NCBI GenBank assembly: GCA_965644495.1
Contig: CBFFSA010000001.1
Coordinates: 1,798,001-1,862,000 of the forward strand
Origin: Perkinsela sp. CCAP 1560/9
Lineage: Eukaryota > Protista > Euglenozoa: Kinetoplastea
Reading direction: 5' to 3'
Length of the DNA stretch: 64,000 bases
Below the pieces are notes generated by a model that ran no database searches, was not told the origin of the DNA, and saw only the letters and a program-made list of their open reading frames with translations. Position numbers and translations under genes: made by a program. This document shows positions 1-64,000 of this stretch, in pieces (positions within the stretch are counted from its first letter, which is position 1; each line of letters opens with the position of its first letter).

Positions 1-185
1 TAACGGTTCCTTTGTAATGGAGGATTCCAATAAAATATTTAAATTTATTCAAATGTTACAAAAATCGTTTTCAGTCAGTCGGAAGAGTCGGTACAAAAAT
101 ATGCCCTTTTCACCAATATTTTAAATGGTTTCGTGCACTCTAATTACTCTAAATAAAAACAATTGCTGCAATTTAAGCTCGCATA

Positions 186-1100
186 ATGCTTTCATTTTCT
201 GAGGCTATGGATCTTCCGGAGCGTAGCATCATCACAGCGAAACGCCCCAGTAAAATACGGGGAACGCAGCTACCCCAGGAATACGAACTTGCGCAGTTCA
301 CGGCGGACATTATCTATCCCGATCCCTCCTGGAACACCTCCCTCTCGGCGTGCGAGTGGGGTGGGGTGAGTTGTTCGAAAGACCAAAAAGTTGTCGCCAT
401 CGATTGGGTGCGGTACCGTCTTACCGGGTCCCTACGCTGGGAGTTTCTGTGCCCCACGCTGCTCCATCTGTCCATGATGGATAACGCGCTGAGCGGAGCG
501 GTAGCCCTGGAGCAACTCCCGGGGGCGCTCACTATGTTGGATATCCGACATAACGAGTTTTCCGGTGTCCTCGATTTGGCCCATCTCCCGGAAATGTCGA
601 AACAGTTTGCGTTAAGTGGGAATCGGTTGCATGGGGCTGTGGTGCTCACCGAGCTCCCGAGCTTGTTATTTGAATTAATGCTGCATGACAACGAGTTAGA
701 GGGGAATGTTGATTTAACTAACCTCCCCGGGACGCTGTCTTATCTGTTTCTTCGTCGTAATCGATTCACCGGGGTCGTGGATCTCACGCATCTTGCACAA
801 AAGCTATTTTATCTGGACCTTTCGAAAAACGAATTTTACGGATCACTTTGTTTGCAGCATTTACCTTCGTCGATGGAAGTTTTAGATTGTGCGAATAACG
901 ATTTCAGTGGCACAGTCTTTTTTCATGACCTCCCCGAGGGCTTGCGTTTTCTTGTGCTAAGCCGTAATGCTGAACTTTGTGGTGAAATCGATCCGGATTT
1001 GCTGCCCGAGGGGTTGAAGAACATCAGTTTGCAGGATGAGCGCGCGGGAAGGAAGCTTCTCGGCGTGGATGGCACACGGATAACCGTAAAAAGCAATTGA
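186..1100 (+). CDS. Short LRR protein (array family)
   Basis: 304-aa ORF with the N-cap KIRGTQLPQEYEL...SWNTSLSACEWGGVSC, about eight 23-aa LPxxLxxLxLxxNxFxG repeats and a DGTRI C-cap. Confidence 0.88.
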   Translation: MLSFSEAMDLPERSIITAKRPSKIRGTQLPQEYELAQFTADIIYPDPSWNTSLSACEWGGVSCSKDQKVVAIDWVRYRLTGSLRWEFLCPTLLHLSMMDNALSGAVALEQLPGALTMLDIRHNEFSGVLDLAHLPEMSKQFALSGNRLHGAVVLTELPSLLFELMLHDNELEGNVDLTNLPGTLSYLFLRRNRFTGVVDLTHLAQKLFYLDLSKNEFYGSLCLQHLPSSMEVLDCANNDFSGTVFFHDLPEGLRFLVLSRNAELCGEIDPDLLPEGLKNISLQDERAGRKLLGVDGTRITVKSN

Positions 1101-1404
1101 GGAAATATTTGTAGAGGTTAACATGAAGGCATCAGGGGATTTGACCTTTATAGGCACATTGCACCTTTACACTGTATTGCGGTGGGTGTTTTCCACCTCT
1201 TTCTTCCTTATGGACTCTTTCCTAATGTACTCGGGGTCGGGTGAAACTACAAAAGCGTCAAAATTCGCCTCATTGTGTTGCGGGCACACCTACACTGCAT
1301 GTTGTAATACGTTGTACATTCCTTGTGAGTTTTCCGTTCAGGTGATTTGTCACGAAAATAACCAGGATAGAATTAACCAATCGAAACAATATTTTTCACA
1401 AGCA

Positions 1405-2769
1405 TTATAGCGAACTTACCCCAGGAATACGAAATTTACCACAGATATTGAAAATTCTGATTCCTCTTGGAACACATACGTACCTGCGTGTGACTGAACA
1501 GGTGTGCGTTGTGCAACAAATCTCGAAGTTGTCGGGATCGAGTGGACCGATGTGGGACTCAAAGGCTCCCTCCAGTGGAGGTATTTATGGGCCACATTTC
1601 GTCAAATTCGAGCAGAAAAAAATCACTTTACCAGGGGGGTACCTTTTTGAGATGCTTCCTTCCCACCTAGCCTTCTTGGTGGTACCATACAATCAATTCA
1701 CACGTGGCTTAGACACATCTGCGTTACCCGCTGGACTTACCCGCTGGACTCTTATTGTTCTCGTGTCGCAATTCTCTTTAGGCTCCTCGTTAAACGCGGT
1801 GGTTATTTTTAACTTAGAAGTCACTCATGCTGCGCGCTTCGCGTTGAAAACTACCACCGCGTTTAACGAAGAGCCTAAAGAGAAAAATTGGCCAGGAACG
1901 CGGAAGAAAACGGAAGGATTTGAGCCAAAAATAGCCGATTTTTAGGTAAAAATAGGGACATTTCTACGTACGCTCTCAGAGCACTAAATCCGACATTTCG
2001 GCGGGGGAAATCACTCGTACGCATGACCACATCATTCTTTCGACACAAAAACACCCCTTTGGGTTCGAAAAATACTTTTTCGCATTTTTTAGTCGAAAAT
2101 ATGTCATTTTGGGAGGCCTACCAGGGTTCGAAGAAGGGATATCTTGCGAAACCAACGGCGTGGAAAGCCAGCATAGGTCCCAAGCTATCAAAATACAATA
2201 GGGCAAAGAATTTTGAAAAAATATTTTCTTTGCCATTTTTTTCACATTTTTTTTTCCGAAGAAATCCGAACTTGGCGGACCCGTCCTGCGGATACGCAGG
2301 GGGGTCACCCACGGGTAGGGGGGTGGAAAATACGCGCCAAGACTCCGGCTACCCCTTCTGCGGGTTTTTTTCGAAAAATAATTTTTTCGAAAAAAAATTC
2401 GTGCGGTATGCCCCCCCCTAGACCCGCCCCCGAGACCCCCCCATGGATCCCCCCTAGACCCCCTTTTTTTTTAATTTTGGTCCACCGGAGCCCCCCCAAA
2501 TATTTTTTTTCTTTATTATATTACTGTGTTCTGCTTTATATTTTCACTTTTTCTGTCCACTTTTTTTTCAATAATCGAGTGTACAGCGGTAGTTATACAA
2601 CCACCGCAATAACCAGTTTACAGGTATCGTTCTGTTTGACAGTCTTCCAAAGGATTTGAGGTTTCTCCATTTAGAAAACAACTCAGGACTGTTAGGTAAA
2701 ATAAAGGAGTGGATGTGTACTGCCGAGGGGATAGATGTGACAGGAACTGAGATCGAGCTTTTACCTTAG
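1405..2769 (+). pseudogene. LRR pseudogene split by a hairpin-terminated element
   Basis: ANLPQEYEI relic at about 1410, with frameshifts. Removing 1773-2610 joins LPAGLLLFSCRN to NQFTGIVLFDSLPKDLRFLHLENN...DVTGTEIELLP* (stop 2767-2769). Confidence 0.8.
1773..2610 (+). mobile_element. Non-autonomous hairpin-terminated element (Helitron/Helentron-like candidate), full-length copy
   Basis: The left end is a ~110-bp fold-back (tctctttaggctcctcgttaaacgcggtgg...ccaccgcgtttaacgaagagcctaaagaga). The right end is a short hairpin, gcggtagttatacaaccaccgc-aat. Homologous segments recur at 8040-8784, 35090-35579, 42182-42340, 54044-54300 and 61670-61851. Confidence 0.75.
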
Positions 2770-3016
2770 AACCAAGGAGTTTGTGATTTTAAGATTCTCC
2801 TCTATTTCGCGAAAAAGATCGCTAGTGCAGCAAGGCAAGTGCGATAAGGAAGTGAGGCATGAGAGGATAAAAAGTCGTCTCCAAACTCGGTGATTTCGAT
2901 ATAGTCAACTTCTAAATCTAAATCAACTGAACTGCTTTTAAATCAACCGTTTTGTATTGTTGTCCTTGAATTGTATCGTAAGTTTCTTCTTAGCCTATGC
3001 GTACTTCTTAGCCTAT

Positions 3017-3774
3017 ATGTCTCCTGAACCAATTGTAACGGCAGATCCTGACACAAAGTCAGCACGACTCGGCAAGGCTACGGCCCCACTCCCGCAGGAA
3101 TACATACTGGCTGGATTAGTGAAGGGGGTGGAGAATCCAGACCCATCGTGCAAGGTATTACATGCATGGAGGAAGGCGACGTGAGCCGCATAGCGTTTCG
3201 GTCAGAAGCAAAAGATAGCTTGCGTGGGAAGCTATGCTGGAAGTTGCCAAGTACGTTGCTTTCTTTTCACGTAAGTACAAGCAAACTATCAGGCCCATCT
3301 CCCACGGAACACTTGCCTTGTGAATTTCGTTCGATTACTCTTTACCAAAACCTGTTTTCGGGGTCATTAAATTTTTGTGATCTGCCTCCTCGACTTAAGA
3401 ATTTGTCATTGCATCAAAATAAATTTGTGGGGTCCATTGATCTCAGCAGTTTGCCAGCGACGCTGAGCCTCTTGTCCCTTGGAGTGAATAGTTTAACGGG
3501 AGAGTTAAATTTTACTCAGCTGCCAAGCTCATTGGAGGTCATGGACTTCATGATGAATCAATTTCACGGTGTAGTTGACTTAGACCACTTGCCACGTAAT
3601 CTGTATTCACTCGAACTTTCCTTCAATCCAAATTTGAGTGGTGTGTATCGTGCGTCACGCATGCCGAAGAAAATGCGAACAAAAGAAAAATTCTTCCCAC
3701 GATTCAAATACAAGTTCCACCTTGCGGACGGAGATCGGTTCAACATCGAAGGCACAGACATTGTAGCATGCTGA
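3017..3774 (+). pseudogene. Frameshifted LRR gene
   Basis: MSPEP...RLGKATAPLPQEYIL...NPDPSC is in one frame and GITC...LRR repeats...IEGTDIVAC in another. The WxxxTPACEW segment is deleted near 3150. Confidence 0.8.
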
Positions 3775-3851
3775 ACAAATGAAGATTAGATGCAATGTGA
3801 CTGTAGTACAGTAGCATTGCGGTACAATTCTAATTTTTCCTTTCTGGTTGA

Positions 3852-4050
3852 TTTGTTTAATGCGGTAATTGTTTTCAATGTAGAATTCACTAATGATGCG
3901 CGTTTCGAGTTGAAAACTGCCTCCCCGTTTACAAAGCGCTTAAAAGGAAACATTGTAAAAAATATCAAGAAGAGAAGTAATTGAATTTTTGCACATTTGT
4001 TTTTTAGTCACCCCAAATATTTCGAACTTGTCGGATCCAGTCTTCCACCA
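3852..4050 (+). repeat. Degenerate copy of the hairpin-terminated element left end
   Basis: gtttaatgcggtaattgttttcaatgtagaattcactaatgatgcgcgtttcgagttgaaaactgcctcc aligns with 1788-1860. Confidence 0.6.
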
Positions 4051-4321
4051 CCATGTCATCCAATGTTCCCAACTACCGTTACCCCCTTCCCCCCTTAGAA
4101 AACCTACTTATCCTCTTTTGTGGTGAAACCTCTGGGTCACGAGAGGATAAGTAGCGTACTAGTTTACAGAGAAAATTTTCAGAATCTTTTCTTAAAAAAA
4201 TGAATTCTAAATTTAAGAGTTGTGCACAGTTATATTCAGAATAGAAATACATCGATAGATACATGCGCGTGTACAAAAAAATTCTGTTCACCATACAATA
4301 TACCATACTAGGAATACTATA

Positions 4322-4420
4322 CTGTATGTTGTTCCGAGAACTGCTCTTTGTTCTCAGAACACTGAGAACACGATTCTATGAGCCCACTTTACATGAAAGT
4401 TTTCGATGAGCTTTGAAAAA
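4322..4420. repeat. Dispersed repeat (second copy about 34655-34750)
   Basis: tgttgttc[c/t]gagaactg..ctt.gttctcagaac...ttctatgagcc....ttacatgaaa...gagctttgaaaaaa is shared by both loci. Confidence 0.65.
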
Positions 4421-4793
4421 AAATGAGAATCATGATTCGTAGATAGGAAGCAAACGTTTGTCAGTAAGTGCGTCATTCAATTTCGACGAAAGATACAGTG
4501 AAATATTCAAATACGAGTGGATTTTATTACGGTTATTTTTACGAGTATAAAATTCGATGATGAGGTCAGACAGTTTGCAGCCCATGCAAACGGGGTAGAG
4601 TAGAGTCATGTAAGTAGCAAAAATATAATGCTGAATCACTCGCTTACATAATACTGAAATAATTCAGTCTATTTTCATCTAAATTAATTCTGTATAGGAT
4701 TTTTTTTCGGTGGGTGGTTTCGGTGGCCTTTTTTGGAATTGGGAAAAAACAATTTTTTTGTTTTAAACTTTACTCCTTAGTCCTGTACGTCAC

Positions 4794-5555
4794 ATGGCAG
4801 AGACTTTACTACCACATACCCGATTAGGGAAGCCGCGAGCAAAGCTGCCAGAGGAATATTATTTAGCTCAATTTCTAAGCGACGTAGATAACACACATCC
4901 TTCGTGGAATACGGATACTCCCGTATGTGAATGGGATAGGGTGGAGTGCGATGCGAGAGGTGAGATTCGCCGAATTGATTGGTCTGCGCTCTCTCTCAGC
5001 GGAATTCCAGGTTGGATGCATCTAGAAAACGTAAAGTGCCGTTCTTTATCTATTTCTGACAACAGACTAAGGGACGAGATCGTACTCGAGTGGTTACCCC
5101 CGAATATCAGATTTTTCATTGGTAGCGGAAACACGTTTGGTGGTTTTTTAAGATTAGAAAGTATGCCGGAACAGCTAGAAACCCTGCAATTAGATAGATG
5201 CAGCCTACATGGGACCATTTCTCTGCATTCACTACCACCTGTATTCCGGTCGTTGCAAGTAGGACACAATCAGCTCTCGGGTTCTCTGGACTTTGGAGCA
5301 CTACCGCTCACAATAAAAGGGTTTATCCTAAGCGACAACAATTTCTCAGGACCTGTGGATTTTCGTATACTTCCGCAGAACATATTTCTGTGCGTCTACA
5401 ACAACCCAAATCTCTGGGGTGAGTTTGATCCAACATGGTTTGAACGCGACATTGACATTCATGGTACAAAAATAAGAAAACTACCGTCTCGCGGGTCTTA
5501 TGCGAGCTTTTTGCCTCTGAGGTACGTTTTTGATTCCGATGTTTGGAACTTTTAG
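4794..5555 (+). CDS. Short LRR protein, 'LPLRYxFDSxVWxF' tail subfamily
   Basis: 253-aa ORF with the RLGKPRAKLPEEYYL cap, TPVCEWDRVEC, LRR repeats and the C-terminus FLPLRYVFDSDVWNF. Confidence 0.88.
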   Translation: MAETLLPHTRLGKPRAKLPEEYYLAQFLSDVDNTHPSWNTDTPVCEWDRVECDARGEIRRIDWSALSLSGIPGWMHLENVKCRSLSISDNRLRDEIVLEWLPPNIRFFIGSGNTFGGFLRLESMPEQLETLQLDRCSLHGTISLHSLPPVFRSLQVGHNQLSGSLDFGALPLTIKGFILSDNNFSGPVDFRILPQNIFLCVYNNPNLWGEFDPTWFERDIDIHGTKIRKLPSRGSYASFLPLRYVFDSDVWNF

Positions 5556-6579
5556 AAAAGGAGAATGCTTTCTTGTTTTCTATAGTGTAAAAAGATATTT
5601 TTAAGCACGCGCGGATGGATTGGACCTGTGTGACAGGAAAACAAAAATTTGTAAATTTTTTTTCGGGTAAATTTTTTTATGTCTGCATTTTTTCTCCCAA
5701 ATTCTAAAAATGCATTTTTTAAATAACGGAACAACAATGTGGGTGAATTATTCCGGTTGAAGGCTCTTGCGATCGGGAAACCCAAAGGAATGATCCTCTG
5801 CACAAAAACTTGTGCATAAAAAATTTGTGAATTATTTATTGTGAAACATTTTTTTAAAAGTTGCACAATGGTACTCCGAGGAAAGAGCACACTACGGGCA
5901 GACGTGCTACACAACCATTCTCATCAACCCCCTCCTCACCTTAACTAGACTAGAATTGTGGAAATTTATAAAATTTAGCACTCCTGATGCGAGTGCGTAA
6001 TGGGGAAGTATGATGACGACCTCCTCCTGATCTTCCCTGGCACTGCTATGTTATCGATAGTACAGACGCCGACCTTCATTGGAGAAAAAGATAGAAAAAA
6101 AAAGGCCAAATTGTAATTTTATGAAGAAATGCTGACTCCCACTTTAGAGTCCGGAAAATCTGACCCCCCACTTAGGAGTCGAAATGCCCAAAATCGGCGG
6201 ACTCTGAAGTACGGGGGTACAGTATATATTTTGGAATATCAATCCCCGCTGGCCGATTGTTATCATGATTTTAATATGGAGCCTAGCTCTACAGTCTCTT
6301 CAATACATCCCCATCTCATAGGGAATATAGAGGCAATTCAATAAACAACGCGCCAGGCTTGTTTTTTATTTCCCCTTGCTACAAAATGGGGCACATAATG
6401 GAAAACGAGTATCCCCAAGGTTTTTTCCACTCCCCAAGGCTACACGCCTCTGCTTTTCGTTCAATGCATTTAACGAATCGGGTTTTTATCGAGAGTGAAT
6501 CACTGGTCTGCGTAAACAACGACGAAGGATTAAAGATAGTCCAGATATTTTCCTTTCTTCATTTTCTCTTTCTTATCTA

Positions 6580-7455
6580 ATGGTTTCCTTTCTACGAATA
6601 GCCCAAACACAATCGTCCGATACAGTGCCTTTTGCTTCTGGTCGTGAAACGCAGCAGACTTCCGTACTTTCAAATCGTGACACACTCACGCTGAATGGTA
6701 CGCAAAGCACTCGAAAGGGTAAAATTCGAGGAGCGAATTTACCACAGGAGTACGAACTCGCGCAAGCCATTCAGGACATAGACTCACACGTACCTCAACC
6801 CTCGTGGAAAACAATCACACCCGCATGTCTATGGAAAGGAGTAATTTGCGATGACCGTGAGACTGTATATAAAATACAGTGGTGTTATTTCGACCTCTCT
6901 GGATCAATGCGTTGGAATCGTTTACCACGAACGCTAAAGTCACTTGATCTGTCGGCGAACAAGCTTACTGGAACACTGCCATGTGATGTTCTCCCGCCAC
7001 AGCTTCTCAATCTTTGTTTGTTCAAAAATGAATTGAATGGAGAGCTCGATTTCACGCATCTCCCCGGAACCTTAATTGAAATATGGTTGGCAGATAATAA
7101 GTTTGAGGGGTGCATTGATTTATCAAGTCTTCCTGATTTGCGCACGTTACGAATTCAACGGAACAACTTATCCGGAGAAGTTTGCCTGCATAGTTTGCCC
7201 AGCACATTGGAAGATCTCAATTTAAGTGGAAACCGCTTTACTGGGGCGCTTGATCTTCAACACTTGCCACCAAATTTGAAAGAGCTTCAATGTGACCACA
7301 ATTCCTTCAGTGGGTTAGTTTCGTTCGACCGTCTTCCTCTGTCTCTCACAAAGTTACATCTTCAAGAATGTGCAGAGCTCCATGGCGAAGAAAATCAAAA
7401 TTTTATTGATGATTTCGCGTGCTACGGAACGAAGATTAATATCGTTAAGGAATGA
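6580..7455 (+). CDS. Short LRR protein (array family)
   Basis: 291-aa ORF with GKIRGANLPQEYEL, TPACLWKGVIC, LRR repeats and YGTKI. A pyrimidine tract lies immediately upstream. Confidence 0.88.
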   Translation: MVSFLRIAQTQSSDTVPFASGRETQQTSVLSNRDTLTLNGTQSTRKGKIRGANLPQEYELAQAIQDIDSHVPQPSWKTITPACLWKGVICDDRETVYKIQWCYFDLSGSMRWNRLPRTLKSLDLSANKLTGTLPCDVLPPQLLNLCLFKNELNGELDFTHLPGTLIEIWLADNKFEGCIDLSSLPDLRTLRIQRNNLSGEVCLHSLPSTLEDLNLSGNRFTGALDLQHLPPNLKELQCDHNSFSGLVSFDRLPLSLTKLHLQECAELHGEENQNFIDDFACYGTKINIVKE

Positions 7456-7665
7456 TAACATTGACACAGGTTAAATAAATTTGAATAGGTGGAAGGTGGT
7501 AGTTGTGGGGTAAGGAGGCCTTCACGCAACTCCGGGGCCTTAATGGGAGCAAAGGTGAATTTATTGGGCTCCTTAACTAAACATTATGCGTAGCATTCGC
7601 CGATTTGTGTTGCAGACCGTTCAACGAATCTTTTATTTTTTTCGAAGGCACTTTTTTTCTCCGAA

Positions 7666-7778
7666 TTATGCATTATCAATGTGCTGTATGCAATATCAAT
7701 GTGCTATATGCATTATCAATGTGCGGCACGTTATGCAATATCAATGTGCAGTAACTATGCATTATCAATGTGCGAGTG
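7666..7778. repeat. Short tandem repeat, unit about 20-25 bp (tatgcattatcaatgtgc...)
   Basis: Five imperfect units are visible; a partial unit recurs at 8785-8801. Confidence 0.8.
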
Positions 7779-8039
7779 GGGACTTACGGTAATAGTGGGC
7801 GGTCTAATACTCCGAGAAATTCGACCAGTCAGCTATCCACGAGGAAGAACAATGGTTAGTGATCCGCACAGCTGCTCCGAATCCACACAGACCCTCCGAA
7901 TAGGTCTGAGGTCTGGGGACCGACTCGGACCCCCCCCGCATGGAACCAACTCCCGTACACGATGTGGTCGTTAAACAACGTTAAACACGTCGGCTGAAAC
8001 TGGTAGAGGCGTTCGGACCTCGCACCCCCAAACGTATGT

Positions 8040-8784
8040 GAAGGGCCTAGTATGTATGAAGACAAAAATATAAAAGGGGGCTCCGGTGGTCCAAAATTGA
8101 AAAAAAAAATCAAAATGGTGTGTATAGGGGGGGGGATCCAGCGGGGGGGCGTACGTCGCGATTTTTTTTCCAAGGTTTTTCCTTTTCAAAATCGAGCGCA
8201 AGGAAGTGGTAGAGTAAGCCGCGGCGATAATTTTCCACCCCCTACCCGGGGGTGACCCCCCCGCTCGTATGCGCAGGACGGGTCCGTCAAGTTCGGATTT
8301 TCTCGGATTTTCAACTTGACAAAAAAAAGTGGTAAAAAAAGTATTTTTACAAAATCGTTTCCCCTATTGTATTTTGATAGTTTGGGACCTATTCTAGCTT
8401 TCCACGTCATTGTTTTCGCGAGATGTCGCTTCTTGAAGCCGTGGTACGCCTCCCAAAATGACCAATTTTGACCAAAAAATGCGAAAAAGTAATTTTCGGA
8501 CCCAAAGGGGTCTTTTTGGGTCGGAAGAATGGTGTGGTTGGAGTCGCATTCTCCACCCAATACGTTCTGCAGCCTCGAATACATGCCTACGAATGATTTC
8601 CCACTTGCCAAAGTCGAGTTTAGTACTAATCGGCTAATTTTGGCTATAATCTTTCCGTTTTCTTCAGCTTTCGAAGCGAAATTTTATTTTTTAGGCTTTT
8701 CGTTAAATGCGGTGGTAGTTTTCAACGCGAAGCGCGCAGCATGAGTGACTTCTAAGTTGAAAACAACCACTGCGTTTAACGAAG
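8040..8784 (-). mobile_element. Hairpin-terminated element, inverted copy
   Basis: The reverse complement aligns with 1790-2500 (for example gtggaaagc.ag.ataggtcccaa.ctatcaaaatacaataggg) and carries the fold-back at 8691-8784. Confidence 0.75.
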
Positions 8785-8801
8785 TTATCAATGTGCGAGT
8801 G

Positions 8802-9615
8802 CCCATTTTGGAAAATAATATCGCATATCAGAGGTTTACCTCGTACGAATAGACACTCTACGACTCTTGTAGCGTGACGTTTGTAGTGTAACGTTTGATA
8901 CTCCACTCCATCTACAATTTACCTTGTAGGCTACTTTCATTCCACTTATTCTCTTACCTGTTTCATATTTGCATATTTTACCCCATCACTCATTACCTTC
9001 TACAAACTTTCTTCCATGCCCACCATCAAAGCACAACGTCATCAACGTCGCGCTCTTCAACAACAACTAAACCAACAACAACAACTAAACTTACAACAAC
9101 AAAACCAAGAAGAACAACAACTAAACCTACAACAACAACACCAACGACACGAATTAAACCAACAACTAACATATTCTTCCACCTCCCTACCACTATCCCT
9201 ACAATCCCCACTCTCTCTCTCTAGTAGTACTGGTAGTACTCCTACATCTACTCCTACCCCCACTCCCCCCACCACAGCCCCCACCCTCTCCTTCACCCCC
9301 ACACGGGTATGCCCGGGCACACGAGACTTACAAGCCCTGGAGCGGGTCGTACAAGCCGTGGGCCCATTTTGGAAAACAATAGCGCACATCAGAGGTTTAC
9401 CTCGTACGAATAGACACTCTACGACTCTTGTAGCGTGACATTTGTAGCGTATCGTTTGATACTCGACTCCAACTACAGTGTACCTTGTAGGCTACTTTCC
9501 TTCCACTTATTCTCTTACTTTTGTTTCATAGTTACCCCAACTCATTACCTTCTACAACCTTTCTTCCATGCCCACCACCAAAGCACAAAGTGACCAACGT
9601 CGTGCTCTTCAACGA
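8802..9615 (+). pseudogene. Two truncated duplicates of the ABCF gene 5' region
   Basis: ATG 9016 opens MPTIKAQRHQRRALQQQ...TAPTLSFTPTRVCPGTRDL, and ATG 9568 opens MPTTKAQSDQRRALQ. Both match the start of the ABCF ORF at 12999 and its upstream sequence. Confidence 0.85.
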
Positions 9616-9769
9616 ACAGGAAGATTCCTCAAAAATAGATTGAGACATTCTTTCCGCTTTTCAGCAGCCCATTTTATATAGATTATTAAACCTACTTATT
9701 AGACGTACTTTTGAGCATGTTATTCAATAGGTCAACGTAACTTCACTAACCACAGCATCAGATCTGTAT

Positions 9770-10354
9770 GGTTGCGCTTCAACCGTTACAGGATCAGGCT
9801 GGATGACAGGAGATTCCTTTTTTCAATGGATGATAAAGGAATTTTTTGACACCAGTAAGTATCCACCCGGCAAGACTTTATTGGTGCTAGAGTTGTACGC
9901 AAGTCACCGAACCGAGGTAGCCCTGTCCCTTCTTCGTCGCCAGGAAATTGACGTTTTTTTCGTCCCTACAGGCTGCACAGCGCTGGTTCAGCTCATGGAC
10001 TTGGCTGTCAATCGCCCGTTCAAGCAAAAGTACAAGGAGCTGTTCGCTCATTGGCGTGCAGCGACCAGAACTCAAAAACGGCCACCCACTCGCCGGCTAA
10101 TCACTCAGTTCGTTGCCGCAGCCCTAGCTTCCGTCGAGACTTCAGCTTATGAGAAGTCCTTTTGCAAGATTTATGTTCCTGCCTTACAGCGAGATTTGCA
10201 GACTGTCCCGATTTCAGCGGTTGAAGAGTTACGTGCCAACACCTTAGTTGTGACTGCCACGACTCAAGATACTGATGAAGAGCCCGGCTTTATTTCTCTT
10301 TTGGCGCAAACTTTAACTTTGGAGGATGAAGCGCGTCTCGAAGACGAGGAATAA
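9770..10354 (+). pseudogene. pogo/Tigger-like (DDE_1) transposase fragment
   Basis: SGWMTGDSFFQW...LLVLELYASH...FVPTGCTALVQLMDLAVNRPFK matches the DDE_1 motifs LLxxDxxxSH and PxxCTxxxQPxDxxxNxPFK. The N-terminus is missing. Confidence 0.8.
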
Positions 10355-11084
10355 GGTTATTTCCTAGGCTAATTTTGATTACTGAAGTATACTACTCAAA
10401 ATCACCTTCTTGTATGTGCGCGGCATACATTTTAACAAATCTTGTATCATTATTTTCAAGGTGGGATCAAGGCTATAGGTCAGGGGCATTGCCTATTTTC
10501 TTTTTTGACAATGTTGGGGTTTAGCGCTCCCCACCTTCCCGAGCTACGTCCACAGCAACGTTTTTCATATTATGTTTTGACTCGTCGTATCTAAGTTTTT
10601 CTGTGGTTTTCCCTAGTGTCTTGTAAATCCCCTATAGGTATTCCAATTTCCGCGCGCTTCTTCCTTCAAGTGGCGCAGTGTATCTTTGAAAGCAAAATGC
10701 TTACGTGTCTTTTTTCGTATACAACACATTATTTACATAGCATATCTCCTTTATCACAGCCATCACATAATTTTTAACTTTGATTTTGACGCCTCACTTG
10801 GACAGCGTGCAACTCCGACGAAAAGAACACATCGGCGAATACTTTCGACGCGGTTGTATCATGCTAAAAACAACTTTTGGCGCAAGGGCCACTCGAACTT
10901 CTTCTAGTACGCTACTTATCCTAGTATGCTACTTATCCTAGTACGTTACTTATCCTCAAACCGTCCATTTCGGATACGGAATGCGGGATATCTAAGGGGT
11001 GGGGGTAACGGTATTATTTTTATTATATCGTTTTTAATTCTGTTTTGAAAAAGTGTGCAAACTTCATTCAATTCCACCTCAAAT

Positions 11085-11160
11085 TCTTATCGACGATTTA
11101 TCTTTCACGTGTTACAGAACGAAGATTAATATCGTTCAGGAAAGGTATCAGAATGACACA
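11085..11160 (+). pseudogene. 3' remnant of an LRR paralog of 6580-7455
   Basis: gaacgaagattaatatcgtt.aggaa matches the end of the 6580-7455 ORF. Confidence 0.6.
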
Positions 11161-11384
11161 GATTGTTCTTTTGGATTGATGGCCAATTTTTAAAGATGGC
11201 ATTTTTTAAAGCCAATTTGTAAAGATGGCATTAAGCAAGTCTCGAAATTTTGAGACTACTATCACCATCCCTGCCCCCCTTGAAGATCGATTGGCGCCAT
11301 GAGAGTGTGACACGAAAGAAAGGACTTTTTCAATTATATCGCTACTCACTTCTACACTGGACTAGTGAACTATAACTACATGTA

Positions 11385-12138
11385 CAGTCCAGGCACTAGT
11401 TCCCCCCAGGCTCCAGAACACACCGTAAGAACTTTTGACCTAATTCCTTCGGCATTCAACAGGTCTCGAAAAACTAGAGCGTTTGTTTGCCTATCATCCC
11501 CCCTGGGTGAAAAATATTTAGGAAAAACACGAAAAAATAGCATATTTTTACTAAAAAATCCCAATATTTCAAAACTTTGGCAATGTTTTCCCAAATTTGG
11601 TTTCTCATTCTATGAATTTGAGGGATACTCCCGTCAAACCTACTAAAGGCCAGTACAACTTGCCAAAAAGCAAGACACCCCCTATTACCCATAAAACGTC
11701 ACGATGTGCACTTGATCAGAGCGCCTTGACCAAATTTTTAAGGAAAAATTGAAACCAGAGACTGAAAAACAGCTCCGGAAGGCGCTAAAGAAAGCCTTTA
11801 TGATGCTTAAGCCTCATCCTTATCGACGCCAATTCTTAATTTGTATGAATTCAGTTCCTACACGCTTGCGAATTGTGCAGAACGTTCAAGGAGACCATTG
11901 TGGGTATTAATAGACAGGAATCTATGCATATTTTTTTCTATTTTTTGCCCGGCTTCAATTTTTTTTTGAAATTTGCCAACTTTCACCACCCCCACCTAGG
12001 ACCCAGGGGGGAGTGATGGGCAAAGCAACGGTAAGAAACGTACTAGTTTTTCGAGATCTGTTGAATGCCGAAGGAATTAGGTCAAAAGCTCGGTTACGGC
12101 GCGCTCTGGAGCCTGGGGGGGAACCAATACCTGGACTG
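11385..12138. mobile_element. Tc1/mariner-type MITE
   Basis: ~130-bp imperfect TIRs (CAGTCCAGG...CCTGGACTG) with TA on both flanks. Confidence 0.85.
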
Positions 12139-12140
12139 TA

Positions 12141-12240
12141 TTTAGGCTCCTCGTTAAACACGGTGGTTGTTTCCAACTTAGAAGTCCCTCATGCTGCGCG
12201 CTTAGCGTTAAAAACTACCTCCGCATTTATCGAAGAGACG
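12141..12240 (+). repeat. Solo fold-back terminus of the hairpin-terminated element
   Basis: tttaggctcctcgttaaacacggtggttgtttccaacttagaagtccctcatgctgcgcgcttagcg... Confidence 0.75.
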
Positions 12241-12524
12241 AAAAAAAAAATGTTAAAAAAAGGTGCCGCAACTCTTCACTAGGGGGACCAGATCTCTCGT
12301 TTGCAACAAAAACAATGACTCAAATTAATTCAATTGAAACCACTTTATTTTTCAACAGTCTATTTCATATACACTGTAGACATTTCATGTACACTGTAGA
12401 CGTGCCTTTGAGTATTTTGTTTTTTTAAGTATGCTATTCGATATTTCAACGTCAAAGGTCACAAACCACCACGCCTTTAACTATGAACTTTCCATACACC
12501 ACTAAAAAATAGCCTGAATACCAC

Positions 12525-12867
12525 TTTTGCCCCACCTTCCATGCCCACCACCAAAGCACAACGGGATCAACGTCGTGCCCTTCAACAACAACAGCAACTA
12601 AACCAACAACAACAACAACTAAACCAACAACAACAACAACAACAAACACATTCCTCTACCTCTACCCCACCACTACCCCTACATTCCCCACTCCCTACTG
12701 CTACTAGTACTACTACTTCTACTTCTACTAGTACGGATACTACTCCTCCTCCTACGAGTAGTACTGGGAATACTACTACTCCTACCCCCACCACGGCCCC
12801 CACCCTCTCCTTCACCCCCACACGGTTACGCCAGGGCACACGGGATCTCGTGGTCCAAGCTCCGGAC
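12525..12867 (+). pseudogene. Third truncated duplicate of the ABCF 5' region
   Basis: ATG 12541 opens MPTTKAQRDQRRALQQQ...TAPTLSFTPTRLRQGTRDLVVQ; homology stops there. Confidence 0.85.
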
Positions 12868-12998
12868 CCATTTTGGAAAGTAATAGCGCATTTCTCCATC
12901 CACATGTACCCTACCTTGGTAGCTACTTTCACTCCACGTATTCTCTTACTCTATTTCATATTTACTTCAACTCATTTACCTTCTACAACCTTTCTTCC

Positions 12999-15665
12999 AT
13001 GCCCACCACCAAAGCACAACGTGACCAACGTCGTGCTCTTCAACAACAACTCAACCAACAACAAACCCATTCCTCTACCTCTACCCCACCACTACCCCTA
13101 CAATCCCCACGCCCTACTACTACTCCTACTTCTACTTCTACTACTACTCCTACTACTAGTACTACTGCTAGTACTACTACCAGTACTACTACTCCTACTA
13201 CTAGGATTACTCCTACAACAACTCCTACGAGTAGTACAACTCCTCCTCCTCCTCCTCCTCCTCCTACAACTACCAGTAGTACTCCTCCTCCTACTCCCAC
13301 TACCACTACGCCTACTCCCACTACCACTACTCCCACTACCACTACCACTACCCCCACTACTCCCACTACTCCTACTACTACCACTACCACTACTACCACT
13401 ACTCCCACTACCACTCCCACTACCACTACCCCCACTACTCCCACTACTCCCACTACCACTACTACCACTACTCCCACTACTACCACTACTACCACTACTA
13501 CCACTACTCCCACTACCACTACTACCACTACTCCCACTACTCCCACTACCACTACGCCTACTCCCACTACCACTACTCCCACTACCACTACTACCCCCAC
13601 AGCCCCCACCCTCTCCTTCACCCCCACACGGGTCCGACAGGGCACCCGGGACCTTGTGGTCCACGGCCTGGACCTCCACCACCACGGGCGGGAGCTCCTG
13701 GCCCACGCCGCCCTCACGCTCTACCCCGGCCACCGCTACGGCCTGCTCGGGGCCAACGGCGTGGGGAAGACCACGCTGCTGAACGTGCTGGGGGGAGCGA
13801 AGAGGGGGAGCGGGGAGGGGGGGAGCGGGAGGGGGGGAGGGGGAGGGGGGGGTAGGGGGAGGGGGAATCACGGAGAGGGGCGTCGGGGGAACAGAGGGGG
13901 TAACGACAGCGGGGGGATGAACCACCACAAGGGGAGGGGGGGGAACGGGGGTAGGGAGAATGGGGATGTGAACCCTACTGCGGTTACGACTGCGACGGGG
14001 AGGGGTAGTACGGACAGTAGGGGTAGTAGGGGTAGGGGTACGGGGAGTAGTCGTCGTCGTGGGGGTGGGGGTGGGGGTCGTAAGGGGGTGAGTACGACGA
14101 CGACGACGACCCCGTCTCGTGCTCCGTCGGGGCGTGACGAAAACGAGGAGGGTGAGGAGCTCCCGATTCCTCCCGGGGTGGAGGTGTTTCATTTAAAATC
14201 TGAGGTGGGGGCGGAGGAGGCGACGCCGTTGGAGATTGTGTTGCGCGGGGACACGGAGCGGGAGAGGCTGGAAAACGAGTTAGAGAGCATTGTGGGGGAG
14301 GAGGGAGCAGAAGAGAGTTCGACGGAGGCGAGTCCGGAGGATGTGGCGAACCGCATGGAGGAGATTTGTACCCGACTGGAGGAGCTGGAGGTGGATACCG
14401 CGGAGAGTCGTGCGGGGCGGATTTTGTTTGGTTTGGGGTTTGATGCGGATATGCAGCGACGTCCGGCGTCCTCGTTTAGTGGAGGGTGGCGGATGCGGAT
14501 TTCGTTGGCCCAGGGGTTGTTTCGGAATCCCGGGATTTTGTTGTTGGATGAGCCCACAAACCATTTGGATATTGAGGCGTGCGTTTGGTTGGAGAAATAC
14601 CTGCAAGGGCGCAAGGATAGTATATTGCTGCTGGTGAGCCACTCCCAGGATTTCTTGAACAACGTGTGCAATCAGATTATCCACATGGCCCGGGGGAAGC
14701 TCTCCTACTATGAGGGCAACTATGACCAGTACGTCCGCACGCGCGCCGAGAAGGAGATTCACCAGCACAAGAATTATGTACGAGAACAAAACCAAATCGC
14801 GAGCATGAAGGATTACATTGCCCGTTTCGGTCATGGCTCACGTAAACTCGCACGGCAGGCCCAATCCAAGGAGAAGACCCTTGCGAAAATGCAATCCAGT
14901 GGGCTTACCGAAAAAGTCGTCTCCGATCGTGTCATTAGCTTTGACTTTCCCAGTCGCGGCCCCCTCCCCCCTCCGGTGCTTCAATTCACCGAAGTCAGCT
15001 TTAAGTACCCCCGTCAGCCGACCCTGCTGCTGGAGAACCTCAATTTTGGTATGGACCTGGACACGCGGGTGGCCATCTGCGGCCCCAACGGGGCAGGAAA
15101 AACGACCTTAACCAAACTCATGCTGGGGGAGCTGGAGCCCACCCAGGGGGTGGTGACCAAAAAAGGGCACCTCCGGGTCGCGCGGTATCACCAGCATCTG
15201 GTCGATATCTGTGACCTCGCCCAGTCCCCTCTGGGGTTTCTCAAGGGGGCCTACCCGGAGTATCTAACCCCGGAGCCCCTGCGGGGCGCGTTAGGCCGGT
15301 TTGGGGTCTCCGGGTCGCTACAGACCCAACCCATGGAGACCCTCTCCCATGGACAGCGCGCGCGGGTGATGTTTGCCTGGATGGCCCTCACCACCCCGCA
15401 CATGCTCGTCCTGGATGAGCCCACGAATAATTTGGATATGGAATCAATTGACGCCCTCGCGGGGGCGCTGAATCGGTTCGAGGGAGCCGTCGTGGTGGTC
15501 AGTCACGATCTACGACTGATTGCGCAGATCGCGGAGGAGATCTGGGTCGTGGAGAAGCAAAAAGTGACCAAGTTTGCCGGGGATATTGCGGATTACAAGG
15601 CCCACGTGGAACGTAGGATTGCGACACTCTCCAGGGAGTTTGAAAGGAAGTTGAAGCAAAAGTGA
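12999..15665 (+). CDS. ABCF2: ABC-F family ATPase (ABCF2/ARB1-like) with a Thr/Pro-rich N-terminus and a Gly/Arg-rich insert
   Basis: Two ABC domains: GANGVGKT, FSGGWRMR and LLLDEPTNHLD; then GPNGAGKT, LSHGQ and VLDEPTNNLD. The linker ARFGHGSRKLARQAQSKEKTL is typical of ABCF2. The first ATG is at 12999 (the track ORF opens at TTG 12873). Confidence 0.9.
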   Translation: MPTTKAQRDQRRALQQQLNQQQTHSSTSTPPLPLQSPRPTTTPTSTSTTTPTTSTTASTTTSTTTPTTRITPTTTPTSSTTPPPPPPPPTTTSSTPPPTPTTTTPTPTTTTPTTTTTTPTTPTTPTTTTTTTTTTPTTTPTTTTPTTPTTPTTTTTTTPTTTTTTTTTTTPTTTTTTTPTTPTTTTPTPTTTTPTTTTTPTAPTLSFTPTRVRQGTRDLVVHGLDLHHHGRELLAHAALTLYPGHRYGLLGANGVGKTTLLNVLGGAKRGSGEGGSGRGGGGGGGRGRGNHGEGRRGNRGGNDSGGMNHHKGRGGNGGRENGDVNPTAVTTATGRGSTDSRGSRGRGTGSSRRRGGGGGGRKGVSTTTTTTPSRAPSGRDENEEGEELPIPPGVEVFHLKSEVGAEEATPLEIVLRGDTERERLENELESIVGEEGAEESSTEASPEDVANRMEEICTRLEELEVDTAESRAGRILFGLGFDADMQRRPASSFSGGWRMRISLAQGLFRNPGILLLDEPTNHLDIEACVWLEKYLQGRKDSILLLVSHSQDFLNNVCNQIIHMARGKLSYYEGNYDQYVRTRAEKEIHQHKNYVREQNQIASMKDYIARFGHGSRKLARQAQSKEKTLAKMQSSGLTEKVVSDRVISFDFPSRGPLPPPVLQFTEVSFKYPRQPTLLLENLNFGMDLDTRVAICGPNGAGKTTLTKLMLGELEPTQGVVTKKGHLRVARYHQHLVDICDLAQSPLGFLKGAYPEYLTPEPLRGALGRFGVSGSLQTQPMETLSHGQRARVMFAWMALTTPHMLVLDEPTNNLDMESIDALAGALNRFEGAVVVVSHDLRLIAQIAEEIWVVEKQKVTKFAGDIADYKAHVERRIATLSREFERKLKQK

Positions 15666-15998
15666 GGAAGGGGAGGGGGGGGGGGAGAGAACCAGGGCGG
15701 CGTGGGCGAGGCGGGTAAGGGTGGGCGAGGTGAGCACGACCCCTTTCGTTTTTTTACTCATTTTTATGAAGTTTGGATAATATTAACTTGAACCGTTCAT
15801 TCTCGTTCTTGTATTGTGACAAATTTCTTATTACAGTACTTATCATTGGGGAGCAATGTATGAGGTAATTTTTTTTAAAGGGAATCAGTCAAGGGAATGA
15901 ATCCATGTAAAAAATAAGTAAATTATTGTTGAAGAGTTTCCTTTGGTATTTTCCGAAGTAGTTCTTAGTTTTTCTTTACACCAAATTTGCATTTCACA

Positions 15999-16781
15999 AT
16001 GCTATCGCGGACTGTGCTTCATATGGCGGATTCCTTACCCCCACACAGCCGTTTAGGAAAGGCTCGTGCTAAACTTCCAGAGGAATATCAATTAGCTCAA
16101 TTTTTGCGCGACATCGACAACAAGCATTCCTCGTGGACTACAGATACTGCCGTGTGTCAATGGGATGGAGTCACGTGCACCGAAAGCGGTCGAATCAATT
16201 TGATTGATTGGGGATGGCGCAAGCTCGTTGGGACTCCGCATTGGGTACATTTGTCAAGCATGATGCCGAAACTGCATATTTACCTTAATGACAACCAGGT
16301 GAACGGGGAGATTGACTTCAAATTCTTACCGATGAGATTTTTCTACGCCAGGCAAAACAGATTCAAGGGTCGCCTAAAATTGGAAGATATGCAAGAACAT
16401 CTCAAATTCATCTATTTGGGTCATTGCGACTTACGCGGACCCATTTCGTTTCACGCACTTCCTCCTGGATTCGAATGTCTGTGCGCGCCTGTCAACCATC
16501 TCTCGGGATCTCTCGACTTCGGGGTTTTGCCACCTACCATGAGATCGTTGGACTTGTCAAACAACAACTTCTCTGGACCTGTCGATTTGAATAAGCTTCC
16601 ATATTGTATATCCCTGCGGTTAGACAACAACGCAGATCTTAGTGGCGCATACGACCCGATACTCTTTGCGCGCAGCATTGGCACACTGGGCACGCGGATT
16701 AAGAGACTACCGTCCCGCGAGTCTTATCCTTGCTTCTTGCCCCTCAGATACGTTTTCGATTCCTCGGTTTGGAACTTTTAG
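15999..16781 (+). CDS. Short LRR protein, 'LPLRYxFDSxVWxF' tail subfamily
   Basis: RLGKARAKLPEEYQL, AVCQWDGVTC, LRR repeats and FLPLRYVFDSSVWNF. The start could instead be 16023. Confidence 0.88.
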   Translation: MLSRTVLHMADSLPPHSRLGKARAKLPEEYQLAQFLRDIDNKHSSWTTDTAVCQWDGVTCTESGRINLIDWGWRKLVGTPHWVHLSSMMPKLHIYLNDNQVNGEIDFKFLPMRFFYARQNRFKGRLKLEDMQEHLKFIYLGHCDLRGPISFHALPPGFECLCAPVNHLSGSLDFGVLPPTMRSLDLSNNNFSGPVDLNKLPYCISLRLDNNADLSGAYDPILFARSIGTLGTRIKRLPSRESYPCFLPLRYVFDSSVWNF

Positions 16782-17539
16782 AATAGAAAATGATTTCTCA
16801 AAAATCTTTTGTTCCCTGTTTTAACGAATAGGGATTTAGAGTCTTCATTCCGCACCTTCATATCCATCACGTATGTATTTAGAGGGGGTACTCCTACCCC
16901 TCTAAATATAACTCCTACGAGTCAGCAGATCTTGCCGAGATACGGAGCGATAGCATTTCAACTCTTTCTACATGTAGAATCAGAGGACTTGATAAGCATA
17001 AGTAGTAAAAAACCGATGTTTGTTTCAGTTTCGCCGAAACATGCTGTAGTTTTTTTCGCATTCCAATCATTGATTTCACCATTTCACCAGTCGCTGATTC
17101 CTAATGGTTGATTTCACCAAGATGGCTTTGAGTTCATGACAGTTTTCCCGAATAATTCGACGAAATTCCAAAAATCGCTGCTATGTGCCGCAGACATCCT
17201 GTTGCTTTAAATAGAGAGCGTGGGGTATTGCCACCTGCCTCTTACACTTGTATAATCAACAATCGTTTGTGTGGCTCCATCAACTTTGTTTTCCAAAGTG
17301 GGAGAAGGAGATTTTTGTTTTACTTTGGATGGTAGCTATGCTGACATGAAGAAACTGCATACTCTGTGTGACGAATACAGATCATCTGCATAGATTGAGT
17401 AAAATGAAGACCAGAAAATAATTCTGTTATCCGCGTACAAAATGTGTTTAATTCACTTTTGTTCAAGTAACGTTTGAATTGGGTCATGGATCCAGTTTAC
17501 GTCATCGCGGTGCTGAAAAAATTTAAAACTTCCTCGCAG

Positions 17540-17875
17540 TGCGCTCTGGGTCATACTTTGCCGGCATGCCTCGAATGAGACTATCGTTCCGAAGAAAAAG
17601 AGAGTTCAGAGCTCGAGCTGAGCTGTGGAGCTTCCCTCGTGCACCTATTTCGAACACCAAAAGAAAGGTGGCTGGGTGCTCAAGCTTCCTGGAATGATAA
17701 ATCTTCGTGTACTTGTTCGTTTTCCGTTCACGCGCGTAGGCAAAGTTCTCCTCCCAGGGGCAAATTAGCTCGATTATGTACTCCTCTCCTTTCGTTAGTT
17801 TCACCCATCCGTCTGCTCGGGGCTCAGTATCGAGGTTCGTGAGCCACGACGGGATGGAGTTAAACTGTAGAAAAT
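17540..17875 (-). pseudogene. Restriction-like endonuclease fragment of an early-branching non-LTR retrotransposon (HERO/NeSL/R4-like)
   Basis: PRADG...IIELICPWEENFAYARERKTNKY...VFEIGARG matches the RPD...IELTVPWE...ERKxxKY...EVGARG motif. Confidence 0.75.
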
Positions 17876-17879
17876 CGAA

Positions 17880-18575
17880 ATTCACTGAATTCACTGCTTC
17901 GTGCTTCGCAAACTCAGAGCCGTTGTCGCAAAAGTACGAACCTGATAACCTCGCAGTGCTCGGATAATTTCCTGCGCAATGAGCTACGACCATTTGCAAG
18001 ACAGCTTGCGAAGGATGCCAAACCGGTGTTGTCGTTCTACAATACTGAGAAAAACGCAGTACTGTGCTGCGTCGGTTCCATGAGGTTCCATTCCCAATCT
18101 CATACCCATTCCCAGTCCCCATACGGGGAGCGAGTGTTCCCAGAATCGGGATGTTTGCTAATATCCGTCCTATTTGGTATCTTGAGGCGATTTGTGCCAC
18201 GACCTTCCTCCCGCCGAAGAAAAAGAAGACCAAGTGCCCCGATCTGTGTTCGCGTTTGATGAAACCGTAAATTGCGACACGCGAAAGCTTCACACCATCT
18301 TCTTTATGTATTGCAGTCGCTATTTGTTGTGGACTAAATCCCTTTTCCGAAAGGGAGAGAATTTTATGTCGCAGTGAATCTGAAATCGTAAGTTTCTTGC
18401 GCTTCCGTGACACCCTGGCTTTTTCCGTCGTCCCGTGCGCACTGTACTCGCCGAGAAATGTGCCGCGCTTGAGCTCTCGGTTCAGAGTAGCCTCGCTTAC
18501 TAAGGAGGCTTACTCCAACCTTTTCTGCTATTTCTTCTTGTGAGAAGCCTTGTTGATTATATAGCACTGCCATCG
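17880..18575 (-). pseudogene. IS30-family transposase relic (frameshifted)
   Basis: Collinear motifs across frames: QGFSQEEIAEKVGVS; FSPQQIA...LSRVAIYGFI; KIPNRTDISKHP...RSPYGDWE; FLSIVERQHRFGILRKL; CDNGSEFAKHEAV. Confidence 0.8.
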
Positions 18576-19244
18576 TTTCCCGGCCTTACAGGCTTAGTTA
18601 CTGGCTGCTTGATGTCCCTGCGGGCGACGTTAAGAAGATCGATACTCTCGCATGGGCCTCTGTTGTCCACTCCAGCACCAAATAACGAGTTACCTTACAC
18701 ACAGAGTTCTCGATTCGCCATGAACCAAGCAACTCATCGTACGCCCTCTTAAATAGGCGACTGAGGACACGGTCGTGAAGTTGGATGACAAAGAATCTTT
18801 TTTACGTAGAGTTTTTCAACCCAACGAGAAATTCGTAAGTTCACATCTGCGGGAGCTGAGCACTGTATTTGCCCCAACCCCACTATACCCAACCGTACGA
18901 CCGTCTGAACTTCGCATACGAGTCTTCCAAAGTACTTATTGAAGTCAGTTCTGTATTTTGTCGGATCATATCGATGACTCTTTCGGGCGAGGGGGCACCA
19001 TAACGAGGAGGCATGAACGCACGAGCGGTGTACCCGTTCCATTGTCTCAGACTTATTGTGGGACACTGCTTCGGGAACATTGTAGTCGCGTCCTCGGACG
19101 ATGAAGGCATGATTTCTGTGGTTGTAAGGAAGTAGGTGTGGAAGTAGGTGATGCCGTGGCCTCTAATTTCATCTTCTGTACCCCACTGTACAATTTCCTG
19201 TACAATTTTATCCATTGTATCCTCTGTAAATAACTTTTTAAAAT

Positions 19245-20090
19245 AGGAAGAGCAATGTGAATGAGAACTGAAAGAAAATGAGAAAACAAAAGTACTGTAT
19301 TTTTCTTCTGTGGCTATTAAAATGTTTTTATTCAAAGCATTACAGTACATACCGAAGCATTGGGTAACGAAGCTAAATGCCAATTTCGAAACATACAAGG
19401 AAATATGCAATGCATGAAATTTGAACAATCAATTAAGGTTACAAATCAAATATTGTCGGTTTTAAGTTCAGAATGTGAGCTCTCACAGAATGTACACGAG
19501 TTGTCTTCCATACATGTATAGTATAGGTGGTAGTTTCTCCCTTCTCCGAATTGCGTTGCTCAAGAGATGCTATCGCCTTCTCCAATGTATGCAAATGTTT
19601 TCTAGTTCTGGGTAGTTCTTATCGCCTTTTCCAAATAGGGGAATGCTTGCAAAGGTTTTCTAGTTCTCGGTACAGTTATACCATAACAATGCGCATTTCT
19701 TTGACAAGAAAGGATCTAGAAACAAACTTCTCTGGTACCCATCCAGTGACGCCACCTAATTTCGGGGTTTCTATGGCCCTATAGGGCTCATGAAATGTTC
19801 AAAGCTTAGGAAATCTGAGTTCCGTGTTTTACAAGAATTTCGTGCTGTTCCTTGGTGTTATCTTCATTTTGAAGTTCACTTACTAGTAAATCCTCTCTGT
19901 GCTGTCTCTGTGCTTCCCGAATTCGGTATTTGTGGCTACGAATTCGGTATTTGTGGCTAGTATGCATAACTTACTCGTTTCTCAAACTTCACAAGCCCCT
20001 GCACTTGCCTTGCTTTTCACTAGTTCGGGATCCGGGGTAGAACGCATTGCGGAAAGAATGCACAGACTTGAAAAAGGGACATGTTTTGAT
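19245..20090 (-). mobile_element. Degenerate, internally deleted copy of the hAT-like element at 23124-25495
   Basis: Nucleotide homology to 23440-23560, 23750-23840 and 24570-25060 (for example gtgacgccaccta.tttcggggtttcta.ggccctat..ggctc.tgaaatgttcaaagctt). Confidence 0.8.
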
Positions 20091-20341
20091 AAACTTTCAA
20101 GGCAGTGACTATTGGGGATACCGACAAGTAGTGCTTAACAGCGCGATAAATAGAAGGAAACTTTTCTTTCCGTACATCTGCCCACCACGTTTGATGTTTG
20201 ACATTATCAATTCCCCCGTCTACAGTTGGCCCGAAAAACGTAGCCTCCGAAACGGTCTTATTATCTCCCCCTATTTATAGGGCAACGCGCGCTCCTCCCC
20301 TTTACCCCTAGAGCCATTTTGTCTAGAAGACCAAAACATTT

Positions 20342-20978
20342 GAGGGGCTGCGGGTCGCGAGGTTTCACCGAGGTTTCGCACGCACAATAATTTTGTGAGG
20401 GTGATCACCGGAAAATATTGATTATCTATGTCTTATTTTAGCGAAGTGTTCTTTTGATTTATGTACACACATACTGTACCCCCCTAGTTATCAGTCACCC
20501 CTCCCCCTAGTTATCTGTCACATTTTAAAAATAGTAATTTTAATAATTAAAGTTAAATAGTATAGAGTAAAGCAATTGTAAGACAAAGAACTCTTCTGAC
20601 CCTTTTGAAAAATAAAAAATGTGGTGCAGATTGTATTGGTTCTCGTGTATAGATCATTGTGCGTGAATCCTCAGTATGAGTATGCCACATACATTAATAG
20701 ATCTCTTAAAAATTTCAAGCAAGAGAACCAAATCCTGTGTAGTCGTGGTTGTGGCGTTGTTGAACCGATTTTTGAAAGACGTTAAAATGAATTTATCCAG
20801 CACTGAGTATTGCTGTATTTCTATTTTATTTGCTGAGTTGTTGGACGACAAACTCTTGAGCATGGCTTTGAGGGGTTTTAGCTGAGTTTCGAGAGGTTTC
20901 ACTGAGGTTTCACGAGGTTTCACCGAGGTTTCAACAAGTTTTCACCGAAGTTTCACGAGGTTTCACCCGCAGCCCCTC
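20342..20978. mobile_element. Non-autonomous TIR element with GAG...CTC termini and a 4-bp TSD (Sola-like candidate)
   Basis: Perfect 14-bp TIR GAGGGGCTGCGGGT/ACCCGCAGCCCCTC with ATTT on both flanks, and subterminal gaggtttcac repeats. Confidence 0.8.
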
Positions 20979-22033
20979 ATTTCAGGGTAGGGCAAAAAAA
21001 TTCCAATTTTAGACCCCCCCCCCTGTATGCCCATTTCGTGCACCCCCGTGAATGCACAACTTACACTTTGAAGTGTAATTGTCGTGGCGCGGATTGTCCC
21101 GTAGTGGTCTCCAGCGGTCCATAGTGGCCCCAGAAATGCACCGAAGTTGCTCGGGGTCCACTGACGCAAGAGCTCCAAGCATCAAGGCACTTGGCGCGTA
21201 CCGATGACTGATCGAAAAGCTTCATGCATGTCTTTGGACGTTCTGTAGGGCTTAGTCTTCTCTTCTTATTGCGAGGCTACGCCCTGTAGTGGTTGCGCTG
21301 TCAGAATGACTTCGTGGGAACACAATTTATCCCGCAACGCGACAAGAACGGTAGGGCTAACGTCACGGGTTCAGGGCTGTGCCGGACTTCAGGGCTTCCA
21401 CGGCCCCAAAGAATCGCTTGCGCTCCTCACTGAGTATCCCCGCTTCTGGCCACCGAAGCATCTTCAAAAATCGGTTCAATTGGCATCCAGGTTCTTACGC
21501 ACTAGATAGCGTTTTGTAATAGTTCTACCAACTTCTGCCGCAAGTAACATAGCTTGCACAAGAGGGGTCAGACGCCAAAGCGATAGACGTGTTCGATGAG
21601 TCCTCTTCGAACGGACGGCCGTCCGATGACTTTACCTAGAGTTTTCGACAATCGAAGAGTTACCGATAACATTGTAAATATTTTCTTATGTTTAATAAAG
21701 TATTCCTTAGTGATTTATTGCCTCGAACATGAATGTTTTGTTCGTTTTTGTCTATTATAGATGTTTCCAAAACATCTATAGACTATAGAGCTTCATATCG
21801 GTGTTTGACGGCTCGGCCGTTCAACAGAGGTTTGTTGACTTATCGAGGGTCGTGTAGCACGAACGTTTGGGGTTGGTTCGGGGGTAAGACCAGGTGGCAT
21901 CTGGGCCCAGCACTCCACGTTCTGACCAAGACAGAGAGACAAGGTATAGAAGGTAAAGGTAATAAAACGATTATCTATTCGAAGCGCTTATTTGTGAAAT
22001 TGTGATGGCAAGTATCTAAGATAACAACTTTTA

Positions 22034-22149
22034 CTCCCCTCCAGGTTTATCAGTTCCACATCCATAAGTAAATATAATTATAATTATAATTAAATTTATA
22101 ATTCAAAAAAGTTATAATTTATACTTATAATTACTTATGGAGGGGGGAG
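22034..22149. mobile_element. Very small TA-flanked MITE (Stowaway-like ends)
   Basis: ta-CTCCCCTCC...GGAGGGGGGAG-ta around an AT-rich, self-complementary core. Confidence 0.6.
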
Positions 22150-22241
22150 TAGTACTATATTTTATTTTATACATTTAATGCTATTAATCAAACTTTAAGA
22201 GTTTTTCTGACACCCGATTGTACTACTATTAGTAGTAACTA

Positions 22242-22988
22242 ATGTCTCGCAGGACATTTTCGCATATCCTGTTTACGGCTGAGAACATTCCATCGTCACG
22301 TACCGGTCGGATTCGTGGTGTCAACGTCCCACAAGAATACGAACTTGCAAACTTTATCAAAGACGTCGGAAATACCGATCCCTCTTGGAATACCAACACG
22401 CCAGCATGTGAATGGAATCATGTGATATGTGATGAGGGAAATAAAGTATCTAAGCTCGAGTGGGCAGGTCGCAAACTGCGGGGCCGTATCTGTTTGAAAT
22501 TTCTCCCCCACTCAGTGCTCGAAATTCGTGCTCAACACAATAAACTTAGTGGGGAATTACCTCTCAAGGACTTGCCTCCTGCAATTGCGATCATTGACCT
22601 TTCCGACAATAGTTTCACTGGATCAATCGATTTGACATGTTTACCGCAAACTTTGCGACAACTAGTGCTCCAGCGGAATAAACTATCAGGAAACGTCGAT
22701 TTGGGCCGTCTGCCCCTAAATCTTGAGTTCCTAGCGATAGATGACAATGCCTTTACGGGAACTCCGGATCTACGTCGACTCCCACCAAATCTATCCTATC
22801 TTGATCTCAATAGAAATCAGTTCGAAGGCTGGGTAGAGTTTGATTCATTACCTTCAGGTCTGCTGGGTCTATGCCTGGGTTGTAATAAAGAACTTCAAGG
22901 TGAGGTGAAGAAGAGTCTTTTGCCTCAGAGTCTAAATCCTTACTTCGTAGAGATTGAGGGCACGAAGATACGCAAATCAAGGACATAG
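22242..22988 (+). CDS. Short LRR protein (close paralog of 37514 and 41250)
   Basis: 248-aa ORF with GRIRGVNVPQEYEL, TPACEWNHVIC, LRR repeats and IEGTKI. Confidence 0.9.
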   Translation: MSRRTFSHILFTAENIPSSRTGRIRGVNVPQEYELANFIKDVGNTDPSWNTNTPACEWNHVICDEGNKVSKLEWAGRKLRGRICLKFLPHSVLEIRAQHNKLSGELPLKDLPPAIAIIDLSDNSFTGSIDLTCLPQTLRQLVLQRNKLSGNVDLGRLPLNLEFLAIDDNAFTGTPDLRRLPPNLSYLDLNRNQFEGWVEFDSLPSGLLGLCLGCNKELQGEVKKSLLPQSLNPYFVEIEGTKIRKSRT

Positions 22989-23123
22989 AGATAGAAAGAT
23001 ATTTTGATCTACCATTTTATTTTGCTTTCTAGTAGGCAAGAAGTTCAAATTCGCAAATGCTTAGATTGTAATAGAATCAGGGGTCTGAAAATCTACAAAA
23101 TCTATTATTAGAAGTAATAATTA

Positions 23124-25495
23124 CATACCTTCCGGGCTAAGTTAGCCACTTACACAATGAGCGTGTAAGTGGGATCTTACACGCGTGTAAGTTAGCCACT
23201 TACACACTTTACACAGAGTATGAAATATTATTTGTCCACCTTTTGGATTTTTGAACCAATGACGTTTTTGGTCGGCGCGTGTACCGTCAATGAGATGGCA
23301 GTGCCTGGTAAGTCCGAGAGCTTTCGGAGAAGGCAGCTTTACAGAAACAATATTTTTTTTTTATTTTGAGTAGTTTTCCTACTCTTATCCCCCTGTATAC
23401 ACAGGGGTAGTATAGGTTTATAAAATATGTAAATAATTTCCCATTTTTTACAATAGGAAAAACAATGCGAATGAGAAGAACGGACGGAAAAACCCACGTA
23501 AAATGAGAAAACAAAAGTATACTTTATCGTAATTAGCATCTGAGGATATAAAAATGCTTAAATTCAAAACATTACATGCAATTATAACGAATATTTTTTT
23601 TGGTGTACACCCCCTAGGCCCACCGGAAGCCTACCCTCCCCCCCGCCCTATCTTATCTTGAAATATATTATCTTGAAATTTTCATTTTCAAAACATACAA
23701 TGAAATATACGACGCATTGTAGAATCACTTAAAGTTACGAATCAATAATATTATCGGTTTCAACTTCAGAATGCGAACTCTCAGATGTGCACGTGTTATC
23801 TTCAGTATAGTAGCTACTGGTTTCTCCCTTTTGCGTATTGCACTGCTCAATAGGTTTTATCGACTTATCCAAAGAAGGTAAATATGACATGTTTCCTCGT
23901 AAAAACATTTGATTTGCGACTGTACATGTTCCAATACTGGCTTGTCGACTACTGTACTTGTTACTTAACACTGAAAGCCACGAATCGCATTGCGTTACTA
24001 CAGAAGGAAGCCGAATCCAATGTTTCGCTGCCCGATACACTTCCGGAAACATTGTCCGCCCGATGTCCTCCAACCACACGTGCTCGTTCGTGTGCTTGAC
24101 GGGACTTATGTGATAATTAGCGGCGGTAACAAAAGCATTCCAAGCAATCTCAGTAATACCGAACAAATCTTCACTCTCATCTCGGCAAAATAGGTTGTTG
24201 GCGCGATGCACTGATATGGGACTAGCGCCCCTACGCGCAAATAAGTCACTATGCATATAGGAGAGAACTACATAACGTCCTGCCAAATCTTCATGTCGTG
24301 GTTTCTTTCGAGCCGGCTCCAATTTCGTTCAATGGCATCACTCAACCCAGATGGGGCATTAGGAGAAGCAGCAGTCTCACGAAGCCGTTCGAACATTGGA
24401 AAAACGCGTGTCGCAGTTGGTACCCGCTTTGAGTCAGAAAAACGGCGAAGGGCTGTGTGCAATTCCTTGCATTCGCTTAAAAACAACTTTCCTTCCTCTT
24501 GCAACTCTTCATGACCGTGAACCCGAATCAGTCGAGCACATTCCGCAACCGATTTAGATACGCGTTCGTTTTCTAGTTCTCGGTGCAGGTATTCCATAAC
24601 AGTGCGCATTTCTTTAACAAGAAAAGAGATAGAAACAAATTTGTCCAGCACCCACCGAGTGACGCCACCTAGTTTCGGGGTTTCTACGGCCCTATTGGCT
24701 CGTGAAATGTTCAAAGCTTCGGAAATCTGAGCTCCGTGTTTAATAAGAATTTCGTGCTTTTCCTTCGTATTATCTGGATTATTAAGTTCACTTAATAGTA
24801 AATCCGCGCTCTCTCCCACAACGGGCTTCAGGACGTAAAGTGCTTCCCGAATTCGGGATTCGAGAATAAGTATCCAAGAATTGGGCGCGTCTTCCATTCC
24901 GAGGGCCCCATATGATTGCATGAAAAAAATTTCAGCGTCGACTACTCGCTTCTCAAACTTCGCAAGCTGGACGCCTAAGGCCCTGTACTTGCCTTGCTTT
25001 GCACTAGTTTGTGCTCCGGAGTAGAATGCATTGCAGAAGGAACGCTTAAGTCGAAAAATGGGCTTGTTTTCGTTATCCTTTAATGTCTGTTTCGCAATGT
25101 TGTTAAGCACGTGTCCTACGCAGCTCAACAAAGTTATCTTAGGCAGCCTCTCTCGTACCCCGAGTTGAATGTTGATGCGATCGGTGGAACCGATGTCTTG
25201 AATTCTCCCATAAAACTCAGCTAAATTCCCCATGTATTCTTCGCATTCAAAGTGAATTCGTCTGTGTGTGTCCGCGTCTGCTTACGCGAGATCGCTTTCC
25301 CATAAAGCAAAAAGAGAAATGAAAGTCAGGAAAGAATGTAATCAGATGAAACACTATATTAAATTTGACTAGTTTCGTTTGGTAAGTACATATAATTATT
25401 TTTTTACTGTACACCTGTTACGAAACGGGTTACCAAAAAAGTGTGTAAGTGGCTAACTTACACGTGTACGTACACACATACACGCGGAAGGTATG
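23124..25495 (-). mobile_element. hAT-like DNA transposon
   Basis: TIR CATACCTTCCG/CGGAAGGTATG, inverted subterminal taagttagccacttacac repeats, and internal hAT transposase motifs. Confidence 0.75.
23735..25233 (-). pseudogene. Frameshifted, 5'-truncated hAT-like transposase (ORFs 24268-25233 and 23735-24322)
   Basis: CVGHVLNN (CxxH motif), VTRW, and a C-terminal dimerisation-like block W...FPEVYRAAKHWIRLPSVVTQCDSWLS...RQASI...QMFLRGN. Confidence 0.75.
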
Positions 25496-25813
25496 TAATT
25501 AGTACTACATACTAGTAATATTATAATTTTTCAAAATACTATATACAAAAATCTATAATTTTTTGAAGGATTTTTGGCGGGTTTGGATGATTTTTTCCCT
25601 CAAAAACGAGTCCTGGTAGCTTCTTTTTTTCCTTTGGTGGAAAATGCACAATCAAAAAAACTGAAAACTAAGTTTTCTGACGCGAAACATAAGAAAGTTG
25701 ATTAAGCCTGTCATAAATTGACATTGTACTTGGTGCCAATCGTGCTAAAAGAGAACATCAAAATGTTTTTGAGCACTTTTTCCTGTTATAGATTTTTATA
25801 GATTATAATACTA

Positions 25814-26564
25814 CAGTGGTTTCAGTTGATCTTGCCCCCCCCCCTCGGAATTTTGATTTTTTTTATCCGTTTTTGCTTATCTTTGCAGCATTGGAGAGAT
25901 CTCGTTCCCCTAGCGAAGGGCTTTGCCGCCTGTTTTTCATAGAGACCCCCTGGGTCCCCCTGGGTCCAAAAAACACTGTTTTTACGGAGTTTTTCTGTGT
26001 ACACAACTATTTTTTGCCACATTTTCCCGATTTTCTGCATATTTTGCACTTGTAAGTACGAGTGATAGCGTTCTAAATTGATAATTTGAAAGCTCTATGT
26101 CTAGTACCCTCTCTATTGCCTAGTTCAATTTAGTCAACACCTCTACATTATGAAGATCAGACCCTCATACCCCAAACAGGGGGAGTACGTCGAACAAAGT
26201 AATGACAAAAGAGAAGACAACTCCACAATGTGTGCGACACAATTGAATTCGATCCCAAATAGACTTCGAAGCGTGTTGCAAAACAATGGAAGCCATTCCG
26301 GATACTAGTTCTTTGCCTTCAGAGTTAACTTTTGGACAGAAAATCCGTTTTTTGCTCTATTTTTCATTGGTAAAAAAATATCATTTGTTTTTATTTTGGT
26401 CAACTTTCGGGTCACTCAGGGGGCACCAGGGGGTCTCTATGAAAAACGGGCGGCAAAGCCCTTCGCTAGGGGAACGAGATCTCTCCAATGCTGCAAAGAT
26501 GAGCAAAATCGGATAAAAAAAATCAAAAATCCGAGGGGGGGGGCAAGATCAACTGAAACCACTG
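25814..26564. mobile_element. Tc1/mariner-type MITE with long TIRs
   Basis: ~150-bp TIRs beginning CAGTGGTTTCAGTTGATCTTGCCCCCCC, with TA on both flanks. Confidence 0.9.
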
Positions 26565-27329
26565 TATACAGTATGTATAGTACTATAATTTTTTTTCAAA
26601 TACTATAAATATACATATGATATATTTTCATACCCCTGATAGAAATTCTAAATTAGAATTCAGACGCTTCCTGCAACACTTCAGCACGTTCAATTTGATG
26701 AGACGTGGATGAAGAAAACAACGGAGGAAGAATAATTGTAAACCCAATAGAGGCCACAGTCGCGCCCTCTAATCCTCTTCATTTACCCCGTCCTCCCATG
26801 CGGGTGAATGTCAAAGTGCCCGTGCAGTCCCCAATTGTCCCCCACACTGCAAGCAATGCTCTTTCTCCACGTACGAAGAAGCACGGACGTCCTGCCGGCT
26901 CACTGGCTCCCCCACGTACAGTTCAAACAACAGATTTGAACGAAATCTGAGTTTGAGTTGAGGAAGTACGGAAGTTGGGGAAGTATGTATCGAAAGTAAG
27001 ATATGAAAGTCTTAAAGAGGATTTATCTTTCTTAAAGAAACGTTCGTTTCCAGATGAAACGGTTGTTTCACTACACTTTTTTTCTAAGAATGCAATCTGG
27101 AAAGAAGGCATCTGCGCTCGTTTGTTGGCGTTGAAGTTTGTAAGAAATGGAGTGGGAAGGGAGGTGTTACGAAGATGACAATGAAGAGATAGAAGATGAC
27201 TCTGAAGAAGAGAGTGAACATTCGAATGCGATTCAAGGTTTGTTGATATGATTTGGATGCTAAACGAAAAATAAACGAAAAAGAGCAAAAAGGTGGTACA
27301 AAGAGTAAAACTTTCGTATGGGTACAATA

Positions 27330-28740
27330 TAAGTAGTAGCCCACTGTCCCAAAGGTAACCTATGGGACCCTTAGGTACGTCGTACCTAAGGTACGTCTTC
27401 GAGCCGCCACACGAGGACGGAGCGTAGCGCTTCCAACTTTGAGACCCGGTAAAACCTTGAGAAGCATACACAAAGAGCTAATTCGGTCATGTTACACACG
27501 CCCAGCGGTGCAGGAGCAGCACGGCTCCCATCTTACACAGGAGGGACCAAACGTCGAGTCGCATGCCCCTGGATTCGGCGTTTGGTATGGGCGAGTCCGG
27601 AGGGGAGTCTGCGAGGAGCTTTCCATAACGGTGCATGTCCGGTCGGCATCTTACCGAACCTTTTACTTCCCTTTTCACGTATTGGGAAAGCCACGGTTCC
27701 GTGGGAAAATCGATGTCTGTTAGACACTGGTGAAGTTAGGCGCCGCAGCGAGGGTTGTCACGCGTCCCGATGAGACTGCGAAAGGCGTCACGAAGATCTT
27801 TGCCGTTTCGATCCCCTCGGGTGAGGGTGTCAGTCACGGGTATGACCGGGGCCTCAGCAAGTGACTCCATCTCTCCTTCGAGCCCGCAGAGCGCGTCCCT
27901 CAAGGCCACTAAAACGGCTAGAGGACGTTGGCTGCCGAGAACTCACATCAGAGTAGGTTCCTGTGCTCAACCCTTTCAGGTTCTGCCGGATGTTCAACTT
28001 TTGGCAACTTTCATCGTCATGGACCGTAATATCTTCATTTGGTTTCGTACTTCCGCATCACGTTTCTCAAACTCTTTCTGGAAATTTTCGTACGGTGGGA
28101 GGAAGCGGGGTGTGGTGTAAGCTCGCACTTGGCGGCGTGGAGATGTAATCCCCATTTTGGGCCCGATATCGTAATCACGTCCAGTGCGTGAAAGAATCTC
28201 GCGAAACATGATTAAAAGCGTTTTTGAGGTCGATCTATCGCACAGCACACAAAAAATCATCGCCCTGTGTGTGTTCGGCGAAGGTCTTCCGGTAGAGATG
28301 TATCACTCGTTCTGCACCCGCAGGTGTAGCTACACCATACTGGTGCCCTTTGAAGAGTTTGCGGGCATGTGCCCTAGTCGCGAGGCAGGCGACGTTCTTG
28401 CCAGGCGACGAAGGGTTTCACCAGCAGCACTCGGGCGTACGTCATGTTCATCTTTTTTCAACTTTCAATCTTTTGTGCACAATCGACCCCCCGCATAGCC
28501 TTGGACTTCTAACGGTACTTTTCCTGCGAGCATGGGATTGATGAATTTGGTGATTGTCCCCAGAGGGCCGATATACGCGCCATGAGGATACTGCGTGGCT
28601 ACCTGCAGATGTTCCGGTCGCAGACCAAGAGCCCCACCTGATGACCCTCGGTGAAAGGTGGAGAGAGCTTCGGCTACTCCCTCTTGAGTCGCTTCAAGCG
28701 GTTCAACATCCGGGATCAGGAGGTTTTGCGGTGAAGTTAA
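27330..28740 (-). pseudogene. CRE-clade non-LTR retrotransposon, RT and 3' part (decayed)
   Basis: Minus-strand frames give VAEALSTFHRGSSGGALGLRPEHL; KDEHDVRPSAAGETLRRLA; HQYGVATPAGAERVIH; IDLKNAFNHVSR. Two hairpins lie at 27347-27392. Confidence 0.85.
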
Positions 28741-28843
28741 AGCAAAATTCGCATTTTTGAAAAAAATAAGACAGAAAACCGCCCTTTTTTTTCATAATAA
28801 TACGTATTTTCATTTTTTCGTTTATTTTCCCGACTTTTTCTTA

Positions 28844-31349
28844 CAGGATCGTTCAGCATTTTTTGAACAATTCTTACAAGTGTATATATGTTTTATATAC
28901 CTGTATGTACCTCAAAAGATAGGCGCGAGCCTCCTCTAGAAAGGAAAAATATGATGACTTTGTCGCCAAGCGCGGTTCAGACACTAATATTTTTTTTGGT
29001 AATATTTGACGCCTTTCGTACAGATGAGCCGCTAGAAAACGTCTTGTTTTTAAAACTCTTCGAATCGTGAAAGAAAAGCTTGTCTTTACTCACACGTATT
29101 TGAATCATGCGTTCATATGTATTTGAAGCATCCGACAGAGTAAGAATTTGATACTATCAAATGCAAAACGTGTTTTGTTGTAGAATTGCCAAATTGCGTT
29201 TTTTTCTTTACTTTCTTGGAACATGCCATTGCAACTGGACGAGGAGTCCAGTTACTGTATTTCCCCTCGCTCTGATGCTAGCTCAATTTCAGATTTGAGC
29301 GTATCAACACCATCCTCACTCGGTGATGACCCGGATTGGACTTTGAGTGATTTCTCCGTGGATTCAAGCGATAACTCTCTTATTAGTGAAGATGAGTGGA
29401 GTGACGGGGAGGGCCTTGTAGCATATGGCCAATTAGCTTGTAACGTCGAACGCGGTGAAGATGAAAGTTTCTTAGATTTTATCTCACGAATAAAAGGGGA
29501 TGTTTCATCTCGCGCGAGCTCTATCCCATACGAGAAAATCTCACCCCAAAAAAATTATGATCTAGTGGTTGAAGAATTGATTGGCAATAGTCTTTCTTCT
29601 CAGCAACCAGAAGAAGAGGTTCTAAGAGCAGAACCTCCGGACGAGATCGAGTCGAGAACTCCAAATGTACAACCAAGTCACGACGAGGAAAAAATTCAAA
29701 CAGAAGTAACGGCGGATGAGGTGCGAAGCAAGAGGAACGTCGAACGTACTCTACGAAGACGTTTGCGCACACGATAGTTACGAAATGCTGTAAATCGTAA
29801 CTGCAAGCAAGAAACGCGGTATGATGAAATATGTGAGAGGGTAAACGCAAGCATGAAAAACAGTGAGTTCACTTGCAAAGAGGCTGAGATTCGATGCTCT
29901 CTGTTAGAAAACGAACTGAAGATAGTAAAGGAAGAAAGAGCACTTCTTGAAGTACGATTATATAAAATTGTTTCACAGGAGCGGCGTTTACCGGCACGCT
30001 GACCTTTGTTACATGTTTGCTTTGCCCCGTTCGACGTGCACTTATGTTCTGAAAAGTTCTAAGGCTGGAGAAAGACTTCAAAAAGTTCGACACGTGCGCC
30101 AGGTGCTAGAAAACTGGAAAAATTTTGAGCAGGCCAAAGGAATGCTATCGAGCGTAATGGCAGCCCATCCAACGCACCGTTCTCTTACCAGTCTGAGATG
30201 CGCCTTCGTAGAAATGAGCAACGGCCGACTGGTAATTCCACGTTTTCGATTACATGTTTTACTCTACTACGGTGGTTATTCTTTTAAGGCCAAAGTATCA
30301 AATCTGTCTCTCTCCCCAAAAAATGGACGCAAGAGTCGCTTTTTGTCAATCAATGTTAAAAGAGAACGAGGCAACCGAAGGCATATTTTTTAAGCGATTA
30401 ATATTTTCTGACGACTCCTGGATGGAAGCGGGGGACATGTCCAGAGGTGCTTGGCAAAGTCCGACTGACATTGCGTATAAGTCAAGGACGCATCATCCAA
30501 CGAAAGTAATGATTTGGGGTGCTATTGCGGGCGACGGACACGTTTTTTACCACTGGTGCGATTTCACCAAGTTTTACAAGGATGAAGCTTCGCGTGAATT
30601 GCTACCTGGGGAAAAGCGGAAAGAATTTCCTCAGGAATTAAAACTCGGATCGTTATATTACCGCAAGTCGATATTAGAGCCCCATTTTTTGCCTTACGCA
30701 GCCACTCATGAAAACATTATTCTTATGGAAGACGGTGCTCCCGCTCATCGGGCCATACTTACAAAAAAGTGGTGGAAAGATCGAAAGGCGATGAACTTGT
30801 CACGGTACGTGAGTACAACTGGAGAGTTAATGCTTCGCTGGCCGGCGGATTCCCCAGATCTTAATCCAATTGAGAACTTGTGGAACCAAACAAAGCAATT
30901 CAAGAACCGTAAATGCCCCATTTCTGCAGGTGAAATTAAGCGCGTATGTGAATCATATTTGGACTCCGTAGAAGCGAAGGAGTCGATAAAGAAGCTGCAT
31001 GTCTCCTTCAAAAAAAGACTCGAGTTGTGCATATTATATAAAGGAAAGAAGATTCCTTACTAAATACTGTATATGTACTAATGTTAAAATAAGTGATTTC
31101 TGGGAAAGGGGAGAAACTCAGTACTAAAAACTAAAGTTTATCGAAAAAATAATGATAAAATACTTGGTCAATTTTGCCTGAGATTGCCTTTTTGGACCGT
31201 TGTATCTTTTGGGTACAGGGGCCCATGTGCGTAGAAAATATTTTTCCCTATCGGCTTGTGTTCTAAACTAACGCATTTCGCACATTTTATTTGAATTCGA
31301 CATCATATGCAACCTGTGGAATTGTTCAACTTTGACATAAACGGCCCTG
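28844..31349 (+). mobile_element. Tc1/IS630-like transposon nested in the Kolobok-like element
   Basis: Imperfect TIRs (CAGG..CGTT...TTGAACAATTC, with an inner tgtacc.caaaagata block), TA on both flanks, and an internal transposase. Confidence 0.75.
29947..31063 (+). pseudogene. Tc1-like DDE transposase (frameshift near 30300; 46 aa between the second D and the E)
   Basis: FSDDSW, KVMIWGAI, MEDGAPAH and WPADSPDLNPIENLW. Confidence 0.88.
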
Positions 31350-31821
31350 TAGATTCCGACTTTTAATATTCTTCATCACATGCCCTGTAAAGGATGTAGT
31401 GGTTTCTCTTGCCGAGTAAATCTTACATTGAGCAAAATTTCTCTCTGGAGCGAATCAAAATGTAGTAGTGGTTAAGGAACCACAATTTGGTGGCGCAGAA
31501 GGTTATATGTTACAAGTCAGCGCACAAGGGGCCCTACACTATGCACGTCACTGGCGAGAAGTGGAGGTGTACTAAAAGGTGCAAGGGAATGTACGCCACC
31601 TTGGGACCACTCATACCAGGAAGGGAAAATGCAACGGCAGTCTACGATGCAATGGCGGCGATGTGATGCTGCGCATCTTAGAGAATCTGCAAGACCAGTG
31701 TCGTTGTATTCATTTGTAAGTCTTGTGTACGTATTTAAGTTGGAAGCTAGAAGCTGAAAGTTGTTTTTCTCTCCTTAAAATATGAAAAAAATTGAAATTT
31801 TTGAAAAATGCGAATTTTGCT

Positions 31822-32760
31822 TTAAGTTAACCGGTTTTGCACGTTGGAGGTGGATCGTCTGGGTGGGTGCTTAGACGGGAGCTTCGCGTAAGTCGCTTCA
31901 TCGTCAGGGGCAAGAGGTTCACTTGTTAGGGCAGCCCTCGGGCGAGAGAGCTCCCCGTCACGAACAAGCGTTCGTTCAGCGCGTAAGGTCGCTTTCTTTT
32001 CCTCTTCTTTCTTTTTTTTCTGCGCTTCAAGTGTGTTTTCGTGGATTGCCGTGGATAAGCGTCCACTACGCGTCTTGGCCCACTCTTGCCGGCAGCGGTC
32101 TGGGATGTCCTTACAAGTGTGTATGGGCAGAGCGCTGATCGACAATAAACGCGGAAGGGGTGGATCTATGACCTGGACGCTCTCCCCTTCCGTAGTTTGA
32201 TGCGCTGGGGCCGCGTTGGCCTCCGGCGCGATATTAGTGGTATTGAGAGAGGCCAAATTGAGAGTTGTATTCGCAGAGGTGGCGTTGTTGAGGGGGTTGT
32301 CGGTGGAATGTGAGGTGGTGAACGGCGGGACGTGCAGTTCTTGGCATGAGTGTCCCGCTTGCCTATTGTTGCAATCCCGCTTTTTGCAGTCGTTGCAAGA
32401 AAAGCGCCCCTCTTCCACCCACCAGGTATCCGAAACCTCGTCCCCATGCCTGTGGGCTACGTGGTTGTAGAATGCTTGCCAATGCCCCTCGTGAGACACC
32501 GTTTTCCATGCGCATCCCTGGTAGTTTCTCGGCGGTCATGGAATCGGAGTGCCCAGTTTTCGCCACCTGATGACGTTTGCGTTTCCCGACCGATGCGTTC
32601 AGGTTCCGTTCGTCGGGAGGCAATTCTCCCAACGAGCTGTCAACGCGTCCTGCTACTGCTTCGTCTTCGTTTTCTACAAGAGTGCAGGGTCTGGGGCAGT
32701 TCAGACTGGAGTCTGTGTTGTCACGGTCTTCGCTGTCGGGCGCGGACTCCGCACTCAGAT
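31822..32760 (-). pseudogene. CRE-clade non-LTR retrotransposon, N-terminal part
   Basis: Zn-finger-like H..RH...CNDC; KDIPDRCRQEWAK; LVRDGELSR..AALTSEPLAP....TYAKL.SKHPPR, the pre-RT block of CRE elements. The 5' boundary is approximate. Confidence 0.8.
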
Positions 32761-33516
32761 CAGCAGTAGCCCCGCACCAGGTACTCGGCTGGGAAAGAGG
32801 GCCGCTTCTTCTTTTTCCGTCCTTTGCAACATCCGACCACTGAGAAATTGAGACCTTGAGGTGTAAGATCCGGGAAGACTAGCTTATTTTTATCATAATC
32901 GTATTCGGTACGGCTTGACCTGTGGACATGGCGCTCGCACTTCCCCTTCACAGCCTTATTAGAAGTCTTCAATTGGCTGAGTGACGAGGGGTTGGTTCCT
33001 TCGAATTGAAACTCGTAACTCTCAGTCAGTCGGACGCTAGAGAAAGGTTCTTCTTCGGTGATAGTATCATGGTGCCCCGTATCCGGCGTCTCGCCTTCTA
33101 TAGAGTCCGTAATGTCGCAAGCGATCTTTTCAGCGTGTAGTGACAATTCCGATGAGGGGTCAGGCCGAAGTGGTGTTGTATATAAACTTTCCTCGTATGT
33201 GCTCACTCCCTGGACGAGATCTTTGCTAGCGTCAAATCGATTCCAGGAGCCTAGCTTATGCTCTTTCGCTTCACGCTCAAAATCAGCGAAACAAAAGGGA
33301 TGATTAAATAAAAAAGGGTGATCGAAGTTTTGGACGAACTGAACAAAAGGTTTTGAAAATTTTATAGCAAAAAGAAGTAAAAAAAAGTACCGTGACGCCC
33401 CCCTATACAAAGAGCTAAAAAGATTTCTACGATGGTCGAGAGTAGCATGATTGTGGGGCCTAATGTAAGAAAGTGGGGCTCATAAATGTGGGGCTGTAAT
33501 ATAGGGGTGTTGACTG

Positions 33517-33567
33517 AATTAAATGCGGCAATTAAATGCGGCAATTAAATGCGGCAATTAATTAAAT
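33517..33567. repeat. 13-bp tandem repeat (aattaaatgcggc)x3
   Basis: Read directly; lies about 25 bp upstream of the LRR ATG at 33593. Confidence 0.85.
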
Positions 33568-33592
33568 GGGAAGGTAATAGAATTATCAAAAA

Positions 33593-34462
33593 ATGATCTC
33601 TCGTTATTCATGCTTGGATGCTCCAGCAACATCCGTTAAATGTCGCACGGGGGATGAAAAAGAATCGTCATTGAAAGTGGCGACAACTGGTGTGAGAGTG
33701 AATACCTCAAAGGTGAGTGCTACGAACTTACCTCAAGAATACCAGTTAGCACGGCTAGTAGCTGACGTTAACAACTTACACAAATCATGGAGTACTGAAA
33801 CCCCAGCCTGTGAGTGGCATGGTGTTGAATGTAACGAAGATGAAGAAGTTATTTATATCACTTGGGAGGTTGCGCACATGTCAGGGTCTTTGAGGTTTAT
33901 GTATCTTCCCCGTACCCTGGAGTCGTTTCTGGTATATAATAATAATTTGTCAGGTTCGGTGCCACTGGATCAATTACCGTCGGGACTCGAGGAACTGAGT
34001 CTTTCGCACAATCGATTTGAAGGAGGAATAGATTTGACGTTGTTGCCTCCTGTAACAAAAGAACTCTATTTAGGCCGTAATCACTTTACGGGAAGCGTTT
34101 GCTTATCAAATCTTCCAGTTTCCCTGACCGGCCTGTACATCCAGGACAATCAACTTACCGAATCTATCGATTTGACCTCTCTACCACGCAACATGGTGAT
34201 GATGAACGTGGCTCGAAATCGGTTCTCCGGTAGGCTGCGTCTGGACCAGCTTCCGTCCAAAATAAGAACAATTGACCTGTCCGACAACCTGTTTTCAGGT
34301 CCGGTGGACTTGACGCATCTTCCCGCAAACATGGGAGACTTAATGTTGTGTAATAATATTGGTTTGCATGGCGTCGTACAGAGATTGAGCCTTCCGCCCA
34401 AGTTACAGGAGTTTTGGCTTCACATTCAGAATACGAAAATTACGATTTGTGATGTTGAGTAA
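33593..34462 (+). CDS. Short LRR protein (array family)
   Basis: 289-aa ORF with SKVSATNLPQEYQL, TPACEWHGVEC, LRR repeats and IQNTKI. Confidence 0.9.
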   Translation: MISRYSCLDAPATSVKCRTGDEKESSLKVATTGVRVNTSKVSATNLPQEYQLARLVADVNNLHKSWSTETPACEWHGVECNEDEEVIYITWEVAHMSGSLRFMYLPRTLESFLVYNNNLSGSVPLDQLPSGLEELSLSHNRFEGGIDLTLLPPVTKELYLGRNHFTGSVCLSNLPVSLTGLYIQDNQLTESIDLTSLPRNMVMMNVARNRFSGRLRLDQLPSKIRTIDLSDNLFSGPVDLTHLPANMGDLMLCNNIGLHGVVQRLSLPPKLQEFWLHIQNTKITICDVE

Positions 34463-35089
34463 TGACGGTGCATTTTGTCGGCAAGTTAGTTTTGAAAGGA
34501 AGTATACAGTATAAAGACGCATTTTAGGCATATCACTCAGAGGATTGAAGCAGGTGGGTGCGTCATGGTGCGGCTGAGTGGGGGGTGATTTTTTTTAGAT
34601 ATTTTACTGTACCCCTCTACTTAATTATCATAGCTCCCCCCCATAAGTTTACATACTATGTTGTTCTGAGAACTGTTCTTCGTTCTCAGAACGCCGATAA
34701 CTTTCTATGAGCCTAATTTACATGAAAAGTTTCTGCGAGCTTTGAAAAAATATTGTTTATCCTTATATTTTTTCTCAATGCCTAGATATTGGCAAACTCA
34801 CAATATTTTCATAATTTTTTTTTGTGTAATTTATACGGGCGTACATGTGCATTGGTACATTTCATATTTTTCGCCTCTTCTTTTGAATATCGTTTTATTA
34901 CACTACCTTTTTGCAATACATTCCTTGTGGACGCCTCCCAAAGATAGTGAGATAGTGGCATGTTCATAAGGACATGCAGACTCTGAAAAATTCGATCGAT
35001 TACGTCATTGGGTGCAGCACACCTTAAAGAAGGTGCTCCACATTTCTTTTAAAAGAGCGGAGAGAGATTTAGAGAGAATTTTTTGCTTT

Positions 35090-35579
35090 TCAAATTTGAG
35101 TGCAGGGAAGTGGTAGAGTAGGCTGCGGCGATAATTTTCCACCCCCCCCATGGGGGTACCCCCCCTGGTACGCGCACGATGGGTTCGACAAGGTCTAATT
35201 TTCCGAAATTTTTGGATGACTAAAAAAAAAAATTTTTTGACCCAAAAAAATGTAAAAATATTTTTTTTCCAAAATCGACTCCTAAAACGTGTTTGGAGAG
35301 TTTGGGACCCCAGCTACCATTCTACGACGTTTCTTTCGTCAGATTCGCCTCCTGCCCCTACTGGTAAAGCATTAAAAACGGCCGAAATTCGGGTTGAACT
35401 TTTCCATTTTTTGCTGAAAAATCGAGTTTTTCCCCCAAAAACGTAAATTATGCGTGATCTTTTCGCGATTTTTCTTTTTTACACTCTTCGTTAAACGCGG
35501 AGGTAGTTTTCAACGCGAAGCGCGCAGCATGAGTAACTTCTAAGTTGAAAACAACCACCGCGTTTAACGAAGAGCCTAA
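35090..35579 (-). mobile_element. Hairpin-terminated element, inverted truncated copy
   Basis: ggaagtggtagagta.gc.gcggcgataattttccaccccc matches 8200-8245; the fold-back is at 35481-35579. Confidence 0.75.
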
Positions 35580-35869
35580 TAAAGATAAAAAAAAATATAA
35601 TAACAGAACCTGCAGTACAATCACTCACTACATTTCACAGATCATCTCACAGGGCAAAGCTAAGGGACACTTAATTACGGGACACTTTTGACCAAAAAGG
35701 GGGTGTCCCTTAATTAAGGTGTCCCGTAATAAAGTTCCGCACTGTACGTCATGATCGCTCGCAGATATGACCTTCATACGTGAGGTGAACTCTTCGTTGC
35801 TCTCAACAGGGCTCATCATATAGAAAGGAGGATAATGTAAAAGAATTGTGCATGGGCGTATTGTTGTTT

Positions 35870-36078
35870 ATCATACGCTCTTTTGGTGCAAAAATAATCC
35901 CCTTAATGCGACGGCCGATATCATCGGCACATGATCCGCCTAAAACGGATGTCGCCAAGGGAGGTTCGACACGGACTCGGTCGGTAGAGGGGGTCCAGGC
36001 AACTCGCCCTCTCTTTACGCAGCCGGAGGGGCGCACTGCAAGCGACTCGGCCCCAGTCGGTAGAGGTGGTCCAGGCAA
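35870..36078 (-). repeat. Second, inverted partial copy of the structured sequence at 38325-38530
   Basis: Reverse-complement homology, including the three-way-junction units. Confidence 0.85.
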
Positions 36079-36117
36079 ATAATTGTACATTTAGGCAAAT
36101 AATTGTACTTAGGCAAA

Positions 36118-36900
36118 TCATTGTACATTTAATTTATGTAATGCATACACCGTGCATATACAGCACACATTCCTCACGAGGCACGGGCCCTTCTTATGCG
36201 TGTTTCTCACACTTTGAGTGGGATTTAGGTCTGATTCCTCACATGCAACCCTGATAAGTTCCTCTTTCGTTCTTGGGCATCTTTTATCAACTCTGTATTT
36301 TAAGACAGTCCAAAGAAATTCGATTGAGTTTAAATCAGGGCTATTCGGCGGCCATGTGGAAGACCATGTGTCGCCCAGAACATTCACTCCCATTTCGAAC
36401 AATTTATCTCTTACCTTCAAAGAGGAATGAGGCCCTCGTTTACACCCATCTTGCATAAATTTCCACATATACCGTGGGCGTGCACAATTCGTTATTTGTA
36501 ACAATATGTTTTCAAGACACTCGCAATACGTATCTGCATTCACGGAAGTGTGGTGAACATAAAGAGGTGATCTCCATTCCTCGTAGATAGGTCCGATAGC
36601 AGTCCAGAACATCACTTTTACAGGTTGTTCCGGAACTTGCCGGGTATGACACTCCGGTGGTTCCTGAGATCGCACCTTTCCGGGGTTGCTTTTTTTCTCA
36701 TTGACACTACCCTTTTAATACCCATGGTGAGCAACCACAGGCTGAGTTACCTCAACTCGGAGCGTACGACGATCGCAATGCGCATTTCGTTTATTATTGA
36801 ACGAAAATGCGGTGCTTCCATCACTTCCATCTCTAAAAAATATACAAGTAAGTGGATAAAAAAACGGTACGAAAATGGGTAAAAAGACACGATGAGAAAA
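36118..36900 (-). pseudogene. Tc1-like transposase fragment (42 aa between the second D and the E)
   Basis: KVMFWTAI, FMQDG...H, WPPNSPDLNSIEFLW and PRTKEEL. Confidence 0.8.
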
Positions 36901-37936
36901 AATGTGTTCAGAGTACTTAAAACATATGAACAAGGTGTCAAAGAACGGGGGTGGAATATTGGGTATTAAGCTTGTCTTTGTGTAATCTTCTTTTCCTGCA
37001 GTGATTGTATTTATGGGTTTTTACCCGGTAAATATGTCAAAAACTGGAACATTTTCGTAAAAGAAGCATTTGTTCGGCTCATTTTTTTCACAAAATAATT
37101 CGATCCTAATGAGTCGAGAAAAACCAGTTTAAGCAGCGGGAAACGCACCTATGTAAAATTCTCTCTGCGTTCAAAAAAAAGACGATAAAAAACAGACCAG
37201 TTTTTCAAATTTCGAGGGGGGGTGACATATAGCTGATTGCTAGTGTATGTATGTTTAAACATGTTTATATGTTTATACATATGTATGTATGTTTATACAT
37301 AAACATATGTAAAAACACGGGAAACCATATAGACTCCACAAGAGGGTTATGCGAAAGCTCGCGAATGCGGTATTACTACTGAAAATTGGCCAGGTTTTGC
37401 GAATGTTAGATCCCCATATATTTAGCGGACTCCCCTGTAGTATCCACTTTCTTGTTTACTTTCTTGTTTAAAAGGCAATTCTTTGCACTTTACTAAGTCT
37501 ACAAGACTCAGGTATGCCTCACAGAGCATTTTCACATATCCTGCGTACGGCTGAGGACATTACATCGTCACGTACCGGTCGGATTCGTGGTGTCAACGTC
37601 CCACAAGAATACGAACTTGCAAACTTTATCAAAGACGTCGGAAATACCGATCCCTCTTGGAATACCAACACGCCGGCATGTGAGTGGTATCATGTGATAT
37701 GTGATGAGGGAAATAAAACATCTAAGCTCGAGTGGGCCGGTCGCGAACTGGAGGGTCATATCTGTTTGAAATTTCTCCCTCACTCAGTGCTCGAAATTCG
37801 TGCTCAATACAATAAACTTAGTGGGGAATTACCTTTCAAGGACTTGCCTCCTGCAATTACGATCATTGACCTTACCAAAAATATTTTCACTGGATCAATC
37901 GATTTGACATGTTTACCGCAAACTTTGCGACTGCTA

Positions 37937-38533
37937 ATATAAAGATAATATAAAGGTAATATAAAGATACAGTTTCTGTACCTTGTTGGTACATTTTCTC
38001 TTTAGTTCATCTTTTCTTTCCCCGGCAACGGGCATAGTCTTACTGTTATATGCCCGTTGCCGGCCGGCACTAAGGCCGAAACTGTCCCTCTTTCTCGGCG
38101 AAGTAGGGGACGCGCTTCCACCCCATCACCCCTCCCCGGCTCACTCCTTGAGTGGGTTTTCTTCCCTCCCCGGCTTTCTACCTTTCGCGCCCTTTTCTTC
38201 CCGGGGAGCTATGCGCCATGGTGGCCTCCCTTGAGGACCACTGGGCGTGGCTCTGCCTCGTCTTATCGCGAGGCAGCGGTCGGTTGCAGTGCGCCCCTCC
38301 GGCTGCGTAAAGAGGTGGTGAGTTGCCTGGACCACCTCTACCGACTGGGACCGAGTCGGTTGCAGTGCGCCCCTCCGGCTGCGTAAAGAGAGGGCGAGTT
38401 GCCTGGACCCCCTCTATCGACAGAGTCCGAGCTAAACCCCCTTGGTGCGACATCCGTCAATACGGATTGTGCCGATGATATCGGCTGTCGCATCAAGGGC
38501 TGTATCTCTGCGCCAACGAGCGCATGAACATCA
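37937..38533 (+). mobile_element. Spliced-leader-headed, highly structured insertion (probable retro-copy or retroelement 5' UTR)
   Basis: Defined by the empty site in paralogs. It begins with (taatataaag[a/g])x3 running into an SL-like sequence, contains many hairpins, and has no long TSD. Confidence 0.65.
37959..37992 (+). ncRNA. Spliced-leader (mini-exon)-like sequence followed by GTAC
   Basis: ATATAAAGATACAGTTTCTGTACCTTGTTG|GTAC closely resembles the 3' part of the kinetoplastid SL exon (...AAGATACAGTTTCTGTACTTTATTG|GT). No Sm site or full SL intron was recognised. Confidence 0.7.
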
Positions 38534-39619
38534 AAACTCTCGTGTAATAAACTATCAGGAAACGTCGATTTGGGCCGTCTGCCCCTAAATCTTGAGTTCC
38601 TAGCGATAAATGACAATGCCTTCATGGGAACTCCGGGTCTACGTCGACTCCCACCAAATCTATCTTATTTGAATCTCAACGGAAATCGGTTCGCAGGCTG
38701 GGTAGAGTTGGATTCATTACCTTCAGTTATGTACGCTATATGCCTGGGTTGTAATAAAGAACTTCAAGGTGAGGTGAAGAATAGCCTTTTGACCCAGACT
38801 CCAAATCCGTTATATCTAGAGATTTATGATACAGAGATTACGCGCATTAATGACATAGAGATAGAATACACTGTACCAAAGGGCGTTTTCCAATTTTAAC
38901 TGTTTGTAAACATGCAATGCGATGAATATCGTTTCGGACTAAATATGGTTTTGTAAGATTGGGTGAACGAGTTAGTCGTTTATAGGAGAAAGACAAAAGC
39001 GTACAGGGTTGGTGTATTTACATTGATTCCGATTTTACTCCTCATTTAGGCCGTGCGTATTTATATTCATCTGGATTTGATTGGTGCTTGCGGATTTTAC
39101 TTAGACTTGCCCATTTGTTTTTTACATAATTGTATGTGTAAAAACCTTGTACATATTGACTCGGAATGATATAGATATTGACTATGAAATGTACAATAAT
39201 TGTACCTGTACTATGCTTGCCAATTTATAACCACTTACTCACGCATATAAACTTGTTTTTACGAATCCAAGTAAACATGTAAACATTTATTACCAAATAG
39301 TGGTATGTGATAAAAAGCGAGATCAACGGAACGTGACTTCGAATCGAAGCGTAGCTTACTTCTCCATTTCCACATACAATGTATTCGCAAAGTGAGACTA
39401 TAGTCGTCTCGAGAGACTAAGTTTATAGTATAAACCTAAGTAGTATAATATATTACTCTTGAAAAAGATATTCAAAATAATACTAAATATCCGAATGTAC
39501 TTCCTGTAACCCATAGCTACTGTCTCGCATCTCGATTGGATGTGTTCTCCTTTGTAGTGCGCAGGAAATCCAAATTTGTAGGGGCCTTTTTTTTCTTCAA
39601 TATCACCACAACTTGGAAT

Positions 39620-40020
39620 TAGTAAATTGGATGACCTGAAGTGGCATCCCAACTAGTCTGCATGGTGAAGGTATACCTTCACTATCGGTACTTACACTGT
39701 AAGCGGGAGTATATAAAGTAGTAGTCATTATCAGCACGTTACCGTAGTACACCGTAATGGATCCAACATGTTCTCCCTCATCAAATTTTTTGGAGTTTCA
39801 ACTGAGTCCTCCCCATCGGCACCTCATGAGGAGCTGCCAGCACTTGGACGATATAATACTGGTCCCCAATATACACGGTGAGCTAACGATGCTGACCACG
39901 TATGACCCATCGGAAGAACTGTGGGCACAACAATTTCAGTGTTCAGGTCAATGCCCATAGTCCTCGAAAACGCATCGCAAATCGGTAATGGGTAAAACCT
40001 GTGTCGCAACGATGTTTGTT
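39620..40020 (-). pseudogene. Reverse transcriptase relic, DIRS-order (TATE/VIPER-like)
   Basis: LRHRFYPLPI...VPTVLPMGHTWSASLAH, then ITVYYGNVLI (a decayed YxDN) and LGCHF, in collinear order. Confidence 0.6.
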
Positions 40021-40627
40021 GCGCAGAGGTCCAGCTCCGCCTGAGACAAGTTCCTCTAAGACGGTTTCTTCTCCCTTTCTCAGTGGTCCCGCCACCATAA
40101 TCCTCATGCTCTGCTTTGTGGCTACCTTTCCCTGCGGTTTGACGGACGCGACAAAGGTCTCTGAAAGGCATGGTGAAGATTATATACCGATGAGGCCTGG
40201 TAGGGTACCTTCCTTACTTGCGTCTTCGGAAACGCTGTTTCCCCCTTCTTTGGCGCCACTTTTCTCATGTTTTTTCAGGACGGAGTAAACGGAAAGCAAT
40301 TTACAGTAAAAGCTTTCCGCTTACCTTTTTCTCATCGCATTTATTCGCTTCCTCTCCTTCTTCGCGAGCATCTTTCATCTTCTCTGCATTTTGATACAGT
40401 TCATTTTTTTTAAAACAAGCTATGCTTCCTTATGCTTCACTGTCCCTATTACTTCCTTCCACTCGCTGTGCATTAGCTTGACGTGTTGGATGAGCACAGA
40501 GTGAGAGCGCTCTGCTGAATTCTTTAAAGCTTTAAAACCAAATCCTTGCAATTTCTTTTTAGGATGGAAAACAATTTACCCGTTTGGTCGAAAACCGTGG
40601 CACTATAAGTGGGGGGGGGCACAGTAC

Positions 40628-41116
40628 GGCTATGTCTCTACTTCGTTGACGGGTCAATCAATTGGCTGCCACTTCGTTGACAATCGGATTTATTGTCGAA
40701 GTGGCTGCCAATTGGTTGACCCGTCAACAAGTGTGATTTGATCAACGCTAAGACCTGTTACATTTGCGATCCGCAAAACTGTAGAGGAGGGAGGAGGCGG
40801 AGTCTTCTGCCTTTTTGCCGTAGCGACGACGACTTCCTCGCATGGGAATCCGTAAGGAGCCCCACAACAACAAGGAACCTAGGATCTGCTTTGGAAACAC
40901 GGAATTGGGGAGCTGTTAGGATTGGGTGAAAATTTTATTTCCTGAAAATTTTTCATCGACTCAAACACAGTTTTTTTCATTGTTGCATTTCGTGAGCAGA
41001 AAATTCATACTCGTTAACGGGTCAACCAATTGGCTGCCACTTCGTTGACAGTCGGATTTACTGTCAACGAAGTGGCAGCCAATTGGTTGACCCGTCAACG
41101 AAGTAGAGACGTACCC
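40628..41116. mobile_element. MITE with GG...CC termini and an 8-bp TSD (Merlin-like candidate)
   Basis: CACAGTAC is duplicated at 40620-40627 and 41117-41124. The TIRs begin gg.ta.gtctctacttcgttgacgggtcaa, and each end is itself a ~90-bp palindrome. Confidence 0.85.
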
Positions 41117-41249
41117 CACAGTACTTCCCAAAAAATGGCCAAGTTTTGTAAATGTTAGATCCCTCCATATTTAAGTCCTCTATGGTATCCACATTCATTT
41201 TATTTTGTAGATCGTTTTTAAGGCTATTCTTTGCACTATACTACACTCT

Positions 41250-42011
41250 ATGTCTCACAGGACATTTTCACATATTCTGTGTGCAGCTGAGGATATTACA
41301 TCGTCACGTACCGGTCGGATTCGTGGTGTCAACGTCCCACAAGAATACGAACTTGCAAACTTTATCAAAGATGTCGGAAATACCGATCCCTCTTGGAATA
41401 CCAACACGCCGGCATGTGAGTGGTATCATGTGATATGTGATGAGGGAAATAAAGTATCTAGGCTGGACTGGGGCCGTATCTATGTACTGCGGGGCCGTAT
41501 CTGTTTGAAATATCTCCCTCACTCAGTGCTCGAAATTCATGCTAAACACAATAAGCTTACTGGGGAATTACCTCTCAAGGACTTGCCTCCTGCAATTACG
41601 ATCATTGACCTTTCCTACAATAATTTCACTGGATCAATCGATTTGACATGTTTACCGCAAACATTGCGACAGCTAGTCCTCCGGCGGAATAAACTATCAG
41701 GAAACGTCGATTTGGGCCGTCTGCCCCTAAATCTTGAGTTCCTGGCGATGAATGACAATGCCTTTACGGGAACTCCGGATTTACGCAGACTCCCCCCAAA
41801 TCTATCCTATCTTGATCTCAATAGAAATCAGTTGGCAGGCTGGGTAGAGTTTGATTCATTACCTTCAGGTCTGCTGGGTCTATGCCTGTTGGGTAATAAA
41901 GAACTTCAAGGTGAGGTGAAGAATAGTGTTTTGCCTCAGAGTCTAAATCCTTTCTTCGTAGAGATTCAGGACACGAAAATTACGTACATTAATGATGTAG
42001 AATTTTGTTGA
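41250..42011 (+). CDS. Short LRR protein (close paralog of 22242 and 37514)
   Basis: 253-aa ORF with the same caps and repeats. Confidence 0.9.
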   Translation: MSHRTFSHILCAAEDITSSRTGRIRGVNVPQEYELANFIKDVGNTDPSWNTNTPACEWYHVICDEGNKVSRLDWGRIYVLRGRICLKYLPHSVLEIHAKHNKLTGELPLKDLPPAITIIDLSYNNFTGSIDLTCLPQTLRQLVLRRNKLSGNVDLGRLPLNLEFLAMNDNAFTGTPDLRRLPPNLSYLDLNRNQLAGWVEFDSLPSGLLGLCLLGNKELQGEVKNSVLPQSLNPFFVEIQDTKITYINDVEFC

Positions 42012-42181
42012 GTGGTTATATTTGAAATGAAAGACGAATAGTTATCATAGTATATGGGGGTTATTAAGGGGCATGTTACATCATTCTGAGGATTGACTCA
42101 ATCAGATTGATTAGATAATATTATTGGGACATTTTTTTAGTGAAGAATGTTTTGTTAAAAAGATGGATTATTTCTTCAGTA

Positions 42182-42340
42182 ATTACGGTGGTTATGTAAC
42201 TACCGGTCTACCTTCGATTATTGCAAAAAAAAAGTGAAAAAAAACAGTGAAACTATAAAGAGGAACACAGTAATATAATAGAAGAAAATATACTAAAGGG
42301 GGCCACGGTGGTCCCAAACTGAAAAAGAAGCGGGGGTCCT
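42182..42340 (-). repeat. Short-hairpin terminus of the hairpin-terminated element
   Basis: attacggtggttatgtaactaccg...cgattattg...gaacacagtaatataata matches the reverse complement of 2460-2610. Confidence 0.75.
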
Positions 42341-42902
42341 TGTACGATGCCCACGTCTCATCGTGAGCAAAAGAGGTGTGTTTGCTTCAGCACCGCAGAT
42401 GAAGCAAAGCTTGCGGGAAGCGTATTCTATAATGGGACCAAGCGCAGCAAAGGGAACCCCAAGAAGCGGAAGTACGGAAATGAAAGTTTCTCAAGCAAGT
42501 AACAAAGTAAGTGCTTTTTTCGAAAATTGTTTTGTATGATTTTTGTATTTTGTGATCAATTAAAAAAAACGAAGTTGAATGATTCAAGATTTTGCATCCA
42601 CACATTTTATTGCTTGACTTTTTGCTCACCGTAACAATCGTTTCCAAGAAGGCGATTCCGTTTTCGGCCAGAGCTGGAAACTGAGCTTTCGGCTGGCAAG
42701 GTCAGGGCTTATTGAGATCAGATGGGGAGAGAGGAGAACGAGGTTGGTCCGGTGCGTTGGGAAGTCGGGAATAGGAAAGGGGTTGAACGCGAAGGTTACC
42801 GTGGCGAGGTGGGGAGATAGGTCGACAGGTTTGCCGTTCTCGCGTGAAGTGAGTGACGGTGTGAGGTGATCGGAGGCGAGAGGAACTTCGTTGAACTCGG
42901 GC

Positions 42903-42903
42903 G

Positions 42904-42934
<31 letters not shown>

Positions 42935-42947
42935 GAGAGAGAGAGAG
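42903..42947. repeat. (GA)n microsatellite
   Basis: Read directly. Confidence 0.95.
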
Positions 42948-43430
42948 TTGAAGGTTGAGCAGGATGGTTATGTTCCATGCCTGCCCTTAGTCTACTCCTT
43001 CCTCGGAGCACCATCAAGTAGTCGACGGAGCGAGATGCGTAGTACAGTCCGAAACTTTTTGAACAGCTCAGTTTCTCATCATTTCGTACGACAGAGAATA
43101 TCATAAAACTACTTCAACAAACGAATTCTTTAAAGCCCTTACTCAAATGAGTGGCACTGGATATGATCTCGCGTGCTCTGACATGATCTCGCGTGTTCTG
43201 GTTTTGAATTTATTTCTTTCCCCCCTAATTTCGCTTCCCTTGTGCCTCAACCGTAACCACTCAAATGATGCTTTTGCACCACCTACGTCTGCAAATGTCC
43301 ATCACCTGTAATGAAGATCTGTAGATGTATGTCACCTGTAAATGCTGGAATGATCCTGGAATGACATTTTCTTTTGTTAGTATTTCTTCTTCCTTAGCAT
43401 TTAGTCTAGTATTTTGTGAACACATAACTC

Positions 43431-44273
43431 ATGATTCCCAATCCCGTGCCCTCGGTCTTCTCCTCCTGCCATACTAAAGATGTATCTAATCTGGACAGAA
43501 CGCGCAGGCGTCCCGGCAAGGTCAGGGGATCCAATTTACCACAGGAATATGAACTTTCACAATTTGTTGCGAATATCGAAAATCCGTATCCTTCTTGGAA
43601 CACGTCAACCCCTGCCTGTGAGTGGAAAGGTGCGTGGTGTGATACAGAGCAAAAGGTGAGGTATATTAATTGGCATTCTTTCATCGGACAGCAGCTGAGA
43701 GGATCACTGCAATGGAACTATTTTGTTTTTACCCTACATGAATTCCGGGCACCGTACAACAAACTTACGGGAAACGTCCGTTTGGATATGTTGCCATCTA
43801 AGTTTGTGGAATTTAGTATTCCCAGTAACCTTTTTACCGGGGGATTGGAACTATGCGACTTACCGGAAAGCCTAGAAGAGGTTCAACTCTATAGGAATGA
43901 TTTCCAGGGAAGTATAGACATGTCATGTCTGGGGAAAAATATACGTACCTTGAAGGTATCGCGCAACGATTTATCGGGGGAAATTGATTTCACAAGCCTG
44001 CCGTCATGTATAGATTTCATAAGCCTATCCCACAACAGGTTTACTGGACCACTGAACTTGCAGCATTTGCCTTCATCACTTCGATACCTGAAATGTGGCC
44101 ATAATCTATTCTCTGGATTGGTAGAGTTTCATAGTCTTCCACCAGGATTGGAGATCATTTCTCTGAGAGATAACTCTGCGCTTTACGGGGATGTCAACGA
44201 TTCCGATCTGCCTGGCACACTTTACAGTATTAAAGTGGATGGTACGAACATAATGGCGAAAAACTTAAACTAG
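43431..44273 (+). CDS. Short LRR protein (array family)
   Basis: 280-aa ORF with GKVRGSNLPQEYEL, TPACEWKGAWC, LRR repeats and VDGTNI. Confidence 0.9.
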   Translation: MIPNPVPSVFSSCHTKDVSNLDRTRRRPGKVRGSNLPQEYELSQFVANIENPYPSWNTSTPACEWKGAWCDTEQKVRYINWHSFIGQQLRGSLQWNYFVFTLHEFRAPYNKLTGNVRLDMLPSKFVEFSIPSNLFTGGLELCDLPESLEEVQLYRNDFQGSIDMSCLGKNIRTLKVSRNDLSGEIDFTSLPSCIDFISLSHNRFTGPLNLQHLPSSLRYLKCGHNLFSGLVEFHSLPPGLEIISLRDNSALYGDVNDSDLPGTLYSIKVDGTNIMAKNLN

Positions 44274-44479
44274 ATTTGTGTACTATAATTCGTGTGAGTT
44301 CTGAGAACTCAACGATAAGTATACATATAGTATATCATATAGTATTTTTATTCAGAAAGCTTCTCCTTCTTTTCATTACAATTTTCGCTATTGTGGCTGG
44401 TATCATCTTGAGTGATGGTTGATATAGTTATTCGTAGGCTAAACTTCATTTTTTACCCACTTACCGCGATTGACTTGAC

Positions 44480-45280
44480 ATGATCGATTCTTCACCACCC
44501 CTCCTCCGCCGAGGAAAGGCGAGAACTAAACTCCCAGCGGAGTATCATTTAACCGAATTCTTACACGAAGTTCGTGTGCGTAGAGGAATGCACATGAGTG
44601 CAGAAAACACACATCTCTCGTGGAATGTAAATACTCCCGCGTGCAAATGGGATGGCGTGCACTGTAATGAGCGTGAAGAAATTGTGAGAATAGCGTGGTC
44701 AAATCGCGATCTCAGTGGGACGCCCGATTGGATACATTTATCTCGTGTAGAGTGCTCTGAGGTACATCTTTCTCTCAATGCATTAGACGGCGAGATTCCG
44801 CTAAAATTCTTACCATCGAACATCATTTGGTTCACCGGTACCGGAAACAAATTTAATAGCACATTAGAATTAGGAGAAATGCCAGAACACCTGCAAGTGT
44901 TCAGTCTGAGTTACTGCGACCTCCATGGCCCCATCTCATTACAACATCTCCCTCATGGTTTCCTGGCATTGCACCTAATGCGCAACCATCTCACGGGTAG
45001 TCTCGACTTGGGAAGCTTACCCACCACGATGGATTCGTTGGACTTGTCATTCAACGGCTTCTCCGGGCCCGTCAATTTGCACAGTCTTCCAGTTCTCATC
45101 CGGGTGTTTCTGGACAACAACCCGAATCTCAGCGGCGAGTATGATCCATTCCGCGCGTACGTCTTCCGTTATACTATTACCATAGAAGGGACGCAAATCA
45201 AGCGAATACCTTCAGGCGCCTCATTGCCGTATTGCCTGCCTCTACGGTACGCATTCGACTCTGATGTATGGAAATTTTAG
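44480..45280 (+). CDS. Short LRR protein, 'LPLRYxFDSxVWxF' tail subfamily
   Basis: 266-aa ORF with RGKARTKLPAEYHL, TPACKWDGVHC and the C-terminus CLPLRYAFDSDVWKF. Confidence 0.9.
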   Translation: MIDSSPPLLRRGKARTKLPAEYHLTEFLHEVRVRRGMHMSAENTHLSWNVNTPACKWDGVHCNEREEIVRIAWSNRDLSGTPDWIHLSRVECSEVHLSLNALDGEIPLKFLPSNIIWFTGTGNKFNSTLELGEMPEHLQVFSLSYCDLHGPISLQHLPHGFLALHLMRNHLTGSLDLGSLPTTMDSLDLSFNGFSGPVNLHSLPVLIRVFLDNNPNLSGEYDPFRAYVFRYTITIEGTQIKRIPSGASLPYCLPLRYAFDSDVWKF

Positions 45281-47070
45281 TAACTCAAAATTCTGAAAAT
45301 CTGAACTTTGGCCACGTTTGATACTGCTAATTGGAACGTTTAGGAAAATGAAAACCGAATTGTGATTCGCGTATTCATGAGTTTCACAGTTTGGTTTGCT
45401 TGATAAGGTAGGTGATTCGATAGAATTGGTTCAGCTAATCAACAAATATGGTGATCTGTGCGCTAGTGCGCTTCGGGTTGAAAACTACCTCTATGTTTTG
45501 ACAAACTAGCTAAGAATAGCGATATTTCTTTTTAAGTCGTAGTATACGAAACACAAGAAAGTAAAAGTAGAATCATGTTTTTGAGAACAACGCTCCGCGA
45601 AGCGGTGAGATTTTTTTTTTAAAGCAGGGAATACAATACAAAAGCAGGGAACGGCGTAGGGAAGGGCTGCAACGGCGTAGAATTTCCTTAGGGACCCGCC
45701 AACTGCTCCGGGGAAGGGGGTAGTCCTCGCTCCTCGGTTGGGGCGACCTGGGTAAGTGGGGTGGAGGACCCTGGGGGACTACAACCTACAGACTGCTCTC
45801 CACTCCGGGGTGCTGAGTGCGGGGAGCCTACGACATTTGCAGCTGTCGCTATACCCTCAAGGATCGTCCCACTGGGGATCGGGGTGGGTCCAGGATTGGC
45901 CTCAATGCACCTCCTACGGAGGTTTTTCCTATAATAAGATACTTTACAATTCCTAATAATTGTCTTCTAAAAATAGAAAATATAATCTACAATCTGTCTA
46001 ATAGAGTTATTCTCTCGGTTTATGACCAGCTCTATGCACTAGATCGATAATTTACCTCATTTACACAGCTGATTTCAACAAAAGGTTGAGCAAATCACTC
46101 TTTTTGGTCCCAAGAAAGAATAAATTTCAAGTTTTTCGGCGAAAAAAACATGATTTGTCATCGATTTTCTTAGAGGCGTGACTCTGGGCGGGAGCGCCTG
46201 GAAGCGCCAAGGACCTTTATCTTAATATTTCTTTTTAATTTTTCTTAATCTTGTTTTGTTTCAGTTAGAGGATGTCGTAATCATGTTGTTGGAAATGTTT
46301 AGCCTACAAGACTTTATCATGGTTTCGAGTACATAAATATTTTAGAATGTACCAGCGCGGTCATCCCTAGGTGTGGGAACCCTCCATTTTTTGATTTTTG
46401 TTTTCAATTTTGGACCGAGGGAGCCGTTTTATATCTTTTTGACACATGGTAGGCTAACTATGGAGTGTTCATTGTCACTGGTGAGCCTGCCCACACATCA
46501 CTCTTCGCCGCTCTCCTCGGAGCCCCCTGGCTGCCCTCCTCGCCTGCCCTCTGGGCCTTCGCCCTCACTCTTGGCCAGCCTCCTGGCCACTCAATTCGAC
46601 CCCCTGCCCCGCCCTCTTCGCACCCTCCTTCACCCGTGCGCCGCCCCCCTGACCGCCCGTGAGGAAAGTCCGGTGTCTACCTGTATGATCGAGCGTTTCG
46701 ACGCTCTCGTGTTAGAAGATCACGCTTCGCGTGGAGAACCGGCAGCGCGACCTACGCGTGAAGTAGGAAGCCATAGTTCTTAGGAGTCAAAAGGCTTGAA
46801 TCACACACACGCACACACACATTGGTGAAAACCTGGAAGAGCCTTGCGTCCCCGTAATCGGGCGGAGCGCCAGAGCCGGAGTGGTACTTGCGGCGCTTGC
46901 ATGGGGGTATTGCAAGTGCTCTTATTACCAACAAAACCAACAACAATTTAAGCCATTCATCTCTTTCTGACGCAGTGCAAAATGCCTTATTACCGCACCC
47001 GAATGATAGCCGAGGCCCAATCTGTCGCTTTCTTGTACAATCTTTTAGAACATAGAAAAAGGTGTCCCCC

Positions 47071-47825
47071 CATGTCCCCCTATAGAGGGGTTTATGTTGC
47101 TTGTCCTCAAATTACCAAGTCCGAACTCCGATTTTGGAAATATTTGGTATACCACCGTTTTTCGACCCAATCATTCCGAATCCGAGGTCCGTTTCACTCG
47201 AGCTACCCCCTACCCCCCTTATCCAGGTAGGGGTCAAAATGAAGGCGAACACGATTTTTGAGGTAAATTTTTGAATATTTTTTGTAAAACAGTGACTTGA
47301 AAGCCAGGTAAGAAATATGTAAGCAGGTAGAAAGCTCGTGATTAGTGCTCAGTTAAGTGTCTCCTTGCCTTCTCGCCCTCCAAAAATTCTTGGGATGGCT
47401 TTGCAAAACGTTTTCAGGCAATTCTGGTTCATCCCGAAAATTATTCAGGATAAAAGGGGGGGTTGTGAAAAAAAATGGACAAAATATTAAGAAAAATATT
47501 TATTGATAATGATAGCGCTTCTAATAGGTGGCAAAAGGCGTGCACATCTTATGATGTACGTGTCGTGCAGGAGGACACACGGGACGAGATAGTTCCGTCG
47601 TGTAAAAGCGAAGAAGAGTGAAAAATGACGCAAGAAATAGGTGTTCTGTAAAAATCATGGTTTTTAGCCCAAATTTTTGCGGTTTCGACATGAACCAGTT
47701 TTCCACGAGTGAAAAGGACCTCGGATTCGGAACGATTCGGTCGAAAAACGGTGGTATACCAAATATCTACAAAACCTGAGAAAATACAAGACCTGTAGGG
47801 GGGGTACATATCGTGCTCACCACTG
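47071..47825. mobile_element. MITE-like inverted-repeat element (left end eroded)
   Basis: 47130-47200 and 47705-47775 are inverted copies (atatttggtataccaccgtttttcgacc...ttccgaatccgaggtcc). The right end is ...ccactg|ta. Confidence 0.65.
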
Positions 47826-48370
47826 TATATTTTTCCAAGCAAGATCTCATTCTAAAAGGAACGAATTCACCTTCTTTTCTCTTATTTAGAACTTGACCTT
47901 CCCATGTTTTTTTTTCGCCGGCATGGAGGTGTACACCCCCGCCAAAAAGTATTGTCCACAAAAATGGCCGACACAAAACGTATTGTATTTATTAGTATCG
48001 ACCATTTTTTTGAGTTTTGACCAGAATTTTAGTTTTTTTCTCGAACTTTCCAGAAATTTACATAATGAGTTCTGATATACGCGGCCACTTGATCGTGATA
48101 TACGTTTACAAGGATCCCATATGATAATGTCCAACTTTTTGGAGGCCAGTGGCAATTCGTGGAAATCGAGAAAAAATATTGTATTTATTAGTATCGACCA
48201 AATCTTTCTCTGAATAGGAAGAATACACCATACATTTTCGCTGAAAGATCCCTTCCTAAGCACAAGCGTTTCTGCGAAGAGAAACTGCGAGCGCGGACGC
48301 TCGCCCAAGGGGCCCTTGACGCCGCTGGTTAGCGGCATCTTTTAAGAATGATGCAGATCCCTGACGATGT

Positions 48371-48613
48371 TCATTTCCTTAGAGCACAATTTCGAAGAAG
48401 TGCTATCAGCATTCTTGAAATCACACAAGACGTAATAAAAGTAACAGGATAGATCTCCAAATTTAAGTGGATCCTCAACGTTCCCAGACTGCACTTTCTT
48501 CGCACCTGTCTCATTGTGGTCAAGCTTAATTGGCTTGGTCCATCAACCACCCGCTGATTAACAGCGTCGCGCAGTTCGTTGCTAATACGGTGCGCTGCTC
48601 GTTGCCGAGACAT
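48371..48613 (-). pseudogene. Possible Tc1-like N-terminal HTH fragment
   Basis: MSRQRAAHRISNELRDAV... resembles transposase N-termini; no catalytic motif was seen. Confidence 0.3.
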
Positions 48614-49099
48614 TGGAGTAATATCTGATATTTGACTTATCTGCGGTCATATGAGGATAGTAACTTCATTAATGAACAGTTTAAATAACTAACAGTTATG
48701 ACTTTCATTTAATGTATACGAGCATGGGAAAAAATGTGGGGAATAGTAAGAAGTTCTATAAAAGGTACGAAGGTCCTTACATAGGTCCCAGAGGCACAAT
48801 AACATCGTATTCTGCACAATAAAGCAGAACCTCTGTATTAGTAGCGAAAAAATCCCCCTGTATCACTTAGAACACAATTACACTGGTAGAATCATTAATA
48901 TTTCAAAACTTCAATAGGGCATAAATGGGCACCACGAACGATTATTTCAGTGATATGTAGCCGAAATGATCGATACACTCAAAGCTACGGAATGAATAAA
49001 AAAGCTTTGATGAGTGTTCGTAAGACGATATGGAAACGTTCGTAACATCAATAATCTAGATTTGATAAACCGATATAACGCTTTCTATTACTTTTTTCG

Positions 49100-50083
49100 A
49101 TGAAATATCTTCGGCTTTGTGTGCTGCCCTTAAGCGTTCTTTTATTTGCTCAACATCAGTGTATTGTCGCACTGGACGAGTCCCGGCAGGCACCTCCGCA
49201 GAAAAGACGAAAATTTGGTAGCAAAGTCAGCTCCGTGACATTGTCTGAAATCGACATGATGCGTCGCCTTGTGCAGCATCTCACGGATTCCCCTGCATCA
49301 TGGAAGAAGCGATCCTCTGCCTGTGCTTGGAAAGGCGTCAAGTGCAATTCTGAATCACGGGTCACACATCTCCATTGGGGACGCTTCGATCTCTCTGGGA
49401 ACATCACGTGGAGTTACTTACCTCCGAATGTAGCGGAAGTTAACGCGGAATCTTCAACCAAAACGGTGCTAACAGGAGAGTTACACTCCGCAGACTTGAC
49501 GACCCCATTGAGTCAGTTTGATGTGTTAGAGCACAAGCATCATGGAGTGTTCGATTTTACGTTACTTCCCGCACAGCTGAGAAAGCTTTACGTATCGTCG
49601 AATCGTCTGGTAGGTTCCGCTGATCTTACGCAGTTGCCCCAAAATATGTTCCACGTTTATGCATCGAACAATCTTTTTGAAGGCCCTCTTGCTCTACATG
49701 CACTCCCTCCTAGCATGGAAGTACTTTACTTGGGTGGCAATCATTTGACGGGCACACTTGATCTTGATCATCTCCCGCAATCAATGCGCATTCTTTCCTT
49801 GGAAAATAATCATTTTATAGGTACGCTAAATGTTTCCTCAATTCAACACTTATGTACTCTTGACGTTTCGCACAATCAGCTTAGTGGCGTCGTAGATTTG
49901 ACCACAAGCGGTTTAGACCGCACTATTATTGACCTTCGTGGAAATCTCTTTCACGCCCTGATCTACCACAGATTTGTCTCCAGAAAAGGCTTTCATCGTA
50001 GTGACAAAAATATGACGAGATATACTCCCAAAAAATACGCTGAGCTGCTCTCTAAGGTCGCTCGCGGAACTGTTAAAGATTAA
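49100..50083 (+). CDS. Divergent LRR protein with a hydrophobic N-terminus
   Basis: 327-aa ORF with the MKYLRLCVLPLSVLLFA leader, SACAWKGVKC, LRR repeats and a basic C-terminal extension. Confidence 0.88.
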   Translation: MKYLRLCVLPLSVLLFAQHQCIVALDESRQAPPQKRRKFGSKVSSVTLSEIDMMRRLVQHLTDSPASWKKRSSACAWKGVKCNSESRVTHLHWGRFDLSGNITWSYLPPNVAEVNAESSTKTVLTGELHSADLTTPLSQFDVLEHKHHGVFDFTLLPAQLRKLYVSSNRLVGSADLTQLPQNMFHVYASNNLFEGPLALHALPPSMEVLYLGGNHLTGTLDLDHLPQSMRILSLENNHFIGTLNVSSIQHLCTLDVSHNQLSGVVDLTTSGLDRTIIDLRGNLFHALIYHRFVSRKGFHRSDKNMTRYTPKKYAELLSKVARGTVKD

Positions 50084-50493
50084 AAAGACTCTTAAAGGTC
50101 AAAAACAAAGCCACTGGTGCATTGATGTGATGAACATCCTATCCTTTATTTTTCTTCTGGAAACTGAGTACTCCTGGTGGTTAAAACAAGTGCTCTATTG
50201 TTTTCCAAAATTGGCCAAGCTTTACCATTTTTAGACCTCTTTCTTTGATTTACCTCTGCCGTCCTGAAATATCTACCCAATAGTGTACAGCGGTGACACC
50301 AATTTCGGGGGGTCTAAAATTTGTGTCGTGTGAGCCTTCGACCTAATTCCTTCGGCATTCAACAGATCTCGAAATTTTATGCTGTTTTACAGTATGAAAA
50401 TGATCCGTGGCGCAGTGTCTCCGTGATGGTCGTAAACCACCATTCCCTTTTCCGCTGGTGCCTCCCACGCTAATACTTTCGTTTTTCAAATTA

Positions 50494-50808
50494 CCGTATA
50501 CCCGCCCCAGTAATAGAATCGATTTTGGACCCAAACGGCCAAATCCTTGTTCCTGGGGGATATGCTTTTTTGATGGTAAAAGACCGTTTTTGTTCATGGG
50601 TGCGTTGATTTTCTGCCCAGACAACCCCGCAACTACACCAATCGCTCCCGCGCAACTACCCTCACCCCGCCCAGCCACTCCCACCAAGCCAAACACCCCC
50701 TCCCCCCTCCAACCATCCTCCCGCGCCAAATCTCTGTTACTGGGGGTCAGCCCAAAAATAGTCAAATCTCTGTTACTGGGGGGGGTCTATTGCTAGGGGG
50801 GTGTACGG
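50494..50808. mobile_element. TA-flanked MITE
   Basis: ta|CCGTATACCC.CCCCAGTAATAGA...TCTGTTACTGGGG...GGGTGTACGG|ta. Confidence 0.65.
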
Positions 50809-51050
50809 TAACGTTTCTGTCCACTAGGATGCGGGCAAACTCATATTGCTCGGAGTGTTCTTGGGCAGATCCGTACAAAACAGATTTGCGGAGTCCGCCG
50901 AAAGAAATAACAGTAAGGCCTGGGTCAGATGGCTGCGTAAGGAAATGTAAGGCTCGAACTTTCCCATCTTTATCCGACAGGCTCCTTAAGATTACAAGAT
51001 TCAGGATTCTTAAAAATTAATTCTGTATGTACTCACCGTACCTTACATGT

Positions 51051-51882
51051 GAGGGGCTGCGGGTATGATCTCACGTCATGTCGCGTGATCTCGTACGATC
51101 TCATGTGATATCGAGTGACCTCACGTGATCACGCGTGATCATAACTGATCTTGTTTTGCCATAGCAGTTTTGACACAGTAAGTGAAAAAACAGTAAAACA
51201 TAGTGTGAGTTTTCTCTTGCATAACGTTTGTATAAAATCATATACGTTTTATCCAGTTTTTGATTATCATTATTATTATTATTGGTTTTCATTCGATTAT
51301 CTTGCTTTTCTTCAATGGAAGTGGGACGGATTATAAGATGAAGTTGGTCAAGTCCGCCGTTCAAATAGTTTCGGCTGCATGCTATGGGTTATTAGCTACA
51401 GATCCTAAGTATGATTTTGATCCGTCTATGAATTTAAACCTAAAAAATGTAAAGAAATCTGAATGCTTATGTAGCAAAGGATGCGGTATTGTCCCCGACG
51501 TTAAACCATATCGCGAACATCTTACATCATTGATTCACCATGTTCCGTGCGATCCCAAAAAGCCCCGAAACTCTACAAAGAAGCTGGAGTGATGCTTTTT
51601 TGAATTAATTTTGGTTATAGTTTTGTGACGGTGTTGCAATTATTTTTTTTCGCTACTGGGGGTGTATGCTTTTTGTGTGGGCAAAGGCCTCTTTTACTCA
51701 TGAGTGCGTTGATTTTCTGTCCAGCCCACCCTACGCTCAACTACCCTCACCCCGCCGTGTCACTCCCCTACCCGCCCTAATGCCCCCTCCCTCCGTCCAA
51801 CCGCTCTCCCGAACGAAATCAGTTCCCGAGAGATCTCTCGTGATCTTACGTGATCTCGTTTGGACCTCACCCGCAACCCCTC
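51051..51882. mobile_element. Second GAG...CTC element with a 4-bp TSD (Sola-like candidate)
   Basis: GAGGGGCTGCGGGT...ACCCGCAACCCCTC with ATGT on both flanks, and subterminal cgtgatctc repeats. Confidence 0.8.
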
Positions 51883-52255
51883 ATGTATATCATAGCACTA
51901 CGAATATGTCACCATGTACATGTACTGTGACCCCCCCTTTAATAGAGACCCTCCCTCATCAACCCTCTTTAATAGAGGCTAAATTTTGGGGACGCACTTC
52001 CCCCTCCACGTACTTCCCCCCCCCATTAATTTCTATAAACTTAAAAGTTCATTGAATCATTGAAAAAGAATTCATAAATTATTTGTAGTAACGTATTTAT
52101 AATAACGCTAAAAAAGGTACTGTACTAATATTAAAACATACATGTACATTATGTATGTAGCATAAAATATGCTGTGCAATCAATTTACTTTCACACTTTA
52201 AGCACAAAAAATAAAGAAAATAGCATACTCAAAGAGGATTTTGTGACTAAAGAAT

Positions 52256-52627
52256 TTTCGGTGAAAGTGAAGCATTATTTCACATAAAAAATATTTTTTT
52301 TCGTTAATTTTTTATGTGTTCTAAGTGTTGCCTTATCATATAAGGCCATTATCATATGGCCTTATCATGTAATCGCATTATCATATGGCCATTATCATAT
52401 AATCGGCTGAAGTTCGGCGCAGAAATTGTGAAAAGTAAGCTAAAGAGAGGAAAACATGAAGATTATGCCCTCCGTCGCCTGTTTTAGCACCTCAAATGAT
52501 ATTACGAGAACGTAGAAATCGTTCTAGAACAAGGGCAAGAGAGTTATTTTTTTCCTTTTTGCCAAAATGGGGCGATAATAGATGTTTTAAAAAAAGTGTG
52601 AAATAATGCTTCACTTTGACCGAATTT
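52256..52627. repeat. Inverted-repeat-bounded segment with internal (ttatcat)n tandem units
   Basis: aaagtgaagcattatttcaca (52264) and tgtgaaataatgcttcacttt (52597). Confidence 0.6.
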
Positions 52628-52820
52628 TCTTCACTATTTTTGACAAAGTACTTTTCTTCGCCACGTCAATGAGGAATATGTAGGTATTTCCAGGTTTTGC
52701 CTTTCGTAGGTTTCAACCCTCTAATCTGTTTTTAAAAAAGCTCCACACTAATTAACCCAGGATAAAGTGGGTCCATGGATTAACGAGCATCTTATCTCGA
52801 AGTGGAAAGTGTGAAATATA

Positions 52821-53735
52821 AACCACCGTCCGGGTTATTATACCTAGGGACACCTATTGTACCTCCTAGGTATAATAAGTGTCCCTAGGGTCCTTATTAT
52901 ACCTCCCCCCCCTACCTTCAGAGGCGGGTGAAGAACTTACAGGACAGTAAACTTTGATGTGGGAGGGGACTAAAATTTGTAAAACTTGGCCCATTTTGGA
53001 AAGTTATAGCGCATTCGAGAGCACTCGAACAGGGCTCATGAACGTGCAGGCACGTAATCTGCGTTTGGATTTTCGAATGCACATAGATCACGTTGTTTTT
53101 TGGTAGAGAAAATCTTGCATTTTTTACAATTTTTCTGATCCCCCCCCTGATTTATGCCACAAAGACGGGATTACGGACGATCGCCCAAACATAAACACTC
53201 CGAAAGGGTTAATTCATCTCCTGGACACGTAAAAGCATGCTGGTGCATGCTCTTTGTTGTCGCAGCAATCTTTTCCACTCACTGCGCGTAAATTTTAATG
53301 TTGCGTTTGATGAGGGAAACTTACCAAGAAATCAGATTGACATTGGATGTACTGCAGAAGTGTATGGTTTTGTCTGCCACCATCTGTCACCGTCTGCCAC
53401 TATCTGTTTGCATTACATCCATTGTCAAGAATTTTGATCAGTTGGGGTATAGTAACCACGAAAATACATGTATTCGTGGCATTTCATATTCTTTTACCCC
53501 TGACCCCCCAGAAAACAATCTTACCCCCCCACTCGCACACGTTTCCCCAGGCGCGCGAGGGAAACTTACAAATGGATCATAACTTGTTGTGGGCAATGTG
53601 AAGAAGAACGCGCCGCGAAGCGGCGCGAAATTTTTTTTATCCTTTTTGCAAAGCAAAGTTATTATACCTAGGGACACTTATTATACCTAGGGACACTTAT
53701 TATACCTCCTAGGTATAATAACCCGGACGGTGGTT
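52821..53735. mobile_element. TIR element flanked by TATA
   Basis: Perfect 28-bp TIR AACCACCGTCCGGGTTATTATACCTAGG, with subterminal ttattatacctagggacac repeats. Confidence 0.85.
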
Positions 53736-54043
53736 TATAAAAAAAATCCTATCTCTTATTTTTTATAGAAGCTCTGAAATGCGTTCTTATTTTCCGAAAA
53801 TGGTCAAAGCTGTACATTTTGTAGAACCCTTTCTTAGGTTTACCGATACCCCCCTGAAATATCTTGCCCCGTCTACCAAAGTACCCCCAATAGTAAACAT
53901 ACCTTGGACTTCAATTTTTCCTCTCAACAGCTAGACACGACATTGCATAAACTTAGTTCATTAGATTACGTAGTTTAAGTACATGATGTAGTTAATGCAA
54001 CTTGGGTTATAACGCTATGGGTTACCCCTATTTTGCTTTTTCA

Positions 54044-54300
54044 TCACTTCGTTAAACGCGGTGGTTGTTTTAAACTTAAAAGTCACTTATGCTGCGCGCT
54101 GCGCGTCGAAGAAGATCTACCTGAAGAAGAACTACCTCGCCGAAAAATACCTCCGCGTTTAACGAAGCGACTAAAAAAGAAAATCGCCGAAAGATCATGG
54201 ATACAATATGTTGTTGGGGGGGGGGGGTGAATATGCCCGATTTTTGATGCCAAAAGTCCGAAATTGATGATTTTGAAGCCTTACCAGTAGGGGTAGGACC
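54044..54300 (+). repeat. Left end of the hairpin-terminated element (loop expanded)
   Basis: Fold-back at 54044-54174, followed by sequence matching the reverse complement of 35350-35480. Confidence 0.75.
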
Positions 54301-55015
54301 ACCTTGACACGTTACTCTATGAGAGCTCTCGAATGCGGTGCTATTTTCCAAAATTGGACGAGTTTTACAAATTTTGACGCCCCCTATATTTTCGTACCAT
54401 CCCTTCTATGCCTGATAGTCTTGAGATACTATCTTGAGATACAAACGAAATACGATTCCTTTCATCACTGCTCTTCATCCTATGCTTGCCGTCGGGTTCG
54501 TATTTCATGACCCCTCCTCAACCTCGGGTGCCGCAAAGGTGAGCAGAGCCAATCTTCCCCAGGAGTTTACCCTTTCTCATTTTGTTCAACACGTGAATGC
54601 AAAGAAACCCTCGTGGAGCGCCGAGACCCCCGCGTGTGAGTGGTCCGGGATACAATGGTGAGTATGTAGTTAGTATCTGTAGGTACGTGTGAGTTTCTGT
54701 AAATTTCTGTGAGTCGCTGTGGGCTGCTGTGAGTATCTGTGAGTAGCTGTGGGTATTTTTTTCCCTCGGAAGAGCCTGAAAGACGAGAAGAGGCACCCAA
54801 AAGATCGGTGGTTAAGGAGGTTAGCATATCCATGCTTTCGAAACAGTAAAAGTAACAAAAGGTTTGGTCCAAAAGCAATTTAAACAAAGTGCAATTGAAA
54901 TAGCAAACTGACTGCACCCCAAAAAGAACGGTAATGAAAAGAAGCGGTAATGGAATGTTGTTAAATGAATATGCAGTATGATGTCGAGAAATAAGCTTTA
55001 TTTATTTATTTATAG

Positions 55016-56038
55016 CTACTGAGTATTATTTTCCACGTTTCTTTTCCGAGAGAAGTACGTAGGTATAGTTGACTGAAACTCCGCGCAAGGACTCCGCGTC
55101 GTAGGATTGGGGTACCTTGATGACATGGCCTTGTGCTCCTTGAACTTCTTCACCAACAATGCTTTCCCAGCTTCGTTAATAGGTTTATACTTACCCTTTT
55201 CTCGATGACGAAGGAACATTTCAACATTCTGAACGATAAGGCAAGAACCAAATGCATAGAATAGAGTACAGTTCAGATCTTTGTTCCAATGTTTAAAGGC
55301 TGTCCATCGGCCTACACCATTTGAACTACTGAAAAGGTGCTCTACCCTCGACCGGTAATGGGCAACCATCTCATTGAATTCGAGTTTTTTGTCAGCTTGA
55401 TCTTCGTAATCTTGCTCTGTTTGACCAAGAAGCCTCTTTAATGGCCATATTTGGGTCTTAGTAAAAGGACGGATCACTTCTGAGCACCCTTTGAATCCGC
55501 CGTCGGCGAGGCACCTTATTTTATGAATTTTAAGAATATCTGTGATTTTCGTGTGCTCAAGAATGTTGTTGTCAGGGGTGGAACCGGTATACAGATTTTC
55601 GGGGAAGAAACACACATATCCTGAGAATGTGCACCCCACTGCGGCTTTCACGACATGATCTGCATATTTGGGCTGAAAACACCTATCCGCGGATCTCACA
55701 TAAATTGGAACGGTGTCAAGGGCGAGAAGAATATCCTTAGAAAAAAAGTCATCCGTTGTATTCGCTTCATGTAAGAGAATATCGTCTCGAAAAACTAACC
55801 AATTGCCTTGTAGCTCACGGTACAACGTTTCAAAAAATTCAGGAATTTTTGCCCTGCAAGTGCTTTCAGACCAACCGCGTCCAAATTTTGCGGTTAAGTG
55901 GTCTGCAACAGTGTCATAGTGCCCCCCTGTGCGGAGAAACAAAAATGAGGCAAAAATTAACTCTTCATCGTAACCAATTTTTCGCAAGTAGTCGTATGTA
56001 GCGTGCGTAAGTCCACAAGGAGAGAGTTCTGAGGGCAT
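55016..56038 (-). CDS. Harbinger/IS5-like DDE transposase (DDE_Tnp_4 type)
   Basis: LALDTVPIYV, YTGSTPD, LADGGF and FNEMVAHYRSRVEHLF; 340 aa, uninterrupted. Confidence 0.88.
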   Translation of the reverse strand: MPSELSPCGLTHATYDYLRKIGYDEELIFASFLFLRTGGHYDTVADHLTAKFGRGWSESTCRAKIPEFFETLYRELQGNWLVFRDDILLHEANTTDDFFSKDILLALDTVPIYVRSADRCFQPKYADHVVKAAVGCTFSGYVCFFPENLYTGSTPDNNILEHTKITDILKIHKIRCLADGGFKGCSEVIRPFTKTQIWPLKRLLGQTEQDYEDQADKKLEFNEMVAHYRSRVEHLFSSSNGVGRWTAFKHWNKDLNCTLFYAFGSCLIVQNVEMFLRHREKGKYKPINEAGKALLVKKFKEHKAMSSRYPNPTTRSPCAEFQSTIPTYFSRKRNVENNTQ

Positions 56039-56219
56039 AAAAAAAGAGAAACAATGGCAGAAAAGCTATAAATAATACTATGCAGTTGTACCAATTACAA
56101 TGAACTGTAACTTAAGCTTTATACGCGCAAAATTAATTTGTATCAAAATATTTATAAGTGAGCAACCATAAATATCGAAACTTACTTCGTATCCCCTTGT
56201 TCCTTTAAACCAACCTTTT

Positions 56220-57014
56220 TTAGAGAGTAATCACTTCAACTTCAGTTTCAATGTCCAAATTAGCTCTCTTTCTGCTCTTCTGAACATGCAGCAACTTGAA
56301 ATCTCCATCTTTGGCTTTCGGCAACAAGATTTTCAACGAGCACAGAACGGAGAAAAGGTCATCCGGCGTTTCTGCGCCGCTGAAAATGGCATCCTTAGCC
56401 AAATACAAACGATCACGACGGATTGTATATCCTTCAAGCAGGTCTCCAATCTGATCATGGATCATAGCAATTCGTTCTTCCCTTTGCTCCTTAACACTCT
56501 TGGCAGCAGTTCCCTTGTAGGTTGTCCAAATGCGGCGCATCGTCTTTGATAGAACGGGGACGTCTGCAGAGGGAAGCTCACGACGGAAATATTCGGATAC
56601 GGAAGTTGCCGCACGGCGATACACTTTCGACTTTCCCACAGTAAAGCTTCGCTGTATAATGCAAAGTACTTGGGCCACAAGTGCGAATGTCAACTTCCGT
56701 TGGCATACTGTCCACCCTTCGTAGACACAGCATGCTTCCTGGACTCTCTTTTGGTCCAACCCACGCTTGGCACACTTTGCCACAACTTCAGGACCTAAGG
56801 TTTGATGATCTTGCGGCTTATTGCAAGAGGGGCAAATGTTGCAGCCAACAGGCACGCAAAACTCGGAGCAATGGCCGCACATTTCAAGTGAGGTGCATTC
56901 CTCATTAGTGTGCTCGTTGCCGCAATCAAGGCAAGAGGAAGGAGTCCGAGCACGGAACTGAGTAACCTTATCGCAGTGAAAACAGTGCAAACGCACATAA
57001 AGTTCAGCCATCAC
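56220..57014 (-). CDS. Transposon accessory ORF2 with Cys-rich Zn-ribbon motifs
   Basis: 264 aa with CFHC, CLDC, CGHC and CPSC pairs and a basic C-terminal KSRKR; lies inside the TIRs. Confidence 0.7.
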   Translation of the reverse strand: MMAELYVRLHCFHCDKVTQFRARTPSSCLDCGNEHTNEECTSLEMCGHCSEFCVPVGCNICPSCNKPQDHQTLGPEVVAKCAKRGLDQKRVQEACCVYEGWTVCQRKLTFALVAQVLCIIQRSFTVGKSKVYRRAATSVSEYFRRELPSADVPVLSKTMRRIWTTYKGTAAKSVKEQREERIAMIHDQIGDLLEGYTIRRDRLYLAKDAIFSGAETPDDLFSVLCSLKILLPKAKDGDFKLLHVQKSRKRANLDIETEVEVITL

Positions 57015-58109
57015 TTATGATTAAGAAAAACTTCAAGAAAAACGTTTAGCAGAAGATAAACTCTATTCCTATACTAAATGACTTTAGAACACAAGGTCTA
57101 CAACACTGAGTATAAATCTGCTTTACCATTTTTATTTCTGTCAAAAAAATCGAAAAACAAAAACCGAAAGTCACAAAGGAATAGCAAAAACTTTGAGTAC
57201 CTGTAGGTTTCTGTGAATCGCTGTGAGTCGCTGTGAGTCGCTGTGAGTATTTTTTTGCGACGAAAAATGGCGATCTAGAGACTCACCAATGCAACGCGCA
57301 AGGCGAGGTTGAAATCATCGACTGGAACGGAGAATCGTATCACACCGGAGAGCTCGACTTCTCGTCACTCCCCGACTCCCTCTGTACAGTGATTGTGGAA
57401 ACGTGTGCGTTCAGCGGCCCCGTGGCGCTGGATCACTTACCCCGTAAATTGATATTCCTCGATGTAAGTAATAATGATTTTACCGGAACACTCGACTTGG
57501 GTTCCCTGCCGTTGTTTATCGAGAGTTTGTATCTCTACCGCAATGCCTTCTCCGGAGAGATTTCTTTGGTAGCGCTGCCGGCTCACCTTGTCGTGCTCGA
57601 TTTAGATAACAACAGACTCTCCGGGGGCATTGATTTCACGCTGCTTCCGAACAGGACCGCGTCCTTGATTTTATCTCGGAACCGATTTACCGGATCTGTG
57701 TGTTTAGAAAAGCTCCCTGGAAGTATAAAGCAGCTGTTGTTGCAGCACAATCAATTTTCAGGTGAACCGAGATTGGGGAAGCTTGCCGATGGACTGGAAG
57801 TGCTGCGCTTAAATAATAATCAATTTTCCGGTCATGTGGCGTTTCCACAGCTTCCAGGATCGCTACACGGGCTTTACTTGGAGTGGAACAAAGATTTGGA
57901 GGGTGAGTTGATAAAGTCAAATTTTCCCGCGCATTTACTAAATAAGATTGATGTCACAGGTACCCGTATTTCAATAATAGAATAGTACTACAATCCAGAC
58001 AGCAGAGTTCTGTGGCAATGTCATTTATAGAAATTAATGAGAAGAGGAGGATGAATTCCTGTGTACTAGTACCCACAATAGTCTTATCTTTTAGTCTTAT
58101 CTTTTACCC

Positions 58110-58646
58110 ACAGTACGTGAATTTAAGGTGCCGCATAATGAAGTGACCGGGGGTAGTACTGTGGCGCATGCTGCCGTCTGACCTTACACATTTTATTATT
58201 GAAGTCAATAAATTTTTGTTCGAAGGCGAATTAAGTTCGAGGCAAATCAGTTATCAAATACATTAGAGCTCGCTTTGGATGACAACGATTTCGAGGATAG
58301 TGTAGATCTGACTAGCTTAGGGCAGAATATGGGCTCCTTTCTGGTTTCGCGGAACAGCTTCTCGGGGGAGATTAATCTCAGCTGTCTTCCGGCCTTTATT
58401 ACTACGGTTGGTTTGTCGCGCAACGCATTCACCGGAACACTCGAATTGAATCGTCTACCTCCGAGTATTGAATTTCTGAACTGCTCACACAACAATTTTT
58501 CAGGGATGGTGCAGTTGGACAGCCTACCAAAGAAATTAATGGAATTAAATCTTGTGAACAACAGAGAACTGTATGTCAACATCAAGTATCGCGCTCAACA
58601 GCACACAACGACTGTCATTCGACTGCGGGGTACAAAAGGTGCATGA
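58110..58646 (+). pseudogene. 5'-truncated LRR pseudogene (43431-like subfamily)
   Basis: VREFKVPHNEVTG relic, then DDNDFEDSVDLTSLGQNMGSFLVSRNSFSG...LRGTKG. Confidence 0.8.
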
Positions 58647-59011
58647 CTTTTGAAATTGATATAAACTTCACTTCATGTTTTTCGTTTACTTCTCTTTCGT
58701 GATTTATTTCATCCTTTTCGTTGTTTATACATTGTATTCTCTTTTTGTAGCAGTCTTGTAGTAATTTGTAGTAATTTCCCACAAATTGAGTCCAAGGTGT
58801 GCAAGGGAATTGTGACAAGACTCTGCGCTACGGGAACGAGATCTATCGAGCGCAAAAAAAAATACACGATGTGATATACAGGGGTGAAAATCCCATGGTG
58901 GGACCCCTGTATCTTACATGACTCAATTTTGCGACGCAAATCCTTTTAAGCACTATTCTTTCAAAAACGTCGTTTTTTTCATGCGAATTCAGATTTCATA
59001 AAGATTACTCG

Positions 59012-59896
59012 ATGCTCAGTTTGTCTGGTAGAGACGACGGTTCCGATCTACGCCGTGGTAAGGTAACGGCTCTGCTACTCCCCCAAGAAGATATGCTGGA
59101 ACGTTTCCTTTCAAACGTAACAGAAAAGCACGACTCTTGGCGTACGACAAAGAAAAATTGGTTTGGCCGTGTCGAGCGTATCTCCGCGTGCTCTTGGTTG
59201 GGTTTTACATGCAATGAGCATCAGCAGGTGGAAAACATACATTTCACGAGGAAAAGACTAAAGGGCTCACTACAGTGGGAATATCTGCCGCCCACAATAT
59301 TATCTTGCAACGTGGCGGAGCACGACTTCACAGGATCTCTGTCGCTCCATGCACTACCGAGCCGGATGATTGAACTCAAGGCAAAAGGCAACAAATTCAG
59401 TGGTGAGTTATGCTTAACCCGTCTTCCCGATACACTGACATATCTCAATTTGGCTAAAAACCTTTGCGAAGGAAGTGTCGATGTGACGCAATTGCCAGCA
59501 GGCTTGATAAGCATACTCCTGTCACAAAATAACCTATCCGGGAATGTTGACTTATCACGGCTGCCGCAACATCTGAAAACTCTTATCTTGTCTGATAATG
59601 AATTCACCGGACCCCTGGATTTACAGCACTTGCCCCTAGGAATAGATTGGATAAGAGTATCGCACAACAACTTTTCTGGGCTACTTGATTTGCAGCATTT
59701 ACCTCCCGCGCTCTACTTTCTGGATTGCGATCGGAACTGTTTTTCTGGGTTAGTAGAGTTTGATAATCTTCCTCTGAAATTAGCCAGAATCAACTTAAGC
59801 TGCAACAAAGATCTTTACGGGGCGCTTCCTCAATCGGTTTTGGCGAACCGACGAAGGATCCACGTAGGAGGAACGGCAATTCTAGTTGTATCATAA
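59012..59896 (+). CDS. Short LRR protein (array family)
   Basis: 294-aa ORF with RGKVTALLLPQEDML, SACSWLGFTC, LRR repeats and VGGTAI. Confidence 0.9.
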   Translation: MLSLSGRDDGSDLRRGKVTALLLPQEDMLERFLSNVTEKHDSWRTTKKNWFGRVERISACSWLGFTCNEHQQVENIHFTRKRLKGSLQWEYLPPTILSCNVAEHDFTGSLSLHALPSRMIELKAKGNKFSGELCLTRLPDTLTYLNLAKNLCEGSVDVTQLPAGLISILLSQNNLSGNVDLSRLPQHLKTLILSDNEFTGPLDLQHLPLGIDWIRVSHNNFSGLLDLQHLPPALYFLDCDRNCFSGLVEFDNLPLKLARINLSCNKDLYGALPQSVLANRRRIHVGGTAILVVS

Positions 59897-60140
59897 AACA
59901 AAAACATTCCACTGCTAGAAGCGCTAAAAGCAAGCCCATTTGTTCCGATTATTTTGTCCAAATATCTGCAGTTTACTTCATGAACAACTAGTGTAAAAGA
60001 TATTCTGTGAAACTCGGATAGTGCAACAGTGATATACGGATAAATGATTTCATTTTCAAAAGTTTCGATTCTTTTTCAACCTATTTTGCACAAGGAACAG
60101 TCTTGTACTGTGTATGGCTGAATCTTTACCTCAACGTAAT

Positions 60141-60215
60141 CGCTTGGGAAAAGCGAAGGCCAAACTAACTGGGGAATATTATTTAGCGCAATTTCTATAC
60201 GACATTGACAATACG
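60141..60215 (+). pseudogene. N-cap fragment of an LRR gene (4794-like)
   Basis: cgcttgggaaaagcgaaggccaaacta...gaatattatttagcgcaatttcta..gacattgacaatacg. Confidence 0.7.
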
Positions 60216-61644
60216 GTCAAATCTCCCTTTTTTCCCTAAGATTTTTAAAGATTTTGAAGGGCAGCCTGTATACTAAAATTATTTATTTGTATTTCGTCTG
60301 TTCATCTTTTGGGGGCTGGGATAAAGATCATTCGTGCTCTCATTTTCCCATTACGCTCATTTATGTGTTGTCCACACAGTATCGATAACCTCCCGAGCTC
60401 TATAAGTGCGCTACACCTTTTCTCAACCTCGTGTTCCACAATTTGAGCTTTATAACTTTTATTTTCTATAAATTCCGCCGAATGGCTTCGCGTAAATAAG
60501 TGTAAGTCAACGTCCTCTCTTTCGCCAATACTAACATACAGTGTAGAAGGATCGTTAAATCAGTGAACCTGAAAAAACTTGAAAATTTTATTTTTGAAAC
60601 GGAACACGAGCATTTTGGCCACGGGGCCGGCCACTGGGTTGATTTCCGCTTTCTGTGAAGTTACCACTTCAGGGAGTTCGCGTGACTTCTTTCCCGAAAC
60701 GCTTTCAGGTAATTGCACATTCGCTTCCACCGTTTCGATCTCTGATGAGTGTTTTTCCAAACGTTCTTTAAGTATTGCGTTCTCCTCACCTTCCTTGCCA
60801 AGCTCAGCAGCCACCTTCGCTGCATCCATCTCTTTCTTTTTCTGTGGCACCACTGTACGAACGTTACTGGGCATATAACAAATAACAGATCAGAAGACAA
60901 CACTGAACATTTCAACTCCTTTTTCGGTAATCTAGTCTACCATTCGCGTATTTATGCCTTACATACAGGCCCGATCTCGATGTAAATTTACAATAAAAAC
61001 AAATTTGCCAAATGGGTCGTTGATGCGAACCTTGAAGGTGCAAAACCAACAAAGCACAGGGACAGAATACGATACATGTACATGTAGCCTGGCATGAAGG
61101 CAGCAAGCTATTCGTGTACGCTACTCAACATTCAGGATAATACAAGTGTAAACCCCTCAACAAGAATAAGGCACCCCTCCTTGTTTTTCGCGACCAGGGA
61201 CCCATGGGGTCTCTCAACATTTCTGTGAAATATATGCGAAGATATCCGGAAGCAAAGAAGAAGATATCCGGAATCAAAGACACAAATAGACAACAGGTTG
61301 ACACAGAAGAAAAAAACATTATGTCGAACAAAAAATATAAACGAATCATTTCTGTTAAGGATATTGATGGAGACTAGCGCTAGATACATTGCAGGAAGAC
61401 TAAGCAAGTCGGGCGTATTTCCCCCTGGTTAATCTTTTCTGATGAGTACTTCGGGTGAGTTTCTTCATTTTTTTCTGTCATGCCAGGCCTGGTTCCTGTC
61501 ATCCCGAAATCAACAAGTAAACGTGAGTGATACAGACTACATTGCGATATCTTAGACCAGCAACATAAAATGTCATGTATATCCCAGGACCATAAATTAT
61601 ACTTTATGTTCCTGATCTAAGACCCGTCACTCCGCAGCATCCTA

Positions 61645-61950
61645 GCGAGGGCCCAATTCCCTAGGGAATATTGCGGTGGTTGTATAACTACCGCTTTACC
61701 CTCGATTATGGCAAAAAAAGGGAACAAAAAGAAATTTCCTTTTTACTCGCTTCGTTAAACGCGGGGGTAGTGTTCAACGCGAAGCGCGCAGCAGTGGTGC
61801 ATTTTAAGTTGAAAACAACCACCGCGTTTAACGAAGCCACTAAAAAATAAAATTATTTAGCTCAATTTCTATAGGACATTGACAATACGCATCCCTCCTG
61901 AACTACGGATACTCCCATGTGCGAGTGGGGCGGAGTAGAATGTAGCAAAG
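61645..61950 (+). pseudogene. N-cap fragment of an LRR gene split by a mini hairpin element
   Basis: ARAQFPREY|YLAQFL*DIDNTHPS*TTDTPMCEWGGVEC after removing 61670-61851. Confidence 0.75.
61670..61851 (-). mobile_element. Minimal 182-bp version of the hairpin-terminated element (both ends, almost no body)
   Basis: The attgcggtggttgtataactaccgc terminus is joined through about 50 bp to the 100-bp fold-back. Confidence 0.8.
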
Positions 61951-62550
61951 TAACCCCGCATATATTGCAACGCCCTTTCTTAATTGAGAACTCTGTCCGA
62001 TTCAATGTTCATTATTGCCGTTCCCGGACAGATTTTAGAAACCACCTCTGTAGAGTGCTCCAAATCTGGTCGCCCACTCAGGGCTTCACGTACTTCGCAG
62101 TTTTACATGTTCAGTGGTTCAAGACTCGTACTGAACACGGGGGGTTTCAGACAAGCTTGTATAAGCTTACCACACCGTGGGTCATCACGTGTGCGTATTA
62201 CGGACCGAAATGCTTCTCAAAATAAATCTCAAAGAACTTTTGCGCTTTCTGTCGATTCGTGGTCCTTCAAGTTCGAAGGCTGATTGTGTACCGCGTTACT
62301 GAATTTTTGCACAGCAAGTTCGTCCCGTAGAGGAACAAGGACAGTGAGGAGGGACTTGCTCGATATCACAACGTTCAACAGCAGCGAGGAGACGACGAAT
62401 GACTTGTACCTCGCGGGGGTGAAGTCGTTAACGGGGTCAGATTGAACGAAGATGATGAAGATTGAACGATAATGCTAGAAAGGACATTTTTCTAAGTCGC
62501 ACAAGGGACATCCATAAGATCTCGACGGAAAGGTCTTGTATTTGGAAATA

Positions 62551-63420
62551 CAGGGGGGTGCACGAAATATGGGGGGGGGGGGGTCAAAATTCTTATAACT
62601 CGGCCAATTTTGGAAAATAATAGCGCATTCGAGAGCTCTCGCAGAGTTACATGTCATGTGATAATGCGTTTCCCGCATTTTTTAATTTTTTTAAAAAATT
62701 AAAAAAATCATGATTTTTCAAAGTGCAGAATTCTGCAGTTTTTTGAATTAAATACTTTTTTTTGTGAATTTATAGACTTTTTTGATCCTAATACACTACC
62801 ATGCCCAAGAAAAGGTCATATTCGAATAATAAAAAGGTGCAGAAACGGAGTAGATTTTGTTATTCGCCTCGTGGGCAACTTAAAGCATCTCATAGGATAC
62901 TTTTGGTTAAAAAATTTGAGGAAACTAATTCTTTTTCAGCTGTCGCCAAGACGTTTAGGTGTCACGAGGACACTCAAGCGTTGGGTGCAGCGTTAAGAAG
63001 AGACTGGTGAGGTCGATAGGTCTCCCTATAAAACTCGCCAATCTCCTGTAATACCGTTACCCCCCCTTACTTATCCAGGTACGCTACTTTACCCTATAAA
63101 ACTCGCCAATCTCCTGTAATATCTGACCCTCTGTTGAAGCGAGCACTCAATCTTATTGATCAAGCAACAAGGAATGAAACCTATGGTATCGCTTCTTGGG
63201 GTCACCTTCTGAACCTACTTGTAGGAGAGGGTTTCAGGTGCTCCCGTCGCGCTCTGATACGTTCCCTCAAGAAGGAGGGTATCATATCACGCACAGTCCC
63301 CCGAAACCCTGCACTCACAAAGGAGCACAAAAGGAATCGAGTAGAGCTATGCCAGGAGTTGGCAACATGGACCCCTGCTCAGTTTGAGGCTATCGTCTCA
63401 AGTTTGAGACGATTTCTTAC
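62551..63420 (+). mobile_element. Tc1-like transposon left end and decayed HTH region
   Basis: ta|CAGGGGGGTGCACGAAAT terminus; NSFSAVAKTFRCH...EETGEV; SRRALIRSLKKEG...PALTKEHKRNRVELC...WTPAQFEAIV. Confidence 0.75.
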
Positions 63421-64000
63421 GTAGTCTCCTTCCCTTTTGCGATCGCAATGGAAAATTTGGTTGGACGAAGCATACCCTACAAGTTGAATTAATCCGAGCT
63501 GGTATAGAGGAAAACCCAGGCCCGAAGCGCCCACGCGGCCGGCCCAAGGGAAGCAAAACAAGAGTTAAGGGAGTGTTGAATCTGGAAGAAGTTCACCCTG
63601 GAAGCCCTTGTACATCTGGGGCCTCAGAAGCAGTCCCACGTGGGACCATACTGGAGAAGATGGCTGGAGGAATATTCGAATTGTTCAACCAAAGAGGTTC
63701 AATCGGAATCGCATATGACAGAAACTGTGTAATACGACAAATCTTCCGCCTCGTCAACTCCACGAAATACAAAGCCTGTGGGAAACATACATATCACTGA
63801 TTACACGACCTAGTCTGCGTAAATTGTATCACATGCAATTACCGTGTTGGAAGGAATTATGCGGTGGAATATGCAGAGACTTTGAAATACAACACACAGA
63901 CGCAAAAGCAAAGATGCTATTGTAACTTACAAGCCACTTACTCCAGGGTGTGTTCTTTGCGCCTTTAATATTTTATGACCCGGTCGGTGCGGGTAACTGG

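What the first reader, a model, noticed from the sequence alone, without database searches (positions are those of the whole stretch)
37935..38010. Spliced-leader sequence written into the genome inside an LRR gene
Seen: the insertion that disrupts LRR 37514 starts with a triplicated taatataaag unit running into ATAAAGATACAGTTTCTGTACCTTGTTG, then GTAC and a pyrimidine tract. About 530 nt later an ATG (38524) lies at the same position as an ATG in the second copy (about 35875, minus strand). Known: this matches the conserved 3' part of the euglenozoan SL exon and its GT donor. Three explanations are possible: (a) a reverse-transcribed trans-spliced RNA; (b) the 5' junction of an SL-targeting retroelement moved to a new site; (c) a mobile element carrying its own SL mimic. 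Each would show RNA-to-DNA flow reshaping the LRR array.
Basis: partly seen in the sequence, partly recalled or inferred. Interest (0 to 1): 0.8.

Follow-up and report, generated by a model that had tools for sequence, protein, structure and literature searches.

The report
Spliced-leader-headed retroposon inside LRR gene
The insert that breaks this leucine-rich-repeat gene is a young copy of a short non-coding jumping element that begins with a DNA copy of the last 28 bases of the cell's own spliced leader. So it was copied back from leader-carrying RNA; the "GT donor" after it is not the leader gene's intron.

Summary
The reading is partly right.

**What the insert is.** Window 37939-38535 is a 597-bp insert in an otherwise intact LRR gene. 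It has three parts:
- a 22-bp junction stutter;
- an exact copy of nt 11-38 of the organism's 38-nt spliced leader (SL), at 37961-37988;
- a ~548-bp non-coding body.

It is one of at least 40 near-identical copies (this copy is 1.0% from the consensus) of a SINE-like element.

**The real SL RNA gene.** I found it next to a 5S rRNA gene. Its intron starts GTATGAGAAGC, so the GTACATTTTC after the relic is element body, not the SL donor or intron.

**Genome-wide pattern.** The SL core occurs 533 times, against 5 for a control. The listed and fetched relics, nearly all of them, end at the same exon base and run into many unrelated element bodies. That is a trans-splice junction written into DNA.

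**Likely mobilising enzymes.** R2-type (RLE) LINEs are the probable partners. They share three features with the element:
- the same truncated head;
- a covarying 3' hairpin;
- the same insertion point in the LRR motif (12 of 28 copies, always sense, no target duplication).

**The "triplicated unit".** It is target end (TAAT) plus the first 7 element bases, repeated. This 5'-junction stutter recurs at other copies.

**Open question.** Why the heads start at SL nt 11 is unexplained.

The scan has met this system before on other DNA of this genome. I found no published report for kinetoplastids.

The parts
37514..37938 (+). 5' part of the interrupted LRR gene, ending ...CTGCTAAT (Leu-Leu-Ile of LxxLxLxxN)
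   Evidence: ORF list. Alignment to the intact paralog 41250-42011. With the insert skipped, the gene reads as one uninterrupted 262-codon frame, 87.5% nt-identical to the paralog.
37939..37960 (+). 5'-junction stutter: ATAAAGA + TAAT + ATAAAGG + TAAT. This is the first 7 nt of the element plus the last 4 nt of the target, repeated twice before the real junction.
   Evidence: The same kind of reiteration occurs at independent copies L004, L007, L009, L078 and at LINE heads L061, L062. It also occurs at the SL-less truncated copy at 36079-36130.
37961..37988 (+). Relic of the spliced-leader exon, nt 11-38, exact copy
   Evidence: Identical to the SL RNA gene exon in L031. It ends at the exon's last base.
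37989..38005 (+). First 17 nt of the element body (GTACATTTTCTCTTTAG): a pyrimidine tract ending in AG. It acts as an internal trans-splice acceptor in sister copies.
   Evidence: Copies L024 and L025 are 0.5-0.7% from the consensus. They lack exactly these 17 nt and have the SL fused to the next base. It is not the SL intron.
38006..38503 (+). Non-coding, GC-rich structured body of the SINE-like element. It includes a long hairpin at about 38022-38066, two tandem 76-nt units at 38279-38430, and a branched 3' domain at about 38437-38500.
   Evidence: No Rfam family and no tRNA-like part.
38504..38535 (+). 3'-terminal recognition motif: ATCTCTG, a 4-bp hairpin (38510-38523), then CATGAACATCAAA(A). 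The last A (38536) may belong to the target.
   Evidence: The motif is shared with SINE-B and with RLE LINEs L059, L061, L086. The hairpin is 100% paired, and 3 of 4 pairs show compensatory changes.
38536..38899 (+). 3' part of the interrupted LRR gene (Leu-Ser-Cys-Asn-Lys-Leu-Ser-Gly...). No target duplication or deletion larger than 1 nt.
35864..36078 (-).
   Evidence: (inverted repeats I1-I3). Full SINE-B copies are ~575 bp, SL-headed from nt 11, and end CATGATAAAC.
36079..36130 (-). Triple junction stutter of the truncated SINE-B copy: target tail plus TTTGCCT, three times.
   Evidence: It shows that the stutter belongs to 5'-junction formation, not to the SL.
41250..42011 (+). Intact paralogous LRR gene that serves as the empty site.

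Best explanation
The insert is a recent copy of a ~575-bp non-coding, non-autonomous retroposon (a SINE-like element, here called SINE-A) of a kinetoplastid-type protist.

**Origin of the head (inferred from junction anatomy).** Its first 28 bases are a DNA copy of nt 11-38 of the cell's own spliced leader. The leader was joined to the element's RNA by trans-splicing at an AG acceptor, and the RNA was then reverse-transcribed.

**Mobilisation (partnership inferred).** The copying and insertion were done by R2-type LINEs that carry a restriction-like endonuclease (RLE). These LINEs have the same truncated leader head and the same 3'-terminal hairpin motif. They also insert at the same point of the LRR coding motif: between the codon after LxxL and the next Leu of LxLxxN, in sense orientation, without target duplication.

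**The triplicated unit.** It is a by-product of 5'-junction formation, in which target end plus the first 7 nt of the cDNA are copied repeatedly. It is not a repeat within the leader.

**The GTAC after the relic.** It is element body, not the leader gene's intron.

**What is shown directly:** the relic's identity, the family structure, the target site and the shared 3' hairpin.

**What is inferred:** trans-splicing as the source of the head, and the LINE partnership.

**What is unexplained:** why the head starts at nt 11.
For: **Real SL RNA genes**
- Two tandem 297-bp units lie beside a 5S rRNA gene. The exon is 38 nt and the intron starts GTATGAGAAGC.
- The relic equals exon nt 11-38.

**Genome-wide junction pattern**
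- 533 SL cores against 5 for the control.
- In the listed and fetched sites, nearly all SL relics end at the same exon base and are followed by more than 10 unrelated bodies.
- Other families and SL-RNA retropseudogenes keep nt 2-5 to 38.
- In another family the unspliced AG-plus-body form lies beside the SL-plus-body form (L034).

**Sign of re-splicing in this family**
- Sister copies lack exactly the 17 nt up to an internal pyrimidine-tract AG.

**Family and age**
- At least 40 copies at 86-100% identity. This copy is 1.0% from the consensus.
- With the insert skipped, the LRR gene is one uninterrupted frame.

**Partner LINEs**
- L059-L062 and L086 have an RT domain. They also have a CCHC knuckle plus RPD...ELT...RK..KY motifs, and their RT regions match PDB R2 proteins.
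- Their heads start at nt 11.
- They carry the shared covarying 3' hairpin.
- LINE L059 sits in the same LRR position with a SINE-A directly behind it.

**Target site**
- 12 of 28 SINE-A copies lie in LRR genes at the same motif position, all in sense orientation.
Against: - Trans-splicing of this element's RNA is therefore inferred from DNA only.
- No SL-less master copy with AG in front of GTACATTTTCC was found. Relic-bearing copies have no AG at the junction, so they cannot be re-spliced at the same place. How near-identical copies keep the same junction is therefore open.
- Heads cluster at nt 11 (range 6-20) rather than at the cap-proximal bases seen in other families. Stutter units restart at nt 11. 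This could mean an inherited or processed 5' end rather than a fresh leader each time.
- The exact autonomous partner of SINE-A is not pinned down. BLAST similarity to the LINEs is limited to the head, and the shared 3' motif is short.
Confidence: 0.75

Rival explanations
1. Inherited head. The leader piece was captured once, by trans-splicing, in an ancestor. It is now a heritable part of the element. New copies are made from read-through transcripts of relic-bearing copies. Their 5' end is set at SL nt 10/11 by cleavage or by a block specific to this LINE group, and no fresh leader is added.
For: - Every copy carries the relic, and no unspliced master copy exists in the assembly.
- In SINE-B, 8 of 10 heads (the 9 L048-L058 copies plus the one behind L007) start exactly at nt 11 and none extends further.
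- Stutter units restart at nt 11.
- nt 10/11 is homologous to the nt 11/12 site used by CZAR/SLACS (PMC5814959).
Against: - At least 8 different SL-body junctions in this group all show the nt-11 start, including re-spliced variants 0.5-0.7% from the consensus. The truncation is therefore recreated after fresh splicing.
- Some SINE-A heads reach nt 6, 8, 8 and 9 with authentic SL bases.
- There is no 5' transduction of flanks.
- No ribozyme family was detected.
Confidence: 0.2
2. Origin from the SL gene. The element head is a piece of an SL RNA gene (exon plus donor plus intron). It would be either an SL-RNA-derived SINE or the flank of an SL-gene-specific retrotransposon carried to new sites.
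For: - GT follows the exon copy.
- SL RNA itself is retroposed in this genome: L032 and L063-L067 carry exon plus intron plus an A tail.
- The head start coincides with the CRE-clade target position.
Against: - The true intron starts GTATGAGAAGC. Only 3 nt match, and there is no similarity beyond that.
- Other families have non-GT bases directly after the exon.
- None of the 8 genomic exon-intron junctions is adjacent to an element end.
Confidence: 0.03
3. The relic works as a leader mimic. Transcripts of the element would donate their SL-like exon (TTG|GT) in trans-splicing, or the insert would be removed from the LRR mRNA as an intron.
For: A GT follows the exon copy, and a pyrimidine tract plus AG lies downstream.
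Against: - The head lacks SL nt 1-10 and hence the capped end.
- There is no SL-intron-like sequence or structure.
- Removing GT...AG 37989-38005 would not restore the LRR frame.
- The stop codon at 37940-37942 lies upstream of the relic.
Confidence: 0.02

Closest known systems
Relict spliced leaders in dinoflagellate retrogenes (DinoSL relics; PMC5585692, PMC6050394, PMC12014239)
   Same: A DNA-encoded copy of the SL exon sits at the 5' end of a retroposed sequence. Repeated splicing leaves further traces.
   Different: Here the tagged sequences are LINE and SINE families of a kinetoplastid-type genome, not cellular genes. In this group the head is truncated to nt 11-38. The insertions are site-specific.
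LINE/SINE pairs that share a 3' tail (non-autonomous elements copied by a partner LINE's reverse transcriptase)
   Same: A short non-coding element carries the 3'-terminal structure of co-resident LINEs, with a covarying hairpin, and shows the same target preference.
   Different: There is no tRNA-, 7SL- or 5S-derived promoter head. The 5' end is a spliced-leader relic. That fits an organism where read-through transcription plus trans-splicing replaces promoters (the last point rests on my own knowledge).
R2 and other RLE-bearing site-specific non-LTR retrotransposons
   Same: A single ORF with RT, a CCHC knuckle and a PD-(D/E)xK-type endonuclease. Oriented, site-specific insertion without a regular target duplication. 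Irregular 5' junctions.
   Different: The target is a protein-coding repeat motif (LRR), not rDNA. The elements carry an SL head.
CRE clade (SLACS, CZAR, CRE1/2) of trypanosomatids, inserted between nt 11 and 12 of the SL exon (PMC5814959, PMC12278014)
   Same: RLE LINEs of Euglenozoa tied to the spliced leader. The head here begins at the homologous SL position.
   Different: These elements are not inside SL RNA genes. They carry the 3' part of the SL at their own 5' end. Clade membership could not be tested.

Membership tests
Bona fide SL RNA gene | Full exon from nt 1, followed by the SL intron, with a conserved upstream region and a T-run terminator | tested here: not met
   The window copy has only nt 11-38. 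It is followed by unrelated sequence. The real genes are at L031.
Non-autonomous non-LTR retroposon (SINE-like) | Multicopy, dispersed, defined ends, no coding capacity, no terminal inverted repeats | tested here: met
   At least 40 copies with the same ends. Only short unconserved ORFs. The ends are asymmetric.
Non-autonomous non-LTR retroposon (SINE-like) | 3' end shared with an autonomous LINE of the same genome | tested here: met
   The motif ATCTCTG-hairpin-CATGA is shared with L059, L061 and L086. Pairing is 100%, and 3 of 4 pairs are compensatory.
Non-autonomous non-LTR retroposon (SINE-like) | Small-RNA-derived (Pol III) head | tested here: not met
   No tRNA and no Rfam family. The head is an SL exon relic.
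RLE (R2-superfamily) non-LTR retrotransposon (the partner LINEs) | RT followed by a CCHC knuckle and a PD-(D/E)xK endonuclease; no APE domain | tested here: met
   Only RVT_1 (and zf-RVT) found in Pfam. The RT region matches PDB R2 proteins. CCHC is invariant, and RPD / ELT / RK..KY motifs are present. The C-terminal part alone gave no PDB hit.
CRE clade (SLACS/CZAR/CRE) | Insertion inside SL RNA genes at exon nt 11/12 | tested here: not met
   All 8 exon-intron junctions are uninterrupted genes or retropseudogenes. The elements sit in LRR genes, microsatellites and other DNA.
CRE clade (SLACS/CZAR/CRE) | RT phylogeny groups with SLACS/CZAR/CRE1/2 | not testable with these tools
   No named reference sequences were returned. 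The nearest hits come from another assembly of the same organism.
Relict-SL retrocopy (dinoflagellate type) | SL exon copy ending at the exon's 3' base, fused to the sequence downstream of an AG acceptor | tested here: inconclusive
   The exon end is exact. The re-spliced variant is fused after an internal AG. The primary acceptor of the GTAC junction was not found, and there are no RNA data.

The most novel reading that the evidence does not exclude
The RLE LINE/SINE group descends from spliced-leader-gene-specific elements and still recognises the leader sequence. Its enzyme, or its bound protein, would cut or stop at SL nt 10/11, the ancestral target position, on its own trans-spliced RNA or cDNA. 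The nt 11-38 head would then be a functional, regenerated element boundary. These elements would have retargeted from SL genes to a conserved LRR coding motif while using the host leader for cap and 5'-end definition.
Probability: 0.15. Interest if true: 0.85.

Novelty: new variant of a known kind. Interest (0 to 1): 0.62.

Why it matters
- **How the elements are expressed.** In a trans-splicing protist, whole LINE and SINE families appear to be propagated from leader-carrying RNA. That would explain how retroelements get a defined, capped 5' end in a genome without gene promoters. It also gives a built-in tag for recognising retroposed DNA, as in dinoflagellates.
- **Effect on a gene family.** The elements hit one exact point of the LRR coding motif. 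They therefore keep breaking and reshaping a large gene family. In this window the gene is otherwise intact and a paralog preserves the empty site.
- **A testable link.** The fixed nt-11 start of the head connects these elements to the classic SL-gene-specific retrotransposons of trypanosomes.

Tried and rejected
- **Rfam.** Gathering thresholds on the whole window and permissive thresholds on 37900-38600 gave no HDV-like ribozyme or any other family. ARAGORN found no tRNA-like head.
- **SL intron against element body.** No similarity.
- **Unspliced master copy.** I searched for the body start preceded by AG. All 17 exact hits are preceded by G; those I inspected are preceded by the SL end, and the rest lie at SL-headed SINE-A copies already listed.
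- **First guess at the SL 5' end.** I guessed AACGC..., read from a stutter in L004. It was wrong. The real exon starts AACTTTAACG.
- **SL-headed elements with GTAC-type bodies.** Nine were fetched in the hope of finding the LINE. All were short non-coding relatives next to host genes.
- **Naming the LINE clade.** The homolog search gave only unnamed metagenome and assembly proteins. The closest ones come from another assembly of the same organism, so there is no independent species.
- **PDB search with the LINE C-terminus alone.** No hit.
- **BLAST of SINE-A against the LINEs.** Only the SL head matches.
- **Stutter statistic.** A 6-mer count gave 11 of 51 heads against 6 of 51 controls, which is weak. 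The case rests on about 7 clear examples with 8-17-nt reiterations.
- **Literature.** I found no paper holding the SL 3' string and no report of SL-headed retroelements in kinetoplastids.

Full report
**1. What is in the sequence**

The ORF 37514-37942 encodes the N-terminal part of an LRR protein. It stops in TAA at 37940-37942.

The intact paralog at 41250-42011 gives the empty site. The target reads ...CTGCTAAT | (A)CTCTCGTGTAAT.... The break lies between the codon after LxxL and the next Leu of LxLxxN.

Skipping 37939-38535 (597 bp) leaves one uninterrupted 262-codon frame that is 87.5% nt-identical to the paralog. No more than 1 nt is duplicated or lost. The insertion is therefore the only lesion in the gene.

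**2. The insert is one copy of a dispersed repeat**

A search of the organism's own 21-Mb assembly with 37935-38540 gave 47 matches from 40 scored candidates (359 candidates at first look). Identities were 86-100%. Nearly all matches start at query positions 22-30 and end at 600-604.

Flank alignment of 28-29 copies shows constant ends:
- a head (A)TAAAGATACAG...;
- a tail ...GCGCATGAACATCAAAA.

There are no terminal inverted repeats. This copy differs from the family consensus at 6 of 576 positions. There is no tRNA-like or Rfam-recognisable part and only short unconserved ORFs. I call it SINE-A.

**3. The organism's real spliced leader**

CAGTTTCTGTAC occurs 533 times, against 5 for the reversed control. 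Listing what follows the core singled out a few sites where the exon end ...CCTTGTTG is followed by GTATGAGAAGCTTCGA.

Two of these are tandem 297-bp units in G000:C1 around 661,300-661,660 (L031). They have identical upstream regions and a T-run, and a 5S rRNA gene lies beside them. These are the SL RNA genes. The exon is 38 nt (L031:1317-1354:-) and the intron is about 70 nt.

Six other exon-intron sites start at exon nt 3-5 and end in an A run (in one of them the intron is also cut short). They are retroposed SL RNAs.

Window 37961-37988 equals exon nt 11-38 exactly. The bases after it, GTACATTTTC, share only GTA with the intron. An alignment of the intron with the element body scores below the shuffle mean. 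The 'GT donor' reading is therefore wrong.

**4. Why the head points to trans-splicing**

- Nearly all of the 100 listed sites end the SL at the same base, and what follows differs by family: AATTATTTCC..., ATTATTTACT..., ACTTTTCTTA..., AACAGATTAA..., GACAATATTT..., GTACATTTTC..., TCTTTTGTAC... and others. An exact exon end fused to unrelated sequences is what trans-splicing produces.
- In one other family, the unspliced form (AG followed by the body start) lies 40 nt upstream of the SL-fused form (L034).
- Within SINE-A, copies L024 and L025 are only 0.5-0.7% from the consensus. They lack exactly the 17 nt GTACATTTTCCCTTTAG, and the SL is fused to the next base. That is directly after a pyrimidine tract plus AG. 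Older relatives (L083, L084) have the same junction. This is the product expected if a transcript of a relic-bearing copy was trans-spliced again at the internal acceptor and retroposed.

No RNA evidence could be obtained, so this step stays inferred.

**5. Two classes of head**

- SL RNA genes start at nt 1.
- SL-RNA retropseudogenes start at nt 3-5.
- Several families start at nt 2-3. From my own knowledge, the hypermethylated cap-4 nucleotides would stop a reverse transcriptase there.
- SINE-A, SINE-B and a set of LINEs start at nt 11 plus or minus 2 (range 6-20).

In SINE-A the starts are: nt 6 (1 copy), 8 (1), 9 (1), 10 (7), 11 (8), 12 (6), 13 (3), 14 (1), 15 (1). In SINE-B, 8 of 10 start at nt 11 (the 9 L048-L058 copies plus the copy behind L007).

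At least 8 different SL-body junctions in this group, including the re-spliced ones, show the same start. The truncation is therefore a reproducible property of this group's machinery, not a single accident.

Counted from the conserved core, nt 10/11 of this 38-nt SL corresponds to nt 11/12 of the 39-nt trypanosome SL. That is where CZAR and SLACS insert (PMC5814959). The alignment to the trypanosome SL rests on my own knowledge of that sequence. I could not explain the coincidence, and no SL gene here is interrupted.

**6. The 'triplication'**

The 22 nt before the relic read ATAAAGA-TAAT-ATAAAGG-TAAT. The target ends in TAAT and the element starts ATAAAGA. The structure is therefore (target end plus first 7 nt of the element) repeated.

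Independent insertions show the same thing:
- L004: ACGCTTGA plus ATAAAG, repeated.
- L007: GATACAGTT plus TTGGTG.
- L009.
- L078: three head pieces of 11-15 nt.
- LINE heads L061 (three ATAAAGAT units) and L062 (a 17-nt head piece plus CTGT, repeated).

The truncated SINE-B copy in this window has a triple reiteration of target tail plus TTTGCCT at 36079-36130, with no SL involved. The stutter is thus a by-product of 5'-junction formation. A likely cause is template switching between the cDNA or RNA end and the upstream target end, as is known for R2-type enzymes. That mechanism is inferred.

**7. Partner LINEs and target**

Several SINE-A copies lie directly behind 4.7-4.9-kb LINEs: L059, L060 and L061 (L062 is cut short).

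Features of these LINEs:
- They encode one long ORF (up to 1612 aa) with RVT_1, and the RT region matches PDB R2 proteins.
- C-terminal of the RT lie an invariant CCHC knuckle and RPD...ELT...RK..KY motifs of a restriction-like endonuclease.
- They are 30-57% identical to each other.
- Their heads start at SL nt 11 (nt 16 in L060).
- Their 3' ends, and that of L086, carry ATCTCTG, a 4-bp hairpin and CATGA, as SINE-A and SINE-B do.
- In an alignment of 7 such ends the hairpin is 100% paired. Three of 4 pairs show compensatory changes. Slid controls reach 4-57% pairing.

LINE L059 sits after LPSKMRHL-N of an LRR gene. A SINE-A lies behind it, and the LRR resumes after the pair.

Of 28 SINE-A copies, 12 have LRR coding sequence on one or both flanks. 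All 12 are at the same motif position and in sense orientation. The rest lie in a (GT)n run, LINE tails and other DNA. The conserved Asn codon AAT lies 8-10 nt downstream of the break.

**8. Verdict**

- Explanation (b) fails its test.
- Explanation (c) survives only as the variant 'inherited head'.
- Published parallels are the relict leaders of dinoflagellate retrogenes (PMC5585692, PMC6050394). Trypanosomatid mobilome surveys list CRE elements only inside SL genes (PMC12278014). My searches found no report of SL-headed LINEs or SINEs in kinetoplastids.
- The scan had already met this system on other pieces of this genome. I re-derived the main points independently.

Noticed in passing
L032, L063-L067 (G000:C2:801.6k, C1:410.1k, C20:10.9k, C25:23.9k, C49:34.4k, C86:12.0k): Retroposed copies of the whole SL RNA (exon from nt 3-5 plus the intron, cut short in L063, followed by an A run). 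The unspliced SL RNA itself is a template for the genome's reverse transcriptases.
   Followed up: partly
L031 (G000:C1:660300-662600), 5S rRNA at L031:1744-1862 (+): Only two tandem SL RNA gene units (297 bp) are assembled, next to a 5S rRNA gene on the opposite strand. The array may be collapsed in the assembly.
   Followed up: partly
L034 (G000:C1:2477000-2482800): A 5093-bp tandemly repeated element. Its SL-fused body start lies 40 nt downstream of the same body start preceded by AG, so unspliced and spliced forms sit side by side. The head keeps SL nt 2-38.
   Followed up: partly
L035:600-700 (G000:C1:1473.6k): After a poly(A) run there are two heads in a row. The first is a nearly full SL piece from nt 1 to about nt 20 with a small deletion. 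The second is a head from nt 3. Head reiteration therefore also occurs in the full-length-head families.
   Followed up: no
window 36118-36675 (-) and 35640-35760 (-): A Tc1/mariner-type transposase fragment (motif WPPNSPDLNSIEFLW) with a probable terminal repeat downstream. The truncated SINE-B copy lies between them, so it seems to have inserted into a DNA transposon.
   Followed up: no
L002/L060 (G000:C1:3069.6k): A SINE-A copy inserted inside a long (GT)n run that directly follows the 3' end of an RLE LINE. The same LINE's head is also preceded by (GT)n.
   Followed up: no
window 38279-38430: Two tandem 76-nt units inside the element (89% identical). Other loci (C82:20.9-21.3k, C14:126.2-126.5k) appear to carry extra units.
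   Followed up: no
G000:C1:3218570-3218613: Two SL heads facing each other in a near-perfect palindrome (seen in the list).
   Followed up: no
whole genome G000: The reverse-transcriptase domain search found 1072 candidates at first look in 21 Mb, 150 of them scored over the cut-off. Many have open frames over 1000 aa. The genome has an unusually retroelement-rich load for a small genome.
   Followed up: no
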